Source: Octopus sinensis
Lineage: Eukaryota
NCBI RefSeq assembly: GCF_006345805.1
Contig: NC_043022.1
Coordinates: 6,200,001 to 6,264,000 of the forward strand
Length of the DNA: 64,000 nucleotides
Direction: 5' to 3'
This document shows, in pieces, positions 1-64,000 of the stretch. The notes beneath the pieces were generated by a model. The model ran no database searches and was not told where the DNA came from. It saw only the letters and a program-made list of their open reading frames with translations. A program made the position numbers and the translations under genes. How positions within the stretch are numbered: the first letter of the stretch is position 1; each line of letters starts with the position of its first letter.

Positions 1-289
1 TATGTGTGGCATACATTACTCAAATGCTGTATGTGTCTATTTTTGGTATATGTTTGAAGTGATGGGCAAGGATGGAAATTCATACAGACACACATATATG
101 ATGAGCTTCTTTTTGTTTCTTTCTACTAAATCCGTTCACAGTCTATGGCTGTAGTGGAAGATACTTAACCAGAGTGCTGCACGGTGATATTGAACTCACA
201 CCCATGTGGTTGCCAAGCAAACATCTCGACCACACAGCCCATGCTTATGCCCCCTCCATCCATCTCTGAGTCACTTGGTGTCCCTGTTG

Positions 290-505
290 GCGATGGTACC
301 ATGTAATGTAAAAACAAAAAAATACCCTGTCCACTCTGTAAAGTGGTTGGCATCCGTAAGGGCACCCAGCTGTAGAAACCTAGCCAGAACAGCTGGCTGG
401 AGCCTAGTGCCCCCTTCCCCCCAGCCTGGTGCCAGCTCCTGTCGAATTGTCCAATGCATGTCAGTTTCCGAAACGGACATGAAATGACGATGATGATGAT
501 GTAAA
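290..505 (+). mobile_element. RTE-type LINE 3' UTR/tail fragment
   Basis: gtaagggcacccagctgtagaaacc...gatgatgatg matches the tail attached to the RTE RT remnant at 37200-37750. Confidence 0.65.
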
Positions 506-1376
506 CATCCATGCGCAATTCATATGCACATGATTTTTGTCAAGTGGTATTGTCACTTGAATGACAGGAAATGAGACGAATTGGGTTTTGGTTGTTTTGG
601 AAAGACTTGGAGGCAACGGCTGGTGCCATTGTTGTGAAGATGGAGCACGAAAGAGCAGTGATGATGCCGGAACACTTATATGGCAAGCATGAAACAAAGA
701 TGGTGGTGGTGGTGGTGATGAAATGCAATTCAACAGGGTCATAGTTTCACAGCGTCAGAGCATAAGAGAGTCTTTTATTATAAAAGTTGTGTCATAAAAC
801 GGAATCCTTATATGGTTATTTGTTTTTGTCAATTGTGGCATCAGATTAAATATGGACATTTGACATTTCATTCAGTTTTACGCAACACAAATACAGAGTT
901 AGAAAATTTTAAATATGTTTTTTTTTTTCCTTTCAATGTACAAAGAGGATAACAAGATGTATTTACATCTGTTTCTAGTTCTATCTTGAAAAGACTTAAA
1001 ACCCGTAGGTTATCTACTTTAAAATTAGTTTTTCTAATACATACTGCATTTGGACATAAGTATTTATCATTATTTAACCAATCTCACTGACAAACATGCA
1101 ATATGCAAATTAGTCTTGCTATTTTGACTAAGTTCTGGTTTGTGGCGGACTTAAATAGCAATTTACCTGTAAGTTCTCTTCATAGGTGAAAGAATGAAAG
1201 ATTATTTGTCCACTGATGAGAAACATCAGGGCAATCTCCTTTATTTTTTTTCTATGTAGAAAGGGAATATCAAGATGCATTTACGTCTATTTACAGTTCT
1301 TTAGCAAAAAAGGATTTAAAACCTTAGTTTATACACTTTATCTTAAGTTTTCTAATATATACTGTGTTGTGCCTAA

Positions 1377-1418
1377 TATTTATTATTATTATTATTTTAT
1401 TATTATTATTATATTATT

Positions 1419-1464
<46 letters not shown>

Positions 1465-1485
1465 GAATAATAATAATAATAATAA
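1377..1485. repeat. (ATT)n microsatellite
   Basis: Direct reading. Confidence 0.95.
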
Positions 1486-2061
1486 ATCATCATTATTAGC
1501 AGACTGGCAGAATCGTTAACACTCCAGGCAAAATGCTTTGTGGCATTTTCTCTCTCTTTGTGTTCCGAGTTCAAATTCTGCTGACGTCAACTTTGCCTTT
1601 CCTCATTTCAGGATTGATAAGATAAGGACCAGTTGAACCCTGGAACCAAAGAAATTGATTTACCCTTTTTGTTGTTGTTATTATTATTATTATCATCATC
1701 ATCATTACTATTATCATTTTAAGTCTCTGCAGCTTAATTTGACATCTTGGGCAAGTTATTGCCTAAGATCAATGTGCAATGGGCTTAAAATGTGTCATGA
1801 TACATCAAAACAATTTCAGTTGATGAAACAGAACAATAGAAGAATTATATTTTATTTGTTATGCTTATATTTTACAACGACTGTTAAACTGCTGAGAATG
1901 TGTGTGTGTGTGTGTGTGTGTGCGCGTGTGTGTGTATACACATATATACATAAAGACAATTTTGATTATATAACCAGATATGTGTAAGATGAAATTTTTT
2001 TTTATTTTCTTTTAATTTGGTGAGATGCACCCCTCTGTGTGTGTGTGTGTTTTTGTTTGAG

Positions 2062-2111
2062 ATGCAGGTGCTGGGGGGCTCATATGTCCTCCATATGAGT
2101 CATATGACGAA
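2062..2111 (+). CDS. RAP1GAP: Candidate upstream Rap1GAP exon (..AGAGGLICPPYESYDE)
   Basis: PYESYDE resembles PYPSVHE, which precedes the next exon in vertebrate Rap1GAP; acceptor tttgtttgag or atgcag; needs a GC donor at 2112. Confidence 0.45.
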
Positions 2112-2397
2112 GCAATGAGATCTCTCTCTATGATATACATTACTCAAATGCTACTACAAACAACCACCACTGCACTGCTACCACCGGAGTCCTCGTTAAA
2201 ACATCTCCAAATGTCCACATGTATTCATACATGTGGTTTCATAAATGTAACAGACTTTCAGTTCAGTTCCCAAAATACATTCGGTGCTTTTCAATCAACA
2301 TTTCACGTTGACCCCTTCCCCTTTGTAGTGTTTAATTTTCAGTAAAATGAAACATTGTCCCCTTTGTTTAAACAATGATTATTTTGTTGGTATTTAG

Positions 2398-2550
2398 ATG
2401 CTGTCCAGACCTGGGCCTTACCCCATGATCGTTCAGATGCAAGCAAATGGTTACCGGCTGGAAGAACCGAGCCACAACCCTGGCAAGGTCAAGTTAGAGA
2501 CTTCAAAGTTTGAAGATGCGAAAGTATACCGCAAAGATTTTCGTGGTAAA
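2398..2550 (+). CDS. RAP1GAP: Rap1GAP exon, MLSRPGPYPMIVQMQANGYRLEEPSHNPGKVKLETSKFEDAKVYRKDFRGK
   Basis: tatttag acceptor, gtaagt donor, phase 0/0; homologous to VLGREGPFP...ARIYRKHFLGK. Confidence 0.9.
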
Positions 2551-3120
2551 GTAAGTGTTCCATTTTAAAATCGTTTCCCTTCTTTTTTTTTTCTGTTTGG
2601 TGAGACAAAGAAGGGCGGCACTGATGGTCCATTGCAGAATGACATTGTCGGGTAAGTGTAAAAGGCCAGACCTAGCCAGTTTGAACATAAAACAGGTGGA
2701 ATATTTGGGCAGGATGTAGCGGAGTCGATCCCTTAACATTTGGTCCCCTCTCTTGATTCTAAATCTTATTTATTTACATCCCTCTCTCTCTTTCGGAGAG
2801 GCACAAGCACCTACACGCACACCTACACACACGGCAGTAACTTCCACCTACCGAATTCAATCACTAAGCTCCAGTCGGCCTGGGGCTATAGTGGAAGACA
2901 CGTACCCAAAGTGCCAGGCAGTGGGACTGAACCCGAAACCATGTAGCTAGGAAGCAAGCTCCCACATCGTTTTCGCTTAATCCTTCATTATCTTCTGGCT
3001 TCAAGATTTCTATGATGTGATTGTATGTTTTTAGAAAGACATTGTAGGGTAGGTGTGAGAGATCAGATTTGGCCAGACTGAACAAAACAGGGGTAGAATC
3101 TAAGCACTGGATATGGCTAA

Positions 3121-3407
3121 TTCAACCCTTTAGAATTCAAATTAATCTGTCAAATGTAATACTTATTTATTACATTAATCATGGATTATCTCAGAGCTTC
3201 AAGATTTTGATGATGTGATTGTTTATTTTTAGAATGACATTGTAGGGTAGGTGTGAGAGGCCAGATGTGGCTGATTTGAAGATAAAACAGTTGCAGTATT
3301 TGGGCAAGGCATTGGTTGGTCCAGAGCAGTTACCCCGGGTGCCAGACAGTAGGACTGAACCTGAGATCAGATGGTTGATGCTTGTACCTCCACAGAACAA
3401 AGGTTAA
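3121..3407. mobile_element. piggyBac-like MITE (family PB2) with internal insert
   Basis: Body matches 5010-5239; ends aaggttaa; carries a 95-bp foreign insert. Confidence 0.6.
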
Positions 3408-3589
3408 ATGGTTAGTCCATTGGTGTAACGCAACCACCTGTTCCTTGGAGCCTTAAATGGAATTGCTTCAGATCAAGGTTTTCAGCCTGGGAATAAATTC
3501 CATGAACAAGTACCAGTTGAACACTGGGGTCGATGTAATCAACTCGTCCCCTTGCCCAAAATTGCTGGCCTTGTGCCAAAATTTGAAAC

Positions 3590-3590
<1 letters not shown>

Positions 3591-3646
<56 letters not shown>

Positions 3647-3714
3647 CATTATTATTATCATTATCATTACTATTACTATTATTATTATATTATTACTATT
3701 ATTATTATTACTAC

Positions 3715-3753
<39 letters not shown>

Positions 3754-3755
3754 TA

Positions 3756-3786
<31 letters not shown>

Positions 3787-3790
3787 TTAT
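3591..3790. repeat. (TAT)n/(TAC)n microsatellite abutting a splice acceptor
   Basis: Direct reading. Confidence 0.95.
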
Positions 3791-3809
3791 TTTGTTTATT
3801 TATTTTCAG

Positions 3810-3913
3810 GAACATATTAATTACATAATGTATGATGAAACCATTGGACCAATTGTGATGTCAATAAAGTTAGAAAATACGTCTTCACCAGAACAGATTT
3901 ACATTATATTAAG
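3810..3913 (+). CDS. RAP1GAP: Rap1GAP exon, EHINYIMYDETIGPIVMSIKLENTSSPEQIYIILR
   Basis: ttttcag / gtaaag, phase 0/2; homologous to EHFNYYSLD...LRLLLR. Confidence 0.92.
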
Positions 3914-4176
3914 GTAAAGAAAATCTCTCTTTAATTACTGTTTATCTAATTAACAGAATCCGGTCCAGGACCCACCTCCCACCCGTATATTCCCAATTTG
4001 AACCAGAATCATTAACATCTCCAGAACTTTTTTCTTCTTCTTTTCCTCCTCCTCCTCCTCCGAATTAATAAATTGACCCCTGAACTTGACTTTTACTTTT
4101 TATTGACCCAAGAAGAGCAAACCTGAAGTCTCACCCTTGGTGGGATTTGAACTTGTAACACAAAGGGTTGTAACTT

Positions 4177-4553
4177 GGAGGTGCAATGGCCCAGTGGTTA
4201 GGGCAGCGGACTCGCGGTCGTACGATCGCGGTTTCGATTCCCAGACCGGGCGTTGTGAGTGTTTATTGAGCGAAAACACCTAAAGCTCCACGAGGCTCCG
4301 GCTGGGTGGTGATCCCTGCTGTACTCTTTCGCCTCAACTTTCTCTCACTCTTTCTTCCTGTTTCTGTTGTACCTGTATTTCAAAGGGCCGATCTTGTCAC
4401 TCTCTGTGTCACGCTGAATATCCTCGAGAACTACGTTAAGGGTACACGTGTCTGTGGAGTGCTCAGCCACTTACAAGTTAATTTCACGAGCAGGCTGTTC
4501 CGCTGATCGGATCAACCGGAACCCTCGTCGTCGTAACCGACGGAGTGCTTCCA
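4177..4553 (+). mobile_element. tRNA-derived SINE, family C, full length
   Basis: A box tggcccagtgg, B box ggtttcgattcc; further copies at 51106, 52959, 63755; resembles published octopus tRNA-derived SINEs, exact name not assigned. Confidence 0.85.
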
Positions 4554-4853
4554 ACTTGATATCACAAGTCTTTTGCCTGCTCTTTCTGTCCATCCACTGT
4601 TTTGAGCACAGAATGAATGTCACAGCTTCCTGTTGCCAGCGTCCACAGAACCTGCTGTTTATTTCATTTGTGAGCCTGAGTCAAGCTTGCTCAAAATCAG
4701 GTTTGGGATTAACTAGGTTGATTGACCCTTGACCCCATCCATGTTGACTGACCTTTGACACAATTTCAGTTAGATTTATTCGAGTTTCATCTTCTATTGA
4801 TTTATTGATTCTGTCACTGTTCATTTATCGATTGCTCTATTGATCTTTTGTAG

Positions 4854-4929
4854 GACACGGCAGTTTACAAAACGGAAACTCGTTCAGTTCAATAGAAATG
4901 ATAATCCGACACCGCAGAGTCTAGCAAGG
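4854..4929 (+). CDS. RAP1GAP: Rap1GAP exon, TRQFTKRKLVQFNRNDNPTPQSLAR
   Basis: ttttgtag / gtaaat, phase 2/0; same length and phase as the homologous TKCRTYHD...QMAK exon. Confidence 0.85.
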
Positions 4930-5009
4930 GTAAATATGGACCCTTTACTTCGATTTTAACTTTATTCATTTTCCTTCACAATGTTGGTGGTGTTGTTGTT
5001 GTTGTGAAC

Positions 5010-5239
5010 TTAACCCTTTAGTGTTTACATTATTCTGCCAAAATGAATCCTTTTTTCATCCACATTGTTTTGAACTAATCATGCATTATCTTGTAGCTAT
5101 GAGATTTTGATGAGGTAGCTGTTAATTTTTAAAACGATATTGTAGGGTTGGTGTGAGAGACCAGATCTGGCCAGTTTGAACATAAAACAGGCAGAATACT
5201 TTTGGCCGGATATGGCCGGTTTAAATGCTAAAGGGTTAA
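5010..5239. mobile_element. piggyBac-like MITE (PB2)
   Basis: TTAA-CCCTTTAG...CTAAAGGG-TTAA termini. Confidence 0.75.
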
Positions 5240-5284
5240 TCAAAAGTGATTCCATTCCCATTTCTAAACATTCACACACACATC

Positions 5285-5630
5285 TTTTTATCTTGTTTCA
5301 GTCATTTAATTGTGGCCTAGCTGGAGCACCACCTCGAAGGGTTTTGGTCAAACAAATTGACCCCAGGCCTTACTTTTTCTATCGGCTTCTTTTGCCAAAC
5401 AGCTAAGTTACAGGGACATAAACATACCATCACCAGGTGTCAAGCACTGGTGGGGAACAAACATACACACACACACAAATATATATATACAACGGGTTTC
5501 TTGGGGTTTCTGCCTACCAAATCCACTCACAAGGTTTTGATCAGCCTGAGGCTTCTGTAGAAGACACTTGCTCAAGGTGCCATGCAGTGGGACCAAAATG
5601 CCCCAAGTGCCATGCAGTGGGACCAAATTC
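5285..5630 (-). mobile_element. tRNA-derived SINE, family A (degenerate)
   Basis: Reverse match to ggcgcaggagtggctgtgtgg...gactgaaacaagtaaaaga family. Confidence 0.75.
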
Positions 5631-5890
5631 TCTCGCAAGGCATTGGTTGGTCCAGAGCAGTAGTACAAGGCAGTTACCCCGGGTGCCAGACAGTAGGACT
5701 GAACCTGAGATCAGATGGTTGATGCTTGTACCTCCACAGAACCAGGCTTATTTCAGCAACAAACAAATGAAATAACCTACACCAGCAGCAGTCAAAGTCT
5801 CCCTCAAATCTCGAGCCAATAACAGGAGCCTCTGTACAGTTACTAAACCTGCTAGAAACAGCAGTCGAATCTCTTTTTAGTATCATAGGG

Positions 5891-6144
5891 CAGTGCCTCT
5901 CAAACTATCTGATGTGGCATACCAGCATTTTTTTCAATGTGCCAGGGACTGGAAATATTTCTTGGTAATATCAATTTATACCGGAAACTATAAGGAATAT
6001 AATTAAAGTTTATTTTGTAAACAAATGATACAATCTTACATAAGCATTTTATGTTTCTTTCTTTTCTGGAAACTCGACGTGTACCGGCATCTGATGGCTC
6101 ACGGACCAGCACCGGTCCACAGACCACTACTTTGAGCAGCACGG
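5891..6144. mobile_element. hAT-type MITE
   Basis: TIRs cagtgcctctcaaact / actttgagcagcacgg; 8-bp flanks tcataggg / ccataagg (6/8). Confidence 0.6.
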
Positions 6145-6979
6145 CCATAAGGTGTGAATTTAGAGCGATTTGGCTTCTATTTCTAGCCTTGTGAACGACT
6201 GGGTTCAGTGGATATATATGGATATACCTTTGTGGGCATATCAGACGCACTTAGTCCCAAAACATACCATGGGCCCTATGCAAAGTTGGGCCTACCATAA
6301 GCTTTAATATACAAAAGAAAAACCCTATTTTCCTTAATATGCCGAAGTTGGGAGACGTTTAATATGTCTGCGGCTCTGATGCCATCAAAGATGACCGTTA
6401 AAAAGATTTGGAGGAAAAGACTTCGCAAACGGTTCGTCAAAGTTGTCTCCCTTGTGTTGAGAAAACTGTTTTGAGATTTGCTTTTTTTTCAAAGATGGTT
6501 TAAGATTGATGTGTGAACCAGCGAAATTACTGAGCGGTGTTGCATTCATTAAAATTAAAATGATACTTTATTAACGAGCCATGGCAAGTTCACACACACA
6601 GAGTCTCTCTCTCTCTCTCTCAGTTACGCACACACACATACACATTCTCTATCTCACACACGACCACTCTCTCGCAATTTTAGATTAAACAGATTGACTG
6701 CAGCTAGTTTCCACAAGTTGGTTATTTTAACAAAAAAATTATCAAGGGTGTAAAAATGGCTGGTAAATCACAATTTGATTAAAAACAATACCAATTGTGG
6801 AAAATCTGATTTCTGTATATTTGTTTTCAAAAGAAATTGCTTCCTACATTTTACAGGGTGAAAAACCATTCTCACTCTTCTTGCTCCTTTTTGTCCCCTC
6901 TCAGTTGACAATTTTACTAGAATTGGTAAAATGTAGTTTCATATCAACAGGCTGTAGGGATGTTAGCTGGGGATCACAG

Positions 6980-7025
<46 letters not shown>

Positions 7026-7028
<3 letters not shown>

Positions 7029-7415
7029 TCTTTCTCTTTTACTTGTTTGAGTCATTTGACTGCAGCCATGCTGGAGCACCGCCTTTAGTCGATCAAATCG
7101 ACCCCAGGTCTTATTCTTTATAAGCCTAGTACTTATTTTATCGGTCTCTTTTTGCCGAACCGCTAAGTTACGGGGACCTAAACACACCAGCATCGGTTGT
7201 CAAGCAATGCTAGGGGGACAAACACAGACACACAAACACGCATATATATATACATATATACGACAAGCTTCTTTCAGTTTCCGTTTACCAAATCCACTCA
7301 CAAGGCTTTGGTCGGCCCGAAGCTATAGTAAAAGACACTTGCCCAAGGTGCCACGCAGTGGGACTGAACCCGGAACCATGTGGTTGGTAAGCAAGCTACT
7401 TACCACACTGCCACT
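7026..7415 (-). mobile_element. SINE family A, full length
   Basis: tRNA-like head with B box ggttcagtccc, central (TA)/(TG) tract, aaagag tail. Confidence 0.9.
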
Positions 7416-8575
7416 ATATACACACACACAATGCAAGAAGGTAGAAACGAAAAGAAGACAGAACAACGTTGCAGCTTTATTTTGTATTTCGGGATGAAGG
7501 CCCTCTCTTCAGGACATTTAGAAAATTAGTGGTGGAAGAGCAGCAAGTTTTTTCCAGCCACCACTTTTCCGAATGTCCTGAAGAAAGGGGTCATCCCCCA
7601 CAAAATATAGAAATACAGAATAAAGCTGCAACGTTGTTCTGTCTTCTTCTCATTTGTATTTTGCTTCAAACTTTCTGCGTTGTTCCAGCTTTATGCAACC
7701 ACATTCTTTAAATTACACCTCACAATGCTTCACAAAAGCTACCTCATCTTTATATGTGTGTGTGTGTGTTAGCTGGTGATTAAGGGTTGCAGCGCCCCTT
7801 TTTTATTTTTTTATTTTTTTTTTGTGGTTCCTCTTTATTTTAAATGCAGCCCTTCTCTCCGTTTCCCCCGTTTAAATTGAAGTCTAAATTGGAATCCTAG
7901 AATTTTTTATCCCCCCAAGATGAAGCCATTCCGACCATAAACCGTCTCGTCTTTTCGGGGATATTCATTCCACAGTGTTCTTCTTTTAGAGGAGCAAGAG
8001 ATGAGATGAACAAGAATTGGTTGCCATGTTTCTTATTTTGAGAAACCACCAGGAGGCGCTCTCGTTAACAGTTAGGCATTTAGTAGCGAGGGGAAATAAC
8101 TCTTACCTAAATATTTTCCAACTCAACTTATTTTTGAATCTTTTCATTTTTTTTTATTTATTTATCGATCTGTTTATGGCATCGAGATAAAATTTTGGCT
8201 GCTGTTCCTGAAATAAAAAATTAATAATATGAAGAAAAAAATATATGAAATAGGGCGGTTATTATTTGAGTGCTTTTCAATATAGGTCTATGGCAAGGAC
8301 TCCCAACCATTTTTTACCTAGGACCTCCTTTGGTTCCTCTTTTATTCTGCTGGACCCTTGTAGCCATTCAAAGTTTTAACAAATATTACTGTTAATAAGA
8401 TTTTATAGTTTGCTTGAAGCATTCTATATGGAATATAGCGTTGAAAGATTTAAAAGGCCAAGCAATACAAATAGATTTTAAGATGAGGTAACGACAAAAA
8501 CCATCTTTCCAAGCACAGTTTCTTTTTAACCCTGAAGAAGGGACTTGTATGACCTGAAATATTGGATACATATAC

Positions 8576-8784
8576 GACCAAAGATTACCAGGTAACTTAA
8601 TTTGAGTTTACCTCACCGACCAAAGATTACCAGGTAACTTGATTTGAGTTTACCTCACCGACCAAAGATTACCAGGTAACTTGATTTGAGTTTACCTCAC
8701 CGACCAAAGATTACCAGGTACCTTGATTTGAGTTTACCTCACCGACCAAAGATTACCAGGTAACTTAATTTGAGTTTACCTCAC
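8576..8784. repeat. Tandem repeat, 5 x 42 bp, between ~50-bp inverted arms (8439-8491, 8784-8833)
   Basis: Unit gaccaaagattaccaggtaacttgatttgagtttacctcacc at 8576, 8618, 8660, 8702, 8744. Confidence 0.9.
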
Positions 8785-9096
8785 CTCATCTTAAAATCTA
8801 TTTGCATTGTTTCACCTTTTAAATCTTTCAACGTTAAATATTACTGTATTTTTATAATTAAATATTATTAGGAATTGTATGGAAAAAGTTTAAATATTTT
8901 GTGCATTGCAGAAGAATAAGTAATTTATTGCACAAATTTTAATAACGAAGTCTTACATGGATAACACCCATCCCTGTGTCGTATGAACTCTGGTTGAGTA
9001 CCCCTGGTCTATGGAAGCTGAACTGACTTGGGGGTTAAACAACAACATTTTTATGTATATATATTAGATTGATAGACAGACAGAAAGATAAATAGA

Positions 9097-9305
9097 TACA
9101 TGATGGGGGCTAGAAAGTTTGGGGCTTTAAGGGTGTCACAAAAGGCCTGGTTGGAGACCCGGCCTTTCAAGTTCTTTCAGTGATCTTTGAAAAACTGAAG
9201 GACCACTGTAATAAGTGTGTGAATTTGAGAAGGCAATATGTTCAATAAAATCATAATTAACTGATCCTCTTGCCTATTCTTTTACCCAAAGCACCCCCTC
9301 ATGTA
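9097..9305. mobile_element. Tc1/mariner-type MITE
   Basis: TA-flanked; reverse complement of the copy at 28240-28450. Confidence 0.6.
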
Positions 9306-9315
9306 TGTGTGTGTG

Positions 9316-9354
<39 letters not shown>

Positions 9355-9613
9355 TACACACATATATATCAGGACGCCATGATAGATCGTAAGCTCCTAC
9401 ACGCATTTTTTTCTCTCCTTGTTTTTTTCTGTGTATCTTTCTGTTGAAGAGCGTAGGCTCAAAACGTAAAAGACTTGTTCTATTTCTATTCCTGAGCGCT
9501 ATACTAATACATTTGTTTGTTTGTACTCCACCTGCCTTCATCTTTTGTTTATTTCATAAACTTTCCCTTTATATATATATTACATGACTCTAGTATCTGT
9601 TTGTTTATTTCAG

Positions 9614-9667
9614 GCCCTTCTTGATGAAATAAATGTTGAAAGGTTTTCACCTTCCTTATCACTCAAG
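9614..9667 (+). CDS. RAP1GAP: Rap1GAP exon, ALLDEINVERFSPSLSLK
   Basis: tttcag / gtaagt, phase 0/0; homologous to LVCEDVNVDRFYPVLYPK. Confidence 0.92.
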
Positions 9668-10476
9668 GTAAGTCTCAATATGTTTCTGTCTTTAATTACC
9701 AATATTTTCTTTCCTCTCTCCCTATTTCCACACACACACACACACTTTAGGTAATACAGTGGAGTAAAGGATGATTTTAGAATCAACAGTTCCCAGTCTT
9801 AGGGTGCACAACTTAAATTGGGAGTCACAATGCAACTTTGAAATGGTCATAAATTCAAAATCTTGAACTGTTTGAAATATCTGGGAAAATGATCAGAGAG
9901 AGAGAATCGGTGGCATGAGAGCCACAACACAGCATTTACTGGAGGTTTTATTATGCTATATTACAAGAAATTCTACATACAATGTTCAGTAACATGCACT
10001 AGAGAGACATGAGGTCCACAACACAACATTTACTGAAAACCCCAAACAGAAATATTTTCCAAAGAAAAGTATCTGCTCTGCTATATTATTATTATTGTCT
10101 TGCAAATCCACTCTCAAGACTTTGGTTGGACTGGTGCTGTAGTAGAAGACCCTTGCCTAAGGTGCCACACAGTGGGACCGAACCCAGAACCATGTGGTTG
10201 GGAAGCAAACTTCTTACCACACAGCCATGCCTGTGCCTATAACCCAAAAGTTTTGGAGAAATCTATTGTTATCACTTGGGGGTTCCAGCTTTATAATGGT
10301 TCATCTGGTTATTGAATCAAGATATGTTTGAGGATTTAAAGGAAAGAGAAGTTGCTATCGTCCAAAAGTCTTTTAGCCAAATGTTTAGTCTGGAGTTGGA
10401 AATGGGGACACGTGGACAGAGAGTCAGCTAGACATAGACACGCGTATTATAATTTCTATTTGAACTTCTTTTACAG

Positions 10477-10560
10477 GCATCTGACCTAATCATGGATTAT
10501 GATGAACATGTTTTGTGTACTACTTATAAGTTTGGCATCATTTACCAACGTTTTGGCCAG
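10477..10560 (+). CDS. RAP1GAP: Rap1GAP exon, ASDLIMDYDEHVLCTTYKFGIIYQRFGQ
   Basis: ttacag / gtaaga; RapGAP motif DEH..KFG.IYQ. Confidence 0.97.
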
Positions 10561-10627
10561 GTAAGATCATTTTCTATGACTTTTGTTTTACCTTCACTTT
10601 TGTCTTTCAAGTTCCTGTCCATCTACG

Positions 10628-10856
10628 ATAGAGCTGGCAGAAACGTTAGCATGCCGGGCGGAATGCTTAGAAGTATTTCGTCTGCCACTACGTTCTGAGT
10701 TCAAATTCCGCCGAGGTCGACTTTGCCTTTCATCCTTTCGGGGTCGATTAAATAAGTACCAGTTACACACTGGGGTCGATATAATCAACTTAATCCGTTT
10801 GTCTGTCCTTGTTTGTCCTCTCTATGTTTAGCCCCTTGTGGGCAGTAAAGAAATAG
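10628..10856 (+). mobile_element. SINE family B
   Basis: gagctggcagaaacgttagc...gagttcaaattcc...gcctttcatcctttcggggtcgat...aaagaaatag. Confidence 0.85.
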
Positions 10857-10884
10857 ATAATTAAGAGAAAGCATAATTTATTGG

Positions 10885-11191
10885 ATACTAGCAGTATCGC
10901 CCGGCGTTGCTCGGGTTTGTAAGGGAAATAACTATATAACCATTTTTAGAGAGTTATTTCCCTTATATAATAGCAAAAAAATGCATTAAAAATGGGGAAA
11001 AATTATGGTAAATTATTTTTAAAATCGTAGACCCATCGTAGACGCGCGCTAATACCCAGAAGGGCTCGATATGAATCACGACTATAAGATACCCGGTTTT
11101 GGTTAAACTGCACCGCAAAATGTAGGAGTAGTTAGGAATCTAAATCGTAGGAGACAGACACTCACACAACTTCACTTTTATATATAAAGAT
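10885..11191 (+). mobile_element. Helentron-associated non-autonomous element (HINE/DINE-like)
   Basis: 5' tactagcagtatcgcccggcgttgctcggg hairpin; 3' gacagacac...ttttatatataaagat; second copy at 59829. Confidence 0.6.
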
Positions 11192-11693
11192 TTGCAATTC
11201 TAGATTTCTAGGTGAGGAAATCGAGACTTTGGAGATTTCTTCAAGAATTTCTTGAGCCGCGTTTTAACCTTTCACCTTTCACCTCAGATGGGGGTCAGTG
11301 ACTACAGACCAACTTGTAGCAAACAGTATTGCATTGAACATTTCTGTTGTAACAAAGATGGCCTTTCTTTAAAATTCTGATGATTCCATTTTAAAATTTA
11401 CAAACTGAAATTTTTTTTTATTCCATTTTATTGAAAAAAAATAGATGAAGTAAAAAAAAAATGAAAACTTGATCCTTTTTCCCAACTCCTTAGTAAAAAT
11501 TCTATGAAATATATTTTATAAGGATGCATTAGGTTTTGTATTAACAGGTTCCTTATCCAAACCCTAAATATATTAAGGTGCTTCTTCTCTAGTTATTGCT
11601 TTCAGTCTCTTGAATGGTTCTCTATTTCTGTGTGAAAGTCTTTGAAATTCAATGTTTTATATATTTCTGGAAATAACAGGAATTTCACATCAA

Positions 11694-11919
11694 TTAACCC
11701 TTCAGCATTTGAACCACCCATAATCAGCACAAATATTTAATGTTTTGTGTTCAAACTGGCCAGATCCAGCCTCTCACACCTACCATACAATGTCATTCTA
11801 AAAATAAACAATAACATCATTGAAATCTAAAAGCTTTGCGATAATCCATGATTAATTCAAAACAATGTGAAGAAATAAGGATTACATTTGACAAAATAAT
11901 CTGAATGCTAAAGGATTAA
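11694..11919. mobile_element. piggyBac-like MITE (PB2)
   Basis: TTAACCCT...AGGATTAA; body matches 14081-14309. Confidence 0.7.
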
Positions 11920-12005
11920 AGAGATACTGTGATAATCCCTTGTATAAACTGTTGTTACAGAAATGGGAGATTAACTGGGGTTTTTTTTTTATTTGAATTC
12001 TTTAG

Positions 12006-12106
12006 GTAAAAGAAGAAGACTTGTTTGGAAATAGGAACCATGGACCTGCTATGGATGAATTCTTACAACTTATCGGAGATCGAGTGAAGCTGAAAGACTT
12101 TCCTCA
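12006..12106 (+). CDS. RAP1GAP: Rap1GAP exon, VKEEDLFGNRNHGPAMDEFLQLIGDRVKLKDFP(H)
   Basis: ctttag / gtaaat, phase 0/2; homologous to TSEEELF...KVKLQDFKG. Confidence 0.97.
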
Positions 12107-12484
12107 GTAAATATTTTACCATTTCTTGTGTTAATTTTTATAAATATTTTCTTCCCAAATGTTATTTGTAATTAGCAGTTCAACAAAGGAGACTGACAGA
12201 ATCGGTACCAGGCTTTAGGAAAAGAAATCATTATCACTGGTGTTCATTCATTCAACTAAAAATTCTTCAATGTGGTGCTCCAGCATGGCCACAGTCTCAT
12301 GACTGAAGCTGGGAAAAGATTTTTAAAAAACCGATGTCTAAGCTATTTTATTTTTTAGATTTTTTTTTCCATCTAAAAATAACTGTGTTTTTTCCCACCA
12401 AAACAACAAATGTGACTTTTCCCTACCAGAGCCACACATAACCGCAGCCAATTCCAAAATGCTTTCAAATATTTCTTGTTTCAG

Positions 12485-12614
12485 TTTTCGTGGAGGACTC
12501 GACACGAGTTATGGCCAAACTGGAGATTATTCAATCTACACCAACTTCAGGGATAATGAGATCATGTTTCATGTCTCAACTTTGCTCCCTTATTCAGAAG
12601 GGGATTCACAACAG
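12485..12614 (+). CDS. RAP1GAP: Rap1GAP exon, [43 protein letters not shown]
   Basis: tttcag / gttcgt, phase 2/0; FRGGLD and EIMFHVST signatures. Confidence 0.98.
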
Positions 12615-12769
12615 GTTCGTATTTCACACTTTTTGCTTTTCATGTCTTGTAGTAATTTAGATATCCCTTCAAAGAAATAAAATCATATACATACATATAT
12701 ATATATATATATATACACATACACATATGTATACATATATATATATGGGGTGGGGGGTAGTGGTGGCTG

Positions 12770-13038
12770 ACTGGTCCTGTGCTGGTGGCATGTGAAAACC
12801 ACCATTCGAGCATGGTCATTGCCAGTGCCACCTGACTCGTCCCATACCAGTGGCACGTAAAAAGCACCCACTACACTCTCAGAGTGGTTGGTGTTAGGAA
12901 GGGCATCCAGCTGTAGAAATCTTGCCAGATCAGATTGGAGCCTGGTGCTGACATCTGGTTTGCCAGCCCTCAGTCAAAATCGTCCAACCCATGCCTGCAT
13001 GGAAAGTGGACGTTAAACAACAATGATGTTGATGATGA
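12770..13038 (+). mobile_element. RTE LINE 3' tail
   Basis: ggcacgtaaaaagcacccactacactc...ggaagggcatccagctgtagaa...gatgatgat. Confidence 0.8.
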
Positions 13039-13060
13039 TATATATTACTTTGGATATATA

Positions 13061-13461
13061 TTACTCGTTACTCTTTTACTTGTTTCAGTCATTTGACTGC
13101 GGCCATGCTGGAGCACTGCCTTTAGTCGAGCAAATCGACCCCCGGGACTTATTCTTTGTAAGCCCAGTACTTATTCTATCGGTCTCTTTTGCCGAACCGC
13201 TAAGTGACGGGGACGTAAACACACCAGCATCGGTTGTCAAGCAATGTTAGGGGGACAAACACACAGACACACAAACACAACACATATATATATATATACG
13301 ACAGGCTTCTTTCAGTTTCCGTCTACCAAATCCACTCACAAGGCATTGGTTGGCCCGGGGCTATAGCAGAAGACACTTGCCCAAGATGCCACGCAGTGGG
13401 ACTGAACCCGGAACCATGTGGTTGGTTAGCAAGCTACTTACCACACAGCCACCTCTGCGCC
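13061..13461 (-). mobile_element. SINE family A, full length
   Basis: Near-consensus copy. Confidence 0.9.
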
Positions 13462-14080
13462 TATATATACATATGTAGTGTATATATAAAGGGACAATGG
13501 CCTACTGATTATGCTGTTGCACTCTGCTAGATTGTGGGTTTGATTTCCCTGGTTGGGCAGTGCTTTGTCCTCTTGAGCAAAACACTTCATTTCACCTTGC
13601 CATAATATTCTACCTCTTTTATGCTCTAACTGCCCAGATCTGACCTCTTACACCTAAACAATCATTGAAATCTCAAAACCACAAGGATATTGTATGATTA
13701 ATTGAAAACCACATGGCGTTAGGAAGGGCATCCAGCCGTAGAAACACTGCCAGAACTGACTGGGCCTGACGAAGTCTTCCAGCTTCACAGACCCCAGTTG
13801 AACCGTCCAACCCATGCTAGCATGGAAAGCGGACGCTAAATGATGATGATGAATAAATAAGCAATATATTTGACAGAATATAATCTCAATGCCAAAGAGT
13901 TGAGCTGATACCAAAAACACTTGGGGTTCTTTTTTCCCCCCTTTATTTTCCAGTGTTTTACTTTGGATAAATACAGGGCTGGCCAAAAGTCACCCGACAG
14001 TAAGCCAAAAGTCTATAAATACTATCTGTCATTCTGTGTTGCTGAAGAAGGACTTCAGCTTGAACAATTTCCATGATGTT

Positions 14081-14309
14081 TTAACCCTTTAGCATTTAAA
14101 CCGGCCATATCCGGCCAAAAGTATTCTGCCTGTTTCATGTTCAAACTGGCCAGATCTGGTCTCTCACACCAGCCCTACAATATCGTTTTAAAAATTAACA
14201 GTTACCTCATCAAAATCTCATAGCTACAAGATAATGCATGATTAGTTCAAGGCAATGTGGATAAAAAAGCATTAATTTTGGCAGAATAATGTGAACACTT
14301 AAGGGTTAA
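14081..14309. mobile_element. piggyBac-like MITE (PB2)
   Basis: TTAACCCTT...AAGGGTTAA. Confidence 0.75.
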
Positions 14310-14495
14310 GGTGGTGAGCTGACAGAAACGTAAGCACTCCAGGCAAAATGCTTAGTGGTATGTTGTCTGCCGTTACGTTCTGAGTTCAAATTCCACTGAG
14401 GTTCACTTTGCCTTTCATCCTTTCGGGGTCAATTAAATAAGTACTAGTTACTTAATCCCTTTGTCTGTCCTTGTTTGTCCCCTCTTTTGTGGGCA
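14310..14495 (+). mobile_element. SINE family B
   Basis: Match to 10628-10856. Confidence 0.75.
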
Positions 14496-14650
14496 AAAAA
14501 AAAAAAAATTTTTCGTGATGTTTCATACATAGTCGCTTATTAAATCCATTCAGTTGTTAAACATAAATAAATCTTGGAATCAAAGTGGTTTTTGATTTAC
14601 TGTCAGCTGACTTTTGGCCAACCCTGTATCGTTTCTGTTGATTGTACAAT

Positions 14651-14965
14651 TCTCTTCCCTCTCCAGCTCCATCGTTACATGTCCGTTAATCATTGCTCTG
14701 TTCTCTTCCCTCTCCAGCTCCATCGTTACATGTCTGTTAATTATTGCTCTGTTCTCTTCCCTCTCCAGCTCCATCGTTACATGTCTGTTAATCATTGCTC
14801 TGTTCTCTTCCCTCTCCAGCTCCATCGTTACATGTCCGTTAATCATTGCTCTGTTCTCTTCCCTCTCCAGCTCCATCGTTACATGTCTGTTAATTATTGC
14901 TCTGTTCTCTTCCCTCTCCAGCTCCATCATTACATGTCCGTTAATCATTGCTCTGTTCTCTTCTT
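14651..14965 (+). repeat. Minisatellite, ~6 x 51 bp, built from a 3' splice-site sequence
   Basis: Unit tctcttccctctccagctccatcgttacatgtcygttaatyattgctctgt; AG ends at 14666, 14717, 14768, 14819, 14870, 14921. Confidence 0.95.
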
Positions 14966-14975
14966 CTCTTTACAG

Positions 14976-15131
14976 TTACAGAGGAAACGACACATCGGCA
15001 ATGACATTGTAGCAATAATCTTTCAAGAGTCGAACACTCCATTTGTGCCTGGTGCCATTGCATCGCAATTCATCCATGCTTATATCGTCATTCAACCGAT
15101 CAACCCAAACACAGATGACGTTAAATATAAG
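14976..15131 (+). CDS. RAP1GAP: Rap1GAP catalytic exon, [52 protein letters not shown]
   Basis: tttacag / gtgaga; KRHIGND Asn-thumb intact. Confidence 0.98.
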
Positions 15132-15234
15132 GTGAGATTTATATTCAAACACCATGTGCTCCTCGTTTAGGGAGTTGATGGTTTCATAGACAAAACGAAA
15201 GGGTCGTGATATTCGAATGCGGTTATCTATAGAG

Positions 15235-15595
15235 GGGCAGGTGTGGCTGTGTGGTAAGATGCTTGTTTCCCAACCATGTGGTTCTGGGTTCAGTCTTGCT
15301 GCGTGGCACCTTGGGTATGAGTCTTCTATTGTAGCCTTAGGCCAACCAGAGCCTTGTGAGTGGATTTGACTGATGGAAACTGAAAGAAGCCTGTCGTGTG
15401 TGTATGCGTGTGTTTGTCCCTCACCACTTGGTGTTGGTGTGTTTATGTCTTTGTAACTTAGCAGTTTGGCAAAAGAGGCTGATGGAAGTAGTAACACGCT
15501 TAAAATGTAAAATAGTACCGGGGTTGATTCATTCAACTAAAAATTCTTCAAGACATTGCCCCAGCATGGCCACAGTCTAATAACTGAAAAAAGTA
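15235..15595 (+). mobile_element. SINE family A
   Basis: ggggcaggtgtggctgtgtggtaag head; opposite orientation to 13061-13461. Confidence 0.8.
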
Positions 15596-15687
15596 GTTTT
15601 TGTTTGAATATCGCAGCACAAAAATACAGACAGACTCCAAACTATCTCCTCACATAATCTTATGGATTACACAGAGATAATCTTTGA

Positions 15688-15916
15688 TTAACCCTTTCGT
15701 TACCGTATTTATTTTGAGAGGCTCTGTGTTTCTTTCAATTACTTTAAATATAACAAAGAATTTAGTAAAATAGCTTCGTTATCATTAAGCTAGTGTTAGG
15801 AACATAAATTGTGGCTAAGGTTTGGTGGCAGATTTTAATTCAGAACTTTTGGAAACAAGACATTTGTACTACAGAGCCAGAAGTGGTTTCAACCGGGTTG
15901 GTATCAAAAGGGTTAA
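15688..15916. mobile_element. piggyBac-like MITE (family PB1)
   Basis: TTAACCCTTTCGTTAC...AAAGGGTTAA; a degenerate second copy follows at ~15993-16215. Confidence 0.75.
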
Positions 15917-16349
15917 TTTGCAGATTTTGTTTCACTTGTTAGAAATAGCAGCCAAATTTTGTGCAAATTGAAGACACATTTGACTGACTGTCTTTAACCC
16001 TTTCGTTACTGTATTTATTTTGAGATGATCTGTGTTTTTATTTTAATTAATTTTAAATATAAAAAAGATTTTAGTAAAATAACTTCGTTATCATTAAGCT
16101 AGTGTTAGGGACATAAATTGTGATTAAGTGTGGTGGAAGATTTTAATTCAGAACAAGACATTTGTACTCAGAGCCAGAACCGGTTTCAGCCGGGTTGGGT
16201 TGGTAATGAAAGTGTCAAAGTACAACATAGCATGTATTGAGAAAATGTGTTAATGGCTACGAATTCTACTAATTACCTTCTTTAGTTTTCTCCTCCTCCT
16301 CCTCCTCACTACCATTAATCCTAATAACGATGGTTGTCTTTGTCAACAG

Positions 16350-16421
16350 GTTGCAGTGACTGCTCGTGATAATGTGCCGTCTTTTGGCCCTTCGTTGTCA
16401 CAACCAGCTATCTTCAACAAG
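16350..16421 (+). CDS. RAP1GAP: Rap1GAP exon, VAVTARDNVPSFGPSLSQPAIFNK
   Basis: tcaacag / gtaagt; homologous to [24 protein letters not shown]. Confidence 0.97.
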
Positions 16422-16631
16422 GTAAGTTATTTCAGTTACTCATTGACACTGCTCTGCCATAGCAATTGTGGCAAATATGTGCTCTTAGAACTTGGTCCCT
16501 GGAAGAGGGTTTGCCCTAGCTTCAGGTTGGTCAAAACCACTGGCTGGAAATCTCTGTCAGGGACATTCTTTTCGTATGTGGCTCACTTATCAACCACCTC
16601 ACCAACAACAACACTGAACACCTTTTTGATC

Positions 16632-16900
16632 TCCATGTGTCTAACACACGTGGACACGCCTACAAAGTCAGAAAACAACACAGCTCCCATGACTTTCGGA
16701 AACATTTCTTCACGCTAAGAGTTGCTGAAGCATGGAACAAACTGCCTGCGTCAGTTGTTGACTGCCATGACACTGCATCCTTTAAGGCCCTCATGCTTTC
16801 CGAAATCCGCCGAAACTACACCTGATTATATATACACTTTAGATGAGTTGTAGTGCACCTGAGCACTGTACACAATTATTATTATTATTATTATTATTAT
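16632..16900 (+). mobile_element. CR1/L2-clade LINE 3' end
   Basis: SNTRGHAYKVRKQ...FFTLRVAEAWNKLPASVV...FK ORF2 C-terminus, short UTR, (ATT)n tail. Confidence 0.8.
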
Positions 16901-17094
16901 AAGATGGCAGAATCATTAAGCACGCCAAACAAAATGCTTGGCAGTATTTCATCTGCCTTCATATTCTGAGTTCAAACTTCACTAAGGTTTACTCTTCCTT
17001 TCACCCTGTTAGGGTCGATAAAATAAGTACCAGTTGAGACCGGGGTCAATCTAATTGACTTACCCTCCCCCCGCCTCACCCCCAAAATTTCTGG

Positions 17095-17255
17095 CCTTGT
17101 GTCAATTTTGCAAATCAGTATCACCCCCTGATCCTTGTGTCAATTTTGCAAATCAGTATCACCCCCTGATCCTTGTGTCAATTTTGCAAATCAGTATCAC
17201 CCCCTGATCCTTGTGTCAATTTTGCAAATCAGTATCACCCGCTGAACCTTGTGTA
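17095..17255. repeat. Tandem repeat, 4 x 38 bp
   Basis: ccttgtgtcaattttgcaaatcagtatcaccccctgat at 17095, 17133, 17171, 17209. Confidence 0.92.
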
Positions 17256-18284
17256 CCTTTCATAGAATCCACCCTGTTTGTCACCCAGCTCAACACCATC
17301 CCACTGGTGCTTGGGTACCTTTAGCAGAGGCCACTTTATCGCAGACATTTAAGCTGGGTCTCTAATCTGCTGCCCTTCCTTATCTGATTTTCCCATTAAC
17401 TTGAAAAGGGGAACATGGCTTCAAATTGAGAACGGGGTCTAGAAATGAAAAGGACATTGTCAACTGTATTCACCCAACTTCTCAGCTCAAGTCCTGCCAA
17501 GACCTTCTTTGCTTTTCCTCTTCCTGGGGTTATTAAATCAACTAACCCCTACCCACAAATCTGTGGCTTTCTTTCTACACTACAAATTGTTATCATTCTT
17601 ATTAAGGTAGCATGCTGGGAGAGAAAGCTTAGCAGCATTTTGTCTATCTTCAGGTCCTGAGTTCAAATTCCACTGAGGTTGACTTTGCCTTTCATTCTTT
17701 CAGAGTTGATAAAATAAGTACCAGTTGAGTACTGGGGTCCGATGTAATCAACTTAACCCTTCACCCAAAACTGCTGGCCTTGTGCCAAAATTTGAAATTA
17801 CTATTATTATTAATTCAAATTAAAATGTAACTCCACCTGTCTCCTTAGTTTTAATCTACTGATGTTACTTAGCTTCCTTAATTAGCTCTAATTAACTCTG
17901 TTGCTCAGTATGGTAAATCACTGAGCTACACTGTTCTCTGTTGACATTCCCTCTCACCAAAACGTCTGCTAGGTTTCAGTTTTCAAAGATGAGTGGAATT
18001 TAAAACAATTAAGGGTTACCTGCAGGAAAGGCATCCAGCTGTAAAACGAGGCTTCAATGCTATGCATTCACCTAACCCATGCTAGCAATGAAAAATAGAT
18101 GTAAAATGAGAATACAACTTGTTGCTGAAACATGCTGTTTTTATTATGAAATAGTTTATTGCCTTCTCTGCGTCTCCCTCATAAGTCAGTTTGAAAACAT
18201 TGATGGTCTTTTCATTAAACATCCTGGCAGGTGAGACAATCAGTGGAGGGATTTTGTTGGTCAAAAACACATTTATATTCTTTT

Positions 18285-18500
18285 GGCAGAAACGTTAGCA
18301 CGCCGGGCGGAATGCTCAGCAGTATTTCGTCTGCCGCTACGTTCTGAGTTCAAATTCCGCTGAGGTCGACTTTGCCTTTCATCCTTTCGGGGTCGATAAA
18401 TTAAGTACCAGTTACGCACTGGGGTCGATGTAATCGACTTAATCCGTTCGTCTGTCCTTGTTTCTCCCCTCTGTGTTTAGCCCCTTGTGGGTAGAAGAAA
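18285..18500 (+). mobile_element. SINE family B
   Basis: Near-consensus copy. Confidence 0.85.
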
Positions 18501-18612
18501 AAAATATTATTTGTTTCAGTCATTGGACTACGTCCACGCTGGAGCACCAACTATGATATATACACATTCAAATTTTACACATTGTTCTGAATTATCAATT
18601 TTTATCTTTCAG

Positions 18613-18699
18613 GGACCGGATTTTCGAGAATTTGTCCTCACAAAACTCATCAACGCTGAACTTGCTTGTTTCAACGCAGCCCAATTCGCTAAACTTGGG
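18613..18699 (+). CDS. RAP1GAP: Rap1GAP exon, GPDFREFVLTKLINAELACFNAAQFAKLG
   Basis: tttcag / gtaaat; LTKLINAE signature. Confidence 0.98.
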
Positions 18700-18859
18700 G
18701 TAAATTTGATTTTTTTTTTTTCCTGTCCTTTTTTTTTTATTTCACTATTTCAAACAATAATTAGTTTGTTCCTCTCTCTCTCTTGCCAACATTCACTTTC
18801 CACCCCAACATTAACCCTTATCTGTGCCCCTCACCAAAGATCTTCTTTTCCTCATTTAG

Positions 18860-19096
18860 GACCGAACTCGTGCTGCTTTGCTAGACTCACTGTATGATGA
18901 CCTTGACAAGAGTAATGCCGAGATTTTTGGAGCTTCAGGATCGAAACAAGAAGGAATGAAATTGATAAACTCCTTCAAACGAGTGTTGAGCGGGAAGACC
19001 AGGACTCAGCCCCTTGATTCACGAGACAACAGGAAATCGAATGGTTTGCCTGCGCACTTGCCAACGGTTGGTGAAGATGAGAAAACCCCACCAGTG
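18860..19096 (+). CDS. RAP1GAP: Rap1GAP exon, DRTRAALLDSLYDDL...FKRVLSGK...EDEKTPPV
   Basis: catttag / gtgagt; homologous to ERTRAALLETLYEEL; 79 codons. Confidence 0.95.
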
Positions 19097-19828
19097 GTGA
19101 GTATGGACAACCATTATCATGTTTCCGATACTGCTATGAGTTGGACGCTTTGAAAGTAGATGGCCGTCTGGAGATTGTCTGTTGTGGCAGGGTTTGTCTT
19201 TTGCTGGATGCCCTTCCAAAGTGCCAATCACTTTACAGAGTGTGCTGGGTGCTTTGTGCATGCCACAGACCAAAATACCTTGTTGTGTTTAGTTACACCC
19301 CTTTCTGATTAGATCCCAACTTTGCCTCTCATTTATTTGGTGTGTGGTGGGGGTTATTAATTATCTGATTACTAAGTTGCACTTTGAAGAGTATTTGTTA
19401 ATCAACTTGTAGAAGACATTGGATCTTGGGTTAAGGATATGAAGACTGTGTATGGAAGATCAGGGCAGCTGGAAGGAAAGCGTTGCATTGGTCTGGCCAA
19501 TTTATCTGACCATTATTATAATTGGTGTAAACTCCACTAAAAATGTTCAGAAATCATAAATAAATTTGACAACAACTGGTGTAAGTCACAGGGTGCCCCC
19601 TGCTGCAAGGTCAATCATGGGGAAGTCACAGAGTTGTGTTTTTCCCAGAAAAAAAAAAGCATGACGTGTGTGTGTGCATATACAGGCTTCTCACAGTTTC
19701 CATCTACCAAATGCCTCTCTCCAGTAAATCCTTGCCCAGAACTGTATGAGGAGGAAGAAGAGATGAACTTCTTAATCTTCTAACTACATCTGGGCCAAAT
19801 TATATATTTTTCATAAGAAAATTCCATC

Positions 19829-20057
19829 TTAACCCTTTCATTACTGTATTTATTTTGAGATGCTCTGTGTTTCTTTCAATTACTTTAAATATAACAAAGA
19901 ATTTAGTAAAATAACTTTGTTACCATTCAGCTAGTGTTAGGAACATAAATTGTGACTAAGGTTTGATGGAAGATTTTAATTCAGAACTTATGAAAACAAG
20001 ACATTTATACTACAGAGCCAGAGCCGGTTTCAGCCAGGTTGGTAACGAAAGGGTTAA
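19829..20057. mobile_element. piggyBac-like MITE (PB1)
   Basis: TTAACCCTTT...GTAACGAAAGGGTTAA. Confidence 0.8.
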
Positions 20058-20166
20058 CACACTCAGAAGATGAGAAAGTACAAGAACCAAATTAAAATTT
20101 GTGGATGTTAAAACTTCAATTTCAATCATCGTTTATTTTTCTTTTTTTCTTTCTTCTTCCATCCAG

Positions 20167-20240
20167 GTCAAGAAATCCCCAACCAACTTCAACAGCCTAA
20201 CTCGCAATTTCTCTGGAGGTTTTGACAAAAAGAACAAAAT
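20167..20240 (+). CDS. RAP1GAP: Rap1GAP exon, VKKSPTNFNSLTRNFSGGFDKKNK(M)
   Basis: Long pyrimidine tract plus atccag / gtatgt, phase 0/2 fits neighbours. Confidence 0.85.
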
Positions 20241-20386
20241 GTATGTTAAAACAGATTCTCTCTGAAGCATGCCCAAAATGTTATCCTCTTCTTCTTCTTC
20301 TCGGCACATAGCATCGGCAGCTGTTTACCTATCGGTCTTATTGCACTTTCTTCTACATCGGGTTCATGTTTTTATGCTTTGTCTCC

Positions 20387-20790
20387 TTTGAAATTATGTT
20401 TCTATAAACAGGGTTTGGATTGGTTTAGGGCAGTGGTTTGCAACCCTTTTATGTAAATTTGTTTTCCCATGGCCCCCTTTTAATATACTTTGAAATTATG
20501 TTTCTATAAACAGGGTTTGGATTGGTTTAGGGCAGTGGTTTGCAACCCTTTTATGTAAATTTGTTTTCCCATGGCCCCCTTTTAATATACTTTGAAATTA
20601 TGTTTCTATAAACAGGGTTTGAATTGGTTTAGGGCAGTGGTTTGCAACCCTTTTATGTAAATTTGTTTTCCCATGGCCCCCTTTTAATATACTTTGAAAT
20701 TATGTTTCTATAAACAGGGTTTGGATTGGTTTAGGGCAGTGGTTTGCAACCCTTTTATGTAAATTTGTTTTCCCATGGCCCCCTTTTAAT
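20387..20790. repeat. Tandem repeat, 4 x 102 bp, containing a hAT TIR
   Basis: Units start 20387, 20489, 20591, 20693. Confidence 0.92.
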
Positions 20791-21088
20791 ATGCTTACTT
20801 TTATATATATCATCATCATTGTTTAACGTCCGTTTTCCATGCTGGCATGGGTTAGATGGTTTGACTGAGGTCTGGAGAGCCAGCGGCTGCACCAGGCTCC
20901 AGTCTGATCTGGCAGTGTTTCTACAGCTGGATGCCCTTCCTAATGCCAACCACTCTGAGAGTGTAGTGAGTGCTTTTTATGTGCCACTGACATATATATG
21001 TATATGAAATTTTGAATTTAGTTCATGTACCCCCAGTACTACCTTTGCAGACCACCAGGGTCCACAGACCACAGTTTGGGAACCACTG
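20737..21088. mobile_element. hAT-type MITE interrupted by an RTE tail (20811-20988, minus)
   Basis: cagtggtttgcaacc / gtttgggaaccactg; 8-bp TSD gtttaggg / atttaggg. Confidence 0.7.
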
Positions 21089-21706
21089 ATTTAGGGGGTA
21101 AAAACAGGGGCAAGGAAAGAGTTTTAATGGCAGTGAAAGAAAATGTGGAGGAGACTAGTCGCAGTAGTGATGGGGAAGGGTTAGGGTAAGTAAATCTATT
21201 TATTGAATAGGGTCAGTTGTAAGTTGGGAACCCAATGAAATAGCAGCAGAGGGGTGGATGGAGAGGAGGAAAGGTGTAGGTCGGTAACGAGCAATTAGCT
21301 GTTAATTAGAATGAACAGCTTTAATATGAATGTGGTCTAGAATATGCAGATGTATGATAAACATTTTACCACAGATGTATAAACTTTTCAATAACATAGA
21401 ACATAGGTTCTGTGATCTAATTTATAACATGGAACATGGTTATTTGAGGGCTGGCAACTGTCTTTTGCTGAAGTATTTTTGAACTGAAAATAATAATAAA
21501 ACCCAGATTTCATATACAGGATTTGTTGTTTAAAATATCAGGGATTTTGATGCTTTATTCCTGTTTTTGTTCAAGAGATGATGGAGCAGTGAAGATAGGT
21601 TTATGTTGAGAGTTACTGTCAGGATTCCGGAACCGTTGTTGTACCATTGTTAAATCTTCGGTGTAAGATCTTTATAAAGGTCATGGCAAGAGTTGATGGG
21701 GTCCTA

Positions 21707-22063
21707 TACTCTTTTACTTGTTTCAGTCATTTGACTGCGGCCATGCTGGAGCACCGCCTTTTTTTAGTCGAGCAAATCGACCCCGGGACTTATTCTATCG
21801 GTCTCTTTTGCCGAACCACTAAGTGACGGGGACGTAAACACACCAGCATCGGTTGTCAAGCGATGCTAGGGGGACAAACACAGACACACAAACATATATA
21901 CGACGGGCTTCTTTCAGTTTCCGTCTACCAAATCCACTCACAAGGCATTGGTCGGCCCGGGGCTATAGCAGAAGACACTTACCCAAGATGTCACGCAGTG
22001 GGACTGAACCCGGAACCATGTGGTTGGTTAGCAAGCTACTTACCACACAGCCACTCCTGCGCC
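21707..22063 (-). mobile_element. SINE family A
   Basis: Near-consensus copy. Confidence 0.9.
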
Positions 22064-23027
22064 TATATTCCTATGTGAATAACTTAATAATTTTTATAAT
22101 TGGCTTGTGTGTCCAGGTGGGAAGGAGGGAGCCTTCAGGGTTGGAAGGGGACTTGGAATATATTGAATTAATAAACTTTATAATTGCATGTGTTTTCTCA
22201 GGTGAATCAGCCAAATCTTGTGTATTTCTTTGATAATATATTATTACCTTTGTGACACGGAAGCCGTAAACTTCGTTATAAATTAAACAGTCGGACTTCA
22301 TTTGCCTAAAATAGTTGCCATGACAATTCAAAAGAATAGGAAATAAGATAATCGCCATTAACAACGAACATCATTTCTTTATGTCTTTGAGATACCCCAT
22401 TCTATTTAACCAATTACCTCTGTGTAATAGTCCTTCTCAATCTGAGTTGATAAAGGTCTACCGACCCCTTCATCACACAAGAAGAAGTCTTCATAAAACT
22501 TAGTCTTACTGCTGGCTTGCTTCTCAGTTGACCCCTATTAATTGCATCCCCTAATGTCAGTTTAGCTTTTCAGTAAATCTGAAACCCCAAATCTATTGCT
22601 TCTAAAACTCAAAACCCCATTTTTATTCTGAGTAGATCTTACTTTCTGATCCCCTTTCTCTCCCCGCCTCCCACCCACACCTGGAAGCATCCAGCTTTGT
22701 TTGTTCGCTTATAAATCAAATGCAATTAAAAGCATGAATTAATTAATGTAATATGGCACACAGTGTTGTAAACTAAAGCCCTGCCACCCCACAGATTTGC
22801 TAACCTCATATCTTCTTTAAACGGTTTTCCAGTCGTCTTCCAATGTCTCTCACTAATAAAATTAATTCTTGAGTTTTTTTTTTTTCTTTTCATTATAAAA
22901 CCCTTCGTCATCTGACAGGAAAATATCTCCTATTTCTGAAGTGGGGGGGGGAATATCTTTAAAATAGTAAATTTTTAGGCAGAAGTGATTTTAACCAACT
23001 CTAATTGTTTTTATTCTAATTTGCTAG

Positions 23028-23126
23028 GAATCGAATCGATAGTCAGAGCAGCCAGTCAACGTATCGAACATGCAGTACTCCCCCAAGCCCACAGTCCAGT
23101 CCTAGCAGCTCAAACTCCACATCAAG
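23028..23126 (+). CDS. RAP1GAP: Rap1GAP exon, NRIDSQSSQSTYRTCSTPPSPQSSPSSSNSTS(R)
   Basis: ttgctag / gtatac, phase 2/2; Ser-rich tail. Confidence 0.82.
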
Positions 23127-24534
23127 GTATACACAGCCACATTAGTACAAAACATCAAACATTGTCTGACGTTTTTTAACAAACAGAAAATAATTGAAAA
23201 AAAAAAAAAACAACTGGTCTATCACACACACACACGTGTATGTTGAGCCTGTTACCTGACCTGCTAGAAGCAAAATAGATAAATAACATCTGCTCATCTT
23301 AACCCTAGATACACTGTGTCTGTGAAAAAAAAAAAAAGGCAGGATGGTCATGGATTGAAAGTCTTTGATTCCAGTTCTCACTGATCAGAATTCACATACA
23401 GCAAAACAATACATTAAAACTAATCTATACACACACACACACACATATACATACATACATATATATATATATGTATGTATGTACATACACACATTCATAT
23501 ATACATAGGCATACATACACACATATACACACATACAGACACACACACACAGGGTTGTCCAAAGCATTGAATCTAATGGCTCTTTGCTTTTTACTTTTTA
23601 ATAATTTTCCATCAAATGGTTCTCTTATGGAATTTTTCTGACTGGATCAAAACTGTTCTCATGGCCCTGAGATTTGGGCCCTTACTTAATGAGCTCCCAG
23701 CAAGGGTTTCAACAATTTTGATCTTTCGAAGGTTTTGAGTCCATTGCCAGTCTGTAAAGTCAAAACAAATTTGGTTACAAAGAAAAAAAATATGTAATAT
23801 AAATACAAAAAAAAAATAAACACACAAACCAAACATATACATACATATGCACATATGTGTGTAGAATAACAAATACAAAGGAAAATAAGGGAAAGTTTCT
23901 AACAATCCAAAGAGGAATGGTCGAAAGACCCTTGTTTTTCAGGCACAAAAGATCCATTTTCTGAAGGAAAGAAAGGTCTTTGTAGGTCCAGCCCCTTGAA
24001 AGCCGACTGCACCCTTCAAAAGATGGGCCTTTTGCACCCCAAATATATTGAGGTTTTACAACTTTCCTCATCTCCAATTTCATTTATTATCATACAATGC
24101 TTCAAACAAATCATAACACTTGTCTTATATACATGTGTATGTTAGGCCAATTATCTATGGATCTCGAGTTTTTGGGGCCACTCCGTATTCCATATATGTA
24201 AACTTCCCTGAGAAGGACCCGAAGGACCAAACACTTCATTCACGTCTGTTGTCTTAGTTTCTGTGATTTTCATTGGGATTGTTTCTTGTTGCACAGCTTG
24301 CACCCATAATCAATTTTAGGGATCTTTCTGCATAAATTCACGGAGCATGAAACTTGAGCTACACTTGCAGCCGGTTACCCGAGTCCACACTTCACTTTAT
24401 CTTGACCCCCCACCCCAAGCATTCCTTCACAACAACACAGAAATATATTTACATGAATCATCTAATTCGTTTGTTCATAACAGTAAAGGATGTGAATGTA
24501 ATTAAGGAAATGAATCTATATTACACATACGTAC

Positions 24535-24578
<44 letters not shown>

Positions 24579-24767
24579 CAATGATAAATCTCAGGTACGT
24601 GTGTATCATGTGTTGAAGACGGGGAGGATGACTCCCCTTCACAAATACTGACAGGACACAGATAGTGTGTCTATAGCCAGCTGGAGGAGATATCTTCCTG
24701 GGGCTACAAACTACAGTAGCATCCACCCTCATGGGTTAGCCATATTCAAATGGCATATATGCATCAC

Positions 24768-24799
<32 letters not shown>

Positions 24800-25524
24800 T
24801 ACACATACAAAGTCCGGGGGGTTTAGTTCACGAGTGATCTCAACGATTAGGTGCACTCTCTATGATCAAGCACATTTCACCCATGACATCCTGTGAACAC
24901 TACCAAAAGACTGTCCGGTGTGATTTGAAGGAGATTTCGTTGCCATTCATCGGACGATTTGTCTCCAGGCTTCTCTCTATCTTTGATTGTTTATAATTCA
25001 GAGGGACTCCCGGACTCCCAGGCAGGTTACCTTCACTGTGGCTTTAGAAACCTCAGTCACACACACACACACACACACACACAACATACAGGGTGACCAG
25101 AAGAAAATTTAGAAATGACACAGTGTGTGTGTGTGTGTGTTTGAACATATCGAAATGAATTGAAAGCAATTCTCTTTAATGACATCAAATCTTTAAAACT
25201 TGTTTCTTTTTTTATATATTTTCATGTCCTATGTTTGTTTGTTTTTATTTTATTAATTCCACCATTAAAATTATATCCTTTATCATCATCATCATCATCA
25301 TCATCATTATAATAATGGCAGTAAGCTGGCAGAACCGTTAACATGCTGGGCAAAATGCTTGAAGTACCAGTGAAACACTGGGGTCAATGTAGTCAAATTT
25401 TAGGCCTTGTACCTATTGTAGAAAGGATTGTTATTATTGTTATTATTATTGTCTGGAACCTCAGTTTCACAACTCGTTAAAAATTGTTCCATCAAATTAG
25501 TTCTGTCTTTTCATTCATTTATCA

Positions 25525-25878
25525 GGCGCAGGAGTGGCTTGCTTACGAACCACATGGTTCCGGGTTCAGTCCCACTGCGTGGCATCTTGGGCAAGTGTCT
25601 TCTACTATAGCCTTGGGCTGACCAAAGCCTTGTGAGTGGAAACAGAAAGAAGCCCATCGTATATATATGTATGTGTGTCTGTGTTCCCCACAACATCGCT
25701 TGACAACCAATGCTGGTGTGTTTACGTCCCCGTAACTTAGCGGTTCGGTAAAAGAGACCAATAGAATAAGTACTAGGCTTACAAAAGAATAAGTCCTGGG
25801 GTCGATTTGCACGACTAAAGGCGGTGCTCCAGCATGGCCACAGTCAAATGACTGAAACAAGTAAAAGAGTAAAGAGTA
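25525..25878 (+). mobile_element. SINE family A
   Basis: ggcgcaggagtggc head, aaagagt tail. Confidence 0.88.
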
Positions 25879-27144
25879 AAACTAGTTTCTCTTCTTTGAA
25901 GCCAACTCGAATCTCATCTTCTTTTCCAGTACATTCCAAACATTTTTGGCTCTTTTAATCCTTTCTCTGAGTGAGTGGCCCCAAAAACTGCATCTTGTAA
26001 ATGGGGTTTTGTCGATGGCCTTTCAGCTTCTTGGGTGTCCATTCTCTGCGTTGGTGCATTTTGTTTTGGAGATAACGGCTTCTGTTGTTTCTGGCATGGC
26101 TGAAGCTGCAATGCTTAGATGTTGGTTAACGATATCTTTCACATAATGTCAACGGACAAACCCTTTTCATGTTTGCTTGACCTGATTGAAATAACAGTCA
26201 CGTTTCCTTCACAGCTATCTGAAAGACTGGATGGACACAGGTCCTCTCAGAGAAATATAACTCAATGGGGCAAGACAGCTTTGGGAAGGGCCCAGGGAGC
26301 TAGGTGGGGGTTACTTACAGGAGCTGTAAGGCAGCTTAGCAGGTAGTCACAGGCACCTCCTTGGTTCTGCTGACCCTGAGCCAATAAACCAGCTGAACCC
26401 AACCTCTTAGAGGTCCTGTTGTCAGGGCTGACATGGAGCTCGACAACAACATAATTAGTTGAATGGTGATTGTGTGGCTGCTATTGAAATTCTATGACTA
26501 GTTTGATGTCTGGGGACAGCCTTAGACACTGGTACGTAAGAAAGAGGATCCTTTAGTTGTTCCACACAGACGCCCTCTTTAGTAGCTTGGTAGCACACCA
26601 AGACACACCCTTGCCTGTGCTGATTGATGATGTAAAGCACAGGCAGCTATAAAAAAAACCTCTACTTAAAAACACAACAGAGAAGTCTGATTTTTTCTGT
26701 TGTTGTGAGACCCTTCGAAACCCTAACAGCATGGAAAAACATTTCAGTGACAATAAAGATCTTGTGCACATACACACACACACACAAATGCATATATATC
26801 TTTCACTGATGTAAATCAATGAAGGGTGTAATCTTTGAAAACAATTCTACATTTCAAATGATATCTTTTGAAGTAATTGCTCTGCCCCAAGATACAGGCA
26901 CTTCCTTATCACTCTCAGCATCTGAAACACAATGACCCAGTAATTTAGCCCCTGGGAATCACATCATCACTGACTTCATCATCATCATCATTTTCTTCTT
27001 CTTTTATTTTCTTGCATGATATTGTTGTTTCATCGTTTGAAATTCCTAGTTTTCTGAAAGCCCCATTAAATAGCTTCAGGTCCGTCTTACTTGTTGATTC
27101 ATATAAACTCCTTTCACACTCCCCTCTGTTTCTCTTCGTTGCAG

Positions 27145-27262
27145 GTTACGGCACAACAGCTCACAGTTGTCCCCCTCAAACTCTGAAAGTAGTTTTAACA
27201 GTATGGAAGACTACACAGTACAACAGACCAGCCAAGACCACGAAGACAGTGACACAGGCCTG
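27145..27262 (+). CDS. RAP1GAP: Rap1GAP exon, LRHNSSQLSPSNSESSFNSMEDYTVQQTSQDHEDSDTGL
   Basis: gttgcag / gttagt, phase 2/0; DSDTGL motif conserved in the Rap1GAP tail. Confidence 0.9.
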
Positions 27263-27896
27263 GTTAGTATAGCCTCTCTCCACACCCTCCTTTAGCCTTC
27301 GGCCATGCCATGGTGCCATCTTTGGACAGCACTGGTCATTTACTCCAACATTACACAGCCTTTAAAAAGAAAATATTTCATCAACGAAAAATTCACTTTC
27401 ACATCATATAACAAGCCAGCAGGCCATAAAATTTGCCAGGAACCACCAAAACATTGCTACGGTCCATCTGGACTAGGTTGTATATCATTGTGACCATTTA
27501 ATGTCCACTTTCCATGGGTTGACAAGCCAGAGGCCTGCACCATGCTCCAAAAGCCTGCTCTGGTACAATTTCTATGGCTGGTTGCCTTTACCAAATACCT
27601 GATACCATTCTGAGTCTGGTATTTTATCTTATGAAACCAATAAAGTTCTGTTAACCATTTAGCATTCTGATTACTCTGTCAAATATAATGCTTATCTGTT
27701 CACGTTTTCTATTAATCCTGGATTATCTCCTAGCTTCAAGACTTCAATTGATGTGCTAGTTTACTTTTAGAACGTAAAGTAGGTAGAATATCTGGGCTGG
27801 ACACGGTCAGTTTAAATGCTAAGGGGTCAAACAACGAAGGAAGTCCATGATTTGTTTTTGTATAAAGTTAAAAAGCTAAATATTTTTACTTTGTAG

Positions 27897-27999
27897 GAAA
27901 GTATGTCTTCTGTTGGCACCCCCTACACTACTATGAAGAATTCCTTGTCAAACAGTTTCAGCGAAGATGGAGCCAGTGTGTCAATTCCAGAGTCAGAAG
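27897..27999 (+). CDS. RAP1GAP: Rap1GAP exon, ESMSSVGTPYTTMKNSLSNSFSEDGASVSIPESE(V)
   Basis: ttgtag / gtaata, phase 0/1; continues DSDTGL-ESVSSSGTP homology. Confidence 0.9.
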
Positions 28000-28069
28000 G
28001 TAATATTCCTTACTTTTACTCATTTTATCATCTTACCTGAGGAACCTTACAACATTTCTTTATCACATT

Positions 28070-28450
28070 GACATCGTACATTATGATTTTATCCAACATG
28101 TTTCCCTCTCTGATTCACACACTTATTGCAGGGGTCCTTCAGTTTTTTTAGGCCTTGTAAAAGAACTCGAAAGATTGGACCTCTAACCAGACCTTTCAGA
28201 ATACCCTTAAAGCCAGGAAATTATCAGCAGCCCCTCATATAAAGGGGTGCTGGAAAGTTCCTGGTTTGGGGTTAAAGAATATACAAGAGGATCACTTAAT
28301 TATGATTTTATTCAACATATTCCCATCTCACTTATCGCAGTGGTCCTTCAGTTTTTCTAAGCCCTGTAAAAGAACTTGGAAAGTTGGGCCTCCAACCAGG
28401 CCTTTTGCAATACCCTTAAAGCCAGGGGCTTTTCAGCATCCCCTCATATA
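28070..28450. mobile_element. Two tandem Tc1/mariner-type MITEs (complete copy 28240-28450)
   Basis: tataaaggggtgctggaaagttcctgg / ccaggggcttttcagcatcccctcatata TIRs, TA ends. Confidence 0.65.
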
Positions 28451-28469
28451 TATAAATATACCGTCAGTG

Positions 28470-29130
28470 AAACTTATGGCAATGTGAGATGTTGATTAGT
28501 CTCCCTTGCAACAATGTTCCAAATGCTGTGGTCCATGGGATTTGACTCTGGAAAGATTAAAAGCCACAAGATTAGTGTCACAGGATTTTAAAGATTGTCT
28601 GATGTTCATTCTTGAGTTATGTGGGCTTTGAGGAAAGGTGTTGAGTTTTGTTGAAATGTTTACGGCTTTCCATTGTATATTTCATCCATTCAGGGCTTAA
28701 CCATCTCCAGCGCTTCAATATATCAATTCTAAGACCCTGAGAAAAGAACATACACTGGAATGACATGGCCTTCATTACCCACCATTCCTAAAACCTTTCA
28801 CAATTGCTGGAAACTGGGTGTGCAGCATTCTGCAGACATCACAAGGATCTGCATATAACAATTTGTTAGAATTTTTATCTTGGATAAAGAACCAAAGTAT
28901 GCCACATTTGCAAGAAAGTTCTTAGCTTTCTTAAATAACCCCTTGGCATGGATCAAACACTTTCCCCATGGCTTCACCTCAGCAGGTTTTCTGAGGCAGT
29001 CTTTGACAACAACATATCTATTTGTCACCCAAACAGACACATTTGCACCACCAGATACTCCTGAACCACTTGTTGAGTATCCCATCCACAAGGGATCAAT
29101 GCCAGATGGGTTGAAACAGTCGTAGTGGTT
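28470..29130 (-). pseudogene. Tc1/mariner transposase remnant
   Basis: Minus-strand frameshifted fragments corresponding to WFFSDEKN, FPA.VMVLGMVGNEGHV, FQQ.S.P..KA..TQE and NPMD.SIW motifs. Confidence 0.65.
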
Positions 29131-29487
29131 AATAAAAATCCTCATATATTCCATGTCTCTTTTACCATACACACATATATATATCATATATATTCACAGA
29201 TAGTTAGGGGGAAGGTCCCGGGTGGTTCCTCCTGAAGCATAGCTACTGATTCCGTTACCATAGTTACTTTGTATGTAAACTGAAACACATTAAAATTGAG
29301 GATTATGGAAATATTTGCAAATAAAACTGGGAGAATGGAAATATTGCCAAAGTATTTCCATTTTCTTATATATATATATACACACATGTACATATATACA
29401 TCTACATATATGTATATACATATATACACATATGCATATATACACATATGCATATACATATATACACATGCATATATATGTACATAC

Positions 29488-29518
<31 letters not shown>

Positions 29519-29596
29519 TATATGTGTATATACATATATATATTATTCGTTGTTATATATATATATGTATATACATATATATATATTATTCGTTGT

Positions 29597-29631
<35 letters not shown>

Positions 29632-29692
29632 TATATACACATACATAGTCTATCAGGGACTCCATCACTTTTACGTTCTCTTTCTTCTGCAG

Positions 29693-29760
29693 TGGAATCA
29701 CTTAAAGTAGAAATCCAGAAATTGAAACGAGAGAAGAGTGAACTCCAGTCACAAAGTCAA
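29693..29760 (+). CDS. RAP1GAP: Rap1GAP exon, ESLKVEIQKLKREKSELQSQSQ
   Basis: cttctgcag / gtaagt, phase 1/0; heptad pattern. Confidence 0.85.
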
Positions 29761-30214
29761 GTAAGTTTACCACTTGTTGTTGTTGTTGTTTAAACCTTGA
29801 TCAAACAGATTTATTATGACATTCCAACCATGACACACCCTCCATCGTTTCAGAAATATCTAAGACGATCTGACGTTATATTTTCATATTTAAGAAAGTA
29901 GGAAGATTTCAAACCATAGTTGTTATTTCTAGCATCTCCTGCACTCTCTCTGTTCTGGGATTGATTGTAATCCAATCCACTGGCCTTCACCCCCAAAATT
30001 TCAGGATTTGTGCCTATAAAAGTAACGCATATTATTATTGTTGTTGTTGGGGCAGTGAGCTGGCAGAATGGTTAGCACACTGGGCAACGTGATGGGCTGC
30101 ATTCCGTTCATCTTTATGTTAGTTCAAATCCTGCAGGAGTCAATATTATTCATTTACCCCTCCTCCCAAATTTCAGGCACTGTGGAAAATGGACGTTAAA
30201 TAATAATAATAATT

Positions 30215-30485
30215 GGCACGTAAAAAGCACCATCCGATTGTGGCCTGGCTCCCGTGCCAATGGCACATAAAAAGCACCATCTGATCATGGCCATTTGCCA
30301 GCCTCGTCTGGCACGTAAAAAGCACCCTCTACACTCGCGGAGTGGTTGGCATTAGGAAGGGCATCCAGCCGTAGAAACACTGCCAGATCTGACTGGGCCT
30401 GACGAAGCCTTCCAGCTTCACAGACCCCAGTTGAACCATCCAACCCATGCTAGCATGGAAAGCGGACGCTAAACGAAGATGAAAT
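30215..30485 (+). mobile_element. RTE LINE 3' tail
   Basis: ggcacgtaaaaagcacc repeats, ggaagggcatccagccgtagaa. Confidence 0.8.
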
Positions 30486-30572
30486 GAATGAATGTGTCTG
30501 AAATTTTGGGGAAGGAGTAAGTCTATAGTTGAAACAGTTATTATTATTATTATTAAAATAAATTATTATTAA

Positions 30573-30790
30573 GGCTGCAAGCTGGCAGAGTCGTTAGGAC
30601 ATCTGGAAAAATGCTTAGCAGCATTTTATCCATCCTTACATTCTGAGTTCAAATTCCACCGAGGGCAACTTTGCCTTTCATCCTTTTGGGATTGTTAAAA
30701 TAAGTACTAGGTGTGTACTAAGGTCGATGTAATCAACTAGTCCCCTCCCCCAAAATTTCAGGCCTTGTGCCTTTAGTAGAAAGGATTATC
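30573..30790 (+). mobile_element. SINE family B variant
   Basis: gctggcaga...gagttcaaattcc...gcctttcatcc core. Confidence 0.7.
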
Positions 30791-31215
30791 ATTATATATA
30801 TATAAATATATATATAAATATCATTATATATATATAAATGGCGGTGCCCCAGCATGGCCACAGCTCATGAGCTGAAACTAGAATCAATCAATCAATATAT
30901 ATATATATATAAGCAATAATAAATCTCTGAAGGAGCTGCAAACAGTAGCAGCATGACATCGTGAAGTATATTTGCCACCTGAATGTGGCTGACCCTTAAG
31001 GGGACGAGCCCCAGGAAGTCATCTGTGCCCGATCAGTATTTGTGAAGGGAAATCATCGTTCCCTTCTCTACAGTAGCATCGTCCCATACGGGTCTCACCA
31101 CTCAGTCTCACCACATACATAATAAAGGTACACCTACCTGTGTGTTTGTAGCGTTAATGAACTTTGCTCCAATCAGTGTCTTCACTGACCACTTTCCTCT
31201 CTTCTCTCGTTCCAG

Positions 31216-31332
31216 GCTCACCTCAGAGAAAACCGGCAACTCAAAGACCACGAGAAGAAATTACTAAACGAAATCTCAGCACTAAAACGAAAATGTCCCA
31301 TTATCGATTCAAGTACTGAAGCTACAGTTTGA
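31216..31332 (+). CDS. RAP1GAP: Rap1GAP last coding exon, AHLRENRQLKDHEKKLLNEISALKRKCPIIDSSTEATV*
   Basis: cgttccag acceptor, phase 0, TGA at 31330-31332; continues the coiled coil. Confidence 0.82.
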   Translation, partial: AHLRENRQLKDHEKKLLNEISALKRKCPIIDSSTEATV

Positions 31333-33230
31333 ATGAAACCTTTCCCCCTTTTTTTAGTCTCTTTCGCTTCCCCCTCATTCGCTGCTCTCTTTCTCTCTTC
31401 TCTGTGCAATACATCCCCCAGTGGAACCACAATCACTCCACCCTGACTCTTTCACCACAGCTGTTGATTTCGTTGTTATAATAACTCAACATCATTGTGT
31501 TTCTAATGAACAACATCATCACCGCAACATCAAACTCAGTTGAATTGTTTTAGTTTTGTGGGGTTTTAATCAGAGATTTCTTCTTTACAAGAGAATTTTT
31601 TTAAAAATGTACATACCTGCAGAGACTCCTTACACTTCCAGGTCTGCTACGTGCATACTTTTTCAAATATCTGATTTGTGTATATATAATAATAAAAAAA
31701 AGGGCCATGTCTCTCTCTCTCTCTAATTTTAACATTTATTTAAGTGTAATACTGAGTGGGGGGGGTGAAGGGAGAAATCTTTAAAATCATTTTTAGTTTT
31801 CTTCCCCCAACAAAGACGTTCCTAGTTTCTGTAAAATGTCTTACAATGAAGCTTCCGTTTCTGTGTAGGGGCCACACACACACACACACACACTTATAAT
31901 TATAATAAATGTGTTAATTATAATCTAGAATGTTGGCTAATACATCTTATTCCCAGAGTCTCATCTCGTTAACCAATTAAGTGATATAGTGGGGGGCGGG
32001 GGGGGGGAGCAGGGAAAAGAGCAAAATGTATTATTTTTTTTTCCTGTATTTATTTAATTTCTTTCTTTCTCCCCCCTCCCCCCAGCCCCACCCCCTCCAC
32101 ATCCCATTCTTACAAAAATTATGTTATTAAATCAAGTCCCACTTGATTCGTCCATTGCTTTCCAAAGCAGCCAATCACAGCCATTCACACAAGTGTCGGT
32201 AAATGTGGCCAGCTGTAGCATCCGCTCAGATGATACGGCTTCAAGGGAATCTAACCTCCCCTCCTCCCCTCCCCACTGCTGTATATAATTAATTTGTCTC
32301 GTCGATTTGATTACCCATTTCAACTGTAATTAGACTATAATTATTTTAATTTTGCTGTTGTTTCCGATTTCCAAATGGTGCTGTATATGTCGTTTACCTT
32401 CTTCTTCTAATTCTGCTGTCATTTGCACCCCAAAAACCCTTTCAATATAGTCCTTTCCCTTTTCTTTACACTTTTACACTCCAACACAATTTTAATGGAA
32501 GCAACCACTTTACACTTTCCGCCATTTTTTGTAAATAACCAAGGAAAGCTTATTTCATAGACCCTGACTATTTTACACAGTCCGCCCCTTTCTCTAATCT
32601 CTCTGGGTTCACAGTGTTCTAGATATTGAAACCCCTCTTATTACATTCACTCTTGCCACAGCAATGAGCAGGTGTTGCATTCACAAACGCAACTCGTTAA
32701 ACAAGGTTAATTAAACAGAAAAACACAGCAAAACCAGCCACATCCGATTCTATTTTATATTGGCTGATCTTAGTTCCATTCTCTTTCCTCCAGATAAAAT
32801 GATATTTTTCTATATTCCATTCTTGATACAAGACCATAGTTATAATTCCTTACCAAATAGTCTTCCCCCACTCACCATTCTTTAACAGGGGTGCATTTTG
32901 GGCGGGAGCGGAATATTCTCACATCTAACCTTTCAACACATCCAACCCATTCTCCCCTTTTCTTCTTCATTCTGAATATGGAATATTTTTTCAAACAATT
33001 CTCTTCTCCTCCTCCATCAACTCTAAGATAGAATAAGACAAATCTTTTTTCTAAAATAATAATCACAAAATACAAATTTTTAATCAGAGAAAGGACAAAA
33101 ACTTTAAAAAAAAAAAAATACAACCAAAACAAATGTAATAAAATAATGAAATTTTCAGGTAAATTATTCTTCTTGCTATTTTGTCTGTCCATCTGTATAT
33201 ATGTGAATAAATCTTTAACTCAAACACATC
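31333..33230 (+). other. Probable Rap1GAP 3' UTR
   Basis: ~1.9 kb after the stop with no SINE insertions, unlike all introns; inference. Confidence 0.55.
33206..33211 (+). terminator. Candidate polyadenylation signal AATAAA
   Basis: Followed by a U/GU-rich tract; alternatives at ~31691 and 33137. Confidence 0.4.
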
Positions 33231-33299
33231 CCACTGGTCTTCGTGTTTTCATTCCTTTATCTTTTGCAACACTCATTCAGTTGTGGTTTAAGTGCAGGA

Positions 33300-33718
33300 A
33301 AGGCAGACAACTGGAAGAAATGTTAGCATCCTGGGCGAAATGCTTAGCGGTATTTCATCTGCATTACGTTGTGAGTTCAAATTTCCCCGAGGTCGACTTT
33401 GCCTTTCATCCTTTCAGGGTCGATAAATTAAGTACCAGTTACGCACTGGGTCGATGTTATTGACTTAATACCTATGTCTGTCCTTGTTTGTCCCTTCTGT
33501 GTTTAGCCCCTTGTGGGTAATAAAGAAATAGGTATTTTGTCTGCTGCTATGTTCTGAATTCAAATTCCCCCGAGGTCAACTTTTCCTTTCATCCTTTCAG
33601 GGTCAATTAAATAAGTACCAGTAATGCACTGGGGTCGATATACTCGACTTAATCCGTTTGCCTGTCCTTGTTTGTCCTCTCTGTGTTTAGCCCCTTGTGT
33701 GTAGTAAAGAAATAGGTA
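33300..33718 (+). mobile_element. SINE family B, head plus two tandem bodies
   Basis: Body repeats after aaagaaataggtattt. Confidence 0.8.
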
Positions 33719-33983
33719 TAAGTGCAGGCATGTCTATATGCAAAGAAGGATTGCTTCCCAACCACATGGTTCTGGGTTCAGTCCCACTGTGTGGCATCTT
33801 GGACAAATATCTTCAAATATGTCTTTGCATTATATTGTGGAATACATATTTCATATATTATACATAATGTATATTATAATAATAACATAATATGCTTGTA
33901 TATGTATATATGCAACATGCATATAATATATAAATATGTATATAACATACATATACTATATATATACATCTGCGATGCAAATG

Positions 33984-34360
33984 ATCATCACCATCATCGT
34001 TATTTAATTGTCCGCTTTCCATGCTGGCATGGGTTGGACAGTTTGACTGTGGTCAGGAGAGCCAGCAGCTGCACCAGGCTCCAATTTGGTCTGGCAGAGT
34101 TTCTACAGCTGGATGCCCTTCCTAATGCCAACCACTCCGTCAGTGTAGTGGGTGCTTTTTATGTGCCGTCGGTACAGGAGCCAGTCAGAGGGTACTGGCA
34201 TTGACCACAATCAGTTGGTGCCTTTTACGTGCCACCGGTATGGGAACCAGTCAGGTGGACCAGGCATTGACCATGTGTGGATGGTGCTTTTTACATGCCC
34301 CCAGCACGGGAGACAGTCTGGGGGTACTGACATCGGCCACGTTCAATTGGTGCTTTTTAT
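33984..34360 (-). mobile_element. RTE LINE 3' tail
   Basis: Reverse match to the tail family. Confidence 0.75.
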
Positions 34361-34374
34361 GTGCCATTTTATGG

Positions 34375-34730
34375 TTTGTAATACTAACTTCAGGAAACCT
34401 GCCAGCCACCTATTCACCAACCAATTTGGTGGACACACTAGTCAAATTGATTACATCCTCACCAAGAAACAGGAAAGATGGTTACTTATGAATGCCAAAA
34501 CCTTCCCAAGTGAAGAATGCACTCCACAACACAGGTTAGTAGTTAGCAACCTCAGGATCAGGGCTAAATGGATGCCCAGAAGACAACCAGCATGGAGAAG
34601 AAGGGTCTGGAAGCTTAAGGATCCTGCAGAGGGACAGAGATTTAGAGACATGTTGCTTGAAGCTTTTGACGAAATAGAAGTGGGATATAGCATCACATGG
34701 AAGACAACTGGAGGTTTCTACAGGACAACC
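34375..34730 (+). pseudogene. RTE LINE endonuclease C-terminus/linker fragment
   Basis: SQIDYIL...QHRLVV...WKLKD; continues in register at 35721 after a ~1-kb unclassified insertion. Confidence 0.85.
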
Positions 34731-35720
34731 AGTTGAGGGTAGAGCAATTTTTAAGCAACCATGCTTCTCTTATGTCATATAATATAGCATATATTCCCTA
34801 ATTAGTTTTGTTTACAGTTAATGCAACGCTACTTATTATGTTTCCTATTTAGAAATATACAAAATTATTTGTCTTTTAAAGTAAGGATGTATATAATGAT
34901 AAAACCGTCACTTATAACTTAAGTGTCATCTCTCTCTCTTTCGGAGAGGCACTGAGCAGCTACATACACACATGGCAGTAACTTCTGCCTGCCGAATTCA
35001 ATCGCAAAGCTCCGGTCGGCTCGGGGCTATAGTGGAAGACACCTACTCAAAGTGCCACGCAGTGGGACTGAACCCGAAACCATGTAGCGAGGAAACAAGC
35101 TCCCTAACCACACAGCCATGCCCATTATACGCAAATCCGAACTACAGTTATATAAACACCATATATAGAGAGAGAAATATACTTTCTAGAACGCTAACGA
35201 ACATTAGCGAGAATGTTAAATATGATTTTCGTGTTCATTTAACCGCTATAAGAAAATACAATTCAATAATTACAGAAATACATTTTATACATAGATGAAG
35301 AACGTGAAGAAAGAGAAAACAATTTCTTAATTAATTTTTATAACATTTTATATTATTTACAGGTGAAAGAAAGATAAAATTCATTGTAGAGAATATATTT
35401 TACTATCTAATTCTTTAATCTAACTAATATTGAATCTCAACAATTCAAATAAGACTTGTTGGATTTTCCTTGGACATGGCATGAAAAATCACCAATGTCT
35501 CAAAGGAGTGAGTGTCGTGGAGTTTAGTTACATCCAACAAACACTAAAGTTTTTCCCAAAATCCAGGGTTTTTATAACTGCTCAACTTGGTTAAAAGAAT
35601 CGAAATCCCAAACAAATATTCTTTAAGTCAATGGAAAAACGACAATACTATTTCTTCGGCAATACATTACGTCATATTGCCAGCTACCACAAATTGGCGC
35701 CTTATTTTAAAATGGCTACT

Positions 35721-37750
35721 TGCTACAAGGGCTACTGACCAGATCCGTGGATGGTCCAAAGTCCCCTCTCGACCCAGTCAATCAGGTGATACATGAAGGA
35801 GTCGTACCCAATGTCTTGTATAGCAGCACCATAGTCAACTGCTACAAAGGTAAAGGTGATGCATTAGATACGAATAATGGCAGAGGTATCAAGTTGTTGG
35901 ATCAGGTAATGAAAGTCATGGAGAAGGCCATAGCCCAACTAATTAGGGAGAGAGTCAGTCTAGACGAGATGCGGTTTGGGTTTGTACCAGGGAAAAGGAC
36001 CACTGATGCTAAATTTCTGGTAAGACAGCTGCAGGAGAAATACCTAGCCAAAGATAAACCTCTGTACCTGGCTTTTGTTGACATGGAGAAAGCCTTCGAC
36101 AGGGTCCCCCGATCCCTTATCTTGTGGTCAATGCTGAAACTAGGGATAGGTGAGTGGTTAGTGAGAACCATGCAAGCCATGTACAGGGACGCTGTAAGGT
36201 GAGGGTGGCAACGAGTACACTGAAGAATTCAGGGTAGACGTAGGGGTCCACCAAGGTTCAGTCCTCAGCCCCCTCCTATTTATCATAGTCCTCCAGGCAA
36301 TAATGGAGGAATTCAAGACAGAATGCCCCTGGGAGCTCCTGTATGCTGATGACCTTGCTCTAATTGCTGAGTCACTATCAGAACTAGAGAAGAAGTTTCA
36401 GGTGTGGAAGCAAGGATTAGAATCGAAGGGTCTTAGAGTCAATCTAGCAAAAAACAAAGTAGGAAGGCAGACAAATCACAAATCCCTTCAGGTAGAAGGC
36501 CCTGATCAATCTGTAGAAAAGGCATAGGTAGAAACTCTATAAGATGTACCCAGTGTACACATAAGAGGTGCAGCAATATCAAAGCAAGGTTAACTGGGAA
36601 GATAGTTTTTGTGTGTGGCAAATGCTCAGGAGCAATAAACACTGAAAATGTACAGAAAACAGCTTCCATCTCTTTCCAGGGGGAAAAACTACAAGTAGTT
36701 GATACCTAAGCGACCAAGTCAGTAGCAGGGGTGGCTGCTCTGAGAGCATAGCTGCTAGAATAAGAATAGCCTGAGCAAAGTTCAGAGAGCTCTTACCTCT
36801 GCTGGTCACAAAGGGCCTCTCGCTCAGAGTAAAAGGTAGACTGTACAACTTATATATACGAACAGCCATGCTACATGGCAGTGAAACATGGGCTACGACT
36901 GCTGAAGACAAGCTTGCAAGGAATGAAGCCAGTATGCTCTGTTGGATGTGCAACAGAGCATACTTGAGAGAAAAGTTGGACCTAAGAAGCATGAGATGTT
37001 GTGTGCAAGAGAGACGACTGCACTAGTATGGTCATGTGTTGCATATGGATGAATACAGTTGTGTGAAAAAGTGTCACACCCTAGCAGTAGAGGGAACCTG
37101 TGGAAGAGGTAGACCCAGGAAGACCTGGGATGAGGTGGTGAAGCATGACTTTCGAATGTTAGGCCTCACCAAGGCAATGACAAGTGACCGAGACCTTTGG
37201 AGAGGTATGCTGTGATTGAGAAGACCCGGCAAGCCAAGTGAGACCATAACCCGTGGCCTATGCCAGTGCTGTATAACCAGCCAGTCTAAGACTACTCTTC
37301 AATCATTGGGCAACATACTAGGCTTGTGAAGACCTGTTGAGGCAAGTGAAATCATTGTCATGGCTGATGACAGTACCACCTGATTGGCACTTGTGCAAGT
37401 GGCACATAAAAAGCACCATTCAAATGTGATCATTGCCAGTGCCACCTGACTAGCTCCCATGCTGGTGGCACATGAAGAGCACCATTTGAGTGTATTCCAT
37501 GCCAGTGGCACGTAAACAGTACTATCCAAACGTGATCAATGCCAGGCCCGCCTGACTGGCTCCTGTGCCCATGGCACGTAAAAAGCACCCACTATACTCT
37601 CAGAATGGTTGGCATTAGGAAGAGCATTCAGCTGTAGCAACCTTGCCAGATCAGATTGGAGACTGGGGCAGCCACTGGCTCTCCAGACCTCAATCAAACC
37701 GTCCAACCCATGCCAGCATGGAAAATGGACGTTAAACAAGGATGATGATG
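35721..37750 (+). mobile_element. RTE-clade LINE: decayed RT, C-terminus and 3' tail
   Basis: YKGKGD..RGIKLL, FGF.PG..T.DA, AFVDMEKAFDRVP, LLYADDL, GRGRPRKTW; frameshifts; (GAT)n tail. Confidence 0.92.
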
Positions 37751-37777
37751 ATACGTACAATATGTATATTATATATA

Positions 37778-38186
37778 TCTTTTATCTTTTACTTGTTTCA
37801 GTCATTTGACTGCGGCCATGCTGGAGCAGTGCCTTTAGTCGAGCAAATCGACCCCAGGACTTATTCTTTGTAAGCCCAGTACTTATTCTATCGGTCTCTT
37901 TTGCCGAACCGCTAAGTGACGGAGACGTAAACACACCAGCATCGGTTGTCAAGCAATGCTAGGGGGACAAACACACACACACACAGACACACACATACAT
38001 ATATATATATATATACATATATACGACAGGCTTCTTTCAGTTTCTGTCTACCAAATCCACTCACAAGGCATTGGTCGGCCCGGGGCTATAGCAGAAGACA
38101 CTTGCCCAAGATGCCACGTAGTCGGACTGAACCCGGAACCATGTGGTTGGTTAGCAAGCTACTTACCACACAGCCACTCCTGCGCC
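37778..38186 (-). mobile_element. SINE family A
   Basis: Full length; its duplicate at 40660-40845 lacks the 5' half. Confidence 0.9.
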
Positions 38187-38964
38187 TGTATATATACATT
38201 GGATATATTATATACATATATGTATATACACATATATAATGTACATCCCAGATATATATATAATGTGTAACTATATCTGTAAGTTAAGGATATAATCATA
38301 AAAATGATCATATCAGTGGCCTAGTGTATAAAAATGACTGTATTGGTAAAATTAGTTTTTAAGTATATAATTATAAAAGCTAATTATAATTAAGGGCTCT
38401 TGAGTGCCAACACCTATGCTAGAAGTAAATGTAAAATACCGACAATCCCCTCTAAATTTGTTCTCTGTTTATAACCCAAGGCCAAATGAGCAAGAAGATT
38501 TACAAGATTTCATGTTCTGCAATAAAAGACAGCAATTGCTTGACTCTTTCCACATGGACCTCCACTCGCCTGTGCTCATCCGGAATGCAGGAATAAGTCT
38601 AACGCACCAGTGCTGCCAGACAGCTCTGTCAACCGTACGAAGGCGCTGGACCGTGCATGTATGCAGCAAAGCAACAACAGCTGCCAGAAAACGGCAGAGA
38701 TCAAAGGCAACTGACAAGAGAAGCAGGTACACACAGGTGTTCGATATCTCGTTTACCTCTGCCTGGAAGCTTGCAGGTTGGCATGTGGGCAACATCATGC
38801 TTCTCTTGTCACTTGCCTTCGATCTCTGCCATTTTCTAGCAGCACCACAACAACCGTTCTGCAGAGGTGGCCACGCTGGATTTCCATCCCTCTCTCCTGC
38901 TTGTTGTTCTACTGCTGCACGTGCCGCTTCCCATCAATATCTGCTTCCATTGTGGTCATGCCTC

Positions 38965-39562
38965 TATTTCTTTATTGCCCACAAGGGGCTAAACATAGAG
39001 GGGACAAACAAGGACAGACAAATGGATTAAGTCGATTATATCAACCCCAGTGCATAACTGGTACTTATTTTATCGACCCCGAAAGGATGAAAGGCAAAGT
39101 CGACCTCGGCGGAATTTGAACTCAGAACGTAGCGGCAGACGAAATACCTATTTCTTTATTACCCACAAGGGGCTAAACACAGAGGGGACAAACAAGGACA
39201 GACAAACGGATTAAGCCGATTATATCAACCCCAGTGCATAACTGGTACTTATTTTATCGACCCCGAAAGGATGAAAGGCAAAGTCGACCTCGGCGGAATT
39301 TGAACTCAGAACGTAGCGGCAGACGAAATACCTATTTCTTTATTACCCACAAGGGGCTAAACACAGAGGGGACAAACAAGGACAGACAAACGGATTAAGT
39401 CGATTATATCGACCCCAGTGCATAACTGGTACTTATTTTATCAACCCCGAAAGGATGAAAGGCAAAGTCGAACTCGGCGGAATTTGAACTCAGAACGTAA
39501 CGGCAGACGAAATACGGCTACGCATTTCGCCCAGCATGCTAACGTTTCTGCCAGATCTCCGC
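38965..39562 (-). mobile_element. SINE family B, head plus three 184-bp bodies
   Basis: Units start 38965, 39149, 39333; 15-bp TSD ttgtggtcatgcctc. Confidence 0.9.
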
Positions 39563-39664
39563 CTTGTGGTCATGCCTCCTGCTGCTGGCAGCACCCTGTG
39601 CGCATGGTCGATATCATGTCCACCATCATCAATCTCTGCAGCGGTCTGGCACCTTCTAGCAGCT

Positions 39665-41214
39665 TCTGCTGGTCACAAAGGGCCTGTCGCTCAGAGTAAA
39701 AGGTAGACTGTACAAGTTATATGTATGAACAGCCATGCTACATGGCAGTGAAACATGGGCTACGACTGCTAAAGACAAGCTTGCAAGGAATGAAGCCAAT
39801 ATGCTCTGCTGGATGTGCATACTCGACAGAGTGTAAGTACCTTGAGAGAAAAGTTGGACCTAAGAAGCATGAGATCTTGTGTGCAAGAGAGACGACTGCA
39901 CTGGTATGGTCATGTAGCGAGAATGGATGAATACAGTTGTGTGAAAAAGTGTCACACCCTAGCAGTAGAGGGAACCTGTGGAAGAGGTAGACCCAGGAAG
40001 ACCTGGGATGAGGTGGTGAAGCACGACTTTTGAATGTTGGGCCTCACCAAGGCAATGACAAGTGACCGAGACCTTTGGAGAGGTATGCTGTGATTGAGAA
40101 GACCCGGCAAGCCAAGTGAGACCATAACCCGTGGCCTATGCCAGTGCTGTATAACCAGCCAGTCTAAGACTACTCTTCAATCATTGGGCAACATACTGGG
40201 CTTGTGAAGACCTGTTGAGGCAAGTGAAATCATTGTCATGGCTGATGACAGTACCACCTGATTGGCACTTGTGCCAGTGGCACATAAAAAGCACCATTCA
40301 AATGTGATCATTGCCAGTGCCACCTGACTAGCTCCCATGCTGGTGGCACATGAAGAGCACCATTTGAGTGTATTCCATGCCAGTGGCACGTAAACGGTAC
40401 TATCCAAACGTGATCAATGCCAGGCCCGCCTGACTGGCTCCTGTGCCCATGGCACGTAAAAAGCACCCACTATACTCTCAGAATGGTTGGCATTAGGAAG
40501 AGCATTCAGCTGTAGCAACCTTGCCAGATCAGATTGGAGACTGGGGCAGCCACTGGCTCTCCAGACCTCAGTCAAACCGTCCAACCCATGCCAGCATGGA
40601 AAATGGACGTTAAACAAGGATGATGATGATACGTACAATATGTATATTATATATATCTTTTATCTTTTACTTGTTTCAGTCATTTGACTGCGGCCATGCT
40701 GGAGCAGTGCCTTTAGTCGAGCAAATCGACCCCAGGACTTATTCTTTGTAAGCCCAGTACTTATTCTATCGGTCTCTTTTGCCGAACCGCTAAGTGACGG
40801 AGACGTAAACACACCAGCATCGGTTGTCAAGCAATGCTAGGGGGACATATATATACATTGGATATATTATATACATATATGTATATACACATATATAATG
40901 TACATACCAGATATATATATAATGTGTAACTATATCTGTAAGTTAAGGATATAATCATAAGAATGATCATATCAGTGGCCTAGGGTATAAAAATGACTAT
41001 CGGTAAAATTAGTTTTTAAGTATATAATTATAAAAGCTAATTATAATTAAGGGCTCTTGTGTGCCAACACCTATGCTAGAAGTAGATGTAATATACCAAC
41101 AATCCCCTCTAAATTTGTTCTTTGTTTATAACCCAAGGCCAAATGAGCAAGAAGATTTACAAGATTTCATGTTCTGCAATAAAAGACAGCAATTGCTTGA
41201 CTCTTTCCACATGG
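39665..41214 (+). repeat. Local duplicate of 36797-38557 (RTE 3' end, half SINE A, AT-rich segment)
   Basis: Collinear with scattered substitutions and a ~240-bp deletion. Confidence 0.92.
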
Positions 41215-41626
41215 TATTGCATTAGATGCGAATAATTACAGAGGTATCAAGTTGTTGGACCATAGTCAACTGCTACAAAGGTAAAGGTGATGCATTAGAT
41301 ACAAATAATGGCAGAGGTATCAAGTTGTTGGATCAGGTAATGAAAGTCATGGAGAAGGCCATAGCCCAACTAATTAGGGAGAGAGTCAGTCTAGACGAGA
41401 TGCAGTTTGGGTTTGTACCAGGGAAAAGGACCACTGATGCTAAATTTCTGGTAACACAGCTGCAGGAGAAATACCTAGCCAAAGATAAACCTCTGTACCT
41501 GGCTTTTGTAGACATGGAGAAAGACTTCGACAGGGTCCCCCGATCCCTTATCTGGTGGTCAATGCTGAAACTAGGGATAGGTGAGTGGTTAGTGAGAACC
41601 ATGCAAGCCATGTACAGGGACGCTGT
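41213..41626 (+). pseudogene. Duplicate RTE RT fragment (copy of 35829-36195)
   Basis: TIVNCYKGKGD...MYRDAV shared with ORF 35720..36202. Confidence 0.92.
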
Positions 41627-42495
41627 GCTCATCCGGAATGCAGGAATAAGTCTAACGCACCAGTGCTTGCCAGACAGCTTCATCAACAGTACGAAGGAGC
41701 TGGGCCGTGCATGGATGCAGCAAAGCAACAACAGCTGCCAGAAAACGGCAGAGATCAAAGGCAACTGACAAGAGAAGCAGGTACACACAGGTGTTTGATA
41801 TCTCGTTTACCTCTGCCTGGAAGCTTGCAGGTTGGCATGTGGACGACATCATGCTTTTCTTGTCACTTGCCTTCGGTCTCTGCCATTTTCTAGCAGCACC
41901 ACAACAACCGTTCTGCAGAGGTGGCCACGCTGGATTTCCATCCCTCTCTCCTGCTTGTTGTTCTACTGCTGCACGTGCCGCTTCCCATCAATATCTGCTT
42001 CCATTGTGGTCATGCCTCTATTTCTTTACTACCCACAAGGGGCTAAACACAGAGGGGACAAACAAGGACAGACAAACGGATTAAGTCGATTATATCGACC
42101 CCAGTGCATAACTGGTACTTATTTTATCGACCCCGAAAGGATGAAAGGCAAAGTCGACCTCGGCAGAATTTGAACTCAGAACGTAACGGCAGACGAAATA
42201 CGGCTACGCATTTCGCCCAGCATGCTAACGTTTCTGCCAGATCGCCGCCTTGTGGTCATGGCTCCTGCTGCTGGCAGCACCCTGTGCACATGGTCGATAT
42301 CATGTCCACCATCGTCAATCCCTGCAGTGATCTGGCACCTTCTAGCAGCTTAGCCAGGACCGTACAGCAAAAGCGGCTGCACTCGACTGCATTCCCTCTC
42401 TCCTGCTCGTCCCCATCCAAGTGCTCTCTTTTTCTTGCTAGCTCTCACACTGCTCACCACCTGACCTCTTCTTCAACTCAATCCGTGGCTGCCAT
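41624..42495 (-). other. Probable rDNA 3' ETS/spacer downstream of the 28S fragment, interrupted by SINE B (42019-42249); partly duplicated at 38570-39662
   Basis: GC-richer sequence contiguous with the 28S 3' end once the SINE and its TSD are removed; inference. Confidence 0.5.
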
Positions 42496-42623
42496 CATCA
42501 CTGCCTCGGAAGGGTAGATCGTGACATTTGTGAGATCGCAGTGTGGTATCTGCTCGACACCTCGAACAACAAGTCGAGTCGTATGCAAAGGTGATTTGTG
42601 TCTTGCTCTTTATGTCTTGATTT
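42495..42623 (-). pseudogene. 28S rRNA pseudogene, extreme 3' end
   Basis: tgacatttgtgagatcgcagtgtggtatctgctc resembles the reverse complement of the conserved 28S 3' end (TGACTTTCAATAGATCGCAGCGAGGGAGCTGCTC). Confidence 0.6.
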
Positions 42624-43117
42624 TGTAATGGTCTCCATAGCTAAATAGTTGAACAATCTCCCTTGCAAGAAAGATTATAGAGTAACCTCCCTTTTCTAAG
42701 TTTCTCGAAGCATCTGTGTCATGAGATGTGATTCTTAATTTTTCAAGAAGCTTGGTGTTTCTCTTGGAAGTTTCTAGAATGTCTAGCGTTGCATTAATAA
42801 AAAACAGTTTGCTAACCCTGCTCTTCACTTCTTAGTCCATTGCTATGTCCATCTATCTCTCTATGCCACATGACTGAAAACCACCACTTAGCTGTTATTT
42901 CTACATTTTCTGTCTCTGAACTTTCTTGCATAGATTACTTCATTCAACTAGATGCTGCTTATTGATTCTATGTATCGTCATCGACCAGTAAATAAAATAT
43001 ATTTTTCTGTATTAAATATATAGTTCTTGAATTTATTCTTCATCTCTTTATGAACTCTTGTAACAACATACACACAGCCACATCAACACCTTGTACTGAC
43101 TATATATTTCCACTTCA
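42624..43117 (+). mobile_element. Gypsy LTR, 494 bp, inverted relative to the element
   Basis: TGTAATGG...CCACTTCA; about 20 differences from the reverse complement of 46669-47162. Confidence 0.92.
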
Positions 43118-43125
43118 TAAATTGG

Positions 43126-46100
43126 CACCCCTGCTCCAAGCAGAGGTAACATTATACTATAATGAAAATAATAAAAATGTATACATCATAAAATGCCAAA
43201 CTATAGAAACATATCACAGTTCAAATGTAATAAATGTTTGTTAAATTCTTGGGTCAATGCACGTGTCTTCCTTGGTCAGATGATTGTTCCTGCAAACACG
43301 CAAAATATCGACACTACCAGTTTTGTTGAACGCTTGCGGGATTATGTCAAAGTTCCCACATGTGACCACCAGAAAACAAGACATTAAAACATATTTGCCC
43401 AAGGACTATTCTTCCTGGACTCTTTGTTCGCAACGATGCCTTTAAACACCCTTTAACAGCACCGTATTCAGGACCCTTTCGTGTACTTTCTTGCACCTTG
43501 GACCTTAATGGTCATAATGGCACTGTTTCTGTTGATAGACTAAAAAGGGCTCACATGAAAAACAAACCATTTCCAACCCCACAACAGACAACACACACAC
43601 AGCATTACAAACTATCGTGTTTGCAGGAACAACCCTCTGACCAAGAAGCGTCAAGGAAGAACCATAAAGTAATTCTGCAGGAGAATACCCCATGTATTCT
43701 TTGATAGAAGAGCAGAGACCCAAGAGAAGAATAGGAAGAAATTCAATCCATCGAGTTGAATCAGCAGAAACACAGAATGCAGCTTTAAGCGTTGGTGAAA
43801 TCTTTCGATCACACCATTCTTAGGTGGGGATGTGTTTGGTTCCTAGAATCTTGGTAAGCTACTGGAAAAGCTTAGTTTCGAATTGTCGTCCACGATCTGT
43901 TATTTTCACAGCTGTTCCGAAATGAGAGATCCATCTTGTGACTAAAGCTTGTGCCACAGTTTGAGAAAGAGATGTCTGTGAGTGGAATCACTTCTGGCCA
44001 GAGTGAAAAACGATCAATACAAGTTGATAGAAATGTATAGCCCTGACTATATCAGCATGCATGTGCTGGAATTGTGTATCTGGGGAAGAGAAAGTGCCTA
44101 ACGGTGCATGATGTCGCCTGCATCCCAACCTGCAAGCTTCCAGGCAGAGGATATGTTTATGGACTTTGGATTTTTGACACCTGACACAGGTACACAACTC
44201 CAATTAGTTGTCTCGACGCATTTTGTGAAGTTTCTCCTTTTCAAAAGGTGTTGGAAGTGTTTAACTGAGAGGCAGGTAGCTTAGAGAAAAAGGCCAGAGG
44301 TTGCTATTTGCCATGGTGGACTGTGCCAATGCCAATTTCAGACCTGTTGACTACAAAAGAAATTTCGGCATCAGGAATGGGGTGAGCCAATATGGAGACA
44401 CAAGAAAATTTTTGTTTAACATCGCCGAAAGCTTGCATTTCAGCAGGAGTTAAAGTGATCTTTTCTGTTCTGTTCTTGCAGTGTCAAAGTAATTTGTTGG
44501 GAGGGTGTATAGTTTCAGCACAATGAGGAATAAAATGTTGATAGAAATTAATCCAAGAAATTGTCTGAGCTGTCTTAATGAAACAGGAACTGGAATTTTG
44601 CGATAACCTCAACCTTTTCTGGCCCAATTCCTTACTTGGTGTGTCCAAGGAAAGTGGGAAAAGGCACACCGAAAATACAGTTGGTAGCATTGATACGAAT
44701 TTTGTATCGAGAAAGCCTTTTGAATAATTGCTAGAAATGAAGCTCACTTTCTTTCTCGGAAGATCTAGCGATGAGAAGATCATCAATATAGGTGTAGACA
44801 AAATCTAATCCACGTATTACTTCATGAATGAAACCCTGAGAAGTACTGGCAGTATTCTTCAACCCAAAGGGCATGGTAGGAAATTCAAATGACCCAAATG
44901 GAGCTGCAATAACCGTTTTTGGAATATCATTTGCGTTGACAGGAATCTGATGGCATGCTCATATCGAATCTTTTTTTGAGATGATAGTGCAACCATGCAG
45001 AGAAGTTGCAAAATATGTAGTATAGGATGGTATAGGATAGCTCTCTGGAATGGTAACAGTGTTGAGTCATCTTTGGTCACCAGTAGGTCTAAAATCACTA
45101 GATTCCATTTTCACCAAATGAAGTGGTGATGACCATTTACTCTTTGAAGGACAAATTATTCCAAGCTGGAGCATGTGGCTGAACTCTGCTGTAGCAGCTT
45201 TGAGTTTTTCAGGTGGTAAGCGTCTCAGGTGCGAGAAAACAGGAGATCCATTGGTGGTTATATGATGAATAGATGAAGCATTGATATTAAAAGTAAAACT
45301 TTCGATCATACCGTTCTTAGGTGGTTGGTAACTGGCGGAGGGGATGTGTTCAGGAAAGGACTAAAGCAAGGCTTGACATTTATCTGGTTGATTTGCAATA
45401 AAAGACGGTTGGGCTGACAGAAGTGGAATTGAAACAGCTTCCTAAATCGCATAACTGTGTATTGCTATCGATAAGTCAATTTCTTTTGACATCCAATAAT
45501 AGGGAAAAATGATGGGGAAAATCAGCCCCTAAAACTGGGTGAGGAAGGTCAGCAGTGATAGAAACCCACTGGAAACTTCGTCTGAGATTCAGGTCCAGAG
45601 TGAGTGAAATCTCACCGAACGTTTTAATAAGAAAACTGTTGACTGATTGAAGAGATTTGTCAGAAGTGAAAAGTTTTTCTTTCACAAATTCAGACGGCCA
45701 TATACTGCAGGACGCTTCAGAATCAACTAGAAATGCCTTCTTAAACTTGAAATCTAGTATGTAAAATGCACAACTAAGAGAAAATATGCCGGGAACTGTG
45801 GTTACGCTTGGAGTCTGGCTTTTTAGTTTTCCTGAGTTTTAAATGTACAAAGTGAAACACATCTTTTAGCTGCAGAACCAAACTTATAACGATATCAGCA
45901 AAAAGGTTTGATCTGCTGGGAGAACACGAATTTGAACGACGATAGCAACGAGGTGAAGAACTTCTATTGATACGCAAGAGACAAACTTCTGTGACTAGCT
46001 TGTCTATAGTTTTCTGCATAGATTCACAGAATTCTTTGAATTCAGAAGAAACTGTAGCAATTGGCAAAGGAGTGTTGTTCTGTTCTGGAGTGGATTTTGT

Positions 46101-46660
46101 ATACTCAAAATTTTATCTGCCGATGCTGCAAGTTGGTCGACTGTGTTAACGTCTGTCAAATGGGTGAGGATACCTTGAACATTCTGTGGTAATCTGGAGA
46201 AGAAGAATTGTTTAAGCAACTTACTTTCAGCAGAGTTGTTGCATTTTGATGGTGTTCTGTCCCCTAAATGTTCATTGAGGCATTTTCGAACCTTCTTTTC
46301 AGAAGAGAGCAAGGTTCGTCTTAAAATTTCATTTTTAATTGATAAATACGTTGCATCTGCCGGTGGAGATGTAACAATATCTCATAATTCTCCAGTTAAT
46401 GGTGGTGCTATAGAACTAAGTAAAATGTAGAGCTACTGTTGGTCTGAATTGTGTTTGCTTGCAGAGAAAAATGCTTCTAACTGGGCAAAGCAGACAGCAA
46501 TATCTGCTGTGAAAATTGGTAAAACTGGAAGATTCATAGCAGATATCATCGTTGTTTGAGTTGAAGATAATTTAGTAGAAGAAAATTGTGATATGGAAAG
46601 TAGTAGAATATAACTAAATATGTCGGATAGTAACCAATTTATGATTATTCTCAGAGTCAC
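43126..46660 (-). pseudogene. Ty3/Gypsy (CsRn1-like) gag-pol, decayed
   Basis: Gag LPIF..D..V.FAQLEA and LGDRTPS..FF.RLP; CHCC knuckle; protease FLVDSEAS; RT WSSPLHLVK; integrase C..CQKSK, DRGRQFE, YSPAELLYG; many stops. Confidence 0.92.
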
Positions 46661-46663
46661 CCA
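46651..46663 (-). promoter_or_regulatory. Degenerate primer-binding site (tRNA-Trp-like)
   Basis: Minus-strand tgggtgactctga versus expected TGGTGACCCCGA, a few nt inside the 5' LTR junction. Confidence 0.5.
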
Positions 46664-46668
46664 ATTTA

Positions 46669-47162
46669 TGAAGTGGAAATATTTAGTCAGTACAAGGTGT
46701 TGATGTGGCTGTGTGTATGTTATTACAAGAGCTCACAAAGAGATGAAGAATAAATTCAAGAACTATATATTTAGTACAGAAAATATATTTCATTTACTGG
46801 TCGATGACGATACATAGAATCAATAAGCAGCATCTAGTTGAATGAAGTAATCTATGCAAGAAAGTTCAGAGACAGAAAATGTAGAAATAACAGCTAAGTG
46901 GTGGTTTTCAGTCATGTGGCATAGAGAGATAGATGGACATAGCAATGGACTAAGAAGTGAAGAGTAGGGTTAGCAAGCTGTTTTTTTATTAATGCAACGC
47001 TAGACATTCTAGAAACTTCCAAGAGAAACGCTAAGCTTCTTGAATGATTAAGAATCACATCTCATGACACAGATGCTTCGAGAAACTTAGGAAAGGGAGG
47101 TTACTCTATAATATTTCTTGCAAGGGAGATCTTTCAACTATTTAGCTATGGAGACCACTACA
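46669..47162 (-). mobile_element. Gypsy 5' LTR, 494 bp
   Basis: Minus-strand TGTAGTGG...CCACTTCA followed by PBS and gag. Confidence 0.92.
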
Positions 47163-47617
47163 ATCTCTTCGAACAAGTCGGGTGGGACACTGGCCCAGGA
47201 AGACTGCCGTTCCAGAATGGCATTTCCACCGGTGACGCTGCTGCTTGCTGTGAGGATGCAACGGGTGAGCTAAGGCATGCGCCTTGAGGTTGAGACACTT
47301 TTGGAAAACAACTTGGTTCTGGCTTAGAGGTGACTGACCATTATTGCTCAGAGGCAGCCTGGTACCTCTGCTCTATCAACCGAGTGCACAAACCATTGAT
47401 CTGATGCCACGGTTCCTCTCGTACTTTACGGGATAGCCATAGCAGAATTTACATTGCCAGTGCCTGCCTAAGGTCAGCAGAAGTGTCTGCGGCAGTGACA
47501 GATGACGTGTAAGTATGCCACCACCGAAGCACACCAAACCCCCGATGTGACTCAGAGCACCACATATGCATAATGCATCAGTAGAATAAAACTAACCTTT
47601 CTCACAACGGTCTAAAC
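47163..47617 (-). pseudogene. 28S rRNA pseudogene fragment including the sarcin-ricin loop
   Basis: ggttcctctcgtact (47411) is the reverse complement of AGTACGAGAGGAACC; catcagtagaataaaactaacctttctcacaacggtctaaac and ggttctggcttagagg match conserved 28S blocks in order. Confidence 0.88.
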
Positions 47618-48810
47618 CAGGAGTGGGGAAACCCCACCCACGGGTGGAATTGCACCCGCAGCCTGGTGTACTCATAGGTACAAAATAAAGTAAATTTTTC
47701 AATTATAAAATTTATACAATACTCGTATACCTATTTGCAACATAGGTTGGGTTTCCACATCGACTTAAAATGGTTAGACTCGAACAGAAATCTCTGGTAA
47801 TTGCCATTTGAATGGAAATTTTGGTTTCACTACAAAACACATATTTCTAGGTTTATACCACCCACTTAAAACTAGAAATATATTGCATGTATCGAAATAA
47901 TTTTTATATAAAACAAAAGCTGACAACCTCTTAGAATTTCGTTAATTCTGACCATCGTCCCTTAATTCCGACTGACCTGTTCGCTGGCCATTTTTATTTT
48001 TATTCTGCCACACAATGACGACACGCAAAGCTAAGAATATTTTTCTCTTTTTTTCTTTTTTTTTCTTTCTTCTCCCTCTCTACTCCGCTCCTAAATATCT
48101 TAGATGTAGAAGATACTGTGTAAACATTATTCCAAGAATCCTAAGTATTCTATTTTTCCTCCCTATTTCATTTTTCCTGTTTTTACAAAAAAAATCTCCA
48201 AAATCGAGACCCACCCTCTTTTTGTCAATCAATAAGCAAAAGATATTTTAAAAATCTATTAAAAATCAAAAACAAATTGGTAAAGCTTCATCAAAGCAGA
48301 AACTACTAATTTGGTGTTTTGTGAACAGGATTATAAAAAAAAAAAAAACCTTTTTTTTTTTGAAAAAGCAGTGAAAAACGTTTTTTTTTTTAAAGGGGTG
48401 TTGCATTTTTGCTATCAGTTAGTCTCAAGAAGGTCAACCGAAGTTACTTTCATCTGCAATCGGCTTATCAGTTATCTCCCTTCCCTATCCACTCATTTGT
48501 CAATGGACAAAGGAGAGAGAAAAATCAAACCTTGCAGAACCAAACAATATCTGATTTTTTTGTAGATTTGTATTTTTTACAATACTAAATGCATGCAATA
48601 CAACCACGTGCCGGTTGGCTTTTGTTTTTCCTGGGCAGCAGTAATAACAAAAATTCCAAAAATTATAATATAAATTTAACTGGTTTATAACTTAAACCTT
48701 GTTAAATCAATTTTTCAATACCCTTATCAATATGGCAAGCGGTTATAAAAATCCTATAAAATAAAGTGCTTTGATGAAAAATGGACTGAGTTTTATTTTT
48801 GATTGAAATA

Positions 48811-49210
48811 GGCGCAGGAGTGGCTGTGTGGTAAGTAGCTTGATTACCAACCACATGGTTCCGGGTTCAGTCCCACTGCGTGGCATCTTGGGCAAGTGTC
48901 TTCTGCTATAGCCTCGGGCCGACCAATGCCTTGTGAGTGGATTTGGTAGACGGAAACTGAAAGAAGCCCGTCGTATATATGTATATATATATAAGTGTAT
49001 GTGTTTGTCTCCCTAGCATTGCTTGACAACTGATGCTGGTGTGTTTACGTCCACGTCACTTAGCGGTTCGGCAAAAGAGACCAATAGAATAAGTACTGGG
49101 CTTACAAAAAATAAGTCCCGGGGTCGATTTGCTCGACTAAAGGCGGTGCTCCAGCATGGCCGCAGTCAAATGACTGAAACAAGTAAAAGAGAGAGTAAAA
49201 GAGAGTAAAA
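48811..49210 (+). mobile_element. SINE family A
   Basis: Near-consensus copy inside the transposase. Confidence 0.92.
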
Positions 49211-49493
49211 GGTAACAGGTGCAACAAACAAGCAGCAGTTCATAATACAGAGAGGCATTTTGTGAGGAAGCATAAGACCTATGGAAATTTGAAAGAATCG
49301 GAACGTTTTGACAAGATAGCCTCCTTCAAAAACAAAATCTGACCAAAGAACAAGCTTTTTTTAAAAGGCCAATTCTTGAAAATTAATCAGTTAGTCGAGA
49401 CAGTCGGTATACAAAAATATTGGTAAAAAACTCAAAGCACACAGTGATGGTGAATTGGTGAAAGAATGTATCCTTACTGCTGTTGAGAATATA

Positions 49494-49895
49494 TACTCTT
49501 TACTCTTTTACTTGTTTCAGTCATCTGACTGCGGCCATGCTGGAGCACCGCCTTTAATCGAGCAAATCAACCCCAGGACTTATTCTTTTGTAAGCCCAGT
49601 ACTTATTCTATCGGTCTCTTTTGCCGAACCGCTAAGTAACGGAGACATAAACACACCAGCATCGGTTGTCAAGCAATGCTAGGGAGACAAACACAGACAC
49701 ACAAACACACACATATATATATATACATATATACGACGGGCTTCTTTCAGTTTCCGTCTACCAAATCCACTCACAAGGCTTTGGTCAGCCCGAGGCTATA
49801 GTAGAAGACACTTGCCCAAGGTGCCACGCAGTGGGACTGAACCCGGGACCATGTGGTTGGTAAACAAGCTACTTACCACACAGCCACTCCTGCGC
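49494..49895 (-). mobile_element. SINE family A
   Basis: Near-consensus copy splitting ...AVENI / CPEEG... Confidence 0.92.
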
Positions 49896-50284
49896 ATATG
49901 CCCAGAAGAAGGTTAATTGGTTTTGGAAATATTATCAAGAAAAACTGTTTCTGATCATATTAAAGATATTACTGATGACATTGAAAATTCTCTAAAATCT
50001 GAATCAGCAGAATTCGTATTGTATTCATTAGCCATTGATGAGACAATTGATCTGTCTGATACTTCCTGGATGGCAATATTTATACATGGAATAACTGCAA
50101 AATTCAACATTCGGGAAGAATTTCTTGCCTCGAAATCAATGCATGGAACAGCTAGAGGTGAAGATTTATTCCGAATGGTCAACTCAGCCTTGAAAGATTT
50201 TGATTTACCATATGAAAAACTGAGTGGTCTTGCTACAGATGGCGCTTAATTGATGGTAGGTCATGAAAAAGGGTCCGTGGCTCT

Positions 50285-50850
50285 GGTATGGTCATTTGAT
50301 GCATATGGATGAGGACAAATGTGTAAAGAAGTGCTGATCTTTAACTATGGAGGGAATCTGTGGAAGAGGTAGACCCAGGAAGACATGGGACGAGGTGGTG
50401 AAGCATGATCTTGAAATGTTGGGCTTCACAGAGGTGAAGACAAGTGACCAAGAGCATTGGTGGTAGGCTGTGTGTGAGAAGACTTGTCAGGCCAAGCGAG
50501 ATCATACGTTGTGGTCATTGCTGGTACCAGGGAAATAGCATCCGTGGATCATGGTCAGGGTTGTTGCACCTGAGAATCATCATGGTCATTGCCGGTGCCA
50601 TTTCCATGACCCCCACTTGTGAATCATAGTTGTGGTCATCGCCAGTGTCATGTGAATGGCACCCAAGTGAGTGGAAAATAAAAGCACCCATTACACTCCT
50701 GGAATGGTTGGCTTTAGGAAGGGCAGCCAGCCGTAGAAACCATGCCAGATAGAGACCAGAAGCGGGTATAGCTCTCCAGCTCATCCAGTCAAACCATCTA
50801 ACCCATGCCAGCATGGAGAGCAGATGTTAAGTAGTGATGATGATGATGGT
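50285..50850 (+). mobile_element. RTE LINE 3' end (5'-truncated)
   Basis: WYGH..MDED..VKKC..GRGRPRKTWDEVV plus tail. Confidence 0.85.
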
Positions 50851-50966
50851 GATGAGATATATATGTATATATATATATATATACGCATTATATATATATA
50901 TATATATATACATACATACATGTACATACATACCTATATACACATACATACATATATATACATGTA

Positions 50967-50998
<32 letters not shown>

Positions 50999-51105
50999 CA
51001 TAAACATACATATATATACATAAACATATATATATATATATACATATAAACATACATACACAAACATATATATATATATACATATACACATACATACTCT
51101 TAATA

Positions 51106-51484
51106 GGAGCACTCCGTCGGTTGCGACGATGAGGGTCCAGCTGATATGATCAACGGAACAGCTTGCTCGTGAAATTAACGTGTAAGTGGCTGAGCACTCC
51201 ACAGACACGTGTACCCTTAACGTAGTTCTCGAGGAGATTCAGCGTGACACAGAGTGTGACAAGGCCGGCCCTTTGAAATACAGGTACAACAGAAACAGGA
51301 AGAAAGAGCGAGAGAAAGTTGTGGTGAAAGAATACAGCAGGGTTCACCACCATCCCCTGCCGGAGCCTCGTGGAGCTTTAGGTGTTTTCGCTCAATAAAC
51401 ACTCACAATGCCCGGTCTGGGAATTGAAACCGCGATCCTCCGACAGCGAGTCCGCTGCCCTAACCACAGGGCCATTGCACCTCC
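51106..51484 (-). mobile_element. SINE family C, full length
   Basis: Reverse match to 4177-4553. Confidence 0.9.
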
Positions 51485-51912
51485 TCACATACATACACAC
51501 ATATACACACACATACATATATATACACATAACGTATGTATGTATATCTCCTTTTATACATCTTGCCCTTGTCTTTTACCAATATATATAAACATCAGAG
51601 ATTAAAGATAAAAAACAAGAAATTGGTTGCTTCATAAACAGACTCTGTTGCACTTTGCTAAACACACACTTTGTCCCTCTCAGCACCAAAAATAGCGTCA
51701 ACCAGTGATTGGTCCATTAGCAGCCAATAACATTTCGCCTCACCATTCATAAGATCACAGTACTCTCTCATAAATACACATCCTCATCTATAAATTCATG
51801 TTGATATATAATGTTTTTTTAAGTGCATACGGATATATATTTGTATACACTCACTTGTGTATGTCTATATATGTTTGCAGAAACATAGTTGTGTAGACAT
51901 GCTTGTGTGTAT

Positions 51913-52110
51913 GTGTGTATAACCGTTTACATATAATAATAATAATAATAATTGTGTACAGTGCTCAGGTGCACTACAACTGTATATGTATATATATATA
52001 TAGGTATATATGTTTACACAACTGTGTGTGTGTGTGTATAACCGTTTACATATAATAATAATAATAATTGTGTACAGTGCTCAGGTGCACTACAACTGTA
52101 TATGTATGTT
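51913..52110 (-). repeat. Tandem ~120-bp duplication containing the CR1 3' tail
   Basis: aataattgtgtacagtgctcaggtgcactacaact twice; reverse complement of ~16845-16890. Confidence 0.75.
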
Positions 52111-52482
52111 TATATATGTGTATATATGTTTACACAACCGTGTGTATGTGTGTGTGTGTCTAAATGTTATTTGTCCCAACATGCAAGCCCGTTGCCCGGC
52201 TTCATTAAAGCTTCTTGTTTAAAATGAAGAAAATGGAATTTCAGAAGTGCCATTTAATGAATGCAGCTAAATTTAGTTCCGTGTTGAGTTAACTGTGTTC
52301 TCCTGATTCTTGTAATTTCTACTTAAATGAACAGCCGTGTCGTCTCAATGTCTGCAGAACTGCACAGCCGAAAACACCTCCAGTTTCAACTACACCGCGT
52401 CACCATTTGCTGCAACTGCTTAGTATTAGCAGCACCAAGCTCGCCTACATTTATGAGTGCATGTGTTTTGGTGGGGACAATA

Positions 52483-52544
<62 letters not shown>

Positions 52545-52654
52545 ATATAATGTATATATATATACATACACACATACACGTATATATCACTACTGGCAGA
52601 TATATGTGTGTAAGTGAATGAGAACATACACACATACACAAACAACATTTATAT

Positions 52655-52810
52655 GGCGCAGGAGTGGCTGTGTGGTAAGTAGCTTGCTTCCCAACCACAT
52701 GGTTCCAGGTTCAGTCCGACACCTTGGGCATGTATCTTCTACTATAGCCTAGGGCCGAGCAAGGCCTTCTGAGTGGATTTGGTAGACAGAAACTGAAAGA
52801 AGCCCATCAT
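52655..52810 (+). mobile_element. SINE family A, 5' half
   Basis: ggcgcaggagtggctgtgtgg head. Confidence 0.85.
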
Positions 52811-52958
52811 ATATATATATATATATGCATGTATACACGTATATATATATATGCATATATACATGTATATATGTGTGTGTGCGTATATATATATATACAT
52901 GTATATATATATATATATAAATATGCATTCACATGTGTATATATATATATATATATGT

Positions 52959-53340
52959 GGAGGCGCAATAGCCCAGTGGTTAGGGCAGCGGACTCGCGGT
53001 CATAGGATCGCGGTTTCAATTCCCAGACCGGGCGTTGTGAGTGTTTATTGAGCGAAAACACCTAAAAGCTCCACGAGGCTCCGGCAGGGATGGTGGTGAT
53101 CCCTGCTGTGCTCTTTCACCACAACTTTCTCTCACTCTTACTTCCTGTTTCTGTTGTACCTGTATTTCAAAGGACCGGCCTTGTCACTCTCTGTGTCACG
53201 CTGAATATCCCCAAGAACTACGTTAAGGGTGCACGTGTCTGTGGAGTGCTCAGCCACTTACACGTTAATTTCACGAGCAGGCTGTTCCGTTGATTCGGAT
53301 CAACCGGAACCCTCATCGTCGTAACCGACGGAGTGCTTCC
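52959..53340 (+). mobile_element. SINE family C, full length
   Basis: Match to 4177-4553. Confidence 0.9.
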
Positions 53341-53365
53341 ATTCCATATATATATATGCATACAC

Positions 53366-53427
<62 letters not shown>

Positions 53428-53440
53428 ACATGTATATATA

Positions 53441-53842
53441 TTACTCTTTTACTTGTTTCAGTCATTTGACTGCGGCCATGCTGGAGCACCGCCTTTAATC
53501 GAGCAACTCGACCCCGGAACTTATTCTTTGTAAGCCCAGTACTTATTCTATCGGTCTCTTTTTGCCGAACTGCTAAGTGACGGGGACATAAGCACACCAG
53601 CATCGGTTGTGAAGCAATGCTAGGGGGACAAACACAGACAAACAAACATATACACGCATACATATATATATATATATACATATATACGACGGGCTTCTTT
53701 CAGTTTCCGTCTACCAAATCCACTCACAAGGCATTGGTTGGCCTGAGGCTATAGCAGAAGACATTTGCCCAAGGTGCCACACAGTGGGAATGAATCATGT
53801 GGTTGGGAAGCAAGCTAGTTACCACACAGCCACTCCTGCGCC
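53441..53842 (-). mobile_element. SINE family A
   Basis: Full length. Confidence 0.9.
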
Positions 53843-53886
53843 TATGTATATATATATATATGTATATATATATGTATGTATGTATG

Positions 53887-53940
<54 letters not shown>

Positions 53941-53992
53941 TCCCCCAACCATTACTTGACAACCGATGTTGGTGTGTTTACATCCCCATTAC

Positions 53993-54028
<36 letters not shown>

Positions 54029-54183
54029 AGGTAAACATACACACACACATATTTACCCAAACAAAACCTACACTCTAAAGAGAAACCTAATTCCACACAA
54101 ATGTTATTTCTTTAGTCTGTTGTAACCATAATGGAGTACTAACCACTCTCAATATGTACAGAGATTTCATTATTATTATTATT

Positions 54184-54741
54184 GAGTGAGAGAGCAGTGC
54201 ATGCCATCAAAGTGACACTGGGGTAAAATATACGAAGCCCAGTATACCCATCATGACTACCCATCTGATAAGGGTACACCAGGTACATGCATCACAACCA
54301 TATGTGCGTAACATGGTGATCTCATATCAAGATAAACAGCGCATGACCTTGTAGGTGGGGCCCAGTTAGAATTTTCTTCTGGTCGAGTAACCCATCCTGC
54401 TCAAAAGGTACCTGAGTAAGGGTTGTTTAAGGACGTTGAACGAAACACCCATGTTTCCAGAGGTGAACTATTCAAACCCCAAAGAATCCCTCTCAACACA
54501 TGGCTATGATGCTCCCCCACTACTTCTGCTCATGATCAGAGATGGACATATCATCAGCCACTAAGGGACATGCTCAACTGGTTACGGTCAAACAACTGAC
54601 AAGCAAATCTGTGGTATTGAGCAGAATATTTGCTGTAGCCCATCTTTTATACCGAGACAAAACAATGTACATGATAATACTTCCAATCAGTTAAGATCAG
54701 AAGCCATGAGGAACCACTGCCTGGTACTGCATCAGGGCATT
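54184..54741. mobile_element. ~560-bp element embedded in a (TAA)n tract
   Basis: Complex sequence bounded on both sides by (ATT)n; class uncertain. Confidence 0.45.
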
Positions 54742-55957
54742 TATTATTATTATTATTAACATTATTATTATTATTATTAACAACATTATTATAATAAGAA
54801 AGCAGTGAGCTGGCAGAATTGTTAGCACGTCCCCTTCTTATATGCTTAGCGGTATTTTGCCCATTTTTACATTCTGAGTTCAAATTCTGTCAAGGTTGAC
54901 TTTGCCTTTTATCCTTTTTGAGTCAATTAAGTACCAGTTGCATACTGGGGTCTGCTAATCGACTGACCGCCTACCCCAAAATTTCAGGCCCAGAGTAGAA
55001 AAAATATTTACTGAGTGAAAAGGCAGTGAGCTGGCAGAGTTGTTAGCATGCCAAGCAAAATCCTTAGACTCGTTTCATTTGTCTCTATGTTGTGGGTTCA
55101 AATTCCTCTTAAGTCAACTTTCAAACACAGACACACAAACATACGCACATATTTATATAAGACAGGCTTCTTTCGGTTTCCATCTCCGAAATCCACTCGC
55201 AAGGCTTTGGTCGGCCCGAGGCTATAACAAAAGACACTTGCCCAAAGTGCCATGCAGTGGGACTGAACCTGGAACCATGTGGTTGGTAAACAAGCTACTT
55301 ACCACGCAGCCACTCCTGCACCTTTTGAAAATTCACTTAGATTTCTTTGTTGTTTTTTAGCCAAAGGTCAACCCTGATGAATTAGATCATTCCAGCCATG
55401 ACCCTCCTGTCTTTAGAACTACATTATCTAATAAATTCTTCCCTTTAAGATGATACAGCATGACAAGAAGGACAGTTAACTGCTATTTCCAGCAGGCTGA
55501 TTAACAACATAGAAGTTTCCTTTCATGTTGTTGCGACAAAACTAGGATTTGTTAGAATTTAGGGTCCTTTCGTAACTTAATCAAGTGAAAGCGATTTTGT
55601 ATGTTGTCTATTTAAGGACCTCCATTTAGCCCTTTCAAACCCACCCATCACTTATCCACCAACCCCCAGATCCCATACTAATCATTAAGCCCAGTCCTTT
55701 TTGAATGTTGGCCCCTAAAAATTTCCCTCCTTCTCAATGTTTTTGTTGTTATTGATTTCTTTCATCTTTTCCTTGTTTCAGTCACTGGACTACGGCCATG
55801 CTGGAGCACCCACCTTGAAGGATTTTAGTTGAATGGATCGACTCCTGGCACTTATTCCATCAATCTCTTTTGTCAAACCACTAAGTTATGGGGATGTAAA
55901 CAAACCGATTATCAAGCAGTGCTGGACGATAAACACAGACACACACACACATATAGT

Positions 55958-56335
55958 GGCAGGCATGGCTGTGTGGCAAGAAGCTTGATTCCCGACCAGT
56001 TGGTGCTGGGTTCAGTCCCACTGTGTGGCACCTTGCGCAAATGTCTTCTACTACAGCCTTGGATCGACCAAAGCCTTGTGAGTGGATTTGGTAAATGGAA
56101 ACTGAAAGAAGCCCGTCGTATATGTGTGTGTGTGTGTGTGTGTCCACTCACCACACCATCATTGACAACCGATGCTGGTGTGTTTATGTCCCCATGGATT
56201 AGCGGTTCAGCAAAAGAGACTGATAGAATAAGTACTGGGCTTAAGAAAAATAAGTTCTGGGATTGATTTCTTCGATTAAAGGTGGTGCTCTAGTATGGCT
56301 ACGGTCAAATGACTGAAACAAGTAAAAGAATAAAA

Positions 56336-56337
<2 letters not shown>
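55958..56337 (+). mobile_element. SINE family A (flanked by further partial copies at ~55130-55320, 55765-55935, 56390-56545)
   Basis: Head, core and tail match. Confidence 0.85.
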
Positions 56338-56386
<49 letters not shown>

Positions 56387-56781
56387 GAATGGGCTTCTTT
56401 CAGTTTCCATCTACCAAATCCACTCACAAGGTTTTGGTTGGGCTGAAGCTATAGTAGAAGACCCTTGCTCAAGGTGCCATGCATTGGGATTGTACCCAGA
56501 ACCATGTGATTGGGAAGCAAGCTTCTTACCACACAGCTGTGCCTACATTTTGTAAAATATTTAAAATATTCACAACAAACATTAATTGTACCCAGTGTCA
56601 GAAATTTTGTGAAGGCAACTGACACAGCCTCTCCCTCCATGTCAATCCAATAAGAAATGCCATAGGCATCAGTGTATGATTAAGAAGTTCACTTTGAATT
56701 CAGATGGTTTCAGGTTCTGTCCCACTGGGCAGCACTTGGAGCAAATGTCTTTTACTAAAGCTTTAGGACAAAACTGTATGG

Positions 56782-56892
<111 letters not shown>

Positions 56893-57544
56893 TCAAAACT
56901 GCTTGACAGTGTGTTGGTTTGTTTACAGCCTCATAACTCAAAGGTTTCACAGAAAGAAACTTACAGAGTAAATACCAGACTTCAAATAAAGACTGTGGGC
57001 AAACTATTCAAATAAACACTTCAAAATGGTGCTCCAGCATGGCCACTGTCCAATGACAGAAACAAGTGGAAGAATAAAGGGGGTGGAAATACCTAAATCT
57101 ATTCCCAAACGGTTTCCAGGGATAGAGAATATGGAACTAATGTCAACTTCTGTCGTCATTCTGATGTGATGGTCAAATCAGGATTGATAAAGAAGATATC
57201 CAATACAGTGTTTTCCTTTTCTTGAGAACAGTGTATCTAGGACTACATTATTAAATGTGTTCTTTTTAAAAAAGAAAGAGTGTCAGGTATGGCTTGCAAA
57301 AGATTAGCTGTGGTTTCTAGCAAGTCGGGTGACCACTTAGAGGCCCCAACCTTTACTCGTTAATGTTTGTGGTAATGTCAGTGCGTAAGAGTCACCTTAA
57401 CAGGTTAACGATGGACGTGACAAATTAATTGGTTAATGGGACTTAAAATATGCAAAATTTGATAATTATTTGGCTTTTGACAAAAGTTAGTGTCACTTAA
57501 ATAGAGGCTGTTATTGTGTTGCATGTACCCTGATTAGATATGAA

Positions 57545-58150
57545 GGGTGGGGGTAGAAAGAGAGGGAGAGAGGCAGACAGATAAACAGAGGGGGCGAGAG
57601 AGATAGAGAGGGAGAGGAAGAAAGAGACAGGTAGAGAGGAATAGAGGGAGAGGTAGAGAGAGATGGAGAGTGATAAAGAGAGGAGAGATACATGCAGAGA
57701 GAGAGAAAGATAGACGAACATGGAGACAAAGAGAAAGAGAGGGGGAGAAGAAGAGAGAGAAGAGATAGAGAGAGTGAGGCAGAGAGAGGAGGAGAGAGAG
57801 AGAAAGAGACAGAGAGAGAGAAAGAGGCAGAGAGAGAAAGAGGCAGAGAGAGGGGGAGAGAGAGACAGAGGCACAGAGAGAAAGAGAGAGAGAGACAGAG
57901 AAAGAGAAAGAGAAAGAGAAAGAGAGAAAGAGGCAGAGAGAGAGAAAGAGGCAGAGAGAGAGTAAAGAGGCAGAGTGAGAGTAAAGAGGCAGAGAGAGGG
58001 GGAGAGAGAGACAGAGGCACAGAGAGAAAGAGACAGAGAAAGAGAAAGAGGCAGAGAGAGAGAAAGAGACAGAGAGAGAGAGAAAGAGATAGAGAGAGAG
58101 AAAGAGGCAGAGACAGAGAGAAAGAGGCAGAGAGAGGGGGAGAGAGAGAC
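57545..58150. repeat. ~600-bp degenerate (GA)n polypurine tract
   Basis: Direct reading. Confidence 0.95.
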
Positions 58151-58750
58151 TTGGGTGTCAGACATAAACTGAAAGAGAAGACATTTTATTGGTAAAACTG
58201 AAAATCCTCTGATATCATTCTGTAATTCTAGAAAGACGACCAAACACTAAATTCTAAATTGAAAACACATTACTCTTTGCAAAACAATCAGATCATATTA
58301 TTAAAATGATTAATTTATGCTTAATTAATGCTTTATTTTTTCTCTCTTTTCTTCATTAACTTAATTTTGTTATCTTTTATTTGTTTTGTTTGTTTGTTCT
58401 TTTCCAGGAAGTCTTTTAGTTTCTCTTGCTAAATTCTAGACTTCTTTCTTTAAATGTCAAGTGTTTTAGCTAAGAATTACAATCGGTGTTTTATTTTACT
58501 TAACAGCAAATGCTTGCAGTGTCGGGTTGCCGACAGAGAATCGGTTCTGAGAAATGGTGACCGGGGTGGGGGGGCTTATTGCTTTCACCAACCGTTTTGC
58601 TTAGTTAAAAGACAGCAAAGTTTGAATGGCAGCAACAGAATTATTATTTAACACTCTCTCTCTCTCTCTCTAGATTTCTTCGAGAATTTGCTATTAAACA
58701 CAAGAATCACCAAAATTGAAATAACACACACACAAACCTCCTACACATAC

Positions 58751-58806
<56 letters not shown>

Positions 58807-58878
58807 CGTTTAAATATTTGTTGTGCAAGATTTATTGGCTAAATTGGCAATATGACCATTCCGAAATATAACATATAT

Positions 58879-58909
<31 letters not shown>

Positions 58910-59059
58910 GTATATTGTAGGTGTTTTAACAGCCTCTGTCATATCTAATGACAATAATAGTTTTCCTTTTTGATGATACATTGCTAAACAGATGCCTAAT
59001 TTAATTACATACATATATATATATATATATATACAAATACATCTACATATATATATCAT

Positions 59060-59302
59060 GGCCGTTGCCAGCGCCGCCCCGACTGGCCACCGTGCTGTTG
59101 GCACATAAAAGCACCATCCGTTCGTCTCCATTGCCAGCCTCGCCTGGCCCCCGTGCCGGTGGCACGTAAAAGCACCATCCGTTCGTGGCCGTTTGCCAGC
59201 ACCGTCTGGCACCTGTGCGGGTGGCACGTAAAAAGCACCCACTACACTCACGGAGTGGTTGGCGTTAGGAAGGGCATCTAGCCGTAGAAACACTGCCAGA
59301 TG
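59060..59302 (+). mobile_element. RTE LINE 3' tail with tandem ggcacgtaaaagcacc units
   Basis: Tail family match. Confidence 0.8.
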
Positions 59303-59828
59303 AGACTATATATATATAGTTCAAATTAACAGAAAAACAAGACAAAGACAGGTGGAGGAACAACGAACAGGTGTATTAGTTTGACACTCGGGGGAAAAAT
59401 GGAAAAGTCTTTTATATGTTAAGTCTATTCTCTTCAACAGAAAGGAATAAGAGGGAAAAAAATGGAGAAAAAACAGGGTGGAGTTCAGCATGTGTGTGTG
59501 TGTGAATGGGAGCAAGTGAGTTTGATCAGTGTGTTGTGTGCGTGTTGTGTGTAGCAGTTGATGTGGGCTTTTTCAAGTGGTGTGTGCTTGTGTGTGTCTG
59601 TGATGAAATAGTGTGGGCGAAAGTTATCTTTGTCTATGCGTGTGCGTGTGTGTGTGTGTGTGTATTGTCTGTGTTCAGGTATTACGTGCTTGTGTGGGTG
59701 TGTGCATGATGGTGTTTGGGGTGTGTACTGAGTGAAACTGTGTGACTGCTCATACCGTAGTATGTGTGGTGACACCATTGAAGATTGTGTGGAGGTGTGT
59801 GGATAATGGTACATTATATATTTATATA

Positions 59829-59930
59829 TATACTAGCAGTATTGCCCGGCTTTCTCTCTAATTCTCTATCTCACTCTCTCTCTCTCACTCTCTCTCTCAC
59901 TCTCTCTCTCTCTCTCACTCTCTCTCTCTC

Positions 59931-59975
<45 letters not shown>

Positions 59976-60390
59976 AACTCTCTATTTCACTCTTTCTCTC
60001 TCACACTCTCAGTCACTCTCTCTCCCCTCGGAAGACAAAGAATGACAGACAAAAGGATTAAGTCGATTATATCGACCCCAGTGTGCAACTGGTACAGTTT
60101 TTAATCGATCCTGAAATGATGAAAAGGAAAGCTGACCTCGGCGGAATCTGAAATCAGAATGTAACTGAGTAAAGTTCACTATTCAATGCATGGGATAAGG
60201 CCTAAACAAACACATTATCGACTTTTGCACCTGCAAGATGAATTTTGGAACAGAAATAGCGCAGTTCAATTTTCATTTGCCTATACTTTAAGTGACCCAT
60301 TTTTGGTGGTTCTACGATTTGTTGGCTCGGAGGAGATGTGCCGGGAAGTTAAACACACAGACACACAAGTTGAGTTTTATATATATAGAT
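59829..60390 (+). mobile_element. HINE-like element with (CT)n tract and SINE B insertion
   Basis: tactagcagtattgcccggc start; cagacacacaagttgagttttatatatatagat end. Confidence 0.5.
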
Positions 60391-60393
60391 ATA

Positions 60394-60795
60394 GGTGCTG
60401 GAGTGGTTGTGCAGTAAGTAGCTTGCTTACCAACCACATGGTTCTGGGTTCAGTCCCACCACATAGCACCTTAGCCAAGTATCTTCTACCATAACCTTGG
60501 GCCGACCAAAGCTTGTGAGTGGATTTGGTAGACAGAAACTGAAAGAAGCCCATTGTATGTGTGTGTGTGTATGTATATATGTATGTGTGCGTGTGTGTCT
60601 TTGTCCTCCCAATATCGCTTGACAACCAATGTTGGTGTGTTTATGTCCCCGTAACTTAGCAGTTTGGCAAAATAGTCTGATAGAGTAAGTACTAGGCTTA
60701 CAAAGAATAAGTCCTGGGGATGATTTGTTCAACTAAAGGCAGTACTGCAGCATGGCCACAGTCAAATGACTGAAATAAGTAAAAGAAAAAGAATA
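60394..60795 (+). mobile_element. SINE family A
   Basis: Full length, moderately diverged. Confidence 0.85.
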
Positions 60796-60984
60796 CATAT
60801 AAAGTCTACCATTAGTTTCATGTTAAGAAAAATATCTTAATTTTTCAAGTCAATCACATGGAGGGATAGTGTTTGTCTCCATTTTGGATATATATATATA
60901 TATATACACACACCACATACACATGCATACATACACTATATATATAATCTATACACACTCACACGTATATATAATCTATACACA

Positions 60985-61416
60985 CAAACACCATCCGATC
61001 GTAGCCGTTCGCCAGCCTCGTCTGGCACCTGTGTCGGTGGCACATAAGAAAACACCGAAAACACCATCCGAGCGTGGCCGTCTGCCAGCCTCATCTGGCA
61101 CCTGTGTCGGTGGCACATAAAAAACACCATCCGAGCGTGGCCGTCTGCCAGCCTCGTCTGGCACCTGTGTCAGTGGCACATAAAAAACACCATCCGAGCG
61201 TGACCGTCTGCCAGCCTCGTCTGGCACCTGTGTCAGTGGCACATAAAATCACCCACTACACTCTCGGAGTGGTTGGCGTTAGGAAGGGCATCCAGCTGTA
61301 GAAACACTGCCAGATCTGACTGGCCTGGTGCAGCCTTCGGGCTTGCCAGATCCCAGTTGAACCGTCCAACCCATGCTAGCATGGAAAGCGGACGTTAAAC
61401 GATGATGATGATGATG
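60985..61416 (+). mobile_element. RTE LINE 3' tail with 4-5 tandem ~55-60-bp units
   Basis: caccatccgagcgtggccgtctgccagcctcgtctggcacctgtgtcggtggcacataaaaaa repeated. Confidence 0.85.
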
Positions 61417-61699
61417 ATATCTCAATGTACCAATGAAACTATCAGATGTTATGTATCACTGATCACTGAACTTCCTCGCATTGTTGCAGCCTCTGAAGAA
61501 TGATGCCATCCTGTCAGGCAGGCAGGCAGGGCAACATTTCCCCTGCACAGGGCACCAGTCTGCCGTAGGGTGGTAACCCATTTACAGCCAATTGGACTGA
61601 GGCAACAAGATATGAAGTGCTTACCTTGAGAACACAAAACACCACTGGTCTGGGAATTGAAACCATGTTCTTCCAATTGTGAATGCAAACCACCCTGTT

Positions 61700-61985
61700 T
61701 TGTTCCAGTCATTTGACTGTGGCCATGCTGGGGCAGAGCCTCTAAGGGTTTGGTCAAACATAACACAAATACTTATTTTTCGAGTCTGATACTTATTCTA
61801 ATTGTCTTTTTTGCTGAAGAGGGACACAAACAAACCAGCACTGGTCATGAAGCGGGATGGAACAACAAACACAGATACAAAGACACACACACAAAACAGG
61901 CTTCCACATAGTTTCCATCTACCAAATTCACTCATCAGGGATTGATCAACCCAGGGCGGTTTAAGAAAACATTTGCCTAAGGTGT
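61700..61985 (-). mobile_element. SINE family A, degenerate
   Basis: cagtcatttgactgtggccatgctgg...ttccatctaccaaatt. Confidence 0.65.
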
Positions 61986-62559
61986 TGTGCAGAGGATGTG
62001 AAATTATAAAATTCCATATCAAATTCCAATACAAGGATTCCATGAAATAAGGGTCACTGGTTTAAAGCAGCTCTGAGTAAGGGCTGGGGTTGGAACAGGG
62101 TGGTGAAGTGTTAAAGCATCAGACAAAATACTTTGTAGCATTTCTTTCAACTCTTATTGTTTCGAGTTCAAATCCCACCTCGTCAGTTTTGCCTTCCATC
62201 CTTCCAACGTCTACAAAATAAAATGCCAGTCCAAAGCAGATTTGTAGAATCGTTAGTGCGTCAGACAAAATATATTTTGCAGAGTTTTTTTTTTTTTTTG
62301 ATCTGGCAGTCCACAGAGGATCAAGGGAATTGAACAAGTAGTAGAACCAGCACTGCGTGACAAACTTGTCTGTCACTAGGCAACAAGATAGCATCTTGCA
62401 AAAATCACCTGAAAGAAGTCAAAACCACCTTCTCATCAGTCGCTAGGTAACAAGATGCCAGCTTATGAAAAACACCTGAGAGATGGCAAAGCCATCTTTG
62501 CGTTCTCCTACAGAAATTCCATAAGAAGAACTCAACTGCATTCACCAGAACCCGTTTGT

Positions 62560-62885
62560 TGATTCAATGGGTTCCACATGTGAAGGTGCCTGGCTTATTG
62601 GTTTGGGAATTCAGCTCACAATCAGAATGTCTTCAGATCAATTCCTGGCAGTGCATTGTGTCCTTGAGCAAGACACTTTATCTCACTTTATTGCTCCAGC
62701 TGGCAAAAATGAGTCGTACCTGTATTTCAAAGGTCCAGCCTTGCCACAAACTGTGTCACACTGGATCTCCCCAAGAACTTTGTTAAAGGTACACATGTCT
62801 GTGGAGTACTCATGCATATTAATTTCAGGATGAGGTTGTTCCATGGATTAAATCAACTGGAACCCTCACCGTTGTAAAAACCAAT
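62560..62885 (+). mobile_element. SINE family C-related, degenerate
   Basis: tacctgtatttcaaagg...gtctgtggagtactca...ggaaccctc. Confidence 0.6.
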
Positions 62886-63754
62886 GGAGCGCCAGTAAGG
62901 GAGTTTCCACGACACAAACATAGAACAAGTCTCCAGGGTAGGTAAAAAGAGTAAAAAACCCCTTCAGTCATGAATGACCATGGGATTGCACTTTGAATGT
63001 TCCCCCACCAAGGCACAAGTCTGGGCAAGGTTGCTTATGGAAGACCAGCAGTCACCCCTGCATACCAGCCTCCCTTCTCCATGCCACTGATGCTATTCAA
63101 GAGAAGGGCAAAGGGGCTGATACAGCTTGGCACCAGTGATATCAGAAGTCATTTCTACAGATGAGTGAACTGGAGCATCGTGAAATAAAGTGTCTTGCTC
63201 AAGAACAGCCCAGTCCAGGAATCAAACTCACTACCTCATGATTTAAGCCCGATGCTCTAACCACTGAGCCATGTGCCTTCCCATCTGACAGGACACAAAA
63301 ATAAAAAGAAGAAAGGTGAAAATATTCAGGTGTAAAAAGAAAAAATAACAGAAAAGTTTGTTAGGGATTGGTTCCTCCTAACATGTCGGAAAATGTGTTG
63401 CAACTGGAACCCATCTGACCTAGGTTTTTTGTAGATGATTCACACAATGTAGTATGGGGTGTGTGAACCACACAGTTGAACCCTTTCGGGGAAGGTGGGT
63501 GACGCGAGTATAATTACAGGAGTCAAAGGTTAATTTCAGGAAGGGTGCATTGTTTATCCAATGACTGCACATTTTAAGAAGTGGAGGAGAAATATTGAGT
63601 GTTAGGGAGAATTTACAGAGGCAATTACAAATATTTAATTTTCCTTACGTTTTTAAATCACCAAGGTTCATTACTTGTAGACACCATCTCAAGGGGGGAA
63701 AAAAAAACCATAGTTAAGTTGGTGTTGGTACATTTAATATGGATGGAAGATGGG

Positions 63755-64000
63755 TGCACTCCGTCGGTTATGACGATGAGGGTTCCGGTTGATCCGAATC
63801 AACAGAACAGCCTGCTCGTGAAATTAACGTGTAAGTGGCTGAGCACTCCACAGACATGTGTACCCTTAACGTAGTTCTCGGGGATATTCAGCGTGACACA
63901 GAGAGTGACAAGGCCGGCCCTTTGAAATACAGGTACAACAGAAACAGGAAGTAAGAGTGAGAGAAAGTTGTGGTGAAAGAGTACGGCAGGGATCACCACC
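63755..64000 (-). mobile_element. SINE family C, cut by the window edge
   Basis: Reverse match to the 3' two-thirds of 4177-4553. Confidence 0.9.

What the first reader, a model, noticed from the sequence alone, without database searches (positions are those of the whole stretch)
42624..47162. Ty3/Gypsy retrotransposon with INVERTED LTRs and two U3 ends
Seen: 42624-43117 is the reverse complement of 46669-47162 (494 bp each, about 20 differences by eye). Both LTRs are followed inward by taaattgg, the 5'-LTR/PBS junction. On the coding strand the PPT (ggagcagggg) plus TG is joined to ccaattta and the inverted LTR. The outer ends read TGTA...TACA, flanked by ATTT / ATCT, and the 28S host continues on both sides. 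Known: Gypsy LTRs are direct repeats; CsRn1-clade elements have a CHCC gag, tRNA-Trp PBS and 4-bp TSD. Inference: integrase inserted an aberrant cDNA whose 3' LTR was copied backwards from the 5' LTR, or a family with TIR-like LTRs exists. Divergence between the LTRs argues against an assembly artefact. Transcripts could form ~0.5 kb of dsRNA.
Basis: partly seen in the sequence, partly recalled or inferred. Interest (0 to 1): 0.85.

Follow-up and report, generated by a model that had tools for sequence, protein, structure and literature searches.

The report
Dead Gypsy retrotransposon, 3' LTR flipped
This is one old, broken copy of a CsRn1-type Gypsy retrotransposon whose 3' LTR and a piece of its integrase gene each lie backwards in place, most likely from a faulty reverse transcription, and nothing suggests a new kind of element.

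Summary
The inverted repeat is real. Window 42624-43125 is the reverse complement of 46661-47163, with 19 differences in 503 aligned columns, and it bounds a minus-strand gag-PR-RT-RH-IN element.

The element belongs to the CsRn1 clade of Ty3/Gypsy. It has a degenerate tRNA-Trp primer-binding site (PBS), a remnant of the CHCC gag motif and a candidate 4-bp target-site duplication matching at 3 of 4 positions. It is dead, with 11 in-frame stops in 712 homology-guided codons.

- **"28S host" is wrong.** No rRNA is found anywhere in the window.
- **The family reading has no support.** All six related loci fetched from other assemblies show a direct repeat pair around pol and no inverted pair.
- **A second flip was missed.** The integrase C-terminal block (43271-43615) is also inverted in place, flanked by a 30-nt inverted duplication.

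Along the coding strand the order is sense, antisense, sense, antisense.

The flipped LTR block begins within 2-3 nt of the polypurine tract (PPT) and carries T+TGG, the start of the PBS. It ends exactly at the U3 terminus. [quoted passage not shown]

Best reading, which is inferred: one aberrant cDNA made by strand-switching reverse transcriptase and integrated through two U3 ends. It cannot replicate further. No genome-wide search for more copies was possible.

The parts
42620..42623 (.). Left candidate target-site duplication, ATTT
   Evidence: It matches the right candidate ATCT at 3 of 4 positions. The chance of at least 3 of 4 is 0.051 with the local base composition.
42624..43121 (+). 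Left LTR copy, U3 to U5 on the + strand, so backwards relative to the coding strand. It starts TGTAATGG and ends ..CACTTCATAAA.
   Evidence: The U3 start TGT(A/G)G is shared by relatives L001, L002, L003, L004 and L006. The LTR end ..TAAA follows L004, L005 and L006.
43122..43125 (+). T spacer plus TGG, the first three bases of the tRNA-Trp PBS, carried along with the flipped LTR
   Evidence: The same T+TGG follows the right LTR. TCATAAATTGG occurs three times in the window, all inside the element, against 0.07 expected.
43126..43140 (-). Polypurine tract plus short spacer, CTTGGAGCAGGGGTG on the coding strand
   Evidence: Relatives have (C)ACTGGAGGGGGAGTxx directly before their 3' LTR.
43141..43270 (-). 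AT-rich 3' untranslated stretch, in the normal (sense) orientation
   Evidence: The middle block 43126-43270, which includes the PPT, is 31% G+C and has no significant copy anywhere else in the element. Its length resembles the 158 nt between the integrase stop and the PPT in L002. The orientation is inferred from the PPT.
43271..43300 (+). Left copy of a 30-nt inverted duplication (encodes LGQMIVPANT)
   Evidence: I5, 93% complementary to 43616-43645
43301..43615 (+). Integrase C-terminal coding block lying backwards in place, through ..VSVDRLKRAH
   Evidence: tblastn of the L003 integrase: residues 249-302 map on the + strand at 43420-43566, E 1.9e-9. BLASTP gives E 8e-7. A weak collinear match covers residues 199-253.
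43616..44191 (-). Integrase zinc-finger and catalytic core, ending with the right copy of the 30-nt duplication (43616-43645)
   Evidence: L003 integrase residues 31-209 map to 44113-43610 on the minus strand.
44227..45285 (-). Reverse transcriptase (YIDD box in 44731-44874) and RNase H, with stops and frameshifts
45476..45685 (-). Probable protease region
   Evidence: Inferred from its position between gag and RT and from the peptide ..LGADFPHHF... There was no Pfam hit.
45847..46552 (-). gag, with a degenerate CHCC knuckle C*YR-x9-C-x3-C at 45900-45847
   Evidence: Relatives' gag carries Pfam DUF7041.
46634..46664 (-). 5' leader. It holds the degenerate PBS TGGGTGACTCTGAG (46650-46663) and a second copy of TCATAAATTGG 27 nt downstream, followed by a second PBS-like stretch.
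   Evidence: The PBS consensus TGGTGACCCCGACG comes from relatives.
46665..47162 (-). 5' LTR in the normal orientation for the coding strand
47163..47166 (.). Right candidate target-site duplication, ATCT

Best explanation
This is a single, old, non-functional insertion of a CsRn1-clade Ty3/Gypsy retrotransposon, and its DNA copy was mis-made before integration.

Along the coding (minus) strand it reads:
- sense: 5' LTR, PBS, gag, PR, RT, RH and integrase to about residue 209
- antisense: integrase residues about 314 back to 200
- sense: 3' UTR, PPT and a short spacer
- antisense: TGG, T, U5, R, U3

Inferred mechanism: while making the plus strand, reverse transcriptase twice left its template and copied back a same-sense strand before going on. 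At the 3' end that strand was a free plus-strand strong-stop DNA (U3-R-U5 plus the first bases copied from the tRNA primer). Run-off at its 5' end left a second U3 terminus. That terminus ends ...CCATTACA, close to the normal U3 end ...CCACTACA. Integrase then inserted a molecule with two U3 ends and made a 4-bp duplication.

The product has no sense-oriented R at its 3' end, so it cannot be reverse transcribed again. It has since decayed in place.

Shown: the structure, the junction positions and the clade.

Inferred: the timing (before integration), the polymerase involved, the link between the two flips, and any dsRNA output.
For: - **The inner edge of the flipped LTR lies at a cDNA landmark.** The inner border is 2 nt after GGAGCAGGGG. 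In relatives a G-rich PPT plus a 3-nt spacer sits at that position before the 3' LTR.
- **The block carries PBS bases.** It carries T+TGG, which occurs naturally only next to a 5' LTR or at the 3' end of strong-stop DNA. A chance 4-nt match is 1 in 256.
- **The outer edge is the U3 terminus.** The outer border is exactly the U3 terminus TGTA.
- **Flanks.** The flanks ATTT / ATCT match at 3 of 4 positions (chance 0.051). The clade makes 4-bp duplications: GCAT is perfect in L004, and PwRn1 has a 4-bp duplication (PMC2582038).
- **No TSD around the left LTR alone**.
- **A second flip with the same signature.** It lies 145 nt away. Block order is kept, and the first bases of the block are present once in sense and once in antisense: 30 nt there, possibly TG here. 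The 30-nt copies differ at 2 of 30 positions, compatible with the 3.8% between the LTR arms.
- **The middle block is single-copy**, so the structure is not a decayed palindrome.
- **Precedent.** Integrated proviruses with inversions are a known minor class (two of the unique proviruses in PMC9278108, 1.3% each). A guppy foamy-like ERV 'has inverted LTR' (PMC5210030).
Against: - Only one locus could be examined. There is no empty site, no read support and no second copy.
- The TSD is imperfect.
- Only 3-4 nt, not 8, lie beyond the LTR if the LTR ends ..TAAA.
- A strong-stop DNA that copied just CCA of the tRNA, rather than about 18 nt, needs a special assumption.
- No microhomology was seen at the junctions.
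- The integrase flip touches no cDNA landmark. It could be an unrelated later DNA event, which would show that this locus rearranges after integration.
- Coding decay (11 stops in 712 codons) is more than the 1.9-2.9% divergence per arm predicts (P about 0.007 even with CpG mutating 10 times faster). The arms may therefore be younger than the body, or homogenised.
Confidence: 0.58

Rival explanations
1. Rearrangement after integration. A normal copy with direct LTRs was inserted. Host replication or repair (serial template switches, or breakage and rejoining) later flipped two blocks in place.
For: - The integrase flip (345 nt with a 30-nt inverted duplication) looks like a host template-switch or staggered-break inversion and has no link to cDNA ends.
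- The LTR arms are less diverged than the coding decay suggests.
- The arms have a 173-nt core with no differences (P 0.006). This shows DNA-level exchange between the arms after insertion.
Against: - An in-place flip of a 3' LTR would carry 4 nt of host flank, not T+TGG (chance 1/256).
- That original flank would then not match the TSD on the other side.
- Both breakpoints would have to fall within a few bases of the LTR borders.
- Copying from the 5' LTR, 3.5 kb away, gives no reason to stop exactly at the U3 terminus.
Confidence: 0.2
2. Two separate elements. The left LTR belongs to a second copy in the + orientation (5' LTR plus the start of its PBS), and a deletion joined it to the 3' end of the minus-strand copy.
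For: - The left arm is of the 5' LTR type, with T+TGG after it.
- The arms differ by 3.8%, as two family members might.
- The region is full of nested repeats.
Against: - The deletion end-points would have to fall 3-4 nt after one LTR and 2 nt after the other copy's PPT.
- Nothing else of a second copy is present.
- This does not explain the integrase flip.
- The outer flanks show a 3-of-4 TSD-like match.
Confidence: 0.07
3. Assembly or read artefact, for example a chimeric long read or a wrong path through a repeat graph.
For: No reads were available to check. Inverted joins are a known failure mode in repeat-rich assemblies.
Against: - The structure is not a symmetric fold-back.
- The arms differ at 19 positions.
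- The novel junctions lie at the repeat borders, not inside shared sequence.
- Two separate flips, each with clean borders, are hard to produce by mis-joining.
Confidence: 0.08
4. A replicating lineage, or a selected hairpin-RNA locus, in which inverted LTRs are the normal state.
For: It cannot be excluded, because the source genome could not be searched. A 0.5-kb inverted repeat plus inward-facing LTR promoters could yield dsRNA.
Against: - All six relatives show a direct repeat pair and no inverted pair.
- This is the only copy in 64 kb.
- The coding region is dead.
- The integrase is DDE-type, not a tyrosine recombinase.
- Without a sense 3' R, the LTR replication cycle cannot close.
Confidence: 0.03

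Closest known systems
CsRn1 clade of Ty3/Gypsy LTR retrotransposons (CsRn1, PwRn1, AgCR; PMC2582038)
   Same: - tRNA-Trp PBS
- CX2HX9CX3C gag knuckle, a remnant here and intact in relatives
- PR-RT-RH-IN order
- PPT directly before the 3' LTR
- 4-bp target duplication
- Corrupted coding regions despite similar LTRs, as also reported for a PwRn1 copy
   Different: The 3' LTR and an integrase block are backwards. RT identity to the nearest proteins found is only 51-57%, so this is a separate family within the clade. No direct comparison with CsRn1 or PwRn1 sequences was made.
Defective integrated retroviral proviruses with internal inversions (HIV-1, PMC9278108), and a guppy foamy-like ERV noted to have 'inverted LTR' (PMC5210030)
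   Same: They are integrated copies carrying inverted segments or an inverted LTR. PMC9278108 lists inversions among proviral defects. Attributing them to reverse-transcription errors is my own reading, not a statement read from that paper.
   Different: Those are vertebrate retroviruses. Here the junctions can be mapped to the PPT and the PBS. I did not find that level of detail described for an LTR flip in the papers I could search.
DIRS-type retrotransposons (inverted terminal repeats, tyrosine recombinase)
   Same: Terminal repeats in inverted orientation around an RT-bearing element about 4.5 kb long
   Different: - The integrase is DDE-type and there is no tyrosine recombinase.
- A tRNA PBS and a PPT are present.
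- Relatives have direct repeats.
- The resemblance is superficial only.
Short template-switch mutations and copy-back (snap-back) synthesis by strand-displacing polymerases. This comparison rests on my own knowledge, not on a paper read here.
   Same: In-place inversion with block order kept, and an inverted duplication at one border
   Different: Those events are usually tens of bases long and made by host or phage polymerases. Here the blocks are 345 and about 500 nt long, and one of them uses a retroelement-specific template end.

Membership tests
Ty3/Gypsy LTR retrotransposon | pol order PR-RT-RNase H-integrase, with a DDE integrase | tested here: met
   tblastn places gag, RT-RH and integrase collinearly on the minus strand. 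Relatives carry RVT_1, RT_RNaseH_2, RT_RNaseH, Integrase_H2C2 and rve.
Ty3/Gypsy LTR retrotransposon | Two LTRs as direct repeats | tested here: not met
   The LTRs are inverted in this copy. All six related loci show a direct repeat pair and no inverted pair. This copy is an aberrant member and does not define the family.
Ty3/Gypsy LTR retrotransposon | PBS next to the 5' LTR and PPT next to the 3' LTR | tested here: met
   The PBS TGGGTGACTCTGAG follows the 5' LTR. The PPT CTTGGAGCAGGGGTG abuts the flipped LTR.
CsRn1 clade | gag CHCC motif CX2HX9CX3C | tested here: inconclusive
   This copy has C*YR-x9-C-x3-C at 45900-45847, with W changed to a stop and H to R. The motif is intact as CWYH-x9-C-x3-C in L001, L002, L003 and L005. 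The definition comes from PMC2582038.
CsRn1 clade | PBS complementary to the 3' end of tRNA-Trp | tested here: met
   The copy here is degenerate, with about 4 differences in 14. TGGTGACC or TGGTCACC is present in all six relatives. PMC2582038 gives TGGTGAG/CCCCGT/A.
CsRn1 clade | 4-bp target-site duplication | tested here: inconclusive
   ATTT against ATCT matches at 3 of 4 positions, with a chance probability of 0.051. No empty site was available.
CsRn1 clade | Placement with CsRn1 and PwRn1 in an RT phylogeny | not tested
   No reference sequences of the named elements were fetched and no tree was built.
DIRS-like elements | Tyrosine recombinase instead of a DDE integrase, plus an internal complementary region | tested here: not met
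   Integrase homology is to rve / Integrase_H2C2 proteins. No recombinase ORF was found.
Fold-back (palindromic) dimer of the element | Arm similarity running inward well past the LTR | tested here: not met
   Similarity stops after LTR+T+TGG. The block 43126-43270 has no inverted copy in the element.

The most novel reading that the evidence does not exclude
The inverted-LTR form is not a one-off. Either a lineage of CsRn1-like elements spreads with TIR-like LTRs by some non-canonical route, or this locus is kept as a hairpin/convergent-transcription source of small RNAs that silence the family.
Probability: 0.04. Interest if true: 0.8.

Novelty: new member of a known kind. Interest (0 to 1): 0.3.

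Why it matters
If the reading is right, this locus is a natural fossil of a reverse-transcription accident. Its junctions can be placed to within a few bases of the PPT and the tRNA primer site, and it still became integrated. That would show an integrase accepting two U3 ends in vivo. It would also give a concrete example of copy-back strand switching in an invertebrate Gypsy element.

Its practical value is for annotation. LTR finders that demand direct repeats would call this a truncated element plus a solo LTR. Dating by LTR divergence would also mislead here, because the arms show a conversion-like identical core.

It does not change the current picture of LTR retrotransposons.

Tried and rejected
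- **Searches for the 28S host.** Rfam at gathering score on the whole window and at E<=1 on 40000-49500 found no rRNA, only a sub-threshold mir-297 hit.
- **Other copies in the window.** There are none, for the LTR or for the internal pieces.
- **Other copies outside the window.** A conserved 24-mer of the LTR gave 0 hits in metagenome contigs. Two window ORFs are not in the protein-position index. The RT search found nothing closer than 57% identity.
- **Empty site from a paralogue.** The immediate flanks are unique in the window.
- **'Solo LTR with its own TSD'.** Rejected, because the flanks of the left LTR do not match.
- **'TGGCACCCCTGC is a PBS of a second element'.** Rejected. I found no convincing match to tRNA 3' ends I could recall (from memory, not a search). 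The same bases read on the other strand match the clade's PPT motif in the right place.
- **Decayed palindrome (fold-back dimer plus deletion).** Rejected.
- **Autointegration circle, nested inversions, and recombination between the LTR's own 8-bp terminal inverted repeats.** Each predicts a block order or a junction that is not observed. This was worked out on paper only.
- **First stop count.** My first count, 12 stops in 360 codons, mixed reading frames. The homology-guided count is 11 in 712 codons.
- **Pfam on single ORF fragments.** These were mostly too short to score.
Full report
**1. The observation**

The inverted repeat is real. The repeat finder reports three adjoining inverted pairs that together cover 42623-43125 and 46661-47163. 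blastn gives 96.2% identity over 495 columns. A MAFFT alignment shows 19 differences in 503 columns: 13 transitions, 4 transversions and 2 gap columns.

- The outer ends read TGTAATGG and CCACTACA.
- Both arms are followed inward by TAAATTGG.
- On the minus strand GGAGCAGGGG-TG is joined to CCAATTTA and the inverted LTR.
- The flanks are ATTT and ATCT.

The "28S host" is not there. Rfam found no rRNA in the whole window at gathering score. It found none in 40000-49500 at E<=1 either, only a sub-threshold mir-297 hit.

The left flank is a repeated unit: 41623-42351 is about 96.5% identical to 38570-39665. It contains an RVT_1 ORF at 41226-41768 and 184-bp SINE-like units. The DNA directly next to the element on both sides has no other copy in the window, so no empty site could be reconstructed.

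**2. What the element is**

The internal region codes on the minus strand for gag, a probable protease, RT (YIDD box), RNase H and integrase. An RT query finds proteins at 51-57% identity that carry RVT_1, RT_RNaseH_2, RT_RNaseH and Integrase_H2C2.

I fetched six related loci, L001 to L006, from other assemblies. They are compact elements, about 4.1-4.9 kb where not interrupted. Across the set they show these features:
- Every locus has a direct repeat pair around pol, and none has an inverted pair. Five pairs are clear LTRs. The L005 pair starts TTCACGC and encloses a DIRS-like element, so it is doubtful.
- The U3 start is TGT(A/G)G in five of the six.
- A G-rich PPT plus a 3-nt spacer sits directly before the 3' LTR in five of the six.
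- The LTR ends ..ACA or ..TAAA.
- A spacer of 0-2 nt follows.
- The PBS is TGGTGACC(CCGACG).

Four of the five relatives whose gag region I checked carry CWYH-x9-C-x3-C. This is the CHCC signature that, together with a tRNA-Trp PBS and a 4-bp TSD, defines the CsRn1 clade (PMC2582038). L004 shows a perfect 4-bp duplication, GCAT.

The window's copy has the following:
- a degenerate PBS, TGGGTGACTCTGAG
- a CHCC remnant, C*YR-x9-C-x3-C, at 45900-45847
- 11 in-frame stops in 712 homology-guided codons, plus frameshifts

**3.

tblastn with the relatives' integrases maps L003 residues 31-209 on the minus strand at 44113-43610. Residues 249-302 map on the plus strand at 43420-43566, with E 1.9e-9. 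Pairwise BLASTP confirms this:
- Minus strand 43723-43616 matches residues 172-207, ending ..LLGQRVVPANT.
- Plus strand 43498-43566 matches residues 280-301..VSVDRLKRAH.
- Plus strand 43271-43384, starting LGQMIVPANT, aligns weakly but collinearly to residues 199-253.

The two LGQ..VPANT stretches are the 30-nt inverted repeat I5 (43271-43300 and 43616-43645, 93% complementary). The integrase C-terminal block 43271-43615 therefore lies backwards in place, with a 30-nt inverted duplication at its borders.

Between this block and the flipped LTR lies 43126-43270. It is 31% G+C, it has no significant copy anywhere else in the element, and it ends in the PPT. I read it as the 3' UTR plus PPT in the normal sense orientation.

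The coding strand is therefore sense, antisense, sense, antisense. The order of the blocks is unchanged.

**4. Where exactly the LTR flip begins and ends**

- **Inner border.** This is the PPT (CTTGGAGCAGGGGTG; compare CACTGGAGGGGGAGTAC|TGTAG in L002) followed at once by CCA-A-TTTATGAAG.., the complement of U5-end, T, TGG. The relatives have a 3-nt spacer after the G run. The TG here may therefore be a spacer, or it may be the first two bases of U3.
- **LTR end.** By analogy with L004 (..ACTAAA G TGG), L005 (..GTTAAA T TGG) and L006 (..ACTAAA C TGG), the LTR ends ..CATAAA. The extra bases shared by the arms are then T+TGG, 4 nt with a chance probability of 1/256, and not 8 nt.
- **Outer border.** This is exactly the U3 terminus.

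U3-R-U5 followed by the first bases of the PBS is the composition of a 5' LTR with its neighbour. [quoted passage not shown]

**5. Explanations**

A flip of an ordinary 3' LTR after integration would carry host flank, not T+TGG. It would also need both breaks within a few bases of the LTR borders.

Copying from the 5' LTR by a host polymerase gives no reason to stop at the U3 terminus.

A second element joined by a deletion would need both end-points to fall on functional borders. It would also leave no other trace of that second element.

An autointegration circle, nested inversions, and recombination between the LTR's own 8-bp terminal repeats each predict a block order or a junction that is not seen. 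I worked these out on paper only.

A fold-back dimer is excluded because arm similarity stops after LTR+4 and the middle block is single-copy.

The reading that fits best is an error of reverse transcription. The growing plus strand copied the PPT (plus TG), then switched to the 3' end of a free strong-stop DNA that had copied only CCA of the tRNA. It ran off at that strand's 5' end. The result is a cDNA with two U3 ends, ...CCACTACA and ...CCATTACA, that integrase could use.

The flanks agree at 3 of 4 positions (chance 0.051), which is compatible with a 4-bp duplication that has since mutated once.

The integrase flip has the same form: order kept, and the first bases of the block present in both sense and antisense. 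It could belong to the same event. Its 2 differences in 30 nt are compatible with the 3.8% between the arms. This link is an inference. The flip could equally have been inherited from the template, or have arisen later.

**6. Age and later history**

The 19 differences between the arms are not spread evenly. There is a core of 173 nt without any difference (about 42821-42993), and the probability of such a run under even spread is 0.006. Outside the core the arms differ by about 5.8%. This looks like a gene-conversion tract between the inverted arms.

Coding decay is more than a per-arm divergence of 2-3% predicts. P is about 0.007 even with CpG sites mutating ten times faster. Without a CpG effect, about 15% divergence would be needed.

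Either the RNA template was already defective and was copied in trans, or the arms have been homogenised. A PwRn1 copy with a corrupted body and 99.7% identical LTRs is on record.

**7. Comparison with what is known, and novelty**

The element is an aberrant member of a known clade. Integrated proviruses with inversions are a known minor class: two of the unique HIV-1 proviruses in one study carried inversions, 1.3% each (PMC9278108). A guppy foamy-like ERV is described in passing as having 'inverted LTR' (PMC5210030).

In the papers I could search, 'inverted LTRs' as a family trait belongs to DIRS elements. Those use a tyrosine recombinase, which is absent here.

Nothing supports a family with TIR-like LTRs. 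The relatives show direct repeat pairs, this is the only copy in 64 kb, and a copy without a sense 3' R cannot complete the first strand transfer.

The dsRNA idea is reasonable but untested. It rests on a 0.5-kb stem in any read-through transcript, and on two LTR promoters that would face each other if they are still active.

**8. Limits**

The source genome could not be searched. The decisive test, counting loci with this junction, remains open. So do read support and an empty site.

I read the element only in pieces. I neither printed nor assembled it whole.

Noticed in passing
window 43271-43645: The integrase C-terminal coding block (43271-43615) is inverted in place inside the element. 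It is bracketed by a 30-nt inverted duplication (43271-43300 / 43616-43645), and both copies encode LGQ..VPANT.
   Followed up: yes
window 46634-46671 (minus strand): The 11-mer TCATAAATTGG (U5 end plus PBS start) occurs twice, 27 nt apart, in the 5' leader. Each copy is followed by a degenerate tRNA-Trp-like PBS. A third copy lies at the flipped-LTR junction (43115-43125). The window holds 3 matches against 0.07 expected. This looks like a tandem duplication of the U5-end/PBS unit.
   Followed up: partly
window about 42821-42993 and its partner in 46669-47162: A 173-nt core of the LTR arms has no differences, while the rest differs by about 5.8% (P 0.006 under even spread). This suggests gene conversion between the inverted arms, so LTR-divergence dating would be unreliable here.
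   Followed up: partly
window 41810-41854 and 38756-38800: A 45-nt stretch in the repeated left-flank unit is 91% identical, in the opposite orientation, to the element's integrase zinc-finger region (44106-44150). It may be a fragment of a related element embedded in an older repeat.
   Followed up: no
window 41623-42351 vs 38570-39665; 184-bp units at 38964-39515 and 42018-42201: The left flank is part of a duplicated unit about 96.5% identical to its partner. It holds an RVT_1 ORF (41226-41768) and tandem 184-bp SINE-like units, which are also scattered through the window.
   Followed up: partly
window 48808-49197 and many other sites: A dispersed repeat of about 390 bp is present in many copies (well over a dozen) in both orientations across the 64 kb, at roughly 66-92% identity. 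The window is very repeat-rich, with many AT, GA and TC microsatellites.
   Followed up: no
L005 1017-5156: Next to the relative in L005 lies a DIRS-like unit, with RVT_1 + PCIF1_WW followed by a Phage_integrase (tyrosine recombinase) gene. It sits inside the 9.2-kb direct-repeat pair found there, and that pair is not clearly the relative's LTRs.
   Followed up: no
L004 8452-12437: A Copia-type element (RVT_2, rve, gag_pre-integrs) is nested in reverse orientation inside the relative. This stretches its LTR-to-LTR span to 9.7 kb.
   Followed up: no
L001 and L003 LTR flanks: These two relatives show no matching 4-bp duplication at their LTR borders, although the LTRs of L001 are 99% identical over their first 68 nt. 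They may be recombinants between copies.
   Followed up: no
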